Position numbers and translations under genes: made by a program
Shown: in pieces, positions 1-64,000 of the stretch
Layout of the letters: each line of letters opens with the position of its first letter
How positions within the stretch are numbered: position 1 is the first letter of the stretch
Notes under the pieces: model-generated
What the model was told of the DNA's origin: nothing
Databases searched by the model: none
What the model saw: only the letters and a program-made list of their open reading frames with translations
Origin: Trichoplax adhaerens
Taxonomy: Eukaryota > Animalia > Placozoa
Assembly (NCBI RefSeq): GCF_000150275.1
Contig: NW_002060945.1
Location: forward strand, 8,324,011-8,388,010
Reading direction: 5' to 3'
DNA: 64,000 bases

Positions 1-74
1 ATTAGCACATACTTTAACTTGGCAATTGATTAACTGAATGTTTAAGGGTTGCTATCAGTTATTTTCACCATTCT

Positions 75-360
75 ATGTCTTATTTAGAATTTTATCTAGC
101 AGGTACTCTAGACTTATAAATAGATGCAAGTATCTATTTAAGATAAGGGACCTAGTTACGCTACGCCACAAAGTAATACAAATAATATAAATTGTAATCT
201 CTAAGCAGGCTAGAATTCATGCATATGTTATTTTTACGATTATTTTGTCTTATTTAGAATTTTAGCAAACAGCTACTCTAGACTACTGTATAGATGCGAG
301 TATCTATTTAGGGTAGGTAACCTAGGTATACTACTCTATAAAGTAATACAAATAATGTAA
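75..360. repeat. Degenerate intronic tandem duplication (~115 bp aligned, period ~170 bp)
   Basis: gtcttatttagaatttta..tactctagact..tagatgcRagtatctattta..cctag..aaagtaatacaaataat occurs at ~77-190 and again at ~247-360. Confidence 0.75.
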
Positions 361-515
361 ACTTTAACTTTTGAATTTAGAATTGATTGAATTGTTCTAG
401 AATTGTATCTAGAATTGTATCTAGAATCGCAACACTGTGTAGATAATCAATAATAAACTCTACATTATTATAAACTTGGAATCTTTCAGTCATATACATT
501 TAGTTTATTACTTAC

Positions 516-2602
516 TATTTCTTGTAGCTCTGAGATATGGTGGATCGTAGCAATCCGAGTCCAATTAAATCGTCGCAACATGGCTATTCGAATAGGATTA
601 AGAGTTACGTCGGTTGTTTCAGTCGTAAAGAAATAAGGATAGATATCTCTGTTAATTAGAGCAGCAGAGCTCACTCCACTGGTTACCTAACATGAATTAA
701 TAGGTTTTACAGTAAATGACTTGCGTTTATTTCGTTAATTTTCTCTAAAATTGATTATTATCTGTTTTCTTTCATGACATATGCATATTAGGGTAGAATA
801 TCTCTATCTTTAATATCTTATTTAGACTAGATAAGAATTACAAGACTCTTATGTATTTTTTATTTCGTACATTTAATGTTTGTAGATGGAGAGAAGAATA
901 AACAGCAATAATGTAATAAGATAATTTGGAGCAATTCTAGACAGTCTTAATAACGATTATCATGATTCTACACTTAATACAGTCTAAGTATATTATTATC
1001 TTTACCGTGACTAGATTCCAATATTTAGTCAATGAAGCTACCGGTCTAGAGCCAACCGTAGTCAGTGGTCCAAAAGTAGCAATTTTAATGGGCGGATTAT
1101 TGATAGCATCTATGAAACTTTTAGTTGCAACCCAAGGTTTATACTAGAAGCAAGAAATAATACAAATTAGTTTATAGAATATAGGCGTTATACCATTAGA
1201 GATTTTGTATAGAGTAATATAACATTAGTCCGATAGGAATTATAACTTATCAAGTAACGACATATTTGATACGGGTCATTATTTCTATCGTAATCTCACA
1301 TCATTTCGATTTTTATAGTCATCTAATGTTTACGCGTATACAATGTTTAGTATAATGTACGATAGCGTAACTTCTATATTTATCCTAAGATATATTTGAT
1401 AGCCATAATTATAGACTGTAGTGGTATAGACTCTATGCTAGAGTACAGATGACTATATACAGTAAGTTGTTGAGTTACTAATAAGGTTATAGGTAAAAAT
1501 AGAACTGTAAATCATATATTAGGATATGGTTAATTCATTGTACTTTGGCTAGTGTGAATAATGTCTATGTAAATACTGTAGTCGTATCCATATCGGATTA
1601 ATGATGGTCCGCAGTAGAATAGTGTTACTAAGAATAATTTAGCTGTGTATAAAATAAGGTAAAAGGTTGCCGTGCAGATTATAGCTGCGAACGCTACGAA
1701 AGGTATAAAAGCATGCAACTTTAGACTATTCTGTTAGTTCGTTCTAGAAGTCTTTAGTAGTAGTATTCGGCTACAGTAGAGCTATGTGTAGTTAATCGTT
1801 GTATAAGATTCAATAAAGCCCTTATTTTTCTAAAATTTGAAATTTCGTGATCGGTATATATCACACGTGTGAATTTACAATTCGTCATTAATCCCAGCTT
1901 CCTTTCATTATTTTACTCTATCTATTTTCGGGATAATTTCTAACCAAAGAGGCAAATTGCAGCTTATAGAATAAGCGTTTACATTATTTTTATAACCAAT
2001 CCTCAAAATACAGGATAAACTAGATGTAATAGCCTCACTACTACTACGTTAGGTTCGTAGTTTAATGATCTTAGGGTCTTAGACCGACAGAGTGAATACC
2101 GTACGTAACTGTTTCATCATCAGATACGGCCCACTAACAAACATAATTTATTCTAAGCAAACTATTACACTAGGATATTTTAATTTTTAGTCTAATGTGT
2201 GAATAGATATCTAATGTGTGAATAGTTATCTTTTGATAAATCTACCTAGAATTACCATAAGATATGGATAGTAATTCTTATAATCTAGAGTATATCGTAT
2301 GAATTTCATGGAAATCATCAGAATTTTCGACAACATTATTTTTACTCTACCTCCGTATTCCAGAACTCCATTGTTAGATTGTAGTCAGGTAAAATATCTG
2401 GTCTTGCGTTAATATCCTTAATAGCTAACTGCCCGGCTGGTAAGGTGATTTTTCCAATGAAAGATACTGTACCCCCTGAAAGCGGCTGAAAACCGGCAAT
2501 GGTTAAGGTTTTCCATTTCTTTCCCTCAATTATTGGTGAAGCGATCCAAATTAAGAATAACGATATTGCTAATGGAGATAATTTCTTTCCTTTAATGATC
2601 AT
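516..2602 (-). CDS. GABA-B-receptor-like class C GPCR, first three coding exons (signal peptide + start of Venus flytrap domain); gene continues off the left edge
   Basis: Exons 2602-2351, 1143-1006 and 686-516, all GT-AG and phase 0. Translation: MIIKGKKLSPLAISLFLIWIASP..AGFQPLSGG..AGQLAIKDINARPDILPDYNLTMEFWNTE|YKPWVATKSFIDAINNPPIKIATFGP..KYWNLVT|VTSGVSSAALINRDIYPYFF..NPIRIAMLRRFNWTRIATIH. This follows the GABA-B ANF-receptor pattern (A..DVN.R.DILP.Y.L; WNL; L..R..FP.FFR; NP.R......W.RIATI). Confidence 0.88.
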
Positions 2603-5600
2603 AACTTTAACACTTTAATTGCAAACTATCGTAGTTTTCAACAACAAAAAGAAAATACGACGAACATAGCAAAATATATCTTCAATGGAATGATTTGTAT
2701 GAATTTTTTAGGATAAAGTTGGATATTTGCCATCTAAATAAAAAATTCATTGAGATCTATATTTTCCTATTTTCAATCAATACTTTATGCACTTATTATT
2801 GCTATCAATAAACGTAATTTTAAATAATAGAACAAATTTTTACATATAAATTAAATATTAAGAACTACTAAAAAATTACTTTAATTGAATATTATTGATG
2901 CAAATTACATACTGAAGCTATCGTTTCATGTTTTACTGATCAATCCTTGTCGGAATAGGAATAATAAACTATTCTGTTCATTTTCAGCTGTTACAAGCTA
3001 TGCAATGTGATAGTTTTTAAGCACGTGAACTTAATTTAGTGGAAACAGTTTCCTTTCGTAACAAGTTTTTATGCAGCCAAGCTAGATAGTGACATCTATA
3101 CAAAATTGAGCGCTAAACAATAATTCTCTATTTATCTTTCAGTCTACGGCTATCTTGATCCATATTGAATCCGAAATGCATAATACATTATTATAATTTT
3201 TTCCTAGTTAAAGATATCATTTTAAGTATATTGACTTTTCCTAGTCTTATACTGGTTTCTTTGAGGAAAAGCTACTTCTTCAAATAATACTTTAGTGTGC
3301 CGATTGCCTCTGGCTAAAGTAAGCTTTATACGGAAAATCCAGCTGGAGAATGACTACTTATTGTCATGATTAAGACAACCACAAGGTAATATATTGAAAT
3401 TGAGACCTACTTTCAGCCATGAAATTAGTTATTCTTATTTGGATTAAGTTTATTAATCAATCGATCGACTTTAAATTAATGCAGCAACTTAACAAATAGC
3501 TTTTTCTTCATTTAGTTAAAGTGAAATTGTAAGTTTATCAAGTAGTATAGCATTCCATCTCATTGTGAAGAGATAGCTTAAATCATAAATTGAAACTAAC
3601 TTTAAACTTGATGTAACTAGCCATTTTTGCATTGCCATCAAAAACTATATCTGCTAATGATTTATTATGATGGTTAGCTGCATAATTAATTACTAATTTT
3701 TCGATCGATAAAGATGGCATTATTGCTACCAAAAAACATATCTGCCTATGGTATATTATATTATTTAGCTGCAAAAAACAATTTATGTAGCGTTACTTGA
3801 ACATTTCTCATTTGATGGAGGCGCATATTAATAGATATTGTGAATTCTTAATCTTTCGATTGATAAAACAGACATTGTTGTATTGTATGAGACTACTTTG
3901 AAAAATTAAATTAATAATTGAGATAATATCGCAACTATTTTATATCTACGTTATATTAATACATACTATCACAGAACACCCATTCCTGTAAATTATTGAT
4001 GTCTTTAATAGTTTAATGCTTGACTCCGCATCACTAAACGTATTAGCAATAGCAGATATTTTGAATGCGGTATTGTTGTCTAGCAGCAATAGTAGAGTAT
4101 CGAAAAAATATATTTGCAAAGACAAGAAACGAGATAGCTTCCACTTTATTAGCAATTCATTTGAAATAAAACATTATTTTATTTCAATTGCGTTATTCTT
4201 GATGGATTATAGATTTAAAATCTACATTGTTCCATAATTTAGATAATATTAAAAAATTTTTTGTGCTGGTACATAAGCGAGTTATACAATGATCTGTGTA
4301 AATGAAAATAGCGACTATCCCTTCGTCTGCATCTAATTGGTTCTAATTTTAAAACGTTATCGTTGCTTAGCATTCTGCTACCTATCAACCATTTCATAGT
4401 TTTATTTTTTAAAATCAGGTTTTTAAGATTATGCTTTATTTCACTTACTCTGTATCTATCATCATTATGAAATTATTCTTTACTACAATCTCGTCCGTTC
4501 ATAATTGCTAAGGGCTCTTTGCTTATAATCCTTAATTCACCGATTAGTACCGTATTATACTACAAATATTGATTGCCCAAGCCTATCAAATTTTGATATA
4601 TTTAGAGAATAATTTAAATTTTTAATATGCGAAAGTTTTCATATACGTATCAAATCTATAGTTTAATATCGTACAAGTGCCTATAAAAATTTTAGATAAA
4701 AAAATAGACCCACGTTAAGAAATATTAAATAAAACTGAAAGTACACAAAAATGGTGCTTGCAGAAGTAAATTGCGCGATTCGTATATTTAACAACTATTA
4801 GAACGATCTTAATGCTATCGATTATCAAAGCCTTAATTTACAATATTAGTTAACGAATAGAATATTATTTTTTTCGCCATATTTAAAAATTCAAATTATT
4901 CTCTTTATTAGAAGCTTTAATTATGTCAATAGGCTAGTTAAGGAACATATCCTAAGGGGACGATCGTAATTTTACAACTTTATTTAGTAAATACAATTGA
5001 AAAGGCTAATTAATTCAACCATGTTTAGCTTTAATATTAAATTATGATTATTATGAGTTTGCCAACGTACGGCATATCCAGCTTTCTATAAATGTTTAAA
5101 TAAATAAATAATTATAATACTCTATTACTGAACACATTATTTGGCATTTTAAATGGATGCTCCTTTCTAATTTATTAAGTTTATGCAGTATGTTACTAGC
5201 TAACTTTCCTACTTACTTGCATCGATGTAGAATTCCGGACAATAAATTGTATGTCTCATGCTAGTAAGGTAATTTTGAATTGCAGCTACTCCTGCCGTTT
5301 ATCGAACTCTGTAAATAATCTCCAAAAAAACTACTAAATGTACCTTAAGTACTGTAAGGCTTGTGCTGTTCTTCCATCAACAATTAGTTATGAACCTACT
5401 AGCTATCGCTTTCCAACTCTGTATAACGAGCCGTAATGGTAATACTTTAATTATTTCTTGCTGGACAAATATCGTAATGTACGGTATCGTGTCAATTCAT
5501 GTGACATGAAATTCCATCCTTAACTCAATCTTTAATTCCTCTCGTATACGATGGTTGACTTCTATATTATATGTTTCGTGAAATATAAATATGACTTATA

Positions 5601-6681
5601 ACTTATAATGCTATGCGTAATATTATATAATAGTATTGTTATAGTGATCCAATGATTTTAATTTCTTACAACGATGCTGGCATAGAATTTGAAATCGTGT
5701 TACGAAAGGCATCTGGAAATCTAATTTTTTCTCAGTGGATAATGTCATGATGACAAGCTATATTATAATAATGTTATATTTACAAAGTTGCGCTCGAGCA
5801 AAGTAAAATAGTTTATATAGCATATTACTGCTTATCTAAGTATGGTATTTGGCCGTAGAACTGTGAATATTATCCATATGAGTAGATAGACACGGCTTTT
5901 CTAATGCATGGATAATAATAACTTCATAGTTATAAAATTATGCTAGCATACATTGAAATAGTTTTGTCACGTACACATAATTTTAATTATTTTAGTTTTT
6001 CTTTCTCACTCTCCGTCTATCTAACTGTATTTTCATATAAGTAACATTACAGTAAATCTAGTCGTTTCGTCATGACTTGACATTTATGGAAATTACTTGT
6101 ATACTAATGTAGTAAAATAATTACTGTAGGTAAGCAATAATTCTTTATAACATGCTGAGGCTAAATGAATGATTTCGATCAGCGATATCATAACGATTCC
6201 ATAATGTCCATAGTTGAAGCTGACGCAGAGTAGAAGGCTTATGAGGTCTACACAATTGTTATTTAACGTATATTGCATGCACATTGCACACACTCTTCTC
6301 TTCCTGTGTACAACATCATCTACTTATACAGACTACAACGACTACTATAGTTCAATTTGTTATGGTATAAACTAAATAGCTTCAAAAGCATAATTAATCA
6401 CAATCTAGTACTTTACTCAATATGGAACTTTGACAGGCTATACGAGTTTACGTCTGTGAAAATACGCTAGCATGAATTGAAATAATTTTATGAAATGCGA
6501 ATTATTGTGATTAGTATGGCATGTTCCCTCTTTTTATCACGTTTGCATGCTATATACCATGCGCTGATATATTCATAGTGGTGCAATATAGAAGATTTAA
6601 CATGATACTAAATTACCTGTGTGTACTTCAAGGCAGCTTCACAGGCTTATTAGACCCAATTTTTATAAATTTAGGTAAGAA

Positions 6682-7863
6682 TGCATAGATTAGTATGCCC
6701 TTTATCCTTATTTACTAGGTCCATACCCTTTTGCTTTTTAAAAATTGACGCTGGAATCATTGGAATAGTTTTGCGAGATCATAAGTGATTGCAAATTAGA
6801 TTGTACAGTATGTTATCTCTCCCTCTACATATGGCTGCATACACAGTACTATTGTGCGGCCATTTCATAATGACCTTACGTTAGTAAAATTAAGTCGGGC
6901 CATTGCTGGGATTACTAACAGTAGTTTTTATTTTACTACTGTTCCGAAGCCAAGCTCCGAAATAATAATTGTTGTGTTACTTAAAATATCGAATATAAAT
7001 TGTTGTTTATTCCAGTAGTTTAATAAACGTTGATGGGTACTTGTTTATTGTCAAGGTTAATATCTAAGTAATTGAATACTAACACCTAAGTGTAAGGTAC
7101 AATTCATGCTGGGCCTTGCGGCTCTAATCGGCACAAAAATTTATTATTGTTAATTAGCGTTGACTTATACTGATTTATGTTTATTTCTTCTATCTAAACT
7201 CCTAAACTATACAGTGTAAGTCGTTATGTCAAAGATATTAACAAATGCACTATCGGTGGAGGCCGTCACTATATAAAGCCGAGCACTAAATTAGCTACTC
7301 TGTTCCATTTAATCATTATTAGATCCACTTGATTATTATTGCTAAGAGTTTTCTAACGTACTTCTTTGTAGATTTTTTCGACGAGGATTTATCTCAATAA
7401 AGTAAAGTCCTTAAACCTATTACCCATTGGCAACTTAACAGTGTAGTCGAGAGTTAGTTCAACTACGATAAGTCTCCTAAGTCAGTTGGGGACACGAGTA
7501 TTCGTGACAATGTTTACGACCTGTTCAAAAAGGCTAAATTGTAACAAGTACAGCCTGGGATTTAAAGAATAATCTTTACGGAAAAAAATATTCTTTTAAT
7601 GAAGCCACAATTTACGTACTGTATGCTATATTCACTTAGCACTGTATAGACTACCGTACAAATATTATACTTTCGTAGGGCAACACTAGATTAGCTTCAG
7701 ATTAATAAACCTAATTGCATAGATTAGTATGCCCTTTATCCTTATTTACTAGGTCCAGACCCTTTTGCTTTTTAAAAATTGCCGCTGGAATCATTGGAAT
7801 AGTTTTGCGAGATCATAAGTGATTGCAAATTAGATTGTACAGTATGTTATCTCTCCCTCTACA
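6682..7863. repeat. Pair of 148-bp near-identical direct repeats (6682-6829 and 7716-7863) with TG...CA ends; possible TRIM/LTR relic
   Basis: The copies differ at 2 positions (ccaTac/ccaGac; ttgAcg/ttgCcg). Both start TGCAT and end CTACA, with an 886-bp spacer. No TSD or PPT seen. Confidence 0.85.
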
Positions 7864-8882
7864 GTATAGATATATATATAAAAGATGAATTTTACTATAA
7901 TAATTTAAGTCTGATTGCATCTAGATAGTTCTTAGTAGTTGTAAGACGAATCTAGTTTATTAATAAAATAAACTTTACAAGAAACTGTAGTTCTTGTTTT
8001 TATTCGTTTGAAGACACTTTATATAACTTTTCTAATACTATGATTATCGTTAGAGGTTACAAATACAGAATATAGTGTTTTCATCGTAAAAATTTCAGTA
8101 ATATTTCAATATTGGCATTAAAATAGCATATATTATGTTCAGCAATAGTGAAATTATTCCATATATTGTAAATGAATAGAATACTGCAAAATAGTCAAAA
8201 CTTCCTTGATCATGTTCAATTTCTTATCGATATAATGCAACAGTAGTAGAAGGCATAAAGATATACAAGAAAATATCTCATTCATCAAAAAATGCGAAAT
8301 TGATATAATAAAGCAAATCAACCATGATTCAACTTTTTTCGTCAATTGGAATAAAAGTCCAATCTTTCCTTTCCCCTCACGATGTGATATGTCAAGAATG
8401 CCCTCCACTATGCACAGCAATTTCGCTGTACTACTTTAGAATATTCCATGATACCATTCGATACAGCACTGACTACGACTATAGCCAGCTATCAATAACA
8501 GTCTAACATACTATATTTGTATTTCTTGATCTTATACTACAGTTGAACTTAACCTTTCTAAGATCTAAGTCCAAAATGCGTACTTATATTTCTTAATCAT
8601 ATAACTGAAGTTGAACTTTAAATCTGACTTTTGCGTGTGTAGAGCTACTAGCAAAAATACTTCACTTCAATGCTCTCTTAATTAATGACTAAAAATTATT
8701 TGTATATTTGTTAACAATGCTTACAGTAGTTACTAAGATTAAATCAGAAATAGAACTAAATCATTTCCGAGAATAGTTTTTACAGCTGTGTAAAAGAAAA
8801 TGAGTTTTGCTATCATTCAGAAATGTTATCAGTGGCGATTCAATGACTTGTTCTATCTTGCCGTCTTCACTTTGCAATTATT

Positions 8883-9998
8883 TCATTTTTTTTTCTTTGC
8901 TGGTCGTGTATCACTTAATGGCCTCTTGGATGCATTTACGTTATCGTTACTGCTAATAATACACGAGAGGTGGTTGTGCTGTATTGGTAGAGAACTTAGT
9001 GCTTCCATCAATTTTGACTTTATTTCAGGGGTAATCTTACAGCATCCTGTTGGAAGTAGGGAATTGCTACGAATTTCTTTCATAAAATCATTTATGCTTT
9101 TCGCCCATTTATGCAACTCTCGCAAATGACTAGTACTTAAACTGGATTCGGAAAATTCAGTTTTATCCTTACTGGCTGCATCCATAATCGGTCGAAAATA
9201 AAACTTCGTATCATCAAAGCCGCTGACAGCATTCATGTAGATGATGTAAATTTTGCTTCTTAAGTCGTTTACAGAACCTTGCACTTCGGTCGCACCAATA
9301 TCATGTTTGAGTCGAATAAATTGCTTTCCTTTTTTAGTTATTAATTTCAGTCGTGATTTTCGGAGTTCTTGCTGATTTTTGAATTCAAGTAATCCTAAAT
9401 CGTTATAATTCAACCAGTAGACAGCCTTCAATAACAACTCCGAATCGTCTGTGCTAATGATGCCTAACTGATGTAAAATCTCATCATCACTTATTTCAGA
9501 CCCAATTGTTCTATCCACTTCTTCCTGGGCAAATTTATTCCAATGGCGCTTCCATTTCCCTAATTCGTCAAGGTCTGCTAGTGTCATAACTTCATCTGAA
9601 TACCTTATAACAGATTCAGATTCTTGACTATTGGTCGATAATAATTTTCGATAAAATGGACCATGATTGGGAATAGCTTGTAAATATTTCTCAAAATAGT
9701 CGACAATGTATTCTATTCCAGTATCATGATGGCCATCGGGGACTCGCTTTTTGGCCGCTGATTGTCCCTTGCGATTCTTGAAGGAGTTAAACTCGACCTG
9801 TTTTCCATATCTTTTCTTGACTATTTTATAGTCTTCTGCTAGAATATTGGCATGATCTTGAGGTTTCTTTCTGTCAAAAATATTCGAATTAAACCAAAAT
9901 ACTGCATTGCGGAGCTGAACTGCGTTAGCGTCACCAATTTCGCCCCTTTCCACTAAGACTGCATCATGAGGTGTTAAAATATCTTGAAACCTGGACAT
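8883..9998 (-). CDS. Nuclear protein with two tandem DUF3504-like (Crypton tyrosine-recombinase-derived, ZMYM/QRICH1-type) domains
   Basis: Uninterrupted 371-aa ORF with an internal duplication: LVERGEIGDANAVQLRNAVFWFNSNIFDRKKPQDH..FEKYLQAIPNHGPFYRK..RYS and LHQLGIISTDDSELLLKAVYWLNYNDLGLLEFKNQ..YIIYMNAV..KFYFRP..EFS. Both resemble the DUF3504 pattern LW..G.LG...P..LL..VFF.N...FGLRG..EH..Y..Y...P...FY.RP..WY. C-terminal bipartite NLS KRPLSDTRPAKKKK. An AG acceptor lies 4 nt upstream of the ATG. Confidence 0.75.
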   Translation of the reverse strand: MSRFQDILTPHDAVLVERGEIGDANAVQLRNAVFWFNSNIFDRKKPQDHANILAEDYKIVKKRYGKQVEFNSFKNRKGQSAAKKRVPDGHHDTGIEYIVDYFEKYLQAIPNHGPFYRKLLSTNSQESESVIRYSDEVMTLADLDELGKWKRHWNKFAQEEVDRTIGSEISDDEILHQLGIISTDDSELLLKAVYWLNYNDLGLLEFKNQQELRKSRLKLITKKGKQFIRLKHDIGATEVQGSVNDLRSKIYIIYMNAVSGFDDTKFYFRPIMDAASKDKTEFSESSLSTSHLRELHKWAKSINDFMKEIRSNSLLPTGCCKITPEIKSKLMEALSSLPIQHNHLSCIISSNDNVNASKRPLSDTRPAKKKK

Positions 9999-10910
9999 TT
10001 TTCTATTTTAATATATAGCACAGTAAGAGTAGATAAAAATATGATTATAAATCTTTCTGCTAATGTTAGGGTTCGGTTAAGGTTTCTGCTTTGAATGTTG
10101 CAGATATTATATATAATTTTTTATCCCAAATTTTATCGGTAGTCAATGCAACGGTTAGTTGATATTGCTAAGCCAATCCATCGGAGAAATTTTTAGCCTG
10201 TCTCTATAGATAGTTAGTTGTGCACGATAACAATATTGAAAGAATCAAGGTTTGCAAAGATAAGTACAGTTAAACCACCACTTCTACTGTACAGTAGTGT
10301 TACACTTAGTATGGGTAGTCTGGTACTGTAATCCCTAATTTATTATGCACAGATGATTGGATGAACTGTTGACATATTCTCCATTAATTAAGAGCTGACA
10401 GTTTGCAGGTTAAATGATAATTTTAACTTAATTGACAGCAGATAGATAAACAGTCCCCAAAATAGCTATCTTTTTGCTCGATGCTATGCAAGTTCATTAA
10501 GGTAATGGTAAAACGGGTATGCCAGAAACTTTGCAAAATCTTGCCCAACAATTTTGAGCTTCTTCTTGGCAAATTGAGGTAAACGATTGACTTGGGATGA
10601 CTAGATCTGCATTTACTGTGTGCAATTTTAAGCTTCCATTTAATGATCGCCGCTTCGTAAGCTGCAGGTGCTAAAATAGAAAGTGCCAAAGTTGGAGCTG
10701 CCAATGCTAGGAGCTGCAGCCTGGCCTGGCCTGTCTGCAGCAGTTCAAGGCTGTGCTGTGTTGACAAATAAGCGACTGGAATGAGCAAGATATTGGTACG
10801 AAAACAGTCTGTCAGAGTCTAGTATAAATCTTGTAATAACTCTGGAGCGATGGTTACAGTATGGTCTGGCCATGATGCTGGCACGTTTCAGCAGATTTAC
10901 TCCCTACACA

Positions 10911-10980
10911 GTACGATACGATACGGTACGGTGCGATACGGTACGGTGCGATACGGTACGGTACGATACGGTACGGTACG
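10911..10980. repeat. Pentanucleotide microsatellite (RTRCG)14
   Basis: gtacg atacg atacg gtacg gtgcg atacg gtacg gtgcg atacg gtacg gtacg atacg gtacg gtacg. Confidence 0.95.
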
Positions 10981-11038
10981 CTAAGCAATGACATCACCGT
11001 GGGCCTCTAGAATCCTCGGGATTTCTAAAAGCCTGAAC

Positions 11039-11172
11039 TAAAAATTTTCCCTTGCACTAAATAATATCCGCTATTTTATAGTATAGGGGAGAAAAATTCA
11101 GTTATAGTTTTGAGGAGAAAAATCTTAGTGGAGTAATTTGCGGATTTCCTTTCAGTAAAGGGAAAATTTTTA
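11039..11172. repeat. Short inverted-repeat element (MITE-like or hairpin)
   Basis: TAAAAATTTTCCCTT (11039-11053) is the perfect reverse complement of AAGGGAAAATTTTTA (11158-11172). Inner atccgc/gcggat also pair. Confidence 0.55.
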
Positions 11173-11403
11173 TGTTGGAGTTACGGCTTTGAGAGGGAAA
11201 TCTTAGTTCGGCACAGTGCAATATCCATGGAATGTACTGTACACTGTACAGCGAGAAGTATGCACTGTAGTAGATACAATCTCGTCATGGCCGTCCGGAC
11301 GGCCGATTACCATTCAGTGAATTCACTGACTAAAAGAAGACATCTTTTCCATGCCTTCTTCTCAGATATTCACCCTTTAATCCGGTCAAATTCTTGTTCA
11401 ATC

Positions 11404-14400
11404 ATGAATAACACTCGAAATAAAAGAGCAAATAATGATGATGAATACGTAGATGAAGGTAATTGACTATCTATACGTCCAATCAGCCGATTATTGGCAT
11501 GTTTGACGGGTTTCAACTTGATTGCCAAACGGTTTACATTACAGTAATGGAGAAGTTGATTGATTCATTGCTATGGCATCGCAGTCATATTATAGGTAGT
11601 CGATTCTAATTTCCACTATTTTATGACGGAGAGCTTGTAGATGACTGTCTCTGATGTTATTCTAAAGTAGAGTTGCTCAAGAAATGAATTCCATACATGA
11701 GTATCACTTGCAAATGTATTAAGTAGAACGGCAGAATGCTTTGAAAGCCTTTGATGTTGTTTGTGAATGGAGATGGAAACCGACGGCAATGTCGATGCAT
11801 TCACTGTTAATAACATACTTAATAAAGTCAAGAATTTCTAGATTAGCAGTAAAAAGATGTATGATATTCTGTTCAATCTTATTAACAGCAAATTGATAAG
11901 GCGTGAACAGTAATGATCTTTATGAAATTAGTGTAAAATGCAAGACTGGATACATCATGTAGTGGCGCTTTTGAGCTATGTCTGGAATGGTACTCTTACT
12001 CTCATACAGAACCTAGGTCATCGGACGAGCCTGTATCATTTTAATGATCAACACAATATATGGTCATGAATTTTCATTCTAGTACAACAGCTTGTTCTGA
12101 TTTTATCATGATGAATGACCTGAGAAAAGACATGGATAGCAAGTTTTTTGTCCAGCTGATATACTATCATGTACAGTATTGGCAAGCCTAGATTGACTAC
12201 AGTATGCCTATCCTTTCATGCCGGATAGAAATATCCCATAAATTTATAACATTTTTGCAATGATAACTGACATTGACAAGTCTGTGAATCGTAGCAATCT
12301 GAAGAAATTACAAATCAAGTAGCATAAATGGTTGCTTAATATGATAACGTCAATTTTTCTATTGCTTTCATGATGATTAGAATGAATGATTGTAGCAATT
12401 TCTCACTATACTAAAATCGCTTACAGTTAAATATAGTATGATAGATATGCATTTATATTGTGATTATGAAATAGTAAAATCTTTATTGATTAATTAACAG
12501 TATCCGTGCCCAAAAGTGCCAGTACTTCTACTCCAACTGGTATCACCAAAACGGTTAGTAAATCAAATCTTCTTAATTACCAAATGATATTCTAGCTAAT
12601 AAACTTAGCGATTTATGACAGTTGTGGAAGTAGGCAGGATTATACACTAGAATTGCAAGCATGTTTATGTAGACAATCCAATAATTTTCGCCTGGCTTAC
12701 CTTTATCTGGCTGATATCGCTACATTCTCTTACTAATATTTGTTTGATGATAAGATAAAAAATGGCTTTCTTCAATTTACTGTAAAGTGAAAACTTTGCT
12801 AGCTACTACTCTGAATCCGTTGTAAAACTTGAACTGTTTCGCAGTGTTTCTAATAAATGAAATGCAATCTTAGTTTAAGATTTAGATCTATAACAAAATA
12901 TACGTAAATCTTACCGCTCAGTTCTCTGATAAGAGAAAAGTACTCAATTGACTTTTAGAACTTTCCTAAATGTGTAGTCTTTCGAGTTATTATTACATAT
13001 AAGGAATAGGAGCATTTATTTGAATAAAATAAGTACTGAATTAGCTAAAAACAAGAATTATGTGATAATAGCAATGTCAACAGACTGAAACTACTTTAAT
13101 CATGATAAGTAATGAATCGAGCATCAGCAGCCTCGTATATAATCTGTCAAAAGTAAATTCTTCTACTAGATGATTTTTAAAATTTACGAAGCACTTACAT
13201 CATTTAGGACGATTATGGTGCCAAAGATTACCGTGATGTTATGCAATTAAAGCCAGATCACAGGACAAGACCATTATGGGTGGTATGGATTTAGAATAAT
13301 ATCTTGCACTACTCTAGTTTGTTTCTGCAACTTGGTCTACATACACAATCAAAATTACTATACTTACTCATATAGGTATCTCTCCTCTTAGATCTACGTT
13401 AACAATACCCTTGTTTTATCAATGTAGGCTCCTGATGGCCATATCTTCTTAGAAGCTTTTTCACCAGTGTATAAGCACGCACATGATTTCTTAATTGCTA
13501 TTTCAGAAGTAATTAATTCATGATTTATGATATTCATTAAATGCCTTATAATGTATGATTGGAATTGATACATCACGTTACAACTGAATACTTTTTGAAC
13601 CAGCAAAGTACTAAATTACCTTATTAATTATTTTAACTTGTAGCCAATATGTAGACCTGAACATGTTCATGAATACAAGTAAGTCTATGTGTCGCATCAA
13701 AATAGCACGATTTATAATTTTTATTTATTATTAGTATTTAGTAATATCTTCTTATACTTTGCATAGGTATTAGTTTATATGCATAACTCAATGTATGTTA
13801 GAATGTATACTGATCACTCATCTACTGTAGCAGTTATACAGTAACTCACATAAATTGCTATAAATTAATATTTGGATATAAACGATTTCGTCGAGTAATT
13901 TTGCAATGCCCGATTTTTAACTTAAATCTTCTTGTTGATAAAATAATTTCTTTATGATATAGGCTAACTCCATATTCATTATATGCTGCGGTATCAGTTG
14001 GTCTTCAGGTCAGCAATAAAATAGTTTCAGATTCCATTAACGGTTTTGTAGACTTAACTTTAATTAATCAAACATTATAACTATTACATGCAAAACCTGT
14101 CCATTGATCACAATCTATACTAATGCACAGACGGAAGATATAATCGAATATTTAAGGCGTCTTAGCAAGGCTTCTATACCTGATGGTGTCATTGAATTTA
14201 TCAAGGTTCGAGTAGATTTAAACAAAATTGAATTCATCCGCACTTAAAAAACTTATTTTTCGATTTGCAGCTATGTACTGTTAGCTATGGAAAAGTGAAA
14301 ATGGTTCTAAAGCACAATCGCTATTACGTTGAAAGTTCTCATCCGGTTAGTACTTTATTAAAATATTTCAAAATTATGGATGGTATGCGAGTTTAAACAT

Positions 14401-17400
14401 GTATCGTTAATAATAGAGACAATGATTTAACTGCTTTAGGAGATTATTCAGATGTTGCTAAAGGATCCTGTTGTACAGGCGGCAAGGTACGCTCATAATA
14501 CGATAAACCAATAGCAAATGTAAGAATGACACCAAGTTACCCCTACAATGTCTTTTCCACTTTTCCTGATTAGAGTCAAAGAAGGCCAAATAAATGATCC
14601 AAGCGAATCAGATGAAACATTAGACCCTAAGGTAGCTCTCTATTGATGTATGAAAATTGTCTATATACAACCTTAATTTAAAAGTGTATCCTAACTATCG
14701 TATTTATTTAGGCAGTAAATAATGGTTCTAAAGTACACTCCAGGTAAAACCACGTTATTAATGATTGCCATTGAATAAATGATGCGTCACTAAACTTTTA
14801 TAACGCTTTCAGAAATGGGATCACAAGTAATTCATCCAAAGATGAAAATAAAAACGCTGAGGTATGTACATAGCTAGATATATAGCTAACATAGCAGTCG
14901 TGATTACATGCTGTATTATACCCGTTTAGGAAGAAAATATACCCAGCGACATATACGATTACCTGGATAAAATTGACCGGGATGAAGAAGACATTGAAAT
15001 CGTAAGCTGCCAATCATAATGACAGTCCGGTTTACATTTGCGACAATACCATAGTCTTGAAATATCCTTGATGCCCTTCATATTTTTGTTAGACTAAAAC
15101 GATATCATTTGAAATCAATTCGGACGATGTCGAACTTGTACAAAGAAGGTGGATCAAATTTTAATCGTTTTACAATGTTATTATAGCTGATACTCTATAT
15201 TACGACTTTACCAGATGCATCGAAATGGAATACCCTTTATTAGCAGAATATGATTTCAGAAATGACACTGTCAATCCAGATATTAGGTAAAGCAAGCTGT
15301 GCATTCTTACATCCTTAGACTTTCAAGTTACTAACACACCGCCATTTAATTATTATCTATGATGTTCTAGCATTGACTTACGGCCAACAACGATATTGCG
15401 ACCTTATCAAGTAAGATAGTTATTTACAGGTGTTGTAAACCGAACAAGCAAGGTATAATATTTATGTTGGTTATTTAGGAAAAGTCTTTACGTAAAATGT
15501 TTGGCAATGGTAGAGCACGTTCCGGCGTTATTGTTTTGCCATGCGGTAAGTTAAGGAAATCTATTGCTACAAGAACTCAATATTGCGCTAAATTTTATCT
15601 ATTTTTTTCCGTCTTAAAGGTGCTGGTAAAACGCTTGTAGGTGTTACAGCAGCCTGTACTGTGAAAAAGAGATGTTTAGTGTTATGTACCTCAGGTACGT
15701 AACATTATTAATCATTTACTTATAGTATGTAAGTTATACTATTTTTCGTGTTTAGGTGTTGCAGTAGAGCAGTGGAAGGCACAGGTAAAGCCGTATAGAA
15801 TTATGCTAATTTCTTAAATTATTTCACTTTTATACTCAACTATAATATATTTCTTCATGTATTTATATTAGTTCAAGCTGTGGTCCACCATTGATGAATC
15901 CTTAATATCAAGATTTACTTCGGATGCAAAAGATAAGCCGTCTGGTAATAAGTGGTAGTAATTAGTTCTGCAGCTAAATTTTGATATTTGTGTAGCTGGT
16001 TAAGTTTAAGTCTTTTAAATTGATTTTTATCACATTTAGGATGTAGTGTAGCAATCAGTACTTATTCTATGGTTGCACATACAACGAAAAGGTCATGGGA
16101 ATCGGAAAGGGTAATTTCTTTCTATAATACTGTATGTATATTTATGATATAGCTGACTACACAGCAGAAGTAATGTCTTTAATCATCTCTATTGGTATAG
16201 GTAATGGAATATTTGCAAGGGCAAGAATGGGGTCTTATGATACTGGATGGTATAATACTATACGCACTATTTTACAAGATATGATTTAGATCATAATTTT
16301 TAATTGCAATTCACTATTTTAGAGGTGCATACCATTCCTGCAAAACAATTTCGGAGGGTTTTAACAGGTGAATAATAGCAGTATTACCCTGTTATCATTA
16401 AATTTGATCTTTAATTTATATTATCAACCTGTCTGCCATAATTAGTGGTCCATGCACATTGTAAATTGGGCTTGACGGCAACTTTAGTTAGAGAAGATGA
16501 TAAAATTCAGGTTTGTTATAATAACAACATTAACCATTATCTGATTACGTGGGCGAAGGTCATTTTGCATTGGAAATTAATCTAATTTTTACTGAAAATT
16601 AAATATGTAGGATCTTAATTTTTTAATTGGTCCTAAATTATACGAAGCTAACTGGATGGAATTGCAATCATTAAACTTTATAGCAAGAGTACAGTGTGCT
16701 GAGGCATGTGTCCATTCGTAGGCTTAGATTTATCAACGTATAGTGACTGCATTTTCACCACAGTTAATTTTCGTTTTCAATTACAATAAAGGTTTGGTGT
16801 CCTATGTCTCCGGAATTTTACAGAGAATACTTAACGACTAAAACCCGTAAACACATGGTAAAGTAAAAATTTAGCATAAACGTTAATAATTTATTATTTA
16901 CTTACTGATGACATCAACATGTACGTATTTTTGTTATTCATCTCCAATTTAATTTTACATTTGCTGTATTTAGCTATTTTATGTTATGAATCCTAACAAG
17001 TTCCGAGCCTGCCAGGTAAACTTCATATCTAATAAAAACATGTATATGTGCTCTTTTACTAACAACAAATCATCTTGTAAATTACTACAGTTCTTGATCA
17101 AATACCATGAAAGGTAGGTTAAGGCTTAATATAAATTAATTAACAATGCAAAAAATTGGCGAAAAGTAAAATAATTAATGTTGTTTATTGGTAGACGCAA
17201 CGATAAAGTAATTGTTTTTTCTGACAATGTCTTTGGCCTAAAACATTATGCTATAGAACTTGGAAAGTAAGTACTGCACGATCAAATGTGTCATAACTAT
17301 ATAATTGTTCTTTGACCTGTTACAAAATTTCGATTAGAAGTTAATAGATATTGCTATTATAGGCCATACATCTATGGTCCAACGGCACAAAAAGAAAGAT

Positions 17401-18581
17401 TACAGATTTTACAGAATTTCCAGCATAATCCTCTTGTTAATTGCATATTTATATCGAAGGTCAGTATATCATTGTGCTAACCAATAAATTGAAGTGTCTC
17501 ATACATCGATCTACTTAGGTTGGAGATAATTCCTTCGATCTTCCGGAAGCTAATGTATTAATCCAGGTAAGTCAGGTACAGTTATCGATCACCTTTTAGT
17601 CCTGTTCTAACTTAAAAATACCATTGCATCTAGATTTCTTCTCATGGTGGCTCAAGGAGACAAGTAAAATAAAATTTACAAAGATAAAATGGCGTTCTAA
17701 AGTTGACGATTATAAAAGATAATGCCACATGTGTTGTCTTATTTTTATCTTTTACGTTTTTGAATATTCTAGGAAGCTCAGCGTCTTGGGCGTATTCTTA
17801 GAGCAAAAAAGGATTCTGCAACAGAGGAATACAATGCATATTTTTACTCCCTTGTTTCTCAGGTAATTCGTATAACAAAACTATTGATGAAATAATTATA
17901 AGGTATTAACGATCAAATAACATATCAACATTAATTCCATAGGATACACAGGAAATGTACTTTTCTTCGAAACGGCAACGGTTCCTCATTAATCAGGGAT
18001 ACAGCTTTAAAGTATTTCACTACGAGAAATTCGCTCTATATTTATGTAATTATCTTGCAATTAATAAATTGATGTCTTAAATATATTTTATCAATTTAAT
18101 TTAACATTAGGTAATCACTAAACTGTCAGGAATGGACGATGTAAGTGACTATCAGGCATTTAAAAAGTTATTTATGTACTAGAGCTGATTAGTGCAAAGA
18201 ATTGAGTATAGAGTATGATCGATTTAGGAAAATCTGCTATATACTGAAAAAAAAGATCAACATCAGTTGTTACAAAAAGTTCTAGCAGCTAATGAAACCG
18301 ATGCGGAAGAAGAAAAAGTAGCTGGTGACACTTATAGCACAAGTAGCAAATCACAGGTAATTTATTAAGAGATGACTTAAGAGAATTTTATACACCCGTT
18401 CATGCGAGTAAATTATCAATCTGTGATAATGTTTGATCCAGGACTTAATAATGTCATGTTACTCTAGGTTGTCAGGCGCACTACTTCAATGGCGTCGCTG
18501 TCTGGAGCAGATGATTTAGTATATCTAGAATATAATAAGCCGAAACAAAGGCATCCTTTATTTAAGAAATTTAGAAAATGA
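11404..18581 (+). CDS. ERCC3: TFIIH XPB DNA helicase/translocase, ~37 coding exons
   Basis: Spliced translation gives [89 protein letters not shown] (Walker A), [50 protein letters not shown] and C-terminal [10 protein letters not shown]. Exon 1 11404-11458 is phase-compatible with exon 2 at 12501. Confidence 0.97.
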
Positions 18582-20374
18582 AGAAGTTCTAGGTCTCCTC
18601 TATTTAATAATTTCCGCGACGTCTATCGAATTGCGTTACTTGTACTAAATACCATTGTTAATCCAAAAGTATTTGTAAACTATCTGTAATTTATACTTGT
18701 AAAGCGCATCAGTCATACGCTTTGCGTATCGAAGGGAAATTTCGTTCAGAATTGATCCTACTGTGATACTTAATAATTTGGTTCATACGGTATTGAAAGG
18801 TTATGCTTGCAACACCAATACATTATCGTTCCTTTAACTGCTAATGTAAATGAATGCATTACTCGATAACACGATATACACGTCTTGCTGAATTTGCTGG
18901 CTCTAATCTCTTATGTACCGCTGTTCGCACTGAATCACTTTAACTGAATTATTAATTATAAATAGTACTATATAATGTATAAAAACGGTCCTGATTACCG
19001 AATTGACCATGTACGATATATAATTATAACTGCTGGAAATATAGAATCGAATAGTAAAGATGATTCCTTTCTAAAATAAAAACGTATCATGCATCCGACA
19101 GATCGGACTAAGGAAGAGATTTAATTTCTGCGCTCTACTTTGCCCTCATGGTTGCTTAACAGAAGTCGCAATGAATTCATACGTATACTAATGAAAATGC
19201 CAATCGATACGCTATGTGTGCATTAACAAGAAATTTATAGTTGCATTTGTTATGATTTGTTACGAAATGCTTTTTATGTTTACCAACAACATTGGAGTTT
19301 AGCTGCCGAATTTGAAAACTACAGTTTTAAATCTTCAACAAATATCACCGTTCATTTTTAATACATATAAGTATCCCTCAGAAGACGAAATAAATTAGCT
19401 CGTGCTTAGTAGCAATAAATTCATGGATAAATGCACGTACGGTTTATGCCTGTAGATTTACTTACTATCGAAAATGTTATAAATATAATAATAAATGGTA
19501 GTATTATTCTAGTCTGTAGTCATGAAAGAAAAAATCTTTTTATTTATTTCGCATATAATCTCTTCATAAATTCATCACGAGTCGCTAACTCGTATATGCT
19601 CTTTATAAATATTTCTGTTGTACCATGGTTGTCGCTGGTGAATTAAACCAATCTCACTGAAAAAATTTTAAGAGTAAAACAGGGTTACTTTAATCAAATC
19701 ATTCTTCATTCTAATGATTTTACTACATGGCACTAAGTTATGTGAAGAGAGTCTATCGTATTTGATCGAATACATTAACACAAGGACTTTGTTAAGTACT
19801 TAGCAATGATCAGATGGATGATAGGAGAATGATTTAGGCAAATGTTGACAATGTCACTGTTGGTACATAACTAATAAATTAGAGCCTAAACACATATACT
19901 TTCCATAGGGTTTTAGGTAATAAAAAAATGTAAAATGCACTATCAACACTACTGTGTTCAGCCATTAAATTGATCAAATTAAATCAATACAACATTAAGA
20001 TGTTATTGGTGGATAATGTTGACTTTGTAGTCTGTACGGTGTATATAGATTACGGTCGCTCTTTTTCTACCTGTGCTAGGCGAAATGCCATTTCACTCCT
20101 TATTCACAACATTATTATTATGTAATCGCTGTATTGCATGGTGCAAAAAATAATGAAGAAACTTTTAAATTATTTGGAGATCCATTCTTAATTTAAGTGA
20201 CTAACCAATTTATGAGTGTCATGGATAATTTCAAATTTATTATAAATAAGCAACATGGGATATTGTAAGCTGTTTATCTAAACTAAGGCCCTTCAGAGAT
20301 AGATCATATTTAGAAGGGAATTTTTAAGTTACCTTTTGGTTAGATTTCGCAAAATTTGCTTTAATCGTCTTTCA

Positions 20375-23300
20375 TTAGTCCATATCATCCCAATCAGACC
20401 CATCAGAACTTTCACTATCTGATCCTCCAATTTAGAATGGAAACAAAATGAAAATTCAGTGTGATTGTGCTCTCCTTATTTTATAAATAACGGATCAACT
20501 ATAAGGCTCTAATAACCGCTAAAGGGCCATTACAGTCTTACTTTGAACTCGAGGATTCATCCTAGCTAATTCTTTATCCAACGCAGTTATAATACTCGAC
20601 TCTTCAGCTAATGGAGGTGCTTTTTTTTTCATTTCTTCCGTCTAAAAATTATTACAAGGTTGAGAAGTAATGAAATCGGATGATTACTCGTAATTTAGGG
20701 TGTAATTACATTATGAACTTTTCTCAGCTCTATTCCTCGATGTATTTGATCAAAAAGTGATTCGCGAGGTTCAGAAACAGGCGGTACTGGCAGTGGTGGA
20801 GGAGAAGGAAGTGGTGGAGAAGGAGATCGCGAGGAGGAATAAGGTGGTAACGAAGCAGGAATAGGAATTGGTATAGGACCTGGAAGTGATGGAAGACATG
20901 GCGGTGGTGGGGGACATGGAGCTGGCGAGCCATGGACTGGTGGAAGACTTGGACGAGATAGCGATGGACCTGGAGGAGGAGGAGGAGGTGGTGGTGGTGG
21001 TGGTGGTGGTGGAGGAGGAGTGGTGCAGCAGTTTTGCCAGAATTAATCGGAGATTTTTGTTCTTTATTCACAGGTACCGGAGGAGGAGGAGGTGCTGGAC
21101 GTGGTGGTACACTATGCGATGATGTTTTCTTTTCCGGAGAACTATCATTCTTTCCTATAACACAACATTAGTACATTCCATATCGTTACACTACCCCAAA
21201 GCTGCAATATTTTCGACATGGAAGAAATTTAAAATCAAGCCAGTAATGACTGTAATCGTCTATGAATTACTAACGCTGTCTACGTAAGGTGATCTCTTTG
21301 TTGGCTTTTTCGATACCACCACGCTGTTCAACAACTTTATGCACCATTTGCATTATATTTTCATCATGGAGATCTGCTGTTGTTAAGCCAATGCTTGAAT
21401 ATAAATCTTTCCATTCCTCAGAAACCTCTTCGACCTTTTAATGAGAACAAAAGCATAATTCATTGCAACCACTGACAAGTTTGTGATACAAGTATGATTG
21501 ATAGTTATCTTGAGCTGTAATTAGCATTCACGACGGGCTACTTACTGGCAATATTATATATCAATAGACTTGGAACAAAATTCTACTTTATATTATCTTA
21601 TGATAGTTAAATGAAATTTCTGTCTACAATAGTCCAATTATTAAATTGTCAATTCTAGCAACAAGTATGGTAAAGCTTTTATACTCAAATGCTAAAGCTC
21701 TTCCTGGTTAGTACAATCATGAGAAAAAAATGAAAGATTAACTTTGAGCGCGGTCGTCATGGATTACTTACGAGAGATTTAGAATTCTCATCCCATCCAA
21801 CATGCTTTAAATGCCTAGTTGATCATATCATATTACTGTTAGTGATAATAATTATAGCAAATAGAATAATGATCAAATAATTTTTTAGCTTATGTATTAT
21901 GACGCACGAAACAGTATAATCTACTGTCTAAATTTTCAGTCTAAGTCTTAACAACGCTGGATGTTACCCTAATGCAAATTTACCTAAACTCTGTCGGTTG
22001 GGAAATATCCAATTTTGTCAATTTCTTTCCGCCTTTATCTCTGGGCCTTCGCTTGTTATGACTTAGATTAAGGCTTTTCACCTGAGCAGAATCTTTTCTA
22101 ACATAAGTATCCAATGGTTTATTGGATATCGGTTGTTGATGTTTGTTCTTTTGCTTACTTCTAGAGACAGCTTAATATTGCCAAGGGTGTTAATAAAACA
22201 AAATAGACTCATTTTATTATTCACATCGATTGGGGTATCATTGCAATAGCGCATTAAAAATTGTAATGAAGTTGCTAAATGGGAACATAATTCTTGACAT
22301 CGGCCATGATTGAGTTTTAATATCACAAGAATTACTCCAAGAAGACTATCAAATGAGCCAAAAATTCTTTAGAAAATAAGAAATTATGAATATCATTGAA
22401 TTACTTGCGTTTTTCTCTTTTTTTAATTTCAATTTATTGGTTAAAGTAAGGTAGAACGATGCAGCTTCATCGGTGTCAGCAAAATTAAATCCGGCTGTGC
22501 AATCCTAATAAATAGCCATGATTCACAATTGTAGTTAGCACATTTTTCAACATAACCTTATCATCTGTTGCCTGCCCGGTAGTTTGCAACAGTAAAAAAG
22601 TGCTAGAAACTGGCTTTAATCAATTGAAATATTATTCCTATCATACTTTAGTGTAATCAACTTACATGAGCTTGAAAGGTATGAAAGTATTCCGTCGATT
22701 TCTTATATTGGAAATTAAGATAGATTTCTTGCTCCCAAAGTAAGGTCTTTCCCTAAATAAGAAGACGTTCATGGATAATTATATTATTGATCGAGTATGA
22801 TCATTCCCGGAAGACTAGGCAAAACGAAGGTAAAAATTGTAATTTAGCTATAGGAAAAGAATGGGCTAGAATAAGACACGGTAGGTAAGATGAGATAGCT
22901 AGAAAGCTTCAAGGAGAAAGAGGGAACCTTGACCCACGCGAATAGTTTCGTATAAAACTACCAGTGGCAGTTTAATCCTCAGAATCAAACTGTAGTACCC
23001 CAATGTTTCCAGCCGTTAGCATGACACATTTAATCCTATAACTTATTCGCCTCGATTTACGGTTTCCTCTATCTTAAGGGTAATATTGGCGGCTTACATC
23101 TATTGCTAAGCTGATTATCGCCATGTTCATGTTTTTAAAGGATCATCATTAGACTACTTTAATCTTGACCACTATCCATGATGAATAATAAAATATTAAC
23201 AACGGAGAAGCTCGTAATAAAGCTTAGGCAATTTTTGATGTTGTACATTTTTGAAGGTATTATCATTAGTCCACTTCTATATTGACTATCGTCCATGAAG

Positions 23301-24586
23301 AAAATTAAGATATCAATGTAGATGCTTGTAGTAAAGCTTAAGGTAGTGTCTGATCATTTATGAAGGTAATATCATTAGTCTACTTCAGTAATGACTATCG
23401 TCCATGAAGAAAAATAAAATAACAATGGAGAAGCTTAGTAAGCTTGTAATATGGTTTAAGGAAATGTTTATGTTAGATCCACTCCCTCTAACTTGTAGTA
23501 GTATTCCTTAGACAGAATGAAAAATTGACCAATAAAGAGCAACTACTTTAATTCTAAATGCAGGAAAGAAATTAAAAATAGATCCATTGGATAGAACTAC
23601 AAGAGAGTACGTTAAAACATGGAGCATCTATATTGACTTGTTTTCCTTGTTGATTAACTTACTACAGGGCTAAATACACGAAGGAGATAGCATTTGACAG
23701 CGTTATCTTTGCATCTAGGCCGTATATTGACTTATTTTCCATATTGATTATTAACTTACTATAGGAATGAATACACGAAGAAAGTAGAATTTGATAGCTT
23801 AATCTTTGTATCTATATTGACTTATTTTCCATATTAATAAACTTACCACAGGGCTGTAGACACGAAGAAAGTAGGATTTGACAGCGTAATCTTTCACTAA
23901 GCAAAGTACGCCAGTACATTTTTTAGTCCACGATGATGGATTCGGTTGAGCAAGCTGAACTTGTACAACAGTGGTTGCTAAAGTCTACCTCAGGAAGCAA
24001 TATAAAATAATTGAAAATTATTTAATCCAGCTGCTATCAAGTTAAATCATTAATCTTCATCAACAATAATAATAGACCCATAAACCACTTTTAAAGAGAA
24101 TAGCAATGCAATAATATTGCTAAGCAATATAGCGTTAATAATCCTTTGGAAAGGAATTTTTCATACTATTCTAAAATCAAATAATCAACAGGCATAGAAA
24201 GCAATGCTTAAAAAATCTTGATCAAAACGCTATTTCAGTTTTAATACTTTAAGTGATGGCCATGATGAGATAAAAGACGAAAGGTTACTATATTACTAAT
24301 CTTATTACTTTTTGGTGTATCTAACTAAGTTTAGTTGATCAAAATCGAACCAGAACTTATTCAGTTCTCAAAATGACTACCGGCACAGGCTATTACGTTA
24401 GTCGGCTAGGAGAAAAGTAGACGCTTTTCGTTTTACCGGTACTTCGGCAACACTAACGATAGCTTTAACATAAATCAACTAGCGCCTTACCGTACACTTT
24501 TGGCTTGCTAATATGTCGAATATGACTCTGTTTTCTTCTTCAGTGAGAATTTTAGACGGTATATTTCTGTTTGTTGCCGGAGGCAT
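20375..24586 (-). CDS. WASP/N-WASP family Arp2/3 activator, paralog A (WH1-CRIB/GBD-polyPro-single WH2-CA)
   Basis: MPPATNRNIPSKILTEEENRVIF..; WH1 (WTKKCTGVLCLVKD..SYFLRVY, LLWEQEIY..FHTF, AGFNFADTDEA); CRIB ISQPTEFRHLKHVGWD; poly-Pro exon ~20720-21154; WH2 RESLFDQIHRGIELRK; C region IITALDKELARM; acidic tail DSESSDGSDWDDMD*. Confidence 0.93.
23135..23460. repeat. Intronic degenerate tandem repeat, 3 x ~110 bp
   Basis: Recurring atcattagtctactt..tgactatcgtccatgaagaaaa..gaagcttgta..aagctta. Confidence 0.8.
23625..23895 (-). repeat. Triplicated ~87-97 bp unit comprising the 3' end of WASP-A WH1 exon 2 plus its splice donor
   Basis: The copies translate KDYAVKSYFLRVYSPV|gtaagt (real exon), KD*AIKFYFLRVFIPI|gtaagt and KDNAVKCYLLRVFSPV|gtaagt. 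Confidence 0.85.
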
Positions 24587-26580
24587 TATTACACGTTTTG
24601 TGCTGGAAAACTTTTGATTAGAGCTTAAGATGTTATAGTATCCTCTACTTTTAGGCTTATAATTTGTTGGCGCAGTATTCCCGGAAAATAGCAGACAAAG
24701 TAAAGTCTTGATGTAAGGTTATATGATGACTATAATACGAATCATATAGTAGAGCATAGCATGGAACTCTTCACTGAGCTCATTATCAATTGCCTTTACG
24801 TCAAAAAAAAACAAATTTCAAATGCTTATTTCCAAGCTAAGCATGGTTAGATGACTCTTGGGCACACGGATTTTTAATATCTAATGTTTATTTGTCTTAT
24901 CGTTTCTAACCAATAGCCAAGTATTAATTTTATTGTACAATTAATCAATTTTTAAGCATATTTCTAGGCATGACGCCTATTGCTACAATTAAATTGCTAC
25001 TTAGAATATTAAGTCTTGTAGTCCATTCGATATCGTTATCCCGCCATGAATGGCAGTTATCAATATCTAATTTCCACATATAGATTCTAGAGAGAAAGAA
25101 TAGCCAAAGTTATTTTTTAAGTTTTCATGCAGGCTTAATTGGTTGTATTTACAATATTAAATTGAAATTAAACGATCAAATTGAATATTCTTGATAGGTG
25201 TTTTGATATATTGCAATATCTGTTATTATTTCCCAACATGGATGTATTAATTGTTATTTTAAACTGAACACATTCCATTTGTATTGAAGTCCTGGTAAAA
25301 ATTTTCTTTCAAACAATTTCTTACGAGATTTATTTAGCTAATCACACGATTCATTCTTGAATTTTGCCTTTATCTTTACTATAAGCTATAATAAAATTAA
25401 AGCTATACCGCTATTGTATATAATATAGTAGTAATGACACTATGTTTTCTCATCAGATGCTGACGTCTTTATAGGATAAATCAGTAGATAAATTGTTTAT
25501 ACCCGAAACATTGTCTTGAAGCTAAGCAAATATTACGATTTAGGAACTAAATCGATATAACTTGCGAATTCTATCACCTTCGTTGAAGTCTCAAATGCAA
25601 TTAAGCTAACGCTATATTAGTGCATACGAGTATACTGTACATGTGCAAAGGCAAAATATCTTTTAAATATAGCGTGAAACAAGATCTTCAATATCCATAA
25701 TTGTCAAAATATATCTAAATTAATATTTTCATTGATAGTCTATTTCCTCGTCGTATATCCGATGGGTCAGTAACTACTACGGTATCATTGTTGAATTTCG
25801 TAAATGCTTTAATTTAGAAGTTTATTTCTCATGTATACTATACATAGCAAATAGTGCCGATTGAAGTAAACTATTGGGATTTATGATGTACCAGAATGTA
25901 CACCTTTAGATCTATGCCCTTCGATATCGAACATAAAGCGATCTAATCTTGGATATAATCTAGTGCCATTTAAACAGATTCATAATTGCATCCAAATTTA
26001 TGCTAGATATCCTTGCAGCTTACAAAAATCTTATACTGCATGAACTTCGAACTTATGACAAGAAAATATTCGGTAACCGGACTGGATTGATAAAAGATAT
26101 GGCTGGAAAAAGTTGATTTATCTCGTATAACTTTACCCTACTTTACCTTAATATAACCAGTAAGTGTATATTTTAGGTAACGCTAAGCCCTGAAATTTAT
26201 CACAATTGGTAATGTTAACTGCAAGATAAATCAAGTATTACTATGAGTACTTTATAAATCAACGAAAATTTATATTTGGATAAAACTGTCGTATCTTTTC
26301 TTCTTGTATTAGCGTCTTAATAAAATTGATAACTGGTAGTTTATTTCAAATATGAAACCTTACAAAACCTATGACTAACAGTCACTAAATTTAAGTAATA
26401 CAAGTGAGTTGATAGACATATAGAGGTAGATTATACGTAAATTATCCTGCGTAGTAGATATTACTATATCAGAGCAAGATTAGTAAATCATTAACAATCT
26501 GAAATTGCTATAATTAAGAGTAACAGAACAAATTCACTATTCCGTAAATTGAACATTCGTATTGCTATTTCTAAAATAGT

Positions 26581-29500
26581 TTATTCTGCTCTCCAAGCCG
26601 TACAATGCGCTGCTACACACCCCAAATGGGTTAATTTGACATCAGCTAATGCTGTACAAGGCTTTGGAAAATTGCAATCTTTAATATCGCTTCCATTACC
26701 GAGTCTGCCTTTATCATTTGCTCCCCACAGGTATAACTATTCCAATTGCAAATAAATATAAATTATTAATATTAAGTTGAAGGATAGTACACTTTAATTA
26801 CAGTTGCAGAAGGAGGAACATCGATGAGTAAAGGTTATTTTTACTGCTCCATTTTACGATAGTGATTCTATTGCAAAACTCTATAAACTGAGTTATTTCA
26901 TCATCCTGTTGGTCTATTTTTTAGCAATGAAGAACCTTAAAGAATGATAACTTTCCCCTCTTTCACCTATCTATTATACTGATATTAGAAGTAATGCAAT
27001 TTCTGCATATATCTACCTCGCCATCAGCAGCTAAAGCAACACAATGACAGTTGCTAGCGCCAAGATCGACAATTTTCTTATCTTGATCAGCCAGTCTATA
27101 AAGTAGCTGTGGTTCATCCACTATTAGGCGTGAGCATTCATTGACCATAAAATCTCCATTGTAGCCCCTTATGGCATAAATTAATAGCAATAATTTATCA
27201 ATAGATTGAAGAATAGTTCGAGAAATTATTCGCTTGTGTATGGATTAATTTATCAGGGATGATATGCCAAAATTACTGTAGCGTAATGTATTCAAATTGT
27301 ACCGTAACTCACCTATTCTTAAATATAGTCAATTTATAGTATTCTTAAATATAGATACTTTTACAGTCTTATAGGACTAAATTTAAATGTAGCTTGTCGT
27401 TTTTAGTTATTTTATAGCACTTACAGTTATGGCTATTTTCTACAATCATTTGCTAATACAAAGTCTTTATGTTATGTGTTGTATTAAATCTTATAATCTT
27501 GTTCTCTGTATGTGTTCTATCTCTAAAGCTATAATCACTAGCGATTTCTACCTCCAATGTTGTGGCAAAAGTCGCAGTATTAATATTTCGTCATGTTATT
27601 GTAGCATTTCACAACAGCTTACACTCTGCTCTGCTGTATCTACCATATTATATGTAATTGTTATCAGCAATAAAGTATCCTTTTTCTAATAAATGTTGGC
27701 GTATTCCTCTGCATGGCAACTACTAAGTCTGCTACCGCTGAATCATTAAACCCGCCGTCACTAGACCGATTAAATCGACATGAATCACATGGGCTATGGC
27801 AATATGTAGCAATAGCATAATAACTGTCGATATGCACACTCATTGCACAGTATGCAAGCCTTCATGGCCGGGAATAGCAGAACTTGCTTATAACTATCTA
27901 CGACATATTTAAATTGGTTATCAGCTTACCACGACCAAATATAACCATCTTGTGACAGGGCAAAAGAAATATCCCAGCCACAAATTACTTTCGCCCATAG
28001 AATATGCGGCAATTGCTCTACTAGTATCGGTTGCAGGCAGTTAGCGCTTTGTCCATTCCCAAGTTGGCCATAATGTCCATGGCCCCATGACCAGATACGA
28101 TTTTGATTGACAATGGCTAGCATATGCCAACAACCGCAAGCAACCTTGCTAACATGATAGTCCTTAAATGCTTCCACCTTATATCAGGGTCAACGTTGAA
28201 TAAAAATACAAGTACGGCATCAATTTTCCATTCAAATGAATAAAAATGTGACCGTCGCCAATAGATTTGAGCTACGATTAGTTATAAACATGGCGTTTAT
28301 TCTTCAGGCGGACTTACCTTCTTAGGCAACTTATAAGTCTCCGTATCACCATGGCCTAAGCACCCTTGAAATCCGCATCCCCATGTAAATAATTCTCCAC
28401 TATCACTGATAGCAGCACTGCTATCGCTACCGCAAGCAATATCGACGATATGCTTCGAACTAATAGTATCGATCACTGTTGGATGGATTACATTTCTTAC
28501 GTGTAAATAAATAGTAATAGTTCAATCCAACCCATGTATGATTCCATCCATAATAAGTTGAGGAAGAAAAATGAAAGTAATGGCTTAGAAATGTTACAAC
28601 TTGACATTGTAGCTAACTGTGACGCAGTAAAGTATCTACAAAAATATGACAAATGGAACTTTAATTTGTGTAAGACTTGGCGGTATTGCATTATAGCGAT
28701 TTGCCCCATATTTGATTGTATTGATAGCTATATTGGATATGGTCAGTTAGATTTCTAGGAATAGGTATTATCGTGATGCTAATCTTAGATGGTTGCTAAT
28801 TATGGTACTATATTAGAAAATGACTATATTAGAAATTGTTGATCACTCATATTAGCCAGTTGGGTAATTATGGTACCTTCTAAAATGATATACTATAAAT
28901 GTGGAATGGCCAGCATCGTACGGCGTTAGACATTAACAGAAGAGTAATGGTATTTTAGGCTGATTAATTCTTACTGTAAGACATGTTGATGATATATTTG
29001 AGGAAAAGTAATTCTATTAGATGACTTACTGCTGATTGTAGGCAACTCTGTTGCTGTGAATAGATTAAACGAGATGTGTTAAAGAAGTGCAGAGATGAGC
29101 TTGGGGTAGACTAGACTTTACTTTCTAGAGCTCAGGATACTTCAAATTTGTTTCTCACTACTAAAGTACAGTATTGAACCTATTATCTATTGCTCTACTA
29201 TACTATTCATAACCTCGTTAATACAAATATTTTTTAAATAATTTTATATGCCTGAGACAGTTACTTTATGAGAATTAGACTAAATTAGATAGAATAGTTG
29301 CGAGGTACTTTCATTACATGCATAAATTGGTTTGTCTACTAAATTACCAGGGACTATCTTCAGTCTAACATTATCCAATTTAAAGTATTTCTACAAAATT
29401 TACAACTTATATACGATATAAAGGTTGCAGTAAAAAGGATAAAAACAAGTGAATGCAAATGCTGAGGAATACTGTAGTAAAACTTTATGTTTTAGCCAAT

Positions 29501-31733
29501 CGTGATAGAACATTTAAAAATATTCCAATACGATCTTCAATTTGTTGTAATATTATATTTCATTACCGTGGATAAACTGGGTCGTCTATTACATTACCAA
29601 TGACTATCTCTATCTAACCAATTATCTTATTGACAGTATTTCATATGATCATAAGAAAAGAAGTGAAAGCAATTGCTGGGAAAATTGTACAACTGGACAT
29701 TTTAGCTAACTGTGACAAAGTAAAGTATCTTTATTAAGAATCCATTCACTACCGCATAATAAATCGAAGTTCTTGTAGTAATATTTTATAAATTAGTTCT
29801 TGTAATGAATTACTAAGGACTATCTTATTTAGTCTAATTATCTAGCTATCTAATTCATAGTCTTATAACAGAAATTGACGATTGATATGCAATAAAAGCA
29901 TCACGCCAAATTGGTTAGAACGATAAAACTATGGTGCCAATATCATTTGCAAAGAGGTACGAGGGCAATCTTATATCTATGTCTAACTTTAACTATTCTC
30001 ACACAATCGGTTGAGCTCAGTCTTAAGTTATTATGGGGGGTCTGTGCTATACTAACTTATCCATGTCTACAGTTTTATTTGCTTCGAAAGGCTAATAATC
30101 AATCTTTTCAGCCATAGTCATTTTGATTGAATGTATATTCTATGCCCTACCTGCAATGGCCATGACCTAGTTGACCATAAATATTACTTCCCCATGATAG
30201 GACGATACCATTTCCAGTTAAAGCTAGAGCATGTTGGCCACAATAAAATGAAGCCACTTTGGTTATGAATACTTTTAAATGGATCGGTCTAGGGATAACA
30301 ACATGATTGACTGTTCCTAGTCCTAATCGTCCATCTTGACCATGGCCGCAGACATAAATGCAGCCATCATTAGTCACGATGAAAGTACAACCTAATCCAG
30401 CAGTCATCATGTTAGGTTTAAGATTAGACATGATTTCATTGACAGTTGGCACTAATACCTAAAGACAGAAATGGATATATAGGTCAAGTATTCGACGCCC
30501 TATTAGAAAATGCTTTGGAATAGTTATTCTATGTCTTCGATCAAGGTGATCATATTGAACTAGACTAGAAAAGTGAACAGAGTATTCTTATTGCTAAGTT
30601 CATTAAATAGCTTATTATATCATTTGTAGAACTAACTAGAATACTTGAATATGAATCGTAGTTACCGTATCTTCCTTCAAGTTAATTCCACCTAGCTGAC
30701 TGTAACGATTTGCACCCCAAGCGTAGACAGTTGTTTTTTTTTCCACAGAAATGGGCATACTTGAGCATGTTGATGGACTAATTTCATTGCCCTTTTCTAT
30801 AAAATATATACCAGTACAAAATATTAGCGAACGTCGTTCAATTCTGTCCTATGTGCCGGACTCTTGATAAGTAAAAAAGATTTCTTAATTAATACATGGA
30901 TTGATGCTATTCTCAGCTATGCTATAAAGTTAATTACTGTCCTTAAAATCTTTCTGGTCATTTTTGTGACGCAAAAGTCGACCTCATTTTAACCCTTGTA
31001 GACGGCTAGATATACTGCGATTATAATTATGAATATAAAGAGCACAAATCGTTATTTCTTGGTCGAAATAACTTGTGATTGATGCTGCCCATTTCTAAGC
31101 TATTGCGAATTCTAAGTTATAGCGAGCCCGTCAATCAATACTCATGCTAATGTAAAGTAATGCAAGGTTACCCCAGTTGCATACTGTACTTTCTAAAATA
31201 GGGTGATTCAAGGGTGCCATCGCTTAAGCTATTCGTTAATAAAACATTTTTGTAAATCCACCTTGACTATAAATAACTTCCTCTTCATCTGATAGACTTA
31301 AACTGGCTGTGCCACTCTCCGCTGTTTGTTCTTCCTCTTCCTCTTCATTGTCTTCTGCTATTTGTTCCTTCAATTTTATTTCATCTTCTTCGTCAGAACT
31401 AACAGTTATAGGGCCAATTTGCTGTCTTAATTCATCTTTTAAATAATCAGCTAAATCTTGCCGCGGTGAATCATCTCGTGTCAATATGGTTAAAAATTGA
31501 TAGAAATCTTCAATACTTTTCGATTGCAAAGATAGAAGAAACTGTTGATTCTTGATTTTATTAGCAGTATCATCCATTGGCAGACCTTGCATCGCATCTT
31601 TCTCAATGATACCATTGGCAAGTAAATGTTGAAAGATAAATTGGGTCGGTAAATTAATGACAAGTTTCCTATTACAGTTGATTAATACCTCAAATTCGGG
31701 TGTTTCTCGAAAACAAACTCGATGTGACGCCAT
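26581..31733 (-). CDS. CARD + acidic linker + 7-bladed RCC1-like propeller (HERC2 RLD-like) protein, 7 exons, ~547 aa
   Basis: Exons 31733-31262, 30796-30666, 30458-30151, 28495-28318, 28177-27930, 27167-27017 and 26736-26581, all GT-AG and phase-compatible. Exon 1 follows the CARD helix pattern (VLINCNRKLVINL..IFQHLLANGII..KNQQFLLSLQSKSIEDFYQFLTIL..QDLADYL). RCC1 repeats: VYAWGANRYSQLGG, IYVCGHGQDGRLGLG, LSWGSNIYGQLGHG, IACGSDSSAAISDSGELFTWG, WSWGHGHYGQLGNG, LYLWGANDKGRLGNG. Confidence 0.85.
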
Positions 31734-33014
31734 TTTTGTCTTATAAAAAGTAGCTAACTAACTTGACAGCTGTATCGCTGTATGAAATAATTCACACAGC
31801 GAAGACTTTCTACCCCGTATTCTAGCTGTCCAAAATTTGGTGCAACTAATAGAAACATCAATGCATGAAAATACATTCCTACAAAATTAGTGCATTATTC
31901 ACTACCTGTAATGAAATTAAAAGTCAAGCAAGAAAGCTATCTATCAAAATATGTAATGAAATTTTTGCAAAGAAACATGGTGTAGTAATTGAATTATCAC
32001 CAGATCTAAACCTATACTGACGGCATTTATGGTACACTAGATTAGTCTTTAATTTACATTTTGTAGGAATACTTAAAAAAAGTGAACTTATACGCTATCG
32101 TAGAGTATGTTATTTTGTAATAATAATAATATGGGTGTTATTAACTATCAAAGTTTATCGATTCTAGCCAGCACATGATCAATAACATAATCATGGATCA
32201 TGGAAAAATCTGCTAAATAAGCAGAAGAGTAGATCGGATGGCGATAGACATCTTTCTCTATGACAATCTAAAAGATTACTTCCTTATTCAGTTTCCAAGA
32301 CCTAAAGTGAATATCTCAAAGAATAATATTAGCATCCACTTTATTTGCAATATGTTCAATCTTAATTTAATAACCTTTCTGATCAACATAACTGCTAATT
32401 TAATAAAGCATTGAGATGATTAAGGTCATGCTTGCATGCATAACTTCAAAAGAGATATTAGCGTAATGAGTATTGATAACATGATCTATCTTTATGAAGC
32501 GTAATATATCCAGCCTCGATGAACAGCAGTAGAAAGTGTTTCTGCCTTGATAATATAAATACTGCCGTAGTATCTGATTATTCTATAGGGTAATTATCCA
32601 TCGTTCGTAAGCTTAAAATATTTTCCATTATATAACTTTCTTTGGATAATTGATCTAAAGTGGAATTCACAAACAGTAACATTATGGCGACTTGAAAATG
32701 CCCAAAGGTTTTAATTACATGAACGTTCTTAGCTGCCTAAAACGAAACCTAGACGTAGCAATCCATAAAGCAATTTGGATGACAAGGAATAGAAAGGCTA
32801 TAATATCTTCGAATAGACGTAGAGCTAGTCTACCTTGACAATAGGAATGCTGCTGTAGAATCTGATTCTACGTGGTAGTTCTCATTCGTCAATAAACTGA
32901 CGGGATCGATGAATCCTGCTTTGATGAACATTCATCAGCACAGATGTTTACTATGATATGATTTCTTACTCGTATGTAGGAATAACCCAGAGTGAAATCC
33001 ACAAATAGCAACTG

Positions 33015-33260
33015 TCAGTGTTAGTAGATTTCGTTTTCAATGATTAAAAGCACTGGAGCAATTAGAGCCTTTAACTATTTTTAAGTTATCCTACTGCTGC
33101 TGTTTGTAGATTTCGCTTATGACTACTAAGAACATTATAGCAATTAAGGAATATGAACATTTTTAAATTGCTCTACTGTTATCATTTGTAGATTTCACTT
33201 CTCACTACTAATAATAGGAATGCCATTAAAGTCTTGAAGTACTCTTAAGTTATCCTACGG
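33015..33260. repeat. Degenerate tandem repeat, 3 x ~82 bp
   Basis: Recurring ttgtagatttc..actactaa..caatta..ttaagttatcctac. Confidence 0.65.
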
Positions 33261-34686
33261 AAAGCGTTCTCTAAAAACTGACATGTTTTTCTATGTATAG
33301 TTTTGTGTTATATTTGGCCTAAAAAGCTATCTATGGAATTAAGTAATCAAATTGGATTACATTATAAAACTTATTAAATAGAAATTGTAGTATGCAATAT
33401 ATAAGTATAGCAGCGATACATGCGAAGGTCGTTAATAGTAATTTTTACAGTATTTTTTACATAAATAATTAAATCTGTAACTGCGATATTATTAGGGTCT
33501 TTAGCGGACATATTTTGATGAGCCGATAACTGTTAAGTTGATTTGGCCATCCTACGGATTTAAATACATATTTTTAAGAATTTATTGCGAAACTAGGTTA
33601 ATTATCTATATGGATATGAGTATCACCAAGAGTATTGGCATGGATGAGGTAATCCAATCATTTTACAAAACTAACGAAAAATATTATTTTAACTTTACAA
33701 ATTTGCAACAGATTAAAAGCTATTGAAATTTCTCAGTGGCGTCTTTTAAGCTAATATTAACGACCACTTAAGTTTGTGAACAGTTTTAGTGCTGTTGAGC
33801 AGACAACGCCATCAAGCATACACGCTTTGATTAGTTTTTTAGCTAATTGATTATACGAATGCATCGATATCTTTGGCATCATGATACATCATTGTAGAAT
33901 ACTAGCAACATACGCCATTTGTTAGCCTTGGATGTTAAAGCTGCAGCATTTCGCGACCTTTCTTCAACTTGCCAGGCAACTTGAAACAAACTTAATTCAA
34001 TAAGGAATCATCGCTGTAGCAATTTAGAGCTAAAGAAGGGCTCTTTTTACAGATTAGCAGTAGTGCTGTTGATGCTAATGAGTAACGGGTCAATTGTAGC
34101 TGATAATACTTCATTAATTTTTCATAGCACAAATTAGGTTAATTTTTTCGATCTTATTCTAATATAGAAGCAATATATCATTTAATAGTACCTTTAAGTA
34201 ATAACCAAATTTCAGACACGAGATGTGACATTATTTTGGATATACAATATTAAACTGAAATATAGTACATATGCCATTGAAGGCATACAAATGTGATGAT
34301 GGCAATTTGTTTATGCTTAGACGCGTATTCAATCTTAAAATAAGATATATTCTTACATAAAGTTTTTCAAATCATTGCAAATAGTGATTATTGGTAATAA
34401 TTAACTGAATCGCAATTCTAACTTACAATATAGTATATTTTAATAAAAACAAGCACTTTTTGTCAATTTAAGATAAAAAATGTATATAAGCAAAAAGCGA
34501 CAAAAAAAATTACATTTTGAGGTAGATAATTTGGTAGTTTACCTCCATAAATTCAAACTCTACATCATGCACAGTATGAAAATTAATCCAGAAAAAGATT
34601 ATGTTGATATTTAATTATAATTAGTTTCATTTGCTAACATAGAATACCGACTACATACAATTCCATTGTCAGTTATATGTTATTTA

Positions 34687-37600
34687 TTAATCCCAATCAT
34701 CGGAATTAGTATCAGAATCTTCCGAATCGGTTGCTAAAAAATAAATTAAATAGCAACGCGTTACATCTTACATTTGAAATGTTGTCATAAAAGTAATTTT
34801 ACGACACTGAAGTTGACTATGCTAAGCCATTTTCTACCTGTTACTCGATCGTTTATCTTTGCTAATTCTATTTGCAGGGCTCCTAGGATACCGGTTTCTT
34901 TGACCGGAGGAAGGGGATCTTTCTGATCCATATCGACCTATTAACCATATCATCATTATCTTAATGATGCTAGCAGTAAACGATCATATAGTGTGTATTC
35001 ATACAAAATGAAAGATAAACAGTTACGTACTTTCTTCAAAGTTATTCCACTGCGTATACTGTCCAGTAAGTTATTTGATATACGCGAAGACGATGGTCTT
35101 ACGTCAGCTTTATCAGCTGGTTCGGTTTTTCTAAGATTGACTCCGGATTGGATTTGATCGAGGAACGAGCCCGGACCAGGTTTTACAGCTGGAGTGGCCG
35201 CAGGTAGTCTATTTTGTGTCGATGAAGGAGTAGAATCTACTAATGGACCAGGAGGAGGTGGCGGAGGCGGTGGAGGAATAGAAGCTGATGGAGGAATAGG
35301 AGCTGGTGGAGGAATAGGAGCTGATGGAGCAACTGATGGAGCAACTGGATGTATTGGAGGGGGTGAAAATGATGGAGCAGTTGCAGGTTGAACAGATACC
35401 GGAGGTGGCGGAGGAACTGTAAATGGTGACTTTAGAGGTTTTGCAACAGGTGACGGTCCAGATTGAGGAGAAGGAATGGATGGACGTTTAGGGTGAGATG
35501 GAGGAAGTGGAGGAGGCTCTTTAGTTGGTGCTGGGCGTGAAGGATAATGGCCTGGTGGAGTAGTCGTTGGGATTGGCGGTGGTGGTCGCGATACTGATAT
35601 AGGACGTGGAGGTGGACGAGAAGGACGTGATGGAACAGGCTGAGGTGGTTTCTTTGATGGTGCACTAGGAGGTCCACTAGAAGGTACGCTAGGAGGTATA
35701 CTAGGAGGTTGTGCTATAGAGGAAATAGGACATTCAAATACAACATTATCCACAGTATATGGACGATTAGGGTATTTTAAGCAAATTATTTTACCGCGTT
35801 GGCCTTGTATTTGTGATTTTAATTCTCGTGTTGCTTGTTCGAGACCACCATGTGCTTCAACAACAGTTTGTACAACCTTGAGTGTTGCTGCGTCATTGAG
35901 TTGTGCACCAGTTAGGCCAATGGTAGAAAATAAATCTTTCCATTCGTCTGTTACTTTGCTAATCTGTAAGATTGATAAGACAGTTTACTTCATTAGTGAT
36001 TGTTTTACATTATATCATTATTCCATTCAAGAAGCAAATCATTTCATTTGGATACTACAACTTACAAAAGATCCTGTATCTTTGTCCCATCCAAGATGTT
36101 CTACGTGCCTATGTAAGCCCATACGTAGTGCAATATTATCATTTATGATAAATAATCGAATACAGTAAACTGTTACAAATTGAAATAATGTCTAGTACTG
36201 CAACAGTAGTATCGCAAAATAGGGTACTAACCTAAAATCTGTTGGTCCTGATATATCTAATTTTGAAATTCTTCTTGGGCCTTTATCTTTTTTCTTTGTA
36301 GGCTTTTCCTTTGCTGACTTGCTCGAGTTCTCGTTGGTGATGACGGCATTCTTACTTGATTTCTGACTATTCTGTTGTTGTTGCTGTCGTTTTTGCTGTT
36401 GTTGCTTGACTTTAGTATTGGTGATTAAATTAAATAATATGTTTTTACACATTTTAAAAACGCATGTTGCTTTTCAAATGATTCACAACACCTGGCTAAC
36501 TAATTCAGTATACGGCAGTATAAAATTATTGACTCCATCATTATAGAATGTATTATCTGAATTCGTTTCCAGTAACTATCTCAATATATGGCATGTTTAG
36601 TTGTTATGGTAGACTCCTTCGACTATTCTTTCTATTGTACTATATACAATATTACTAATAAATTATGACGTTAACTTTGTGTATTATTTTCACTCACTTT
36701 CTTTTTTCTCTTTTCTAGATCTTAACTTTTCAGTTAAGATATTATAGAATTGTGTAGCTTCATTCACATCAGCAAAATTAAATCCTGCCACGCAATCCTA
36801 CAAGATAGAATATTTCAGTGACAATCATATTCGATAACACAGATGAATAATAATTTATTAGAATGAATCTTGTTGGCATTTTGCTAGTAATCTCAAGCCA
36901 GATTGAGTTTTGTATAAACAAGCAAGAACAAATTTGCTAAGTCTTACATGAGCTTGAAATGTGTGAAAGTAATTCTTTGTTTTCTTGTATTCGAAATTAT
37001 AGTAGAGTTCTTGCTCCCAGAGTAGAGCTTTATCCTTGAAGGTAATTTTCAACACGTTAATGAGTTATAGTGATTTATAAGAGCTATTTATCCACTCTAC
37101 ACATATTATAACATGATGGCAATAACGTAATAAGAACGTAAGCAAATGAAATAGCCCTGTGTATAGTGTTGATACAGGCAGAAAACTGAGTAAAGGATGT
37201 ATTAAAAATAATTGCCAATCATTAGCTATCATTATCTTTAGGGAAATGAACTTGATAGGTAATCCTGTTGCTGTCTAATTTCTATTTTTGCAATTTCATC
37301 CCCCCCCCCCACCCCTCTCCGCAATTTTCGATGGTAATTACTCTATCATCATGGTATAGAAATAGACAATATTGTGATAAGACACGATGGCTATTTTAAA
37401 GTGGTACGCTTACTTTAACGTTGAAGACACGCAGAAAATAAGATCGCAATGCACTATCCTTTACAAAGCAAAGCACGCCAGTGCATTTTTTAATCCATGC
37501 GTGTGAATTTGAGTGAGCCAGTTGAACTTGAACGACGGTAGTGGCTAATGTCTAGAATAATAAATAAAAAAAAATAATGTTATTATCGAATACTTGATTC

Positions 37601-38530
37601 TTCTGGTCGCTGCCCTGCATTGACATTAAATTGAGCTATTTCCTTTGGATCATGTTTGATTTTCAAGCAAGAAAGCAATACAAGTATACAGTCTAATGTG
37701 ATGTCCATTGTACTACCATATCAAACTATCCATCTGACTATTCAATGTTGGATGCGATTGAAAAAGTAAAGAAATAGCATCCATGGCAGCAATCAAGACC
37801 ATTGAGTCCCCCTGATAGGAGGATGGATTAGCATCGCTAGCTATAGTAAATCATGCTCATGCATCAACTGTCGATTGGAGTTTATCCATGGTAAGAAAAA
37901 CAGACGATCGTAGTGTTGTAAGATGACATCCAGACTTGTAATTCCTTTACTAATGTTGTAATGCATAAAGAAATTGGAAATGAGAACGATTTTGAACTAC
38001 TATGGTTGATCTACTGATGATGAAAATTGGTTAAAGAGGCTAGTAGTCTACGCCTCCATTTTCTACTGTTGTGGTAGAGTACTGTCTATGGTAGAAAGGA
38101 AATGTCGCACACACACGTACCAACAATACAGACTATAGACTGGCGGCTACAAGTTCGAAAGGACAACATGAACACTGTCTATCCGTTGTACTGGAACTAT
38201 TTAACCTTAAAATGAACAACTCTATCCATGGACACATCAATCTAATCGACAAGCCAATTGTATGGGATCGCTAACTTGACATTTTGAACTATTTTGACTA
38301 TCATCATTACAACTTTGATGGGATCTTTTCCACCCTTTGCCCCAGTTGCATTCTACAGCGACAACTAGTAGGTCTGTGTTTGCGTTGAATCAATCGATGC
38401 CATCATCTATGCTGATCATTACCGAGCATTTCTTGGCAGCCAATAAGTTAAATATAATCTTATTCTCTTCTGGTGATAGAATCTTAGATGAGGCATTCCT
38501 ATTTGCTGGATTAGAGGATTGAGTAGTCAT
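34687..38530 (-). CDS. WASP/N-WASP family Arp2/3 activator, paralog B (WH1-basic-CRIB/GBD-polyPro-two WH2-CA)
   Basis: MTTQSSNPANRNASSKILSPEENKIIF..; WH1 (WIKKCTGVLCFVKD, LLWEQELYYNFEY..FHTF, AGFNFADVNEA); basic KKKDKGPRR; CRIB ISGPTDFRHVEHLGWD; poly-Pro exon 35713-35031; WH2s SFLDQIQSGVNLRKT and NLLDSIRSGITLKKV; GILGALQIELAKI; acidic DSEDSDTNSDDWD*. Confidence 0.94.
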
Positions 38531-39029
38531 CTCAGCATGTTTTTCTTCAGGCAAATCTTCAATCGCTTCCAATAAACATCATCGAAATGAGATCAATCGC
38601 CAATCTCGTTGATTCGCTGCCCTACTCAAGTACAGTATGCGCGTGTCTACAGGAGTCCGATCGTACCGTGGTGTCAACCTACTACTGCTGACGTTAGCTT
38701 TGACCTGATTGACAGTAGTCTACTGTATGGTACTGGGCGTACGTCGATCGTAGGTGTACTGGTACACTAGTACAGTACCAGTACTTGGTATTATAGTAAT
38801 ACCCATAAAGTGGCTTTGTATGCACTTGCATGGATGCCTTCGTGGTGTCGACCAAACCGACCATTCTAATTTTCGCTTCTTTTTACAGACGCTCCTGTAA
38901 GAGTCTACTGTACCAAACAGGTCGATATCCACTATGTATTTGACTAGTCCTTACTCATGCCCGATCACTTGCCTACGGACGTCTGTCCGAGCATCGTGCC
39001 GTAAGGTGGACCCGCCCATACTCTAGCCA

Positions 39030-39160
39030 CTACAGTCTACAGTACTGCACTATACAGTGTACAGTGCACAGTACTGCCTACGGGTGCATGAATGCACTTG
39101 AAAATCACGTGACCTTTCGATGGCAGAACCTATTACGTCATCGCTTCCTGCTTCGATGAA
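39030..39160. promoter_or_regulatory. Candidate promoter core between divergent WASP-B and EVH1-Cobl-like genes
   Basis: Clustered E-box TCACGTGAC (~39105), CRE-like TTACGTCA (~39133) and ETS-like CTTCCTG (~39144) in a GC-richer patch; motif matches only. Confidence 0.4.
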
Positions 39161-40509
39161 ACTTTCCATCTTCGCTTTCCAGTCCTTGCTGGCCATTTCG
39201 CTGTCATCCAGGACTCGGAATCCAGTTCTTGATGTGCTTTACTGCTTTACTTCAGTAAACACACCCGATGGCACTGGAGTCAGTTTGCAGGGCAAACTTT
39301 TGCATCATTTGGTTTGAAAGGGTTCTTCATTTGTTTCAAAGTATGGACTGCCCATGCAGTTCTAATCCAAGGGTTGACTGATACACTTGCATCATTTTCT
39401 ACAAACACACGGCGAGCAGCGATGGGTTGGATACTTTTATTTGCTGTATTGAAAACACAAAAGCATCATTTTACAGGGAAATAGCAATGCTAGAAGGCTA
39501 GTGGAGTTCAATTCGATCAAGAAAAAGGCAAATAGGATAGGGTCTCTTCGTCGACTGCTTTGACTGATCCATGCGCATGGTGCATGTTTGTAGCATTTTA
39601 TTCATCATGAATTCATAGTACAGTCCAATTAAGTGGAGACAAATGAATACATTGGTCAATGAACGTCATGAAAAGCTCTATACTGCATGCTATTCATGGA
39701 TACTAGTCAGGATACAATTAATTGTACTATTTCCCTAGAAATTAATCTACAATCAAAATGTAACGAACGCTATAGGCAGATGCAGCTCTACCGAAGAGCA
39801 TTGCTGATCATGGCATTCTGTCGATTTATAGTATGGTATAACGTCTACAAGATGTCCATTCGGCATACAGCTACGAGTTAGACATTGGTACTAATAATAA
39901 TTATTATAATTGTATACTGTATAACATATACAGTATATATTGACAGTAGTAGAGTCAAAGTTGTGCCCAAGCATAACAAATACAAAGCGACTGCATACTT
40001 TTACTCATTAGTCATCACCACAAATTGTTTTTCATAATTTCATACGGCCTAACCTAGCCCCAAAATTACTCTTTCATTTAACGCATGGACTCATTCCAAA
40101 TTCCAAAGTGCAGTACTGTACAGTACAGTAAGTGTTAAGATGCGTTGCAGCCAATGTTGCTCATCGATAGTTATGATACATTGCGCTCGCATATTACTGC
40201 CTATTTTCGACCCAACCGACTATCATAATACGTAGCTATCCACATTATCCATCGAATTTTCGATGCAGTCCATCGGTGGTAGCTGAGCAAGGGTGAGAAC
40301 CGAAAATCATGCCCAGTTTAGAAGTGCTGCTAAAAGATATCTTTACTGCACTCTAAAGTTAGTATTCAAGCAATCTTAGCTGGATCTCAGTGATAATTAT
40401 AATTAGATTACCACCAAGTTGGAAAGGAGTTGTAAGAGTTCTTGAAAAGCACTGTGCAAAATTAGTGGCACCTTGTTCACTTTCTTTCTTAACAGCCATC
40501 AGGGGCATA

Positions 40510-41390
40510 ATTTATAAGCTCGGAAACTTAAGTGAGCAGTAATAAATACACTTTGCAAGTAATATAGGCCTGTGGTAGAGTGCTTCCCAAATAAAAAATT
40601 GATATTTCAGGAGACACGATTCATAACCTGGCAAGCTTAGTGTGCAGCAGCTGCACTCAGTATTGGTCTGTGATAAAGTAACTCCAAACAAGAAATTTAA
40701 ATTTTAAGAGACGTGATTCATAGGCTCGAAAACTTGGTGTGCAGAGGGTGCACTTAGTGTAGACCTGTAATAAAGTGCCTCCGAAGCAAGAAATTCAACT
40801 TTCAAGAGATACGATTCATAAGCTCGGAAATCTAGTGTATAGTAGGTGTACTTTGTATAGACCTGCTATAAAGTACCTCTAAAACAAGAAATTCAAATTT
40901 CAAGAGACACGATTCATAAGCTCGGAAATCTAGTGTACAGTAGGTGTACTTAGTATACTGTAGACCTGCAATAAAGTACCTCTAAAACTAGAAATTCAAA
41001 TTTCAAGAGACACGATTCATAAGCTCGGAAATTTAGTGTGCAGTAGGCGTACTTTGTATAGACCTGCAGTAAAGTACTTCTAAAACAAGAAATACAAATT
41101 TCTAGAGACACGATTCATAAGCTCGGAAACTTGATGAGCAGTAGGTGCAGATAGTATAGACCTATAATAAAAGTACCTCTAAAACAAGAAATTAAAATCC
41201 CGTGAGACGCGGTTCATAAGCTCGAAAACTTGGTGTGCAGTAGGCGCACCTAGTGTAGACCTGTCAAGAAAGTGTCTCTAAAACAAAAAGTCAGAATTTT
41301 AACAGATATGATTCATAAGCTTGAAAAACTTGGTTTGCAATAGGCGCAATTAATATAGAATTGTGATAAACTATCTCTAAAACAAAATGA
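40510..41390. repeat. Minisatellite, ~9 x 98 bp
   Basis: Unit ttcaagagacacgattcataagctcggaaatctagtgtgcagtaggtgtact..gtatagacctg..ataaagtacctctaaaacaagaaattcaaat; starts at 40801 and 40899 give a period of 98. Confidence 0.95.
40956..40962. mobile_element. Probable Tc1/mariner excision footprint (TA -> TACTGTA)
   Basis: This repeat copy reads agta-TACTGTA-gacctg where sister copies read gta-TA-gacct. Confidence 0.65.
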
Positions 41391-43308
41391 TAAGGCCACT
41401 AATTTCTCGTCAAACCTCACTTTATTATATACTGTAAAGCAGTCTATTACTGTATATAATTGCAATTATGAAGGACTATCTACAGGGTATCTACATCGAA
41501 ACGAGTCATGTATTGCGTTAAGATCCCTAGGAAATGACAGTTGCCTTTGCATACTGCCTTTAACACCGATGATATTTTTAAGTGTAGATAGACTTTTAAG
41601 CAACATCATGGACTACAAGAAATGATAGCTAGTCTAATTTCAACAGTAGTTGTCCATGGTAACATGCATACTGCGCCTACTACTGGCTACCGTACAGTTG
41701 CATTAGATCATAATATTAGCTTCTTCCTTTCTGTGCCTATTATAATGATCCATTTGCAATGGTAAACACCCTCCCATCGTTAGCCTAGGCTACCATGATT
41801 TAAAATTTTTAATTGTTCTCATTAATTTGACATCTATTCTCTTGATGCAAATGACTTTAACAGGACTATAGTGGCGATACTGGGGCGTTGCATTCGACAA
41901 TTTTGCACGATTCTATATTTGAGAGGAGATTGCTTCCATTCTCTGTGCAAGCATCAATCTAATCCAAAAGCATACGTTAAGGTTAAGGTAATCCAGTCAA
42001 GTTGAAAGAATCATGTTATGGTATCCATTCCACCCATGTTAGATGGACTCTTATTGAAACAGTTGCCATTCTTTCTCATCCGTCAAACGTCTAGAATAGA
42101 ATCGTGATGTAAGTCGTTACTGTTGATTGTATTGATTTTCGTTTATTTTGATGTAAAAGTTTGTAAGAAGAAATGTCCATGACGGATATTATTGGATGAT
42201 GTTTTCAATATTGATACGACATGATTGATGATGATTGTAGAAAAGGAATAGCCTTCAACTCAGTACTTTCTCATAGATCGTATACTGTAAAGCATATCAA
42301 GCGATAGATTGGCACCTTTTCTTGACCATCTCCTTTCTGTCTAATGTCGCTCTCTTTAGTCAGCGTTAATGGAAGGCAGGATTAGTAGTACACTTTTGAT
42401 CACAAATCAATCGACCGGGACTAGTGAATAAAATCATATAAATCTACAAGTCATTTTTCGACGCTATTATAGGAGTACAGTAGACACCCTATTGAATTTT
42501 GTACAATTATTATTTTTTAGTTAGCAGAAGTAGTCTAGTGTTGATTAGAGTAGTCGATGGTGTTGATCACTCGGCTCCAAGTCACGTAGAGCATAGTCCA
42601 TTCCTAGCATTTCCAATAGAGGGAAAAAAGGATTCATTGGACTTTTCATTTCCTTTCGTTGATTAAACTTGTCAGTCTGAAGAAACGATCTAATATTACC
42701 TTGCCAATCCGACAGTATTGATAACAGGTAAACTGAAAATTGGACTGTCAGTCTAGAGCCATTAATCCAGTTTTTATTCATAACAGAAAGGTGACGATAA
42801 TACATTAACGCTAGTTTAGTACATTCGGCATCTACCGTATTCAAGAATTTTTCAATTTGTCATTCCATCGGCACTCTTTTTAATGTCGATATGATCATGT
42901 AGTCCGCATTTATACGACCATTTCAACTCCAGCAACACAATCAAATTGGGCATTTTCAAGCAGTTCTGTTACAGTTTATATTACCCAGGCTGAATTTGTA
43001 TAATTATTTATTCTTATTTTCTATTCATGTAGCAATTTATTTGTTATCGGCCCATGAACACAATATGTTATTTACGTTGTACAACAGTGAACTAGAAGTA
43101 AATCTACGTTTATCACTTCATCTACTTCTGTATGCTGCTATCGTTAACAGTGAACGGTTAAGCAATGGCAAGAATGATTGGACGCTTACATTATTTCGAG
43201 ATGGACAGTCATAGATTGTAATATTGGTAGAATTGTAATTGAATATCCTTGACTACTTTAGATAACGGATTCCGTTGAAGGAAACAACAACATTTGGCCA
43301 AAACGACC

Positions 43309-46300
43309 ATGGATTCTCATTCGTAAGTCACTTATTTCGCTACAAAACTATAATAACAGTGATGAGTCATTTTATTAGCATAGAAAATAACAACCAAGAC
43401 CAAATTCGATCCTGGTTTGTCCGTTCTGACAATGAAATAGGATGAGGATAGTGATTATCATCATCAGTCTTTACGAAAAGCGCTAAAACATGTTTGTGCA
43501 TTTCTTGATTCGTCCCTTGTGACATATGTATAGAAATTATGATCTCTCGTATTACTGCCATCGTGGAAATCATCTTCATTATTAGTCTTAACCAAGAGCA
43601 CTGGGACTGTTAATCCATGTCTCATTAGTCTGTTACGATATATGAATAATGTTCGATCGTTGTCGTCGTCGCAATCATCTTTATTAGTCTTAACTAAGAG
43701 CATGATGAGTCCATCCAATGATCTATCGTTGTCAACATCGTCATCTTTAAAGGTTAAATCAACCAAGAGCACTAGAACATGTTGATAGTTTTCTATTAGT
43801 CCGTTGTGATATAGGTATCATGATCTATCGCTGCCATCGTAGTAATCATCTTCATTAGACCAAGTTAATCGATTTATTATTAGGCAGCTACAACATCGTA
43901 TCATGATCGATCGTTGTCATCATCGCAATCCTCTTCCTTAGAACAGCTTGATAGGTTTTTTAATTAGTCAGTTACGACATGTGTATAATGATCGATCATT
44001 GTCATCATTAGTCAAAAGTCTTAGCCAAGAGTACTGGATATTAATTTAGTCTTTACCAACAACGCTAGAACATGTTAATGAGTTTTTTTGTTAGTCAGTA
44101 GCGACAGAGAGTAATGAATCGATCATGGTCATCATCATTCGTCTTAGCCAAGGACCCTGCAACAAGTTCATAAGTTTCTTATTAGTCAGAAGTGACTTAG
44201 AATGGTCTATCGTTGTCATCATGGGTTATTGAATTGAGTCTAATTTCAATTATATTCGTATGATAATTTTACGCCGACTGCTTTTACAATATTCAGAACG
44301 ATGATTAATAGCTATAGTTGGTAGAAAAATGTACATCCACTGCTCATGGCAGGCTACTTCGATTAATGAAGAAGGCATTTCTAGAATAATTTCAGCTACT
44401 GTCGGCTCCCCTTCAAAAAATAACAATTAGTAAGGGAATTGATAAACTATTCAATGATGATTAATTATTCGATCGCCTTAATCATCATAATTAGTTTTAA
44501 GGATAAATGCTGAAAAACAGTTCGTTTGCTACTTATTAGATAGCCGAAATCAGCGATTATTGATTTAGAATCCACAGTAGAGCAATTTGATAGCTGCTAG
44601 TTTGCCATCTTGACGTAAAAGACAATATCATTACTAATTGCTAATAGATAGTCAATATTAGAAAAACAAGCTGATCCGTAGTTCGATTCAGTAAAACTTT
44701 TCAAGGATTACAGTTGCTGTTTACCAAGAAAGAAAGAACCAGCAAAGGACTTGAAAAACGACCAGAAAAATGATCCAAAAGCTATTCAATCGTTTTAATC
44801 ATAACAATTAATCTAGCGATTATTCTAATTTCTCTACTATGAAAGAAACAATCAGTAAAAAAATTTGAAAAACTTGAGCAAAATAAATGATTGATCAGAT
44901 ATTGAATCGTTCTCATCATCATCATTAGTCTTAACGAAGAACACTGAAACATGGAACTTGTTTAGTTGTAATTAGCAATTATTTTACTGTAGTACGAGTA
45001 ACATAATTTTGTGCCTACTCACTTGCCCTATTATTACAATACTATTAAGAATAATTGCTAATAAACAGTAAACCGCTAGAAAAACACACATTAATTACTC
45101 ATCACCAACTAGTTTGATCCGACAAACAATTCAAAGACACATTTTAGTTGTTCTTTACCAAGAAAGAAACAATCAGTAAACTAAGTTGGAAAAAAAAGAT
45201 CGTTCCTATTCGATCGTTCTAATCTTAGCCTTAACCAAGAATGCTGAAACTTCAAATTTATTCCATTGTGATCAGCGATTATTTTTCAATTCAATAATTT
45301 GAGCAATTTTATGCCTACTCATCTCTCTGAAGTCAGCGTAATTATTCATAATTCATTGCTAATCGACAGTTAAACTGGTAGAAAAATACCCATCAAGAAT
45401 TTACAACAAACTACAGTAGTTTGATTCAGTAAATATTTCAAGAATGATTTCAGTTGCTATCTGCTAAGAAAGAAAGAATCAGAGAAAATGACTCGAAAAA
45501 ACTTTACCCAAATCAAGGATCCATCAGTTATTCTAAATCTTAGAGAAGAACGCTGCAACTTTCTTTCTTATTCCATAGTTTATGATCAGTGATTGTCTAC
45601 CGTACTTTTCACAGCATAACAACTTTATGGCTAGTCCTTTCGGCGTACCTTCATTTACCTTGATAAACGCATCGGTCCTTCATCAGTAAACGGATAGATA
45701 CAATAAACATTTCAACGATAATTTGCTATCTGTAAAAAGAAACAGTTAGTTAAAAAAGGGCTAGTGAACTTTGGCTAAAATACGTAGAAGAAAGTCAATA
45801 CTAGAATTGATCAACATACAGTGTCATTATGATTCCGGATTCTGGCTAATCGATGGCAGACTGATAGAAAAAACTGACCATCCGTAACTGGGATAGAGCC
45901 AGTCAATATTTCAGGGATGATTTGCTATTTACAAAAAGAAACAACCAGTTAAAAGGGCTTGTAAAGCCTTGTTAAAATAAAATCAATACCATAATTGATC
46001 AGTATACAGTGTCATAATGACTAAAAAAGGGCTTGCAAAACGATATTATTAAAATAAAATCAATACTATAATTGATCAGTATACAGTGGCATGATGACTC
46101 AAAAAAGGCTTGCAAAACGCTATTATGAAAATAAAATCAATCCTATAATTGATCAGCATATAGTATCATTATTATTACTAGGATTAGTTGCGAATCGAAA
46201 GTAGATTGGTAGAAAAAACACATCAGTTGGTCATCAGCAACTGGATTGATACAGTAAATCAATCGATCAGTATATGCGTCTTTCCAAGTATTCTTATTTC

Positions 46301-49300
46301 ATGACAGAATTGACGTTTCCTCAACCTAATGTCCTACCATAGTCCGTTGCTATATACAGTAGTAAGCTACCCTCGCTTGAAATGATGACAAATTGATCCA
46401 ACGGTCTTTCAAATTCGTCGATACACTATGTAGAAATTGAGCTGCTAACTCGTTGAATTGGGTAGCAATAATTATTTTACAATGCCAATTCATAATGATA
46501 ATTATTAGAAAATTGAAGGAATCCAAGAAAGGGCGAATAGACACGCCATTAGTCTACCACAACCCCAAGACTGCAGCGTTAAAGACAGATCCAGGTGAAA
46601 GGCTACTCTACACGTTCTATGGTATGGTGTACAGGAAAAGTAGAGGGAAGAAGGGATGGGATCAAATTGGAGATACTTTCCTACCGATATCTCTAATCCA
46701 GATGAAATCTTCCTTTGAAAATCCGTTTAAAATTGTTGTCAGCGATCAAAATATTCGCGTAAGTAACATTAACGCTACTTCCATTTGATCCTTGGATCAA
46801 GTCTACAGTTCTACTTGTACCCGATTTCACAATGGCTGTGGACCAATCTCCTTGCTTAGTTTTTCTTAAGTAGAATTCTCAATCCAATTTATAAATGATT
46901 CAATTCCATCATGCCACTCTTAAAAGAAACGATTGAATCATTCGCTAAATAGCTTGAGAATGATTGATACAGTCCTATCGACTTCATTCTTGCACTATTT
47001 TCATACTGTAAAAGAACACAAAAACGGATAAATCATTTTAAGCTAACAAAGATACAACAATTTATTTTGAAACCTAGCTGGTAGATTACCTTGTCTCGAC
47101 AGAGACCAAAACCAACATCGATAGCGGATTTGTACAATGGTTTTCCTATCAAAATACTTTTGGTGCTCGATTCTCCCACGAAAAATTAGCCACTGAGGTA
47201 TGTTTTAAAAGGAACTGGATAATCCTACAAGTACAAGTAGGCATCAATGTGATTACTCCAATAATATACGGCAATTTCCTACTCATACAACATACGTAAG
47301 CCATTTGCAATTTCTGTCCACTTATCCATTCTTGCTTGACTAGATGTTCCTATCAGGAGTAATAGTGGTTAAATCCACAGACTACTAGAAAAATAGACGG
47401 TATTTTCCCGGTAGTCGATGGTAAATCTATTACCAATATTAGACACATGGCATCGTTGTTCCTATCTTGAGTAGTTCAATTCACAGATGTCTCGAAAAAT
47501 ATAAGTTATTTTCCTAGTAGTTCATGATAAATTCTATTCAAGATACCAATATCGGACATGCGGGTACAATATAGTCTTTCTTTATCATGAGTAATAATCG
47601 TAGTTAAAATCTACGGACTACCGATGAAATGTACCTTACTTATTTTGCCAGTAGTCCATGATAAATCCAATACTAGCATCCATGTATGGCATTTTTATTT
47701 TCTTGTCAACTTGTCCATTCTTTGCTTCGCCACTAGTGGTTCCTATCATGAGTAATTAACAGTAGTTAAAATGGACGGATTGGCAAAGAAATGTACCGTA
47801 TTTATTTTGCAAATAGTCCATGGTAAACCCAATACTCTACCGACATACAACATAGGCCATTTGTAATTTCTACCAACTTAGCCATTCTGGCTTCGTCGCT
47901 AGTTGTTCCTATCATGAGTAAGGTAGTTGATGCTTGTCACTGACAACTTTAAAGTAGATACATGGCAATGCTCCATTAACCATAGGTAAATCCTACAACT
48001 ATGATCTTTATTGCCCACTATGCATCCTCTTGCCTAGTGTATTTGAGCATCGTTAAATGATGGTGGTGGTGTCATGGTAGTATCCTAGAAATTCAATCCA
48101 TTACTTCAAATTAATCGGAATAAAAAACCCAGATCGAGAAACACGGAAGCCATAAATTTTTACAGTACAGTATAATGGGTATCACCGATAAAAAATGCTT
48201 ATCGAAAGCTAGAGAAATAGTTTAGATTACTGATAGATAAAATCCAATTGCTACGATATTGTATTCATTAGCTTGATAGATGTAGTAAGATTGGATCATG
48301 AATTTCTAGCCATATTGGATATTGCTTCGTGTTGTACTGGCAATAAATCAACCAAATTGAATTTTATCAGCCCAAGAACTATGCTTCGCTTCTCCTGCAA
48401 AATCTCGACGGAATGATGGTTAAAGCCAAAACAAATTTCAAACTGATGATAAAACATTTTTGTCCTGATTTCAATGAATAATTTCATTTCCCTTACCCTT
48501 GGACGTAAATAATGTAAATTACATTCTGGCTGATAATTAATAAAATGATTGTTTTACTGTACTTAACTGCTAGAAATGTTTCTCCTTTTTCGTCACCAAA
48601 GTGTGATTTAGTCATTGACTTTTTACTACTGTCATGACGTGAATTAAGTTGAAAGTCTTTAAATTAATCAAGTTTTTCTCCTTGTTCTAGCTCCATTTTG
48701 CTATTGAACGAATGATTTCCACCATGGCACAAACAGCCAACTTAATCAGTAAAAATAAAGACTACTATGAAGTAAGTAGATTGTCGAGACTAATGGTAGA
48801 ATTTCATTCTAGACGAAAGGCTGAAATAAATTTCCAACTGGACGATAATCTATTCTTTTAGCTCTTACTTAATTTACTTTATGCTTACCTGTCGCACCGC
48901 GATATGCCCATATGTTGACGTATAGCCATCACAATTTCAACTTTAGACTAAAATAGTTCCGTTGCAAGCGGCTCGAAAAGGACGAGGTGGTAAACTAGCA
49001 AACGAAGTTGTTATCGAAGTCTACATTAACCATGCTAGTATAGCAACAAAGTTTTCAATGTCACCCAGGTACAGGCTTGTCTTCACATAGAGAGCTAACA
49101 TTTTTCGCTATTTACTTCTACTTAATTATAAGAAAGATCTTAGACAAGATCATTAGTAATGCTATCTCATGATAACGACTGTCCGATTTTTTATTTTCAA
49201 ATATATTTAACAATGATTCAAAAGTAGAATAAATAAAAACGATATAAATCTATTCCTTGACTGGTGCATCTCTAAAGGATTTAGTAGACTAATAGAAAAA

Positions 49301-52219
49301 AAATATATCGATTTCTTGAACAGTGCCTCTCTAAAGGACTTATTAGAAAAAATAGCTCAACATGTGGAAGCAAATCCAATCCAGTGTTTATTGGAATTAT
49401 CACCCAAACCAGATGGTACTAAACCTGAATATAATCCTCAGAAACCTGTTGGAGCTTTAAATCCAAAAGTAGTGCATTTCCAAGTCAAAGTGGACCCATC
49501 CAATACTGGTATGACCATTCCTCTATGCTATAACTACCAAAATGTAGTACTATTGCTTAGTTTCCATTAAGTTTCTATTCCACTCTTTATATCAAAATTC
49601 ACTTCTAGCCAACGTAGAAACTGCTAATGAAAATATTACCGAAAATGAGATCGCAATGACTGAAGAGACTGAAGATTTACAAGTCAGAAGTGAAGAAAAA
49701 CAACTCATCACATCCAACGATATCACTCTTACAATGGATAATAACGAGCATTTACCTCAGGAAAGGAAAGAAAACATCAACGAAACTGTCATTGAAAATG
49801 GAGTAGTAGAATCGAAAGAATCAGAAAGCAACGATGAGAGATCTAGTCTTCATAATTCTGATACCAATATCAACGATAGTACCATCATGGATACTGAAAA
49901 TGAGGATCAAAAACCTATACTTGAAAAGGAAAAGCCTATGGATAGCTCTATCCAAGATAATAATATGAACCAAACTGCAATGAGTAATGCTGAAACTGAA
50001 ATAATTGATGCCAACGTATCTGTTGATGCAGGAACAGTGGTAAAAGAAATTATTGACGATACAATTGCTCATGTTGTTAAAGAACCTCCACTCACTCATA
50101 ATGACGAATCGAGTAATATTAATGACGATACTATACAAAATGAAAGCTGTTTAGAAGATGTAGAAAATCATACATCTATCGCTAAAGAGTCTATCGAAAA
50201 TGATCGTAACCAAATGAGTCATGATTTAGAGACCTTGCCTGCAGATTCTATGACGGACGCGAACAATTTACCGACTGTCAACGATCAAAAGATTGCAACT
50301 GAAAGTCAGCAATCATCGGAAATGATAGAAGCAGAAGCTGCAGATGATATTATAAAAGAATCTAATTCTGCAAATGAAAATAATGATGAATTACACATTG
50401 CTAATATTGACCAGCTTACTAAAAATCAGAATGATAACCATCAACTTCCTCAATCTACAATTTTGGAAAGTAAAATATCAGAATTGGATACAAAGGAGAA
50501 TCATGCTACTTTAAATGATACTACAGAAAATATTCAATCTATAAATGATGAAACAACCACCATAACAGCCAATTCAGTAATCAATAAGGAAGGCGAAAGA
50601 CTAGAAGATAATGTAGACAGCAGTTCAATGCCTGTACAGGTCTGTTATAGATATAGTATACGCATATTATGAGTAAGATAAATTTTTGTGGAAATATGAC
50701 CAATAATCTGTTTCCCCTGATATACTATAGAATACGACAGCACCGCCATTACATGAACAATCAAGCCAAAATTCAAATATACAATTAACGCAAAATATAG
50801 AAGTAAGTAATGCTTGGAAATGATAAAACTAACATCATACGGTAATATTGACTAGTGGATCTAGAAAATTGGCGTGTGATAGTAATTTAAATTATCTTTC
50901 TACTTTTAAAATTTTTATAACTGTGTAAAGAGTAATGGAGGGCCTGTACTGAATAATGGATCAGCTATTCAATCTTCAACTAAAGTAGCGGACAAAATTG
51001 ATGCTTCTAATCTTCCACCATTGGCATTAGATCATAAACAGGTTATGGGACATTCTTTCACGCGCCAAATGTCATCTCCTGCTGAACTTGCTCCTACAAC
51101 TACACGTCGAAAGGCGCCAGCACCACCACCACCTTCTTCATCAGCTAGAAGAGATACTAAAGAAAGAATTAAAAAAATTGTTGCACCTCCACCACCATCA
51201 ATCATAAAGTCAGCTGGATTTACTGGTCATGATGTCTCATCATCCATTTCCGAAAAAGAAGAAGCAGAAAAATTTCAAAACGGAAATATCGGTCAGCAAC
51301 CTGCCAATGTACCTTCAGAAATTAATAGACCTCGATCTAGCACAGCCCCAACGCCTGATGACAGTAACAGAACGAGAAGTACTACAGCAATACAAAAAAC
51401 TAAAAAGCAGGCGCCGCCGCCACCACCGCTTCGGTCTTCGAAAGCAAATCCTTCTCGTATTGATAAGGTAATGGGCAAAGTTCTGAACTTAAAGTACTGC
51501 TTAATGTAGAAATGGTATCTTTACGATATTTTGTTCAATAATTAGTAATGTCCAATCCTAATTGAAAGATTCGTTGTTACCAATTTAAATATTTAGGTTG
51601 TACCTGGTCAAAACCCCAATGTATCCAGAAATGGCACAAACACTGGTAAAATTGCAGGTATGCTGTGTCTTTGATATGACACTATTTCCACATGTGTATT
51701 GAAAATCTATAAATTCTACTGCTGATTGTTTCAATGTCAATTAAATTCTGCTTTAAATTACCAAAGTTAAAATTCTATTTCATACTTGACGATATCTATC
51801 ATTGAAAGCCGTAATCTTGCTATCCTCTCAAGTATATTTCCGTGTATGAATTTACAGATACTCAAGGGAAAAAAGCTGAAAATCTAGTGTTTAATGTCCC
51901 CCCACCACCACCAGGCAAACCTCCAGCGAAATCTCAAAAGCCTGCTTTGTTAAACTCAGATGTCGATCTAAATCAGTTGCATTTTAATGGAAAATCAATG
52001 ATGGATCTTTTGCAAAATGATTCTAAATTTAAAGGTAACATCTTATTTATCTCATTTTTAAACGGATACTGGACGTAATTATTTAAATTGAAGAAATCAT
52101 CTATTTTAAAGCGATGTTTTAAATCAGGAGATCAAAATAATTACTTGAACTGGATCTTAACATCATTTGTTATTGAAAATTTTCTCACAGATTGGTTGCC
52201 AAAATCAGCGGCAAACTGA
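43309..52219 (+). CDS. EVH1 + Cordon-bleu-type ubiquitin-like domain + acidic disordered region + 3 KRAP-like/proline motifs; Cobl/COBLL1-related actin regulator candidate, 12 exons, ~892 aa
   Basis: Exons 43309-43322, 46509-46758, 47078-47197, 48691-48771, 48947-49068, 49324-49508, 49609-50639, 50731-50802, 50931-51467, 51597-51657, 51858-52034 and 52191-52219 join in one open frame. EVH1: GMVYRKSRGKKGW..FKIV..GFVQW..FGARF..A. Cobl-like: SLKDLLEKIAQHVEANPIQCLLEL..YNPQKPVGALNPKVVHFQVK. Motifs RRKAPAPP, KKIVAPPPP and KKQAPPPP. The first exon is the least certain. Confidence 0.8.
43450..44220. repeat. Degenerate intronic tandem repeats, ~60-110 bp units
   Basis: Recurring gatc(t/g)atcgttgtcatc..atcatctt.attagtcttaaccaagagcact.gaacatgtt. 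Confidence 0.8.
44430..46260. repeat. Degenerate higher-order intronic repeats (~300-430 bp units, then ~60-bp units at 45950-46170)
   Basis: Anchors tagaaaaa..tagtttgattcagtaaa..tttaccaagaaagaaacaatcag at ~44660, ~45080 and ~45380; aaaataaaatcaatac.ataattgatcagtatacagtg x3. Confidence 0.7.
45412..45418. mobile_element. Probable Tc1/mariner excision footprint (TA -> TACAGTA)
   Basis: aac-TACAGTA-gtttgatt versus sister copies aac-TA-gtttgatc (45110) and ccg-TA-gttcgatt (44679). Confidence 0.6.
47290..47920. repeat. Degenerate intronic tandem repeat, ~5 units of 110-165 bp
   Basis: Core ttcctatcatgagta(a)..gttaaa..tattt..tagtccatg.taaat at ~47347, 47459, 47580, 47740 and 47906. Confidence 0.75.
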
Positions 52220-53873
52220 CGTAAACTATCTAAATACAGCTATAGTTACAGAAGACAAGCCGATGAGCAAAGTTAATAATTCTTTCAAATCTTGATAGTA
52301 CCGTATATACTTTTATCACTCAAACAGCATTTAATTTTATATATTTTGCGTATATGGTTATATACTAGTGGGTAGCCTAATTTGGTGAAATATTTTACAA
52401 TGCAGAAAAATTTTTAATAACTTAAATATTTTATGGATGGAAATTAAGTCAATACTTGAAGTTATATCAAATTTACCTGTTTACTGATATCATCTAAGGT
52501 AATCTAATCGGCTAACTACGCTTTTCTTTTGGAAGGGTTCGTTACCCTACGAATTATTGAAGGTATTAGCGTTTCTGCATTCACATTAATTCTTTAATTA
52601 AGAGGTCTATATGTTAATACAATGATATGATCTGCAACTGGTGACAGACTATAAGATAGCTTTAAGAGATTCTTAAGTAAAGCGAAGGCTACACATTGTG
52701 AATGTATTGCTATTGAACTGTTAATAAAATTCTTTTTTTAATTTTGGAACGTGTTTACTTTTTTTAAAGGCAACGGCTTAAATATTATCGTATCGAAGGG
52801 TTCGGTCATAACCATATTCTTATTCGATATTTGAAAGCATTACATCAGTACCAAATTTCTTAAGTTTACCTCATAAATGTGCACTATTGTATAGCTTCTT
52901 GGTATTGACACATACGGTAGTAGCATAAATTGTATAGTAGTTTGGGAAAACAAAGTTATCCGTTGAGCCGTTCAAAAACTATAAATCTTGCAAATTTTGC
53001 TTGGTTTCAAAGACATTCAATTGCAACAACAACGCAATAACCTCATAAAATACCGCAAAATATCATTAATGGATGCCATTTTATGATTATTGAGTAGCAC
53101 GGGACTTGTCATTACAATATTGTTATTAAGCCGCATACATTAATGGATTTACATCCATATATATTGGAAAATTATTGAAAAATTTGACATACAAAGCAAT
53201 CGGTAGGCCTTACAACTTTTTTGTCATCTAGAATGCTTAAGCATTACAGTCAGGGCGCTTTAAGTTCGCATCTTATTCATGTATGAACTTTCGATGACAT
53301 CACTTTATAAATGAACGAACAGCTATATCAATGATAATATGCTTGTAAATTGCGTATATGTTGGATAGGTTTATAGTGCTGGATTTAAATATTTTACTAC
53401 TTGACCGGAAATAATTAATACACCTACAAATTATTTCATTCATCTTAAAGTCATATATTCGGCTATACTCTTTTCGCGAATATCATGTATTAATCATAAT
53501 GTATATAACTTGTTATAAATTAACAGAATTTCATAATTGTGATCCTTTAGTAAAGCCTTTGTTACTACAATTTTAGGAACTTTCCATGAAGCATATCGAT
53601 AAATACAACACGAATATGGTATAAATATAAATGTCGGGACATTGAAGAAATGTAGCAAAACTTAATTGCTAATTACTTCGATTAAAAACAGTATGACAAT
53701 AAGTTCAATGTCCAGCAACTTTAGTACACAGCTATCCATAATGATAATTATATTTGAAGTTTTAAATAAGGTTGAGATAGTACAAAAGACATATAAAACC
53801 AGGGAAACTTAACTCATCATAATATAATTAACGAGAACTCCTTCTTATGCTCTATATTCAGAATTAGGAACCA

Positions 53874-56800
53874 TTAACTTTCCGATGGTCTAAATTCTGG
53901 TCTTCGTTGCTGGGGTGCTGAAATTTTAGGTAACTGTTTGCGCTTGAAGAATCCAAGCTATTTATGTAGTTCGAAAGTAATAAATTAGAACCATTTTTGA
54001 TATACGAGCACACCATAATGAAAAGATACAAATCAGTTGGAAATAGCGAACTTACGATGTATAATATAAATACTATGATTGCAAGGAAAATAAGACCACC
54101 AACAATGGATAAGACATAAATATAAGACGGAACAGGTTGTGGTGTTGTGGTAATTGAAGAAGTAATTGTAGTGGTCACCTAAATACGAATGCATATATAG
54201 AATTAAAACCAATATTGCCCATAATATTTGCTTTCATAATACAATTTAAATACTAATTTACTAACAGAAATGGTGTTACTATTTGATTGGGTAATTTGAT
54301 TCGTTACAAGAGCAAAAATAAGTTTAATGGATGACGAAGCTCTAACATTTTGAGTTCCATAGTCCTTTAAATAAATAACAAAGATTAACAAAATTATCTT
54401 TATCAATGAATTAAAATTAATCGATTTCTACAAACGGCATGAAGTGACAGGGGTTATAGTCTAATCGATGAATTACCGATGCTAAAGTCGCACTCCACAA
54501 ACGAGAAATAACGCTGATTGAAGCAGATTGTTGAGAAGCTAAATAGTCGATATCACAAGTGAAAGTATCACAAATGACGTTGCCGCATTTCTAATTTGTA
54601 AAATTCAGAGCATCTCGATTAGATACGTATTACTGTATACGCATGAATAGCAGCAGTTTAAATCCTACAAACCAAGTCTGACCCAGTATACGATGTTGTA
54701 GGTACGGGAGTATCATAATCTCTTTTTCTACGAGTTAGTCTTGAACCAAACCTAGCGCTAACATTTGTTCTTTGGGTAACCTATGTAGGTAATTTTATTA
54801 TTTAATTATACTAACGAAGCAAATAGTTGATTAATAATACTTAAGGTTACCGGAACGTTGAGAGAGTTTAGTATCCCACTTTTCACAGTACATTTGGCGT
54901 TTGACGACATCTTTAAGTAATTTAAAAAGTAGAAATTACGCAAAAGTACAGTCACGCGTAACTAGGTAGTTTAAGTTCACGAGGTACTTACATTTAGGCT
55001 AATTAAGTACAAAAGATGCTTCCCACTAGGCGCATAGGAAGGCCAGGAAATTTCGATTCTTACCGGAGGATAAACTCCAGGTCCAATATTACGCATCTTT
55101 TGGATTTAAGAAATAATTTTAGAGCATATCATACGAGGATTTTAAAGAATTAAGATCAAAACTTACATATAAGTCATGAATTACCAAACTTCCGATATCG
55201 CTATCTTGCTTTACGGCACTTTCACCATAAATTTCATTACCAAATGTAACCACGTCTGGTCTTGATATTCTATGTTTCCAAAGTTAAATAAAAATATTAA
55301 TTCATTACTTACTCTAGCAGTTATTATCGAAATATAAAACCACAAATATGCACCCTGACATAACCAAGGTGGCATTATAAGTTATATTGATATTTAAAAG
55401 AAGCTGATTATCTATCAGTGCAGACGGTTTCTCATTCCCTAGCCTGTAATTTTACATAAAGAATAATGGTCTTAATAAACGAAAACTGTAGGGATTTTAT
55501 GACAAATTCTGGACTTACGATGTTACATTTACTAGAAAGCGCAAGCGAGTAATATTTAAGGCAATTCTTCTAACATCAAAGGCCAACCGTAATTTGATCT
55601 GCTCGAAGAAATTTTTTGATATAGTTATCGATCAGTTTGCCACAAAATGACTTGTGCGATCACAGTAGAAGGGTACAAGACATCACACTCACCGCACGTT
55701 GAACCTTCGTTAACGGATTACCAACAGGACAGTCTAATAGTCTTGAATTAACATTTTGATTGCAGACTGTGTCCTACGTTAAAATAATTATATATAATAG
55801 AAGATCTAAATAGATGGCTTTCAAAATGTAACCGCATTCACAATATATTTACCGACTGCGTTTGCAAATATTCTACGCCAGCAGGCAAGTGAACATATAA
55901 TTTTGCATTAAATGCGTCATCGCCAGTATTATTAACGTTAAAATTAATATTGACCACGTTTGTTACACCAACGCTAATTGCCGGGTAATTGCTAAAATTA
56001 TGATTAAAAATTGAAGTTGATCTATAAAATTTAGCCTTCAGGAGACGATCTCAATATCAAAAGGTTTTAGCATCCTATTCTTACCCATTCCAAATTATTG
56101 ACGCATTCAGATGTAAATCTGGTATACATATTGAGGAGTTGAAGCAACTTTTTTCATAAGAGATCTAATTTGTTACAATTGTCAAAAGCAAAAATTCTAC
56201 TAAATAGGTGTTTAAATCAAATGTATGTGTGGTGCAACTTAAAATAAATTTTGCCATAAATCTGCTATAACATCCGTAATTATCTTACTATGCGACTTCC
56301 AGTTGTCGGAACATCAGCAGAAATAATAGGAAAAGCATTCACTTGGAAAAGCTCACCAGAAGGACTGTTAGTAGGTCTGGCATCTTCGCTAAGCGAGTAT
56401 CGGTAGGTTACGGATATATCAGATATAAAATTATTAATTTCGTTCTGCAAGAAAATTGGATACTTTGTTAGATTTGTTAGGACGTGTAGCTAGAAAGACA
56501 TTAATCAACCGGATCAATTAGGTTTAGATTTTTAACCTTCAGAAATAAAGTGTATTGATTGCAGCTTTGTGTGGTTAAAATCGCAACCGTTTTCTTTATT
56601 TTATTTTGCCCATTTTCAAAAAATACCCGAGACGGGATCGTATTTGCATCTGCTTCTAACTCAACGTTTAAGTCTGAACACAAGAAATAAGTTCTTTATT
56701 ATTTCAGTAAAAGCAATATGATCAACATGATACAGGTGTTAGACTTACTCCAGGAGGATTGAATACTCTTTGACCGATAGCTAAAGCATAACGTTGCATT

Positions 56801-59800
56801 AACGCTAAATATGAATAAACACATACCGTTACAATTAATGACCATGAACGAATTTACAAAATTAGTGTATTTTACAGATAATGCAACAAACCATGCATGT
56901 TTATTGCCTTGGTAAACGCAAGATTTTGATTCATTTCTCTTGATAATTTGTTGAGAAACTATAAAGGTTGTATTTATTGACAATTTTGGTCTTGCCCTGA
57001 TATTAAAATCACGGATATCAACATGAAATGTTTGAATATTAATAATATACTATAACAAAGTAATTATCGATTACAGAGAAATAAAAACCGTACCTAAATA
57101 CTAGGACTGTATCTGATTCATACGAACCAACAGCGACATCTTTATTGTAAATAAAATTAAATCATTTCATGACGTATGATATCGGACATTTTCTATCTCT
57201 ACTGCTACATGAACTAGATCAGTACAAGTACTAACCTGGATATCCGTTTTTGTCAACATCAATTTTGCCAGATACAGCTATACCAAAGCCGTTTAACTTC
57301 ATGTTGGCGAAAGAGGCAGCATCAATAGCCTTTACAATTTGGAATTGATCAATACAATGACATTTCAGTAAAAATTTCAATAAATGAACGACCGATTTCG
57401 TAACACAATGTAATATCTTACTTGAGAGAAGGACCTCTTCAAGCCAAGGTTGCCATCTCCACGATATATATATACAACACCAGTTTTATTATTTCCATCA
57501 AAAGGAGCACCAATTGCAACGTCTAAGATGTAAACAGAAAGAGTAACATTAACATCAAATTATCTATAACGGTGGAAAAATTTAAATAAAGATAATATAA
57601 TATTAGCTATACTGTATACCGTTGAAACCATCTTGATCTATATCACCAATTGATGTTACTGTCAATCCAAATGCACCATTAGTAACTCTACCAATCCTAA
57701 ATCCACGTTCTACGAATCCTCCCTTCATTAGAAATACATATCGTAATACAACATTACTATATGCGAAAAGCTATAGTTATTAAAATTTCCAATTAAAATT
57801 AATTACATGTACCTTTCCGGTATTGAAATATATATATATACGACCCTCTTCTTTAACTCTAGAATAATATGGGGATCCAATCACTAAATCATCAAATCTA
57901 GGTGATAAACATATTGCATTCATCAGGCGTCGGTAAAAGTTTATTAATAAGAAAATAATACAGACATTGAATAATCATTCTATATCAAATTTGTCACAAA
58001 GTTTTCAAATTAATCTTTTCGCTATAGCCTTAGTTTACCCGTCATTGTTCAGATCAACGGCAGCAAGTGACGTTCCATAGCGTTCTCCAATCTATATTAA
58101 TGAATACGTCAGATCAATTACTGGAGTTACGAATATAATAGAAAACTCTAATGCCAGTAAGTAATACAAGTATTGCTGAAAATATTCGAATCAATCCTAC
58201 CTGATTTCCAGATAATGTTAAGTTACTAATCAATTCTAAAGCCCCGCTATTTTGTTTGTAGAACTTAACCTAGAACGTCAGTAAGATTGTACGACTGCTA
58301 AGAACTTAATTGAATGACTAAACAAATATTGCCCGAGATATAAATTTATTGTTTATATATTGTATATACATAGATAGCTACTAAAACAAAGGTTGCTAAC
58401 CTGGCCGATAATATTAGCTCTTGGGGCACCAGCGGCAATAATTTGCTCATTTTGTGATAAAAAACGTCCCGATGTGATACTATAGCCTGTGAGATTTAAA
58501 TAACGCCTTCAGAAGATAATTCCGTAGTGAAAGATTAGACACATATCTACTTCATTACCAACGAGTGTATCATCATATTCGCTGCTGACCAAATCTGGAT
58601 TATTTTTGATAGCATTGTTATTGGTATCATATATAGCTAATTTATATGTTCCACTAGATGTTGAAGGGTTAAATTCTGTAACCTCAGCCACGGTTCCTAT
58701 ATTTCGTAATAATAATAAGGTTAAAGATTGTTATCATATATTATAGCTAGTAGAAATTGGCAGAGTGTAGGCTTGCTACCTTCAAAATTGTTGGCATTTG
58801 AAGCATATGATGCGCCAGGTGCTCCAATAATTGGAAGGTAATTCTACAATCGATCGCAACGGTAATATAGTATGGACAGTTAGCCCTGGTAACTATGGTT
58901 TTAGTATCGCTTTTACAAGATAAAATACACAGAGTAGTGGGTATGCTAATTAGCGATTAGATCGAATGTATAGCAGATAGCTATATCAGATGTACAGTAT
59001 GGAGTCATAATCAAACATTTCAGAGGTACTATGTAATTTCAAATAATAAATGCAACTTACTGTAGTGAAAGATGATGCCCATCCCAGTTGTACATTACCA
59101 CCTTTAATTGAACCTATTCCAGTATAACAAATTCAAAACATTGGTTTACATCGTGAAAATATTGACTCCAAAGCTACCCTCCGCTGCTAGTGCTGCGGAT
59201 AACAGATTCTTACTAAAATGCTATTATAAAACGTGGTAATAGATCTGTTTTGAAGTTAAACCTGAAAAGATGAAAGGATCATAGCTCTCTCTTCCATAAA
59301 ACCTCTCAAGGGTATTATTAAGAATTTTACATTTTCCTTTCAAGCGATACTGATAATTGCCATTTTCGAAAAAAATATTTTGAAATCTGGGGGCACAGAC
59401 CTACGACACAAATGTAAAAACATTTCCAGTGAACACCAAATTGACGTAGGACGTTCTCCAAACGTAATGATTGAAATTTTTACTGATCACACTAATACAG
59501 TAAAGTGCGATGCAAGCTGTGTGTGCTACTTTGATGATGTCTACTTAATGCCGCAGTTGGCTAATGCAGCAAGAAATTTACCATCTACTTACTATTGCTC
59601 GCTTCCCTGGTCCTCCTGTTGCCACAGATGCACCAAGCCATTGACCAAATTTGGGTTGACGTTCACTAGCTGCAAAATGATGTGAAAAATAACTTTGCAT
59701 ATCTTTGAAAATAATATAATAATATTATTACTTGAAAAATTGCAATGATAATTCGTTGACTAGGTAATTCAAGAGTTCAATATTCCTCCATTTCGTTTCA

Positions 59801-62300
59801 CATAACGTTCAAAAGAATGGCACATTTACGAATGGGCCATACAGTTTACTGTGTACAAACAGGGTGCGCAACAGACAAATAAAATGAATAGAAAATATCA
59901 ACATGCAAGGAAAGAAAGTAATTAAAATCTGATGATAACAAAGTACCAGTATTTACGAGTGTGCACATCAGATACTCAATACAATATACTCGGTAATGTA
60001 ATGTTCGATCGTAAAGAAAAGTTGTCAAAATTTGAATAGGGCAACTTTGACATTCAGAATATTGCTAAATCAAAGTCATGGCACTTTCTTTACCATCCTG
60101 ATACATATTATAAAGTGTACTAGGGCACTGAAATATGGTAAGAAATTCACTCAATAAAGATTTTAGATGATATCGCTACAGTGCATCGGACCTTCCGACA
60201 CTGTAAGCAGATAAAACTGAACATGCATATCACCATTCTGACGCTAGGTAAAGAATATACATCAAGGCGTGATCTAAACAGTGCTATTTAACAAACGGTT
60301 CCATTGAATTTGAAGACTGCAATATGGATTTCTGAAGAAGCAGTCGCAAATTTTTTGACAAAACATCCTATTAATATGAGTACATACAGTAGGTCATAGA
60401 CTTGTTATAACGTATATGATGAATTTCTTTCGTTTTATTAATCGGACGTGGGCATGTTTCACCGCTTAGACTGAACTATGCAAATGTACTGAGCGTAGAA
60501 GCTGAAATAAAGCACAAATAAACTATTACTAAATATAAATATGTATATCAAAAGTTTTCAAATTCTTAAATAGATATTCGAAATAGTGTAATGTGCATTA
60601 AGTTGTATATACTGAATTCACATCAAGCTACTGTATACCTAGCATTGAATAATGTACTTTCTTTCAATTATACATCTAACGTTTACGGTCTATTCATGCA
60701 CAGCGAGATCTTATGACCTCACCAACATCAGAGACTACTAAGAGAAAAAATAACATAATCCTGCAGTATTTCACGATAAATAAATTGGTTATCGGCGACA
60801 ATCTAAAGTGCTAACGGTAAAAGTGTATAAAATTCACACTATAGGGTCTCTAGTGTCTCCAATTCACACTAAATAGTAGATTACATGGGATAACCTACTT
60901 GTATAATTAATTAACATTTTACATGCGGCCGATAGGTGTCAAATGGCGGATCAAGGATGTAAAGATAGCGTAAATCATTTTTAATTGTATTATTTTATTA
61001 ATGTGATCAACGACTAGCGAAGTAATATACTTTTACGCCTTTATCTATAAGAAAAACTTATAAATTAACGAAAGACGTTACAAATTAATTATTCAGACAT
61101 ATTTACCCCCCCCCCCTTATTCTGGGTCAAACTATCATGCAATATCATGTAAGACGGATACTTTGCAATCGCCCAGTACATACATTGTATAAAGAGTTGA
61201 TTATCATTGCAAGGAGTTCAAAAATTTACTTAAAATGCTATCACAGGTTGGCAGTGTTGGATGTTTTCGATGGCGGTAAGAGATTATAAAAAGGCTGTGT
61301 GGTTACTATTGCAAACTAGAAACGATAGAAGGCAATGGGTATGATTTTATCCTTACTGATTGTCTATGTACAATACAATCAATTCATTGGGAAATCCATG
61401 ATTTAGCTTGGCAAATAAAATAAAGAAAACAAGTCTAATGGTATTGTAAAAATTAGACTGTGCAATACTGTATCCTTAACATTAGGCATTTATATACAGA
61501 AGTTAAATCGCAAGAAAGATAAATAAAAAATAGTAAAGATGAATATATGCTTATTAATCAAATATGAAATTCATTTCACTAAGAATGAATAGCGGGAGAA
61601 ATGCTGTGGTTTACAGTTGCGTGTACTGTGGTCTGTGGCTGCACTTGGTTTAAGATACAGTACAGTAGAGTGGAAATCAACTTTCTGACCGACTAATGAA
61701 ATAGGCTGCATAAGAAGCCCATTTTTAAGAACAGTAAGGCTGAGCAAGTATAGCTAATACATCCATGATTGAACTCTATATTGAATACTTACCACCAGTA
61801 GCAAAATTGTCATCGATGTCAATGCGATGACAGTCCGAAGCATTCTGGCGATTGGTTATCGGACACTTAAAGACTGCTCCACTTTGCAAGTTGTTTATTT
61901 TATATTCCGGTGCACCCACTAATACCCTTTCAATCATCGTATAAAAATAATAAAAATAGTTAGTATTGGATAGTCTATGATCTTCCTCGATCTCAATACA
62001 AGCGATAGGCGTTATTATTGGTGTTTCATTTCAGTTCAGCAAGGGAATTACAAAAAAAATGTCAAGATTTTACAGCCTTGTTTTAAAAACAAACCAAAAT
62101 GTTGAGGCATCCTGTTGGTGTAATGTAAGAGCGAAACCAAATAAAGAGCTACTTCCATCGGTATTTGATTGCTTTTTGACTATAGGTGAGGATTGCTCAA
62201 GGTTATAACTGAAGGAAACGATGGCCAAGTTAAGTAATAAATAAAGCACTAGAAATGAAATTTTGCCAAAATGGGTGCCATTTTCAACCATGGACGCCAT
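53874..62300 (-). CDS. Integrin alpha chain (no I domain), multi-exon
   Basis: Signal peptide then YNLE..SLFGFAL..VLVGAP..SGAVFKC; DQGSEQ..VCAPR; FG-GAP Ca sites DLNNDGFDDLVIGSP, DIDQDGFNDVAIGAP and DVDKNGYPDVAVGSY; N.GDDAFNA; furin-type site RLTRRKRD; TM VPSYIYVLSIVGGLIFLAIIVFILYI followed by LGFFKRK and a short tail. Confidence 0.95.
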
Positions 62301-62554
62301 GTCTTCTAGTTGTCTGTGATTTGCCGCCCGTGGTTCTAGTCTACTGCCAACCACAGAGAGAGCGAGTGACCGTATTCGATTCAGCTCACATTACACTGAA
62401 GTGTTTCATTGTTGTCGACGTGCAGTGGACTTCACTGGTGTTCTACACGGTACTGTACCGTTACGTGTTGTGGCGACGTTGACACGAGCATCGATCGACC
62501 GTAATGAGTTGAAGCTATTGCGGTGACATGCTGGTGCGGCAACGTGATCCATTC

Positions 62555-62830
62555 TACAGTACCATCATAATGCAGTACTGTACGCTGTGTACAGTACTGT
62601 ACTATACTGTACAGTACTGACTGGACACTGTTGAGTAGAGTGTACAGTACACTATTACAGTACTTGCAGCACAGTACAGTACTGTACTGTGCTGTAAACG
62701 TCCGTGCTGTGTAATACTATTTGCACCAGGTACTGCACAACAATTGTTTCTTCTATAAGTCTGCACATGTTGAAACATATGCGCTAAAACATGACTGGTA
62801 AAAGTATACTGCACTGTATTACAGTAAAAG
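62555..62830. repeat. Low-complexity TACAG/CTGTA-rich tract upstream of the integrin alpha
   Basis: e.g. gtacagtactgtactatactgtacagtactg..tacagtacactattacagtac..acagtacagtactgtactgt. Confidence 0.75.
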
Positions 62831-62874
62831 ACAGTCGACATTTAACCTCTCTGGCGAGAACTGAATCCACTAGA

Positions 62875-63357
62875 GTTTGGTTAGGACCCATCCTACTCAA
62901 TCGTTTCCAAACTTTGAAACCAAAATGGCAGCACGTTTGGTTAAGAACCATCCTATCGTAAGGTGCTCTATCGTTACCAAACTTTGAAATCAAAGTGGCA
63001 GCACGTTTGGTTAAGAACCATCCTATCGTACGGTGCTCTATCGTTACCAAACTTTGAAACCAAAATAGCAGCACGTTTGGTTAGGACCCATCCTATTACG
63101 ATGTAAGGTGCTCTATCGTTACCAAACTTGGAAACCAAAATGGCAGCATGTTTGGTTAGGAACCATCCTATCTTACGGTGCTCTATCGTTTCCAAACTTT
63201 GAAACCAAAATAGCAGCACGTTTGGTTAGGACCCATCCTATCGTAAGGTGCTCGCTCTATCGTTACCAAACTTTGAAACCAAAATAGCAGCACGTTTGGT
63301 TAGGAACCATCCTATCGTACGGTGCTCTATCGTTACCAAACTTTGAAACCAAAATGG
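62875..63357. repeat. Minisatellite, ~7 x 70 bp, highly homogeneous
   Basis: Unit ccaaactttgaaaccaaaatRgcagcacgtttggttaRgaaccatcctatcgtaMggtgctctatcgtta at 62907, 62977, 63047, 63122, 63192, 63266 and 63336. Confidence 0.96.
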
Positions 63358-64000
63358 CCCTCTACCAATGTACTGTATTATATGAACTGGTAGAAATATA
63401 CCTGAGCATATTCTACAAGTCCACTTGAGTGGACTGAGTCCAAGTCTACATCTCAAAATAGCGACTGTAGCGTGTCGATATAACTCATTATTGAATTTAT
63501 ATAAGAATAAGGAATAATGTTAATTCATAAATTGATATCTAATATAGTATTGTACTGTATAGACAGTATTCTAAACAATACTACAGTATAATGCATATGT
63601 AACACAATTTTTACTGTATCAAATCTCCAAATTATAGATTTAATTGGATTTAACCGATCAATTTGGATAGCAAAAAGGAATTGAATTAGTTAGAATACTG
63701 TGCTTCTTAGTCGCTGTCTCAATAAGAGAAAGAGGACCGGTAACGATCGTTCCCTATACTGGGTTGTCATCAAAAAATGAATCCAAAAAAATTATCCCCT
63801 CTAAATAAAAATAAAAATGATAAAACTTACTAGTTTGCTGGAAATAATAACCGCAATGTCTACGATTTCAGCGATGGAAGATGATAATAGAATGACCAGG
63901 GAAATGACAAGTCTCTTCATTTATTTCACTGAAGGGTCACTTTACAAGATAGGTGCATATGCAGCAAATGGAAACTCATCTTGTAATATAAATTCATAGA

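Follow-up and report, generated by a model that had tools for sequence, protein, structure and literature searches.

The gene at 43309-52219 in the window, the whole stretch of 64,000 nucleotides of Trichoplax adhaerens DNA that was analysed, is a divergent new member of a little-studied family of proteins combining a WH1 (EVH1) domain with a cobl domain; the architecture itself is not new. Cobl and Cobl-like have been studied as vertebrate actin-assembly factors, and their origin was placed at the base of the Bilateria, where a cobl domain was fused with a WH2 domain (PMC3849942). Schultz and Terhoeven reported in 2013 a Nematostella vectensis protein (GI:156394513) with a WH1 domain at positions 75-186 and a cobl domain, in which an HMM-HMM search found no WH2 domain; their HMM search of the Trichoplax proteome found no cobl domain (PMC3849942). 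The initial annotation of the window had taken the union of EVH1 and Cobl for an undescribed architecture, which is contradicted by the Nematostella protein and by the coral-type genes presented below.

Gene structure and transcripts

RNA contigs from three studies (runs X9, X5 and X6) provide 11 joints, all GT..AG, which divide the gene into 12 exons on the + strand. With the exons joined computationally, the frame is open for 892 codons over all joints, from the ATG at 43309 to the stop codon ending at 52219. The start codon stands in the context ACCATGG, and an in-frame TGA lies 33 nt upstream. Exon 1 is based on the loose end of the X9, X5 and X6 contigs before 46509, which corresponds to 43293-43322 and is followed by a GT donor. 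The exons are as follows.

43309..43322, +, exon 1, coding part; 5' UTR reaching upstream to at least 43293; RNA loose end
46509..46758, +, exon 2, residues 5-88; first half of the EVH1-like domain, including conserved W55; RNA joints
47078..47197, +, exon 3, residues 89-128; presumed EVH1-like strands, F106-x-Q108-W109 and F116-G117..F120
48691..48771, +, exon 4, residues 129-155; presumed helix closing the EVH1-like domain at its C-terminal end; RNA joints
48947..49068, +, exon 5, residues 156-195 and two bases of codon 196; linker, then the start of the ubiquitin-like domain, presumably its strands 1 and 2; RNA joints
49324..49508, +, exon 6, residues 196-257; remainder of the ubiquitin-like domain with its presumed helix and final strands
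49609..50639, +, exon 7, residues 258-601; acidic, probably disordered spacer; RNA contigs
50731..50802, +, exon 8, residues 602-625; RNA joints
50931..51467, +, exon 9, residues 626-804; Pro/Ser-rich, three KRAP-like motifs; RNA joints
51597..51657, +, exon 10, residues 805-824; RNA joints
51858..52034, +, exon 11, residues 825-883; PPPPPGKPP stretch, after which the C-terminal tail begins (KSMMDLLQNDSKFK); RNA joints in X9, X5 and X6
52191..52219, +, exon 12, coding part, residues 884-892 (DWLPKSAAN) and stop; RNA joint in X5 and X6

The 12-exon, 892-residue gene is real and expressed. X9 contig record 16 (1891 nt) spans exons 1-8 in one piece and thereby places the EVH1-like exons 2-3 and the ubiquitin-like exons 5-6 on one transcript. 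Exon 7 is fully covered by RNA contigs, and the joint between exons 11 and 12 (52032/52189, cut +2) is seen in contigs of X5 and X6. The open frame of 12 exons, read initially from sequence with RNA-seq proposed as a check of its splicing, is therefore confirmed by the joints of three studies. Its description as one gene of a non-bilaterian animal is supported. Likewise, all peptides and motifs quoted in the initial annotation were recovered where it had placed them.

Relatives in coral-type and placozoan-like genomes

Unannotated genes at the coral-type loci L010/L011, L016, L017, L018 and L019 have the exon/intron layout of the Trichoplax gene throughout the EVH1-like domain and the first ubiquitin-like domain (UBL1). 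Exon 2 is 77% identical to its counterpart in another placozoan-like contig and 37-40% identical to those of the coral-type loci, with an E-value of 7e-12 in the local search and of 9e-5 in a search of 1.8 billion proteins. The 40-residue exon 3 is bounded by AG/GT at identical places in all seven loci, exon 4 has a homologue in the same phase in the coral-type loci, and the order of EVH1-like and ubiquitin-like exons is kept in five of the latter. KRAP-type motifs occur in both lineages. In addition, the EVH1 exon of the coral-type gene encodes an N-terminal KRAP motif, a second ubiquitin-like domain (UBL2) occupies a single exon, and one or more very long exons lie further downstream, with 1381 residues called in L010; the coral-type gene has no counterpart of the acidic exon 7 of Trichoplax. 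One of these relatives is a coral, since the DnaJC9 gene adjoining L019 shares at least 90% identity with Montipora proteins. DnaJC9 lies upstream of the coral-type genes; this synteny is absent in the Trichoplax genome.

A full HMMER scan with exon 2 gave eight matches, namely the exon-sized relatives P0001 and P0004-P0008 and two long proteins of bacterial type, P0002 and P0003, which are unrelated. A separate protein database search with exon 2 returned P0001 only, and a protein search with profile A4 returned 36 exon-sized, unannotated fragments. No spliced or annotated full-length relative was found in the protein database searches, which do not seem to cover the proteins of the Trichoplax genome itself.

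UBL2 links the relatives to Cobl. With Pfam Cobl it scores 26.5 bits in L017, against a cut-off of 25, and in L018/L019 it scores 20.4-20.7 bits; the Pfam RBD model scores 30.2 versus 26.5 bits in L017 and 24.9 versus 20.4 bits in L019. The best PDB sequence match of UBL2 is 2DAJ (COBLL1) with an E-value of 0.0025, the sole match below E 0.01, and no Raf-type RBD appears in the match list. In structural comparisons of the UBL2 AF2 model (pLDDT 90), 2DAJ ranks third (TM 0.78) with the top identity of 28%, and many ubiquitin-like folds are matched about equally well. UBL1 and UBL2 of the relatives are homologous to each other (Prob 93%, P 4e-7). The coral-type relatives fit the description of the Nematostella WH1 and cobl protein, and the Trichoplax gene has their exon structure. 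A search for the architecture in other early-branching animals, suggested together with the initial annotation, has thus recovered the same gene in coral-type genomes.

Domains of the Trichoplax protein

The N-terminal domain (about residues 34-150) is supported as EVH1/WH1-like by profile comparison of its sequence. Its W, F.QW and FG..F motifs are encoded by exons 2-3; in Ena/VASP and Homer, the Trp and F-x-Q-W residues form the groove for proline peptides. Pfam WH1 (PF00568) did not match the exon 2 or exon 3 frames, an exon-level test of a domain that is split over three exons, and none of the 14 sites in a Pfam WH1 genome search lies at 43309-52219. Searches of the PDB with exon 2 and with exon-wise alignments (phmmer and profile searches) gave no EVH1 match. 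We compared by hhalign a family profile of exons 2-4 from seven loci with five Pfam-positive WH1 domains of the same genome. The two align with a Prob of 60% and P 8.6e-5 over 79 columns in register, which place W on W, F.QW on FhQW and FG.RF on YGLxF. The real score is 30.4, whereas none of 300 column shuffles scored above 19.4, and the reversed profile yields P 0.29. Exons 3 and 4 only, aligned with the true WH1 domains, give P 2.2e-5, and exon 3 alone against the true WH1 exons gives P 9e-4. The EVH1/WH1-type domain of the initial annotation is accordingly upheld by profile-profile comparison, though exon by exon it falls below the Pfam WH1 model.

The EVH1-like region is followed by the only ubiquitin-like domain of the gene (about residues 172-252, exons 5-6), of which DLLEKIAQHVEANPIQCLLEL...PVGALNPKVV is encoded by exon 6. 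Neither Pfam Cobl (PF09469), searched on all exon frames and at the locus in a six-frame genome search, nor Pfam RBD, searched on exon frames and in the genome at 43309-52219, gave a match. Against the PDB, exon 6 had no sequence match either alone or as a profile, 2DAJ included, and the exon-wise alignments A1, A2 and A3 had no ubiquitin-like match. ESM Atlas searches with exon 6 and exon 2 gave scores below 0.9 and no useful lead, and the predicted fold of exon 6, made from the fragment with relatives in its alignment, gave Foldseek E-values above 0.5. Compared with the relatives, the domain reaches 0.4 bits against UBL1 by hmmsearch, a weak likeness; with an HMM of UBL1 and UBL2 together, 11 of 3000 shuffles do equally well, and HMMs of UBL1 or UBL2 singly are not significant. 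By hhalign, P ranges from 0.018 to 0.029 against the relatives' ubiquitin-like domains. Exon 5 ends in a phase-2 split codon, and in five coral-type loci the split falls in the same column of the alignment. A counterpart of the Cobl-type UBL2 exon was searched for in the window and is absent. The domain is supported as ubiquitin-like, and it is tied to Cobl only indirectly, by its position and its intron phase. Of the Cordon-bleu-type ubiquitin-like segment claimed initially, the ubiquitin-like domain behind EVH1 stands; a match to Pfam Cobl or 2DAJ was not obtained.

Exon 7 contributes 343 residues rich in D, E, N, S and T with a net charge of -61, in agreement with the acidic exon of about 340 residues annotated at first; a protein database search with it found no homologue in the 206-654 aa range. 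The three basic-Ala-poly-Pro motifs of the same annotation are also present, all in exon 9:

51105-51134, +, KRAP-like motif RRKAPAPPPP, exon 9, residue 684
51171-51197, +, KRAP-like motif KKIVAPPPP, exon 9, residue 706
51402-51425, +, KRAP-like motif KKQAPPPP, exon 9, residue 783

In sequence terms, these constitute the three-KRAP feature of the Cobl family (K-r-R-A-P-p-P-P). The motifs are short and lie within proline-rich sequence.

At the C-terminus, KSMMDLLQNDSKFK continues into DWLPKS across the RNA-supported joint of exons 11 and 12. WH2 domains carry an LKKV/T-type motif after their helix. Pfam WH2 did not match the exon 11 or exon 12 frames, in which the candidate was examined in pieces as it crosses the joint. 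A genome search with Pfam WH2 found seven sites elsewhere and none in this gene. Two WASP-like genes that neighbour this gene are among these sites. The degenerate WH2 domain suspected at the C-terminus was therefore not substantiated, Pfam WH2 being silent on the tail exons and at the locus.

Interpretation and comparison with known systems

We consider it probable that the gene is the placozoan counterpart of the cnidarian WH1 and cobl protein, itself regarded as a relative, older than the bilaterians, of the Cobl homology region at the N-terminus of Cobl and Cobl-like. The protein would then be a non-catalytic cortical adaptor and not an actin nucleator. In Cobl-like, three KRAP motifs bind the syndapin SH3 domain (PMC8282341); by analogy, the KRAP-like motifs of Trichoplax may recruit syndapin/PACSIN-type SH3 proteins, and FCH/F-BAR genes are present in the genome, at C1404:313897, C1411:2768569 and further sites. 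For the EVH1-like domain, with its Trp and F-x-Q-W kept, the docking site could be a proline-rich partner or one of the proline stretches within the protein itself. Profilin could be a ligand of the PPPPPG stretch, and the basic motifs may be shielded by the acidic spacer. The second ubiquitin-like domain and the N-terminal KRAP motif would have been lost in the Trichoplax lineage. More tentatively, the Cobl-type ancestor in early animals may have been an EVH1-containing, WH2-less adaptor (KRAP, EVH1, tandem ubiquitin-like domains) that coupled SH3/F-BAR membrane shapers to proline-rich partners. Possibly, bilaterian Cobl-like and Cobl lost EVH1 and gained WH2, while the Trichoplax gene is a reduced survivor with one ubiquitin-like domain and an added spacer, whose EVH1 may fold back on its own polyproline as an autoinhibitory switch.

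Other readings of the gene differ in how far they accommodate these data. A lineage-restricted EVH1 scaffold without specific kinship to Cordon-bleu, its ubiquitin-like domain a generic beta-grasp or Ras-binding-type fold and its polyproline motifs independent SH3 or profilin ligands, seems unlikely. It would suit the failure of the Trichoplax domain to match Pfam Cobl or 2DAJ, the Pfam RBD scores of UBL2 (as high as those for Cobl or higher), the nearness of the UBL2 structure to many ubiquitin-like folds and the lack of a Pfam WH2 match at the locus. However, it leaves unexplained that 2DAJ alone passes E 0.01 in the PDB sequence search with UBL2, where no Raf-type RBD is listed, and that 2DAJ tops the identity among the structural matches. 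Moreover, the coral-type order of KRAP motif, tandem ubiquitin-like domains and KRAP motif mirrors the Cobl homology region of Cobl-like (PMC8282341), and the Nematostella domain was called cobl by an independent HMM search (PMC3849942).

Improbable to a greater degree is a true Cobl-type actin-assembly factor, in which the C-terminal KSMMDLLQNDSKFKDWLPKS would be a degenerate WH2 domain that binds G-actin and the protein would promote filaments with SH3 partners. The silence of Pfam WH2 on the tail, read in pieces, and at the locus, together with the lack of an LKKV/T-type motif after the helix in the tail, argues against it, and an HMM-HMM search likewise found no WH2 domain in the Nematostella WH1 and cobl protein (PMC3849942). 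In its favour, a PPPPPG stretch lies just upstream of the tail, and a short amphipathic stretch (MMDLL) is found at the very C-terminus, where COBLL1 and invertebrate Cobl homologues have their single WH2 domain (PMC3849942, PMC8282341). We give hardly any credence to a false fusion, in the gene model, of separate genes for an EVH1 protein and for a ubiquitin-like and proline-rich protein, or to a misassembled transcript, both of which are largely refuted already. For so compact a genome, intron 1 (3186 nt) and intron 3 (1493 nt) are indeed long, and in X5 as in X6 the gene is covered by two contigs, the break falling between exons 3 and 4; yet X9 contig 16 bridges exons 1-8, the joint of exons 3 and 4 (47195 to 48689) is present in all three RNA runs, the frame is open over every joint and the order of EVH1-like and ubiquitin-like exons persists in five coral-type loci.

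The placozoan counterpart that we favour, together with its coral-type relatives, suggests that the KRAP and ubiquitin-like part of the Cobl homology region predates bilaterians and was then joined to an EVH1-like domain, without a detectable WH2. If so, the link to syndapin-type SH3 domains would be older than the actin-binding function, and Placozoa would join the range of the family despite the 2013 proteome search that found no cobl domain. With Trichoplax, the role of a WH2-less Cobl relative could be studied in an animal that is small and simple. The advance is incremental because the combination of WH1 and cobl was noted earlier (PMC3849942).

Among EVH1/WH1 proteins, the N-terminal domain aligns with WH1 of the Homer-, VASP- and WASP-like genes of the Trichoplax genome. 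The ubiquitin-like domain, acidic spacer and KRAP motifs match none of Ena/VASP, Homer, WASP/N-WASP and SPRED, and the gene, unlike the EVH1/WH1 families, has no EVH2, coiled coil, CRIB/VCA or Sprouty domain. With COBLL1 and Cobl it has in common KRAP-like motifs, three in number, and possibly the ubiquitin-like domain, and COBLL1 2DAJ is the best solved match of the relatives' UBL2. COBLL1 and Cobl in turn have no EVH1 and carry one and three C-terminal WH2 domains, respectively, whereas none was detected in the Trichoplax gene. The Cobl homology domain consists of one or more ubiquitin-like domains flanked by KRAP motifs (PMC8282341); in Trichoplax all three KRAP-like motifs follow the ubiquitin-like domain, and the N-terminal KRAP motif is missing. 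The single divergent ubiquitin-like domain and the 343-residue acidic exon set the gene apart from Nematostella GI:156394513, in which the cobl domain is detectable by Pfam. By its description, the Nematostella protein is nevertheless alike in coming from a non-bilaterian and in having an N-terminal WH1/EVH1 followed by a ubiquitin-like domain with no detectable WH2, and in the coral-type loci the EVH1-like domain lies about as far from the N-terminus as it does there.

Transcript structure of the gene

The DNA of the window is eukaryotic and AT-rich, with short introns. Contigs of four public sequencing runs were placed on 46300-52250. One run (X1) covered exons and introns evenly and behaved like DNA, whereas X5, X6 and X9 (the last recorded as RNA) come from three separate studies and showed a depth of 40-110 on exons versus 0-9 on introns. 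Contigs of these three runs yielded eleven GT..AG joints. Upstream of 46509 each of the three RNA runs has a loose end, which matches 43293-43322 and is followed there by a GT.

Exons of the gene (window coordinates, strand, support)
43309-43322, +, exon 1 (coding), RNA loose end
46509-46758, +, exon 2, RNA joints
47078-47197, +, exon 3, RNA joints
48691-48771, +, exon 4, RNA joints
48947-49068, +, exon 5, RNA joints
49324-49508, +, exon 6, RNA joints
49609-50639, +, exon 7, RNA joints
50731-50802, +, exon 8, RNA joints
50931-51467, +, exon 9, RNA joints
51597-51657, +, exon 10, RNA joints
51858-52034, +, exon 11, RNA joints
52191-52219, +, exon 12 (coding), RNA joints

Joined, the 12 exons keep 892 codons open from an ATG in ACCATGG context; 33 nt before it stands a TGA in frame. 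Contig 16 of X9 (1891 nt) reaches across exons 1-8, and three of three RNA runs show the exon 3/4 joint; the EVH1-like and ubiquitin-like (UBL) exons therefore lie on a single mRNA. Coordinates, exon count and quoted peptides of the initial annotation were all correct. The RNA runs speak against the alternative it had named, EVH1 and UBL exons belonging to two genes, and such an artefact is highly improbable.

Within 46300-52250 the runs depart from the window sequence at numerous single bases and, in introns, by a small number of 1-7 base indels; exon 7 is variable too (49692, 49815, 49885, 50010, 50392, 50448). Such differences indicate that the sequenced animals vary in strain or allele. 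Three CT..AC joints in X6 (47005/47090, 47223/47295, 47741/47848; depth 5-13), GT..AG when read on the minus strand, suggest a weak spliced antisense transcript (47005-47848, minus strand) overlapping exon 3 and intron 3.

A divergent EVH1-like domain

Database searches were run exon by exon; spliced domains were used solely in the frame check and in local profile comparisons. No single exon frame of the gene matched Pfam, the Pfam models Cobl, WH1, WH2 and RBD matched other loci of the six-frame genome and none at this gene, and exons 2 and 6 had no match by sequence among solved structures. At exon level, standard models thus do not bear out the domain names initially given, but profile comparison backs the EVH1-like assignment.

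By hhalign, a family profile (exons 2-4 aligned from seven loci) was set against five WH1 domains that Pfam recognises in the same genome: one Homer-like, one VASP-like, two WASP-like and a fifth. The two align in register over 79 columns (Prob 60%, P 8.6e-5). The Trp of the family aligns with the WH1 Trp, F-x-Q-W with F-h-Q-W and FG-x-RF with YGLxF, and the helices also align. Exons 3 and 4 alone gave P 2.2e-5 against WH1, exon 3 alone P 9e-4 against the true WH1 exons, and exon 2 alone a non-significant P 0.057 against the WH1 profile. The reversed control gave P 0.29, and 300 column shuffles reached a top score of 19.4 versus 30.4 for the real alignment. On these comparisons, we accept the N-terminal domain as EVH1/WH1-like; cut into exons, it is too divergent for the Pfam WH1 model. 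A proline-rich ligand is plausible, because W55, F106, Q108 and W109 of Trichoplax stand at the positions lining the proline-peptide groove in Ena/VASP and Homer. Corals have K where Trichoplax has Q108.

A tandem pair of WASP/N-WASP-like genes lies on the minus strand upstream.

WASP/N-WASP-like genes (window coordinates)
20716-23987, -, gene 1, Pfam WH1 at exons 22666-22758, 23829-23987
35028-37551, -, gene 2, Pfam WH1 at exons 36726-36797, 36951-37049, 37414-37551

Both have weak WH2 matches below cut-off (20716-20772; 35028-35075 and 35109-35168). Counting the EVH1-like gene, 32 kb thus holds three genes with WH1-type domains. At C1412:4409477-4409668, on the window's own contig, an apparently complete WH1 domain lies in one intron-free open frame of 155 codons, in which it differs from the genome's remaining WH1 genes.

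Coral-type relatives and their ubiquitin-like domains

A full HMMER scan with exon 2 against 1.8 billion representatives returned the protein fragment P0001, 77% identical, from another placozoan-like genomic contig (L012/L013), and five further relatives, fragments P0004-P0008 at E about 1e-4. A profile search gave 36 fragments, all exon-sized ORFs without annotation. We examined the relatives' contigs L010/L011 and L014-L019. Since the DnaJC9 adjoining the L019 gene is at least 90% identical to DnaJC9 of Montipora foliosa and M. capricornis, at least this relative is a scleractinian coral. The coral-type exon order is that of the Trichoplax gene.

Exons of the relatives
A, KRAP motif at the N-terminus (SSKQRAPPPPQK); EVH1-like domain, first half
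B, 40 residues, with F-V-K-W and FG-x-RF
C, helix exon
D, first ubiquitin-like domain (UBL1), divided between two exons
E, second ubiquitin-like domain (UBL2), single exon
F, proline-rich, KRAP-type motifs (e.g. KSKRRAAPPPPP in L010)
G, at least one very long exon

The AG and GT of exon 3 lie at identical places in seven of seven loci, the boundaries of exons 2, 3 and 4 are phase 0 in the Trichoplax gene and its relatives, and a phase-2 split codon interrupts the first UBL at the same alignment column in both. These shared intron positions are good evidence that the genes are orthologues. Three coral-type contigs have DnaJC9 upstream of the orthologue, at a distance of 7-10 kb; in the window's genome it is on a different contig (C1413:8077013).

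Loci in coral-type contigs
L010:3066-3803, L018:232-834, L019:2106-2765, DnaJC9
L010:15621-15854, L017:17879-18112, L018:19429-19662, L019:15837-16067, UBL2

Against Pfam Cobl, UBL2 scored 26.5 bits in L017 (cut-off 25) and just under the cut-off in L018 and L019; its Pfam RBD score was slightly above the Cobl score. The sole PDB sequence matching the UBL2 profile below E 0.01 was 2DAJ (E 0.0025, 64 residues), a solved structure of the ubiquitin-like domain from human COBL-like 1; Raf-type RBD was absent from the match list. The AF2 model of UBL2 (pLDDT 90) has a beta-grasp fold, and 2DAJ is third among its structural matches (TM 0.78) with the highest identity (28%). As UBL2 thus resembles Cobl and 2DAJ, and UBL1 is homologous to UBL2 (Prob 93%, P 4e-7), the coral-type gene is predicted to encode tandem Cobl-type UBLs downstream of the EVH1-like domain. 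At the four loci UBL2 scores reach or come close to the thresholds of two Pfam models, RBD (Raf-like Ras-binding) and Cobl, and these dual scores raise the question whether Cobl-type UBLs bind small GTPases.

The Trichoplax gene has a single UBL, at the UBL1 position, and no UBL2 exon. Its similarity to UBL1 is weak (0.4 bits, hmmsearch); against UBL1 plus UBL2, 11 of 3000 shuffles score as well (hmmsearch), and the hhalign P values against the relatives' UBLs (0.029 and 0.018) were equalled by 8/300 and 2/300 shuffles. Folded with the relatives as alignment, the exon 6 fragment reached pLDDT 82 with a helix-strand-strand pattern; its Foldseek E-values are not significant, and most listed matches are ubiquitin-like folds. 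A beta-grasp domain is very probable for the exon 5-6 segment, and the UBL is probably the orthologue of UBL1. The "Cobl" label of this UBL rests on position, intron phase and relatives, its own sequence giving none and having no Pfam Cobl match. Loss of UBL2 would also account for the lack of a cobl domain in the Trichoplax proteome by HMM search in 2013 (PMC3849942).

Possible function and known systems

The 343 residues of exon 7 are mostly acidic or polar in character, with E, N, D, S and T abundant and a net charge of -61; a protein database search over the 206-654 aa range found no homologue. The three basic-Ala-poly-Pro motifs of the initial annotation are present in exon 9 (residues 684, 706 and 783) and are KRAP-like by motif. 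FCH/F-BAR proteins are encoded in the genome. Taking all steps together, we somewhat favour a cortical adaptor without catalytic activity. Its KRAP-like motifs would attract syndapin-type SH3 proteins, and its EVH1-like domain would dock on proline-rich sequence, either in a partner or within the protein itself. Profilin could be a ligand of the PPPPPG stretch, and the basic motifs might be masked by the acidic spacer.

It is rather unlikely that the protein is an EVH1 scaffold not related to Cobl. Less likely still is a true actin-assembly factor with WH2. The degenerate C-terminal WH2 once suspected found no support: Pfam WH2 matches seven sites elsewhere in the genome, among them those of both nearby WASP-like genes, and none in the exon pieces of this gene, where the candidate spans an exon joint and was seen in pieces only, and the tail is without an LKKV/T-like motif.

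In Cobl-like, syndapin SH3 domains bind at three KRAP motifs within the Cobl homology domain (PMC8282341). The Trichoplax protein resembles it at motif level only. The initial annotation knew of no described EVH1 plus Cobl architecture, but the EVH1/WH1 and cobl combination was published for Nematostella in 2013, in a short note without functional work (PMC3849942). New are an expressed, divergent family member in a placozoan, evidence for an exon structure conserved across the family, and KRAP-type motifs in pre-bilaterian members. In the Nematostella protein, Schultz and Terhoeven reported a cobl domain together with a WH1 domain (75-186), and WH2 was lacking (PMC3849942). The predicted coral-type layout, an EVH1-like domain followed by tandem Cobl-type UBLs, matches it.
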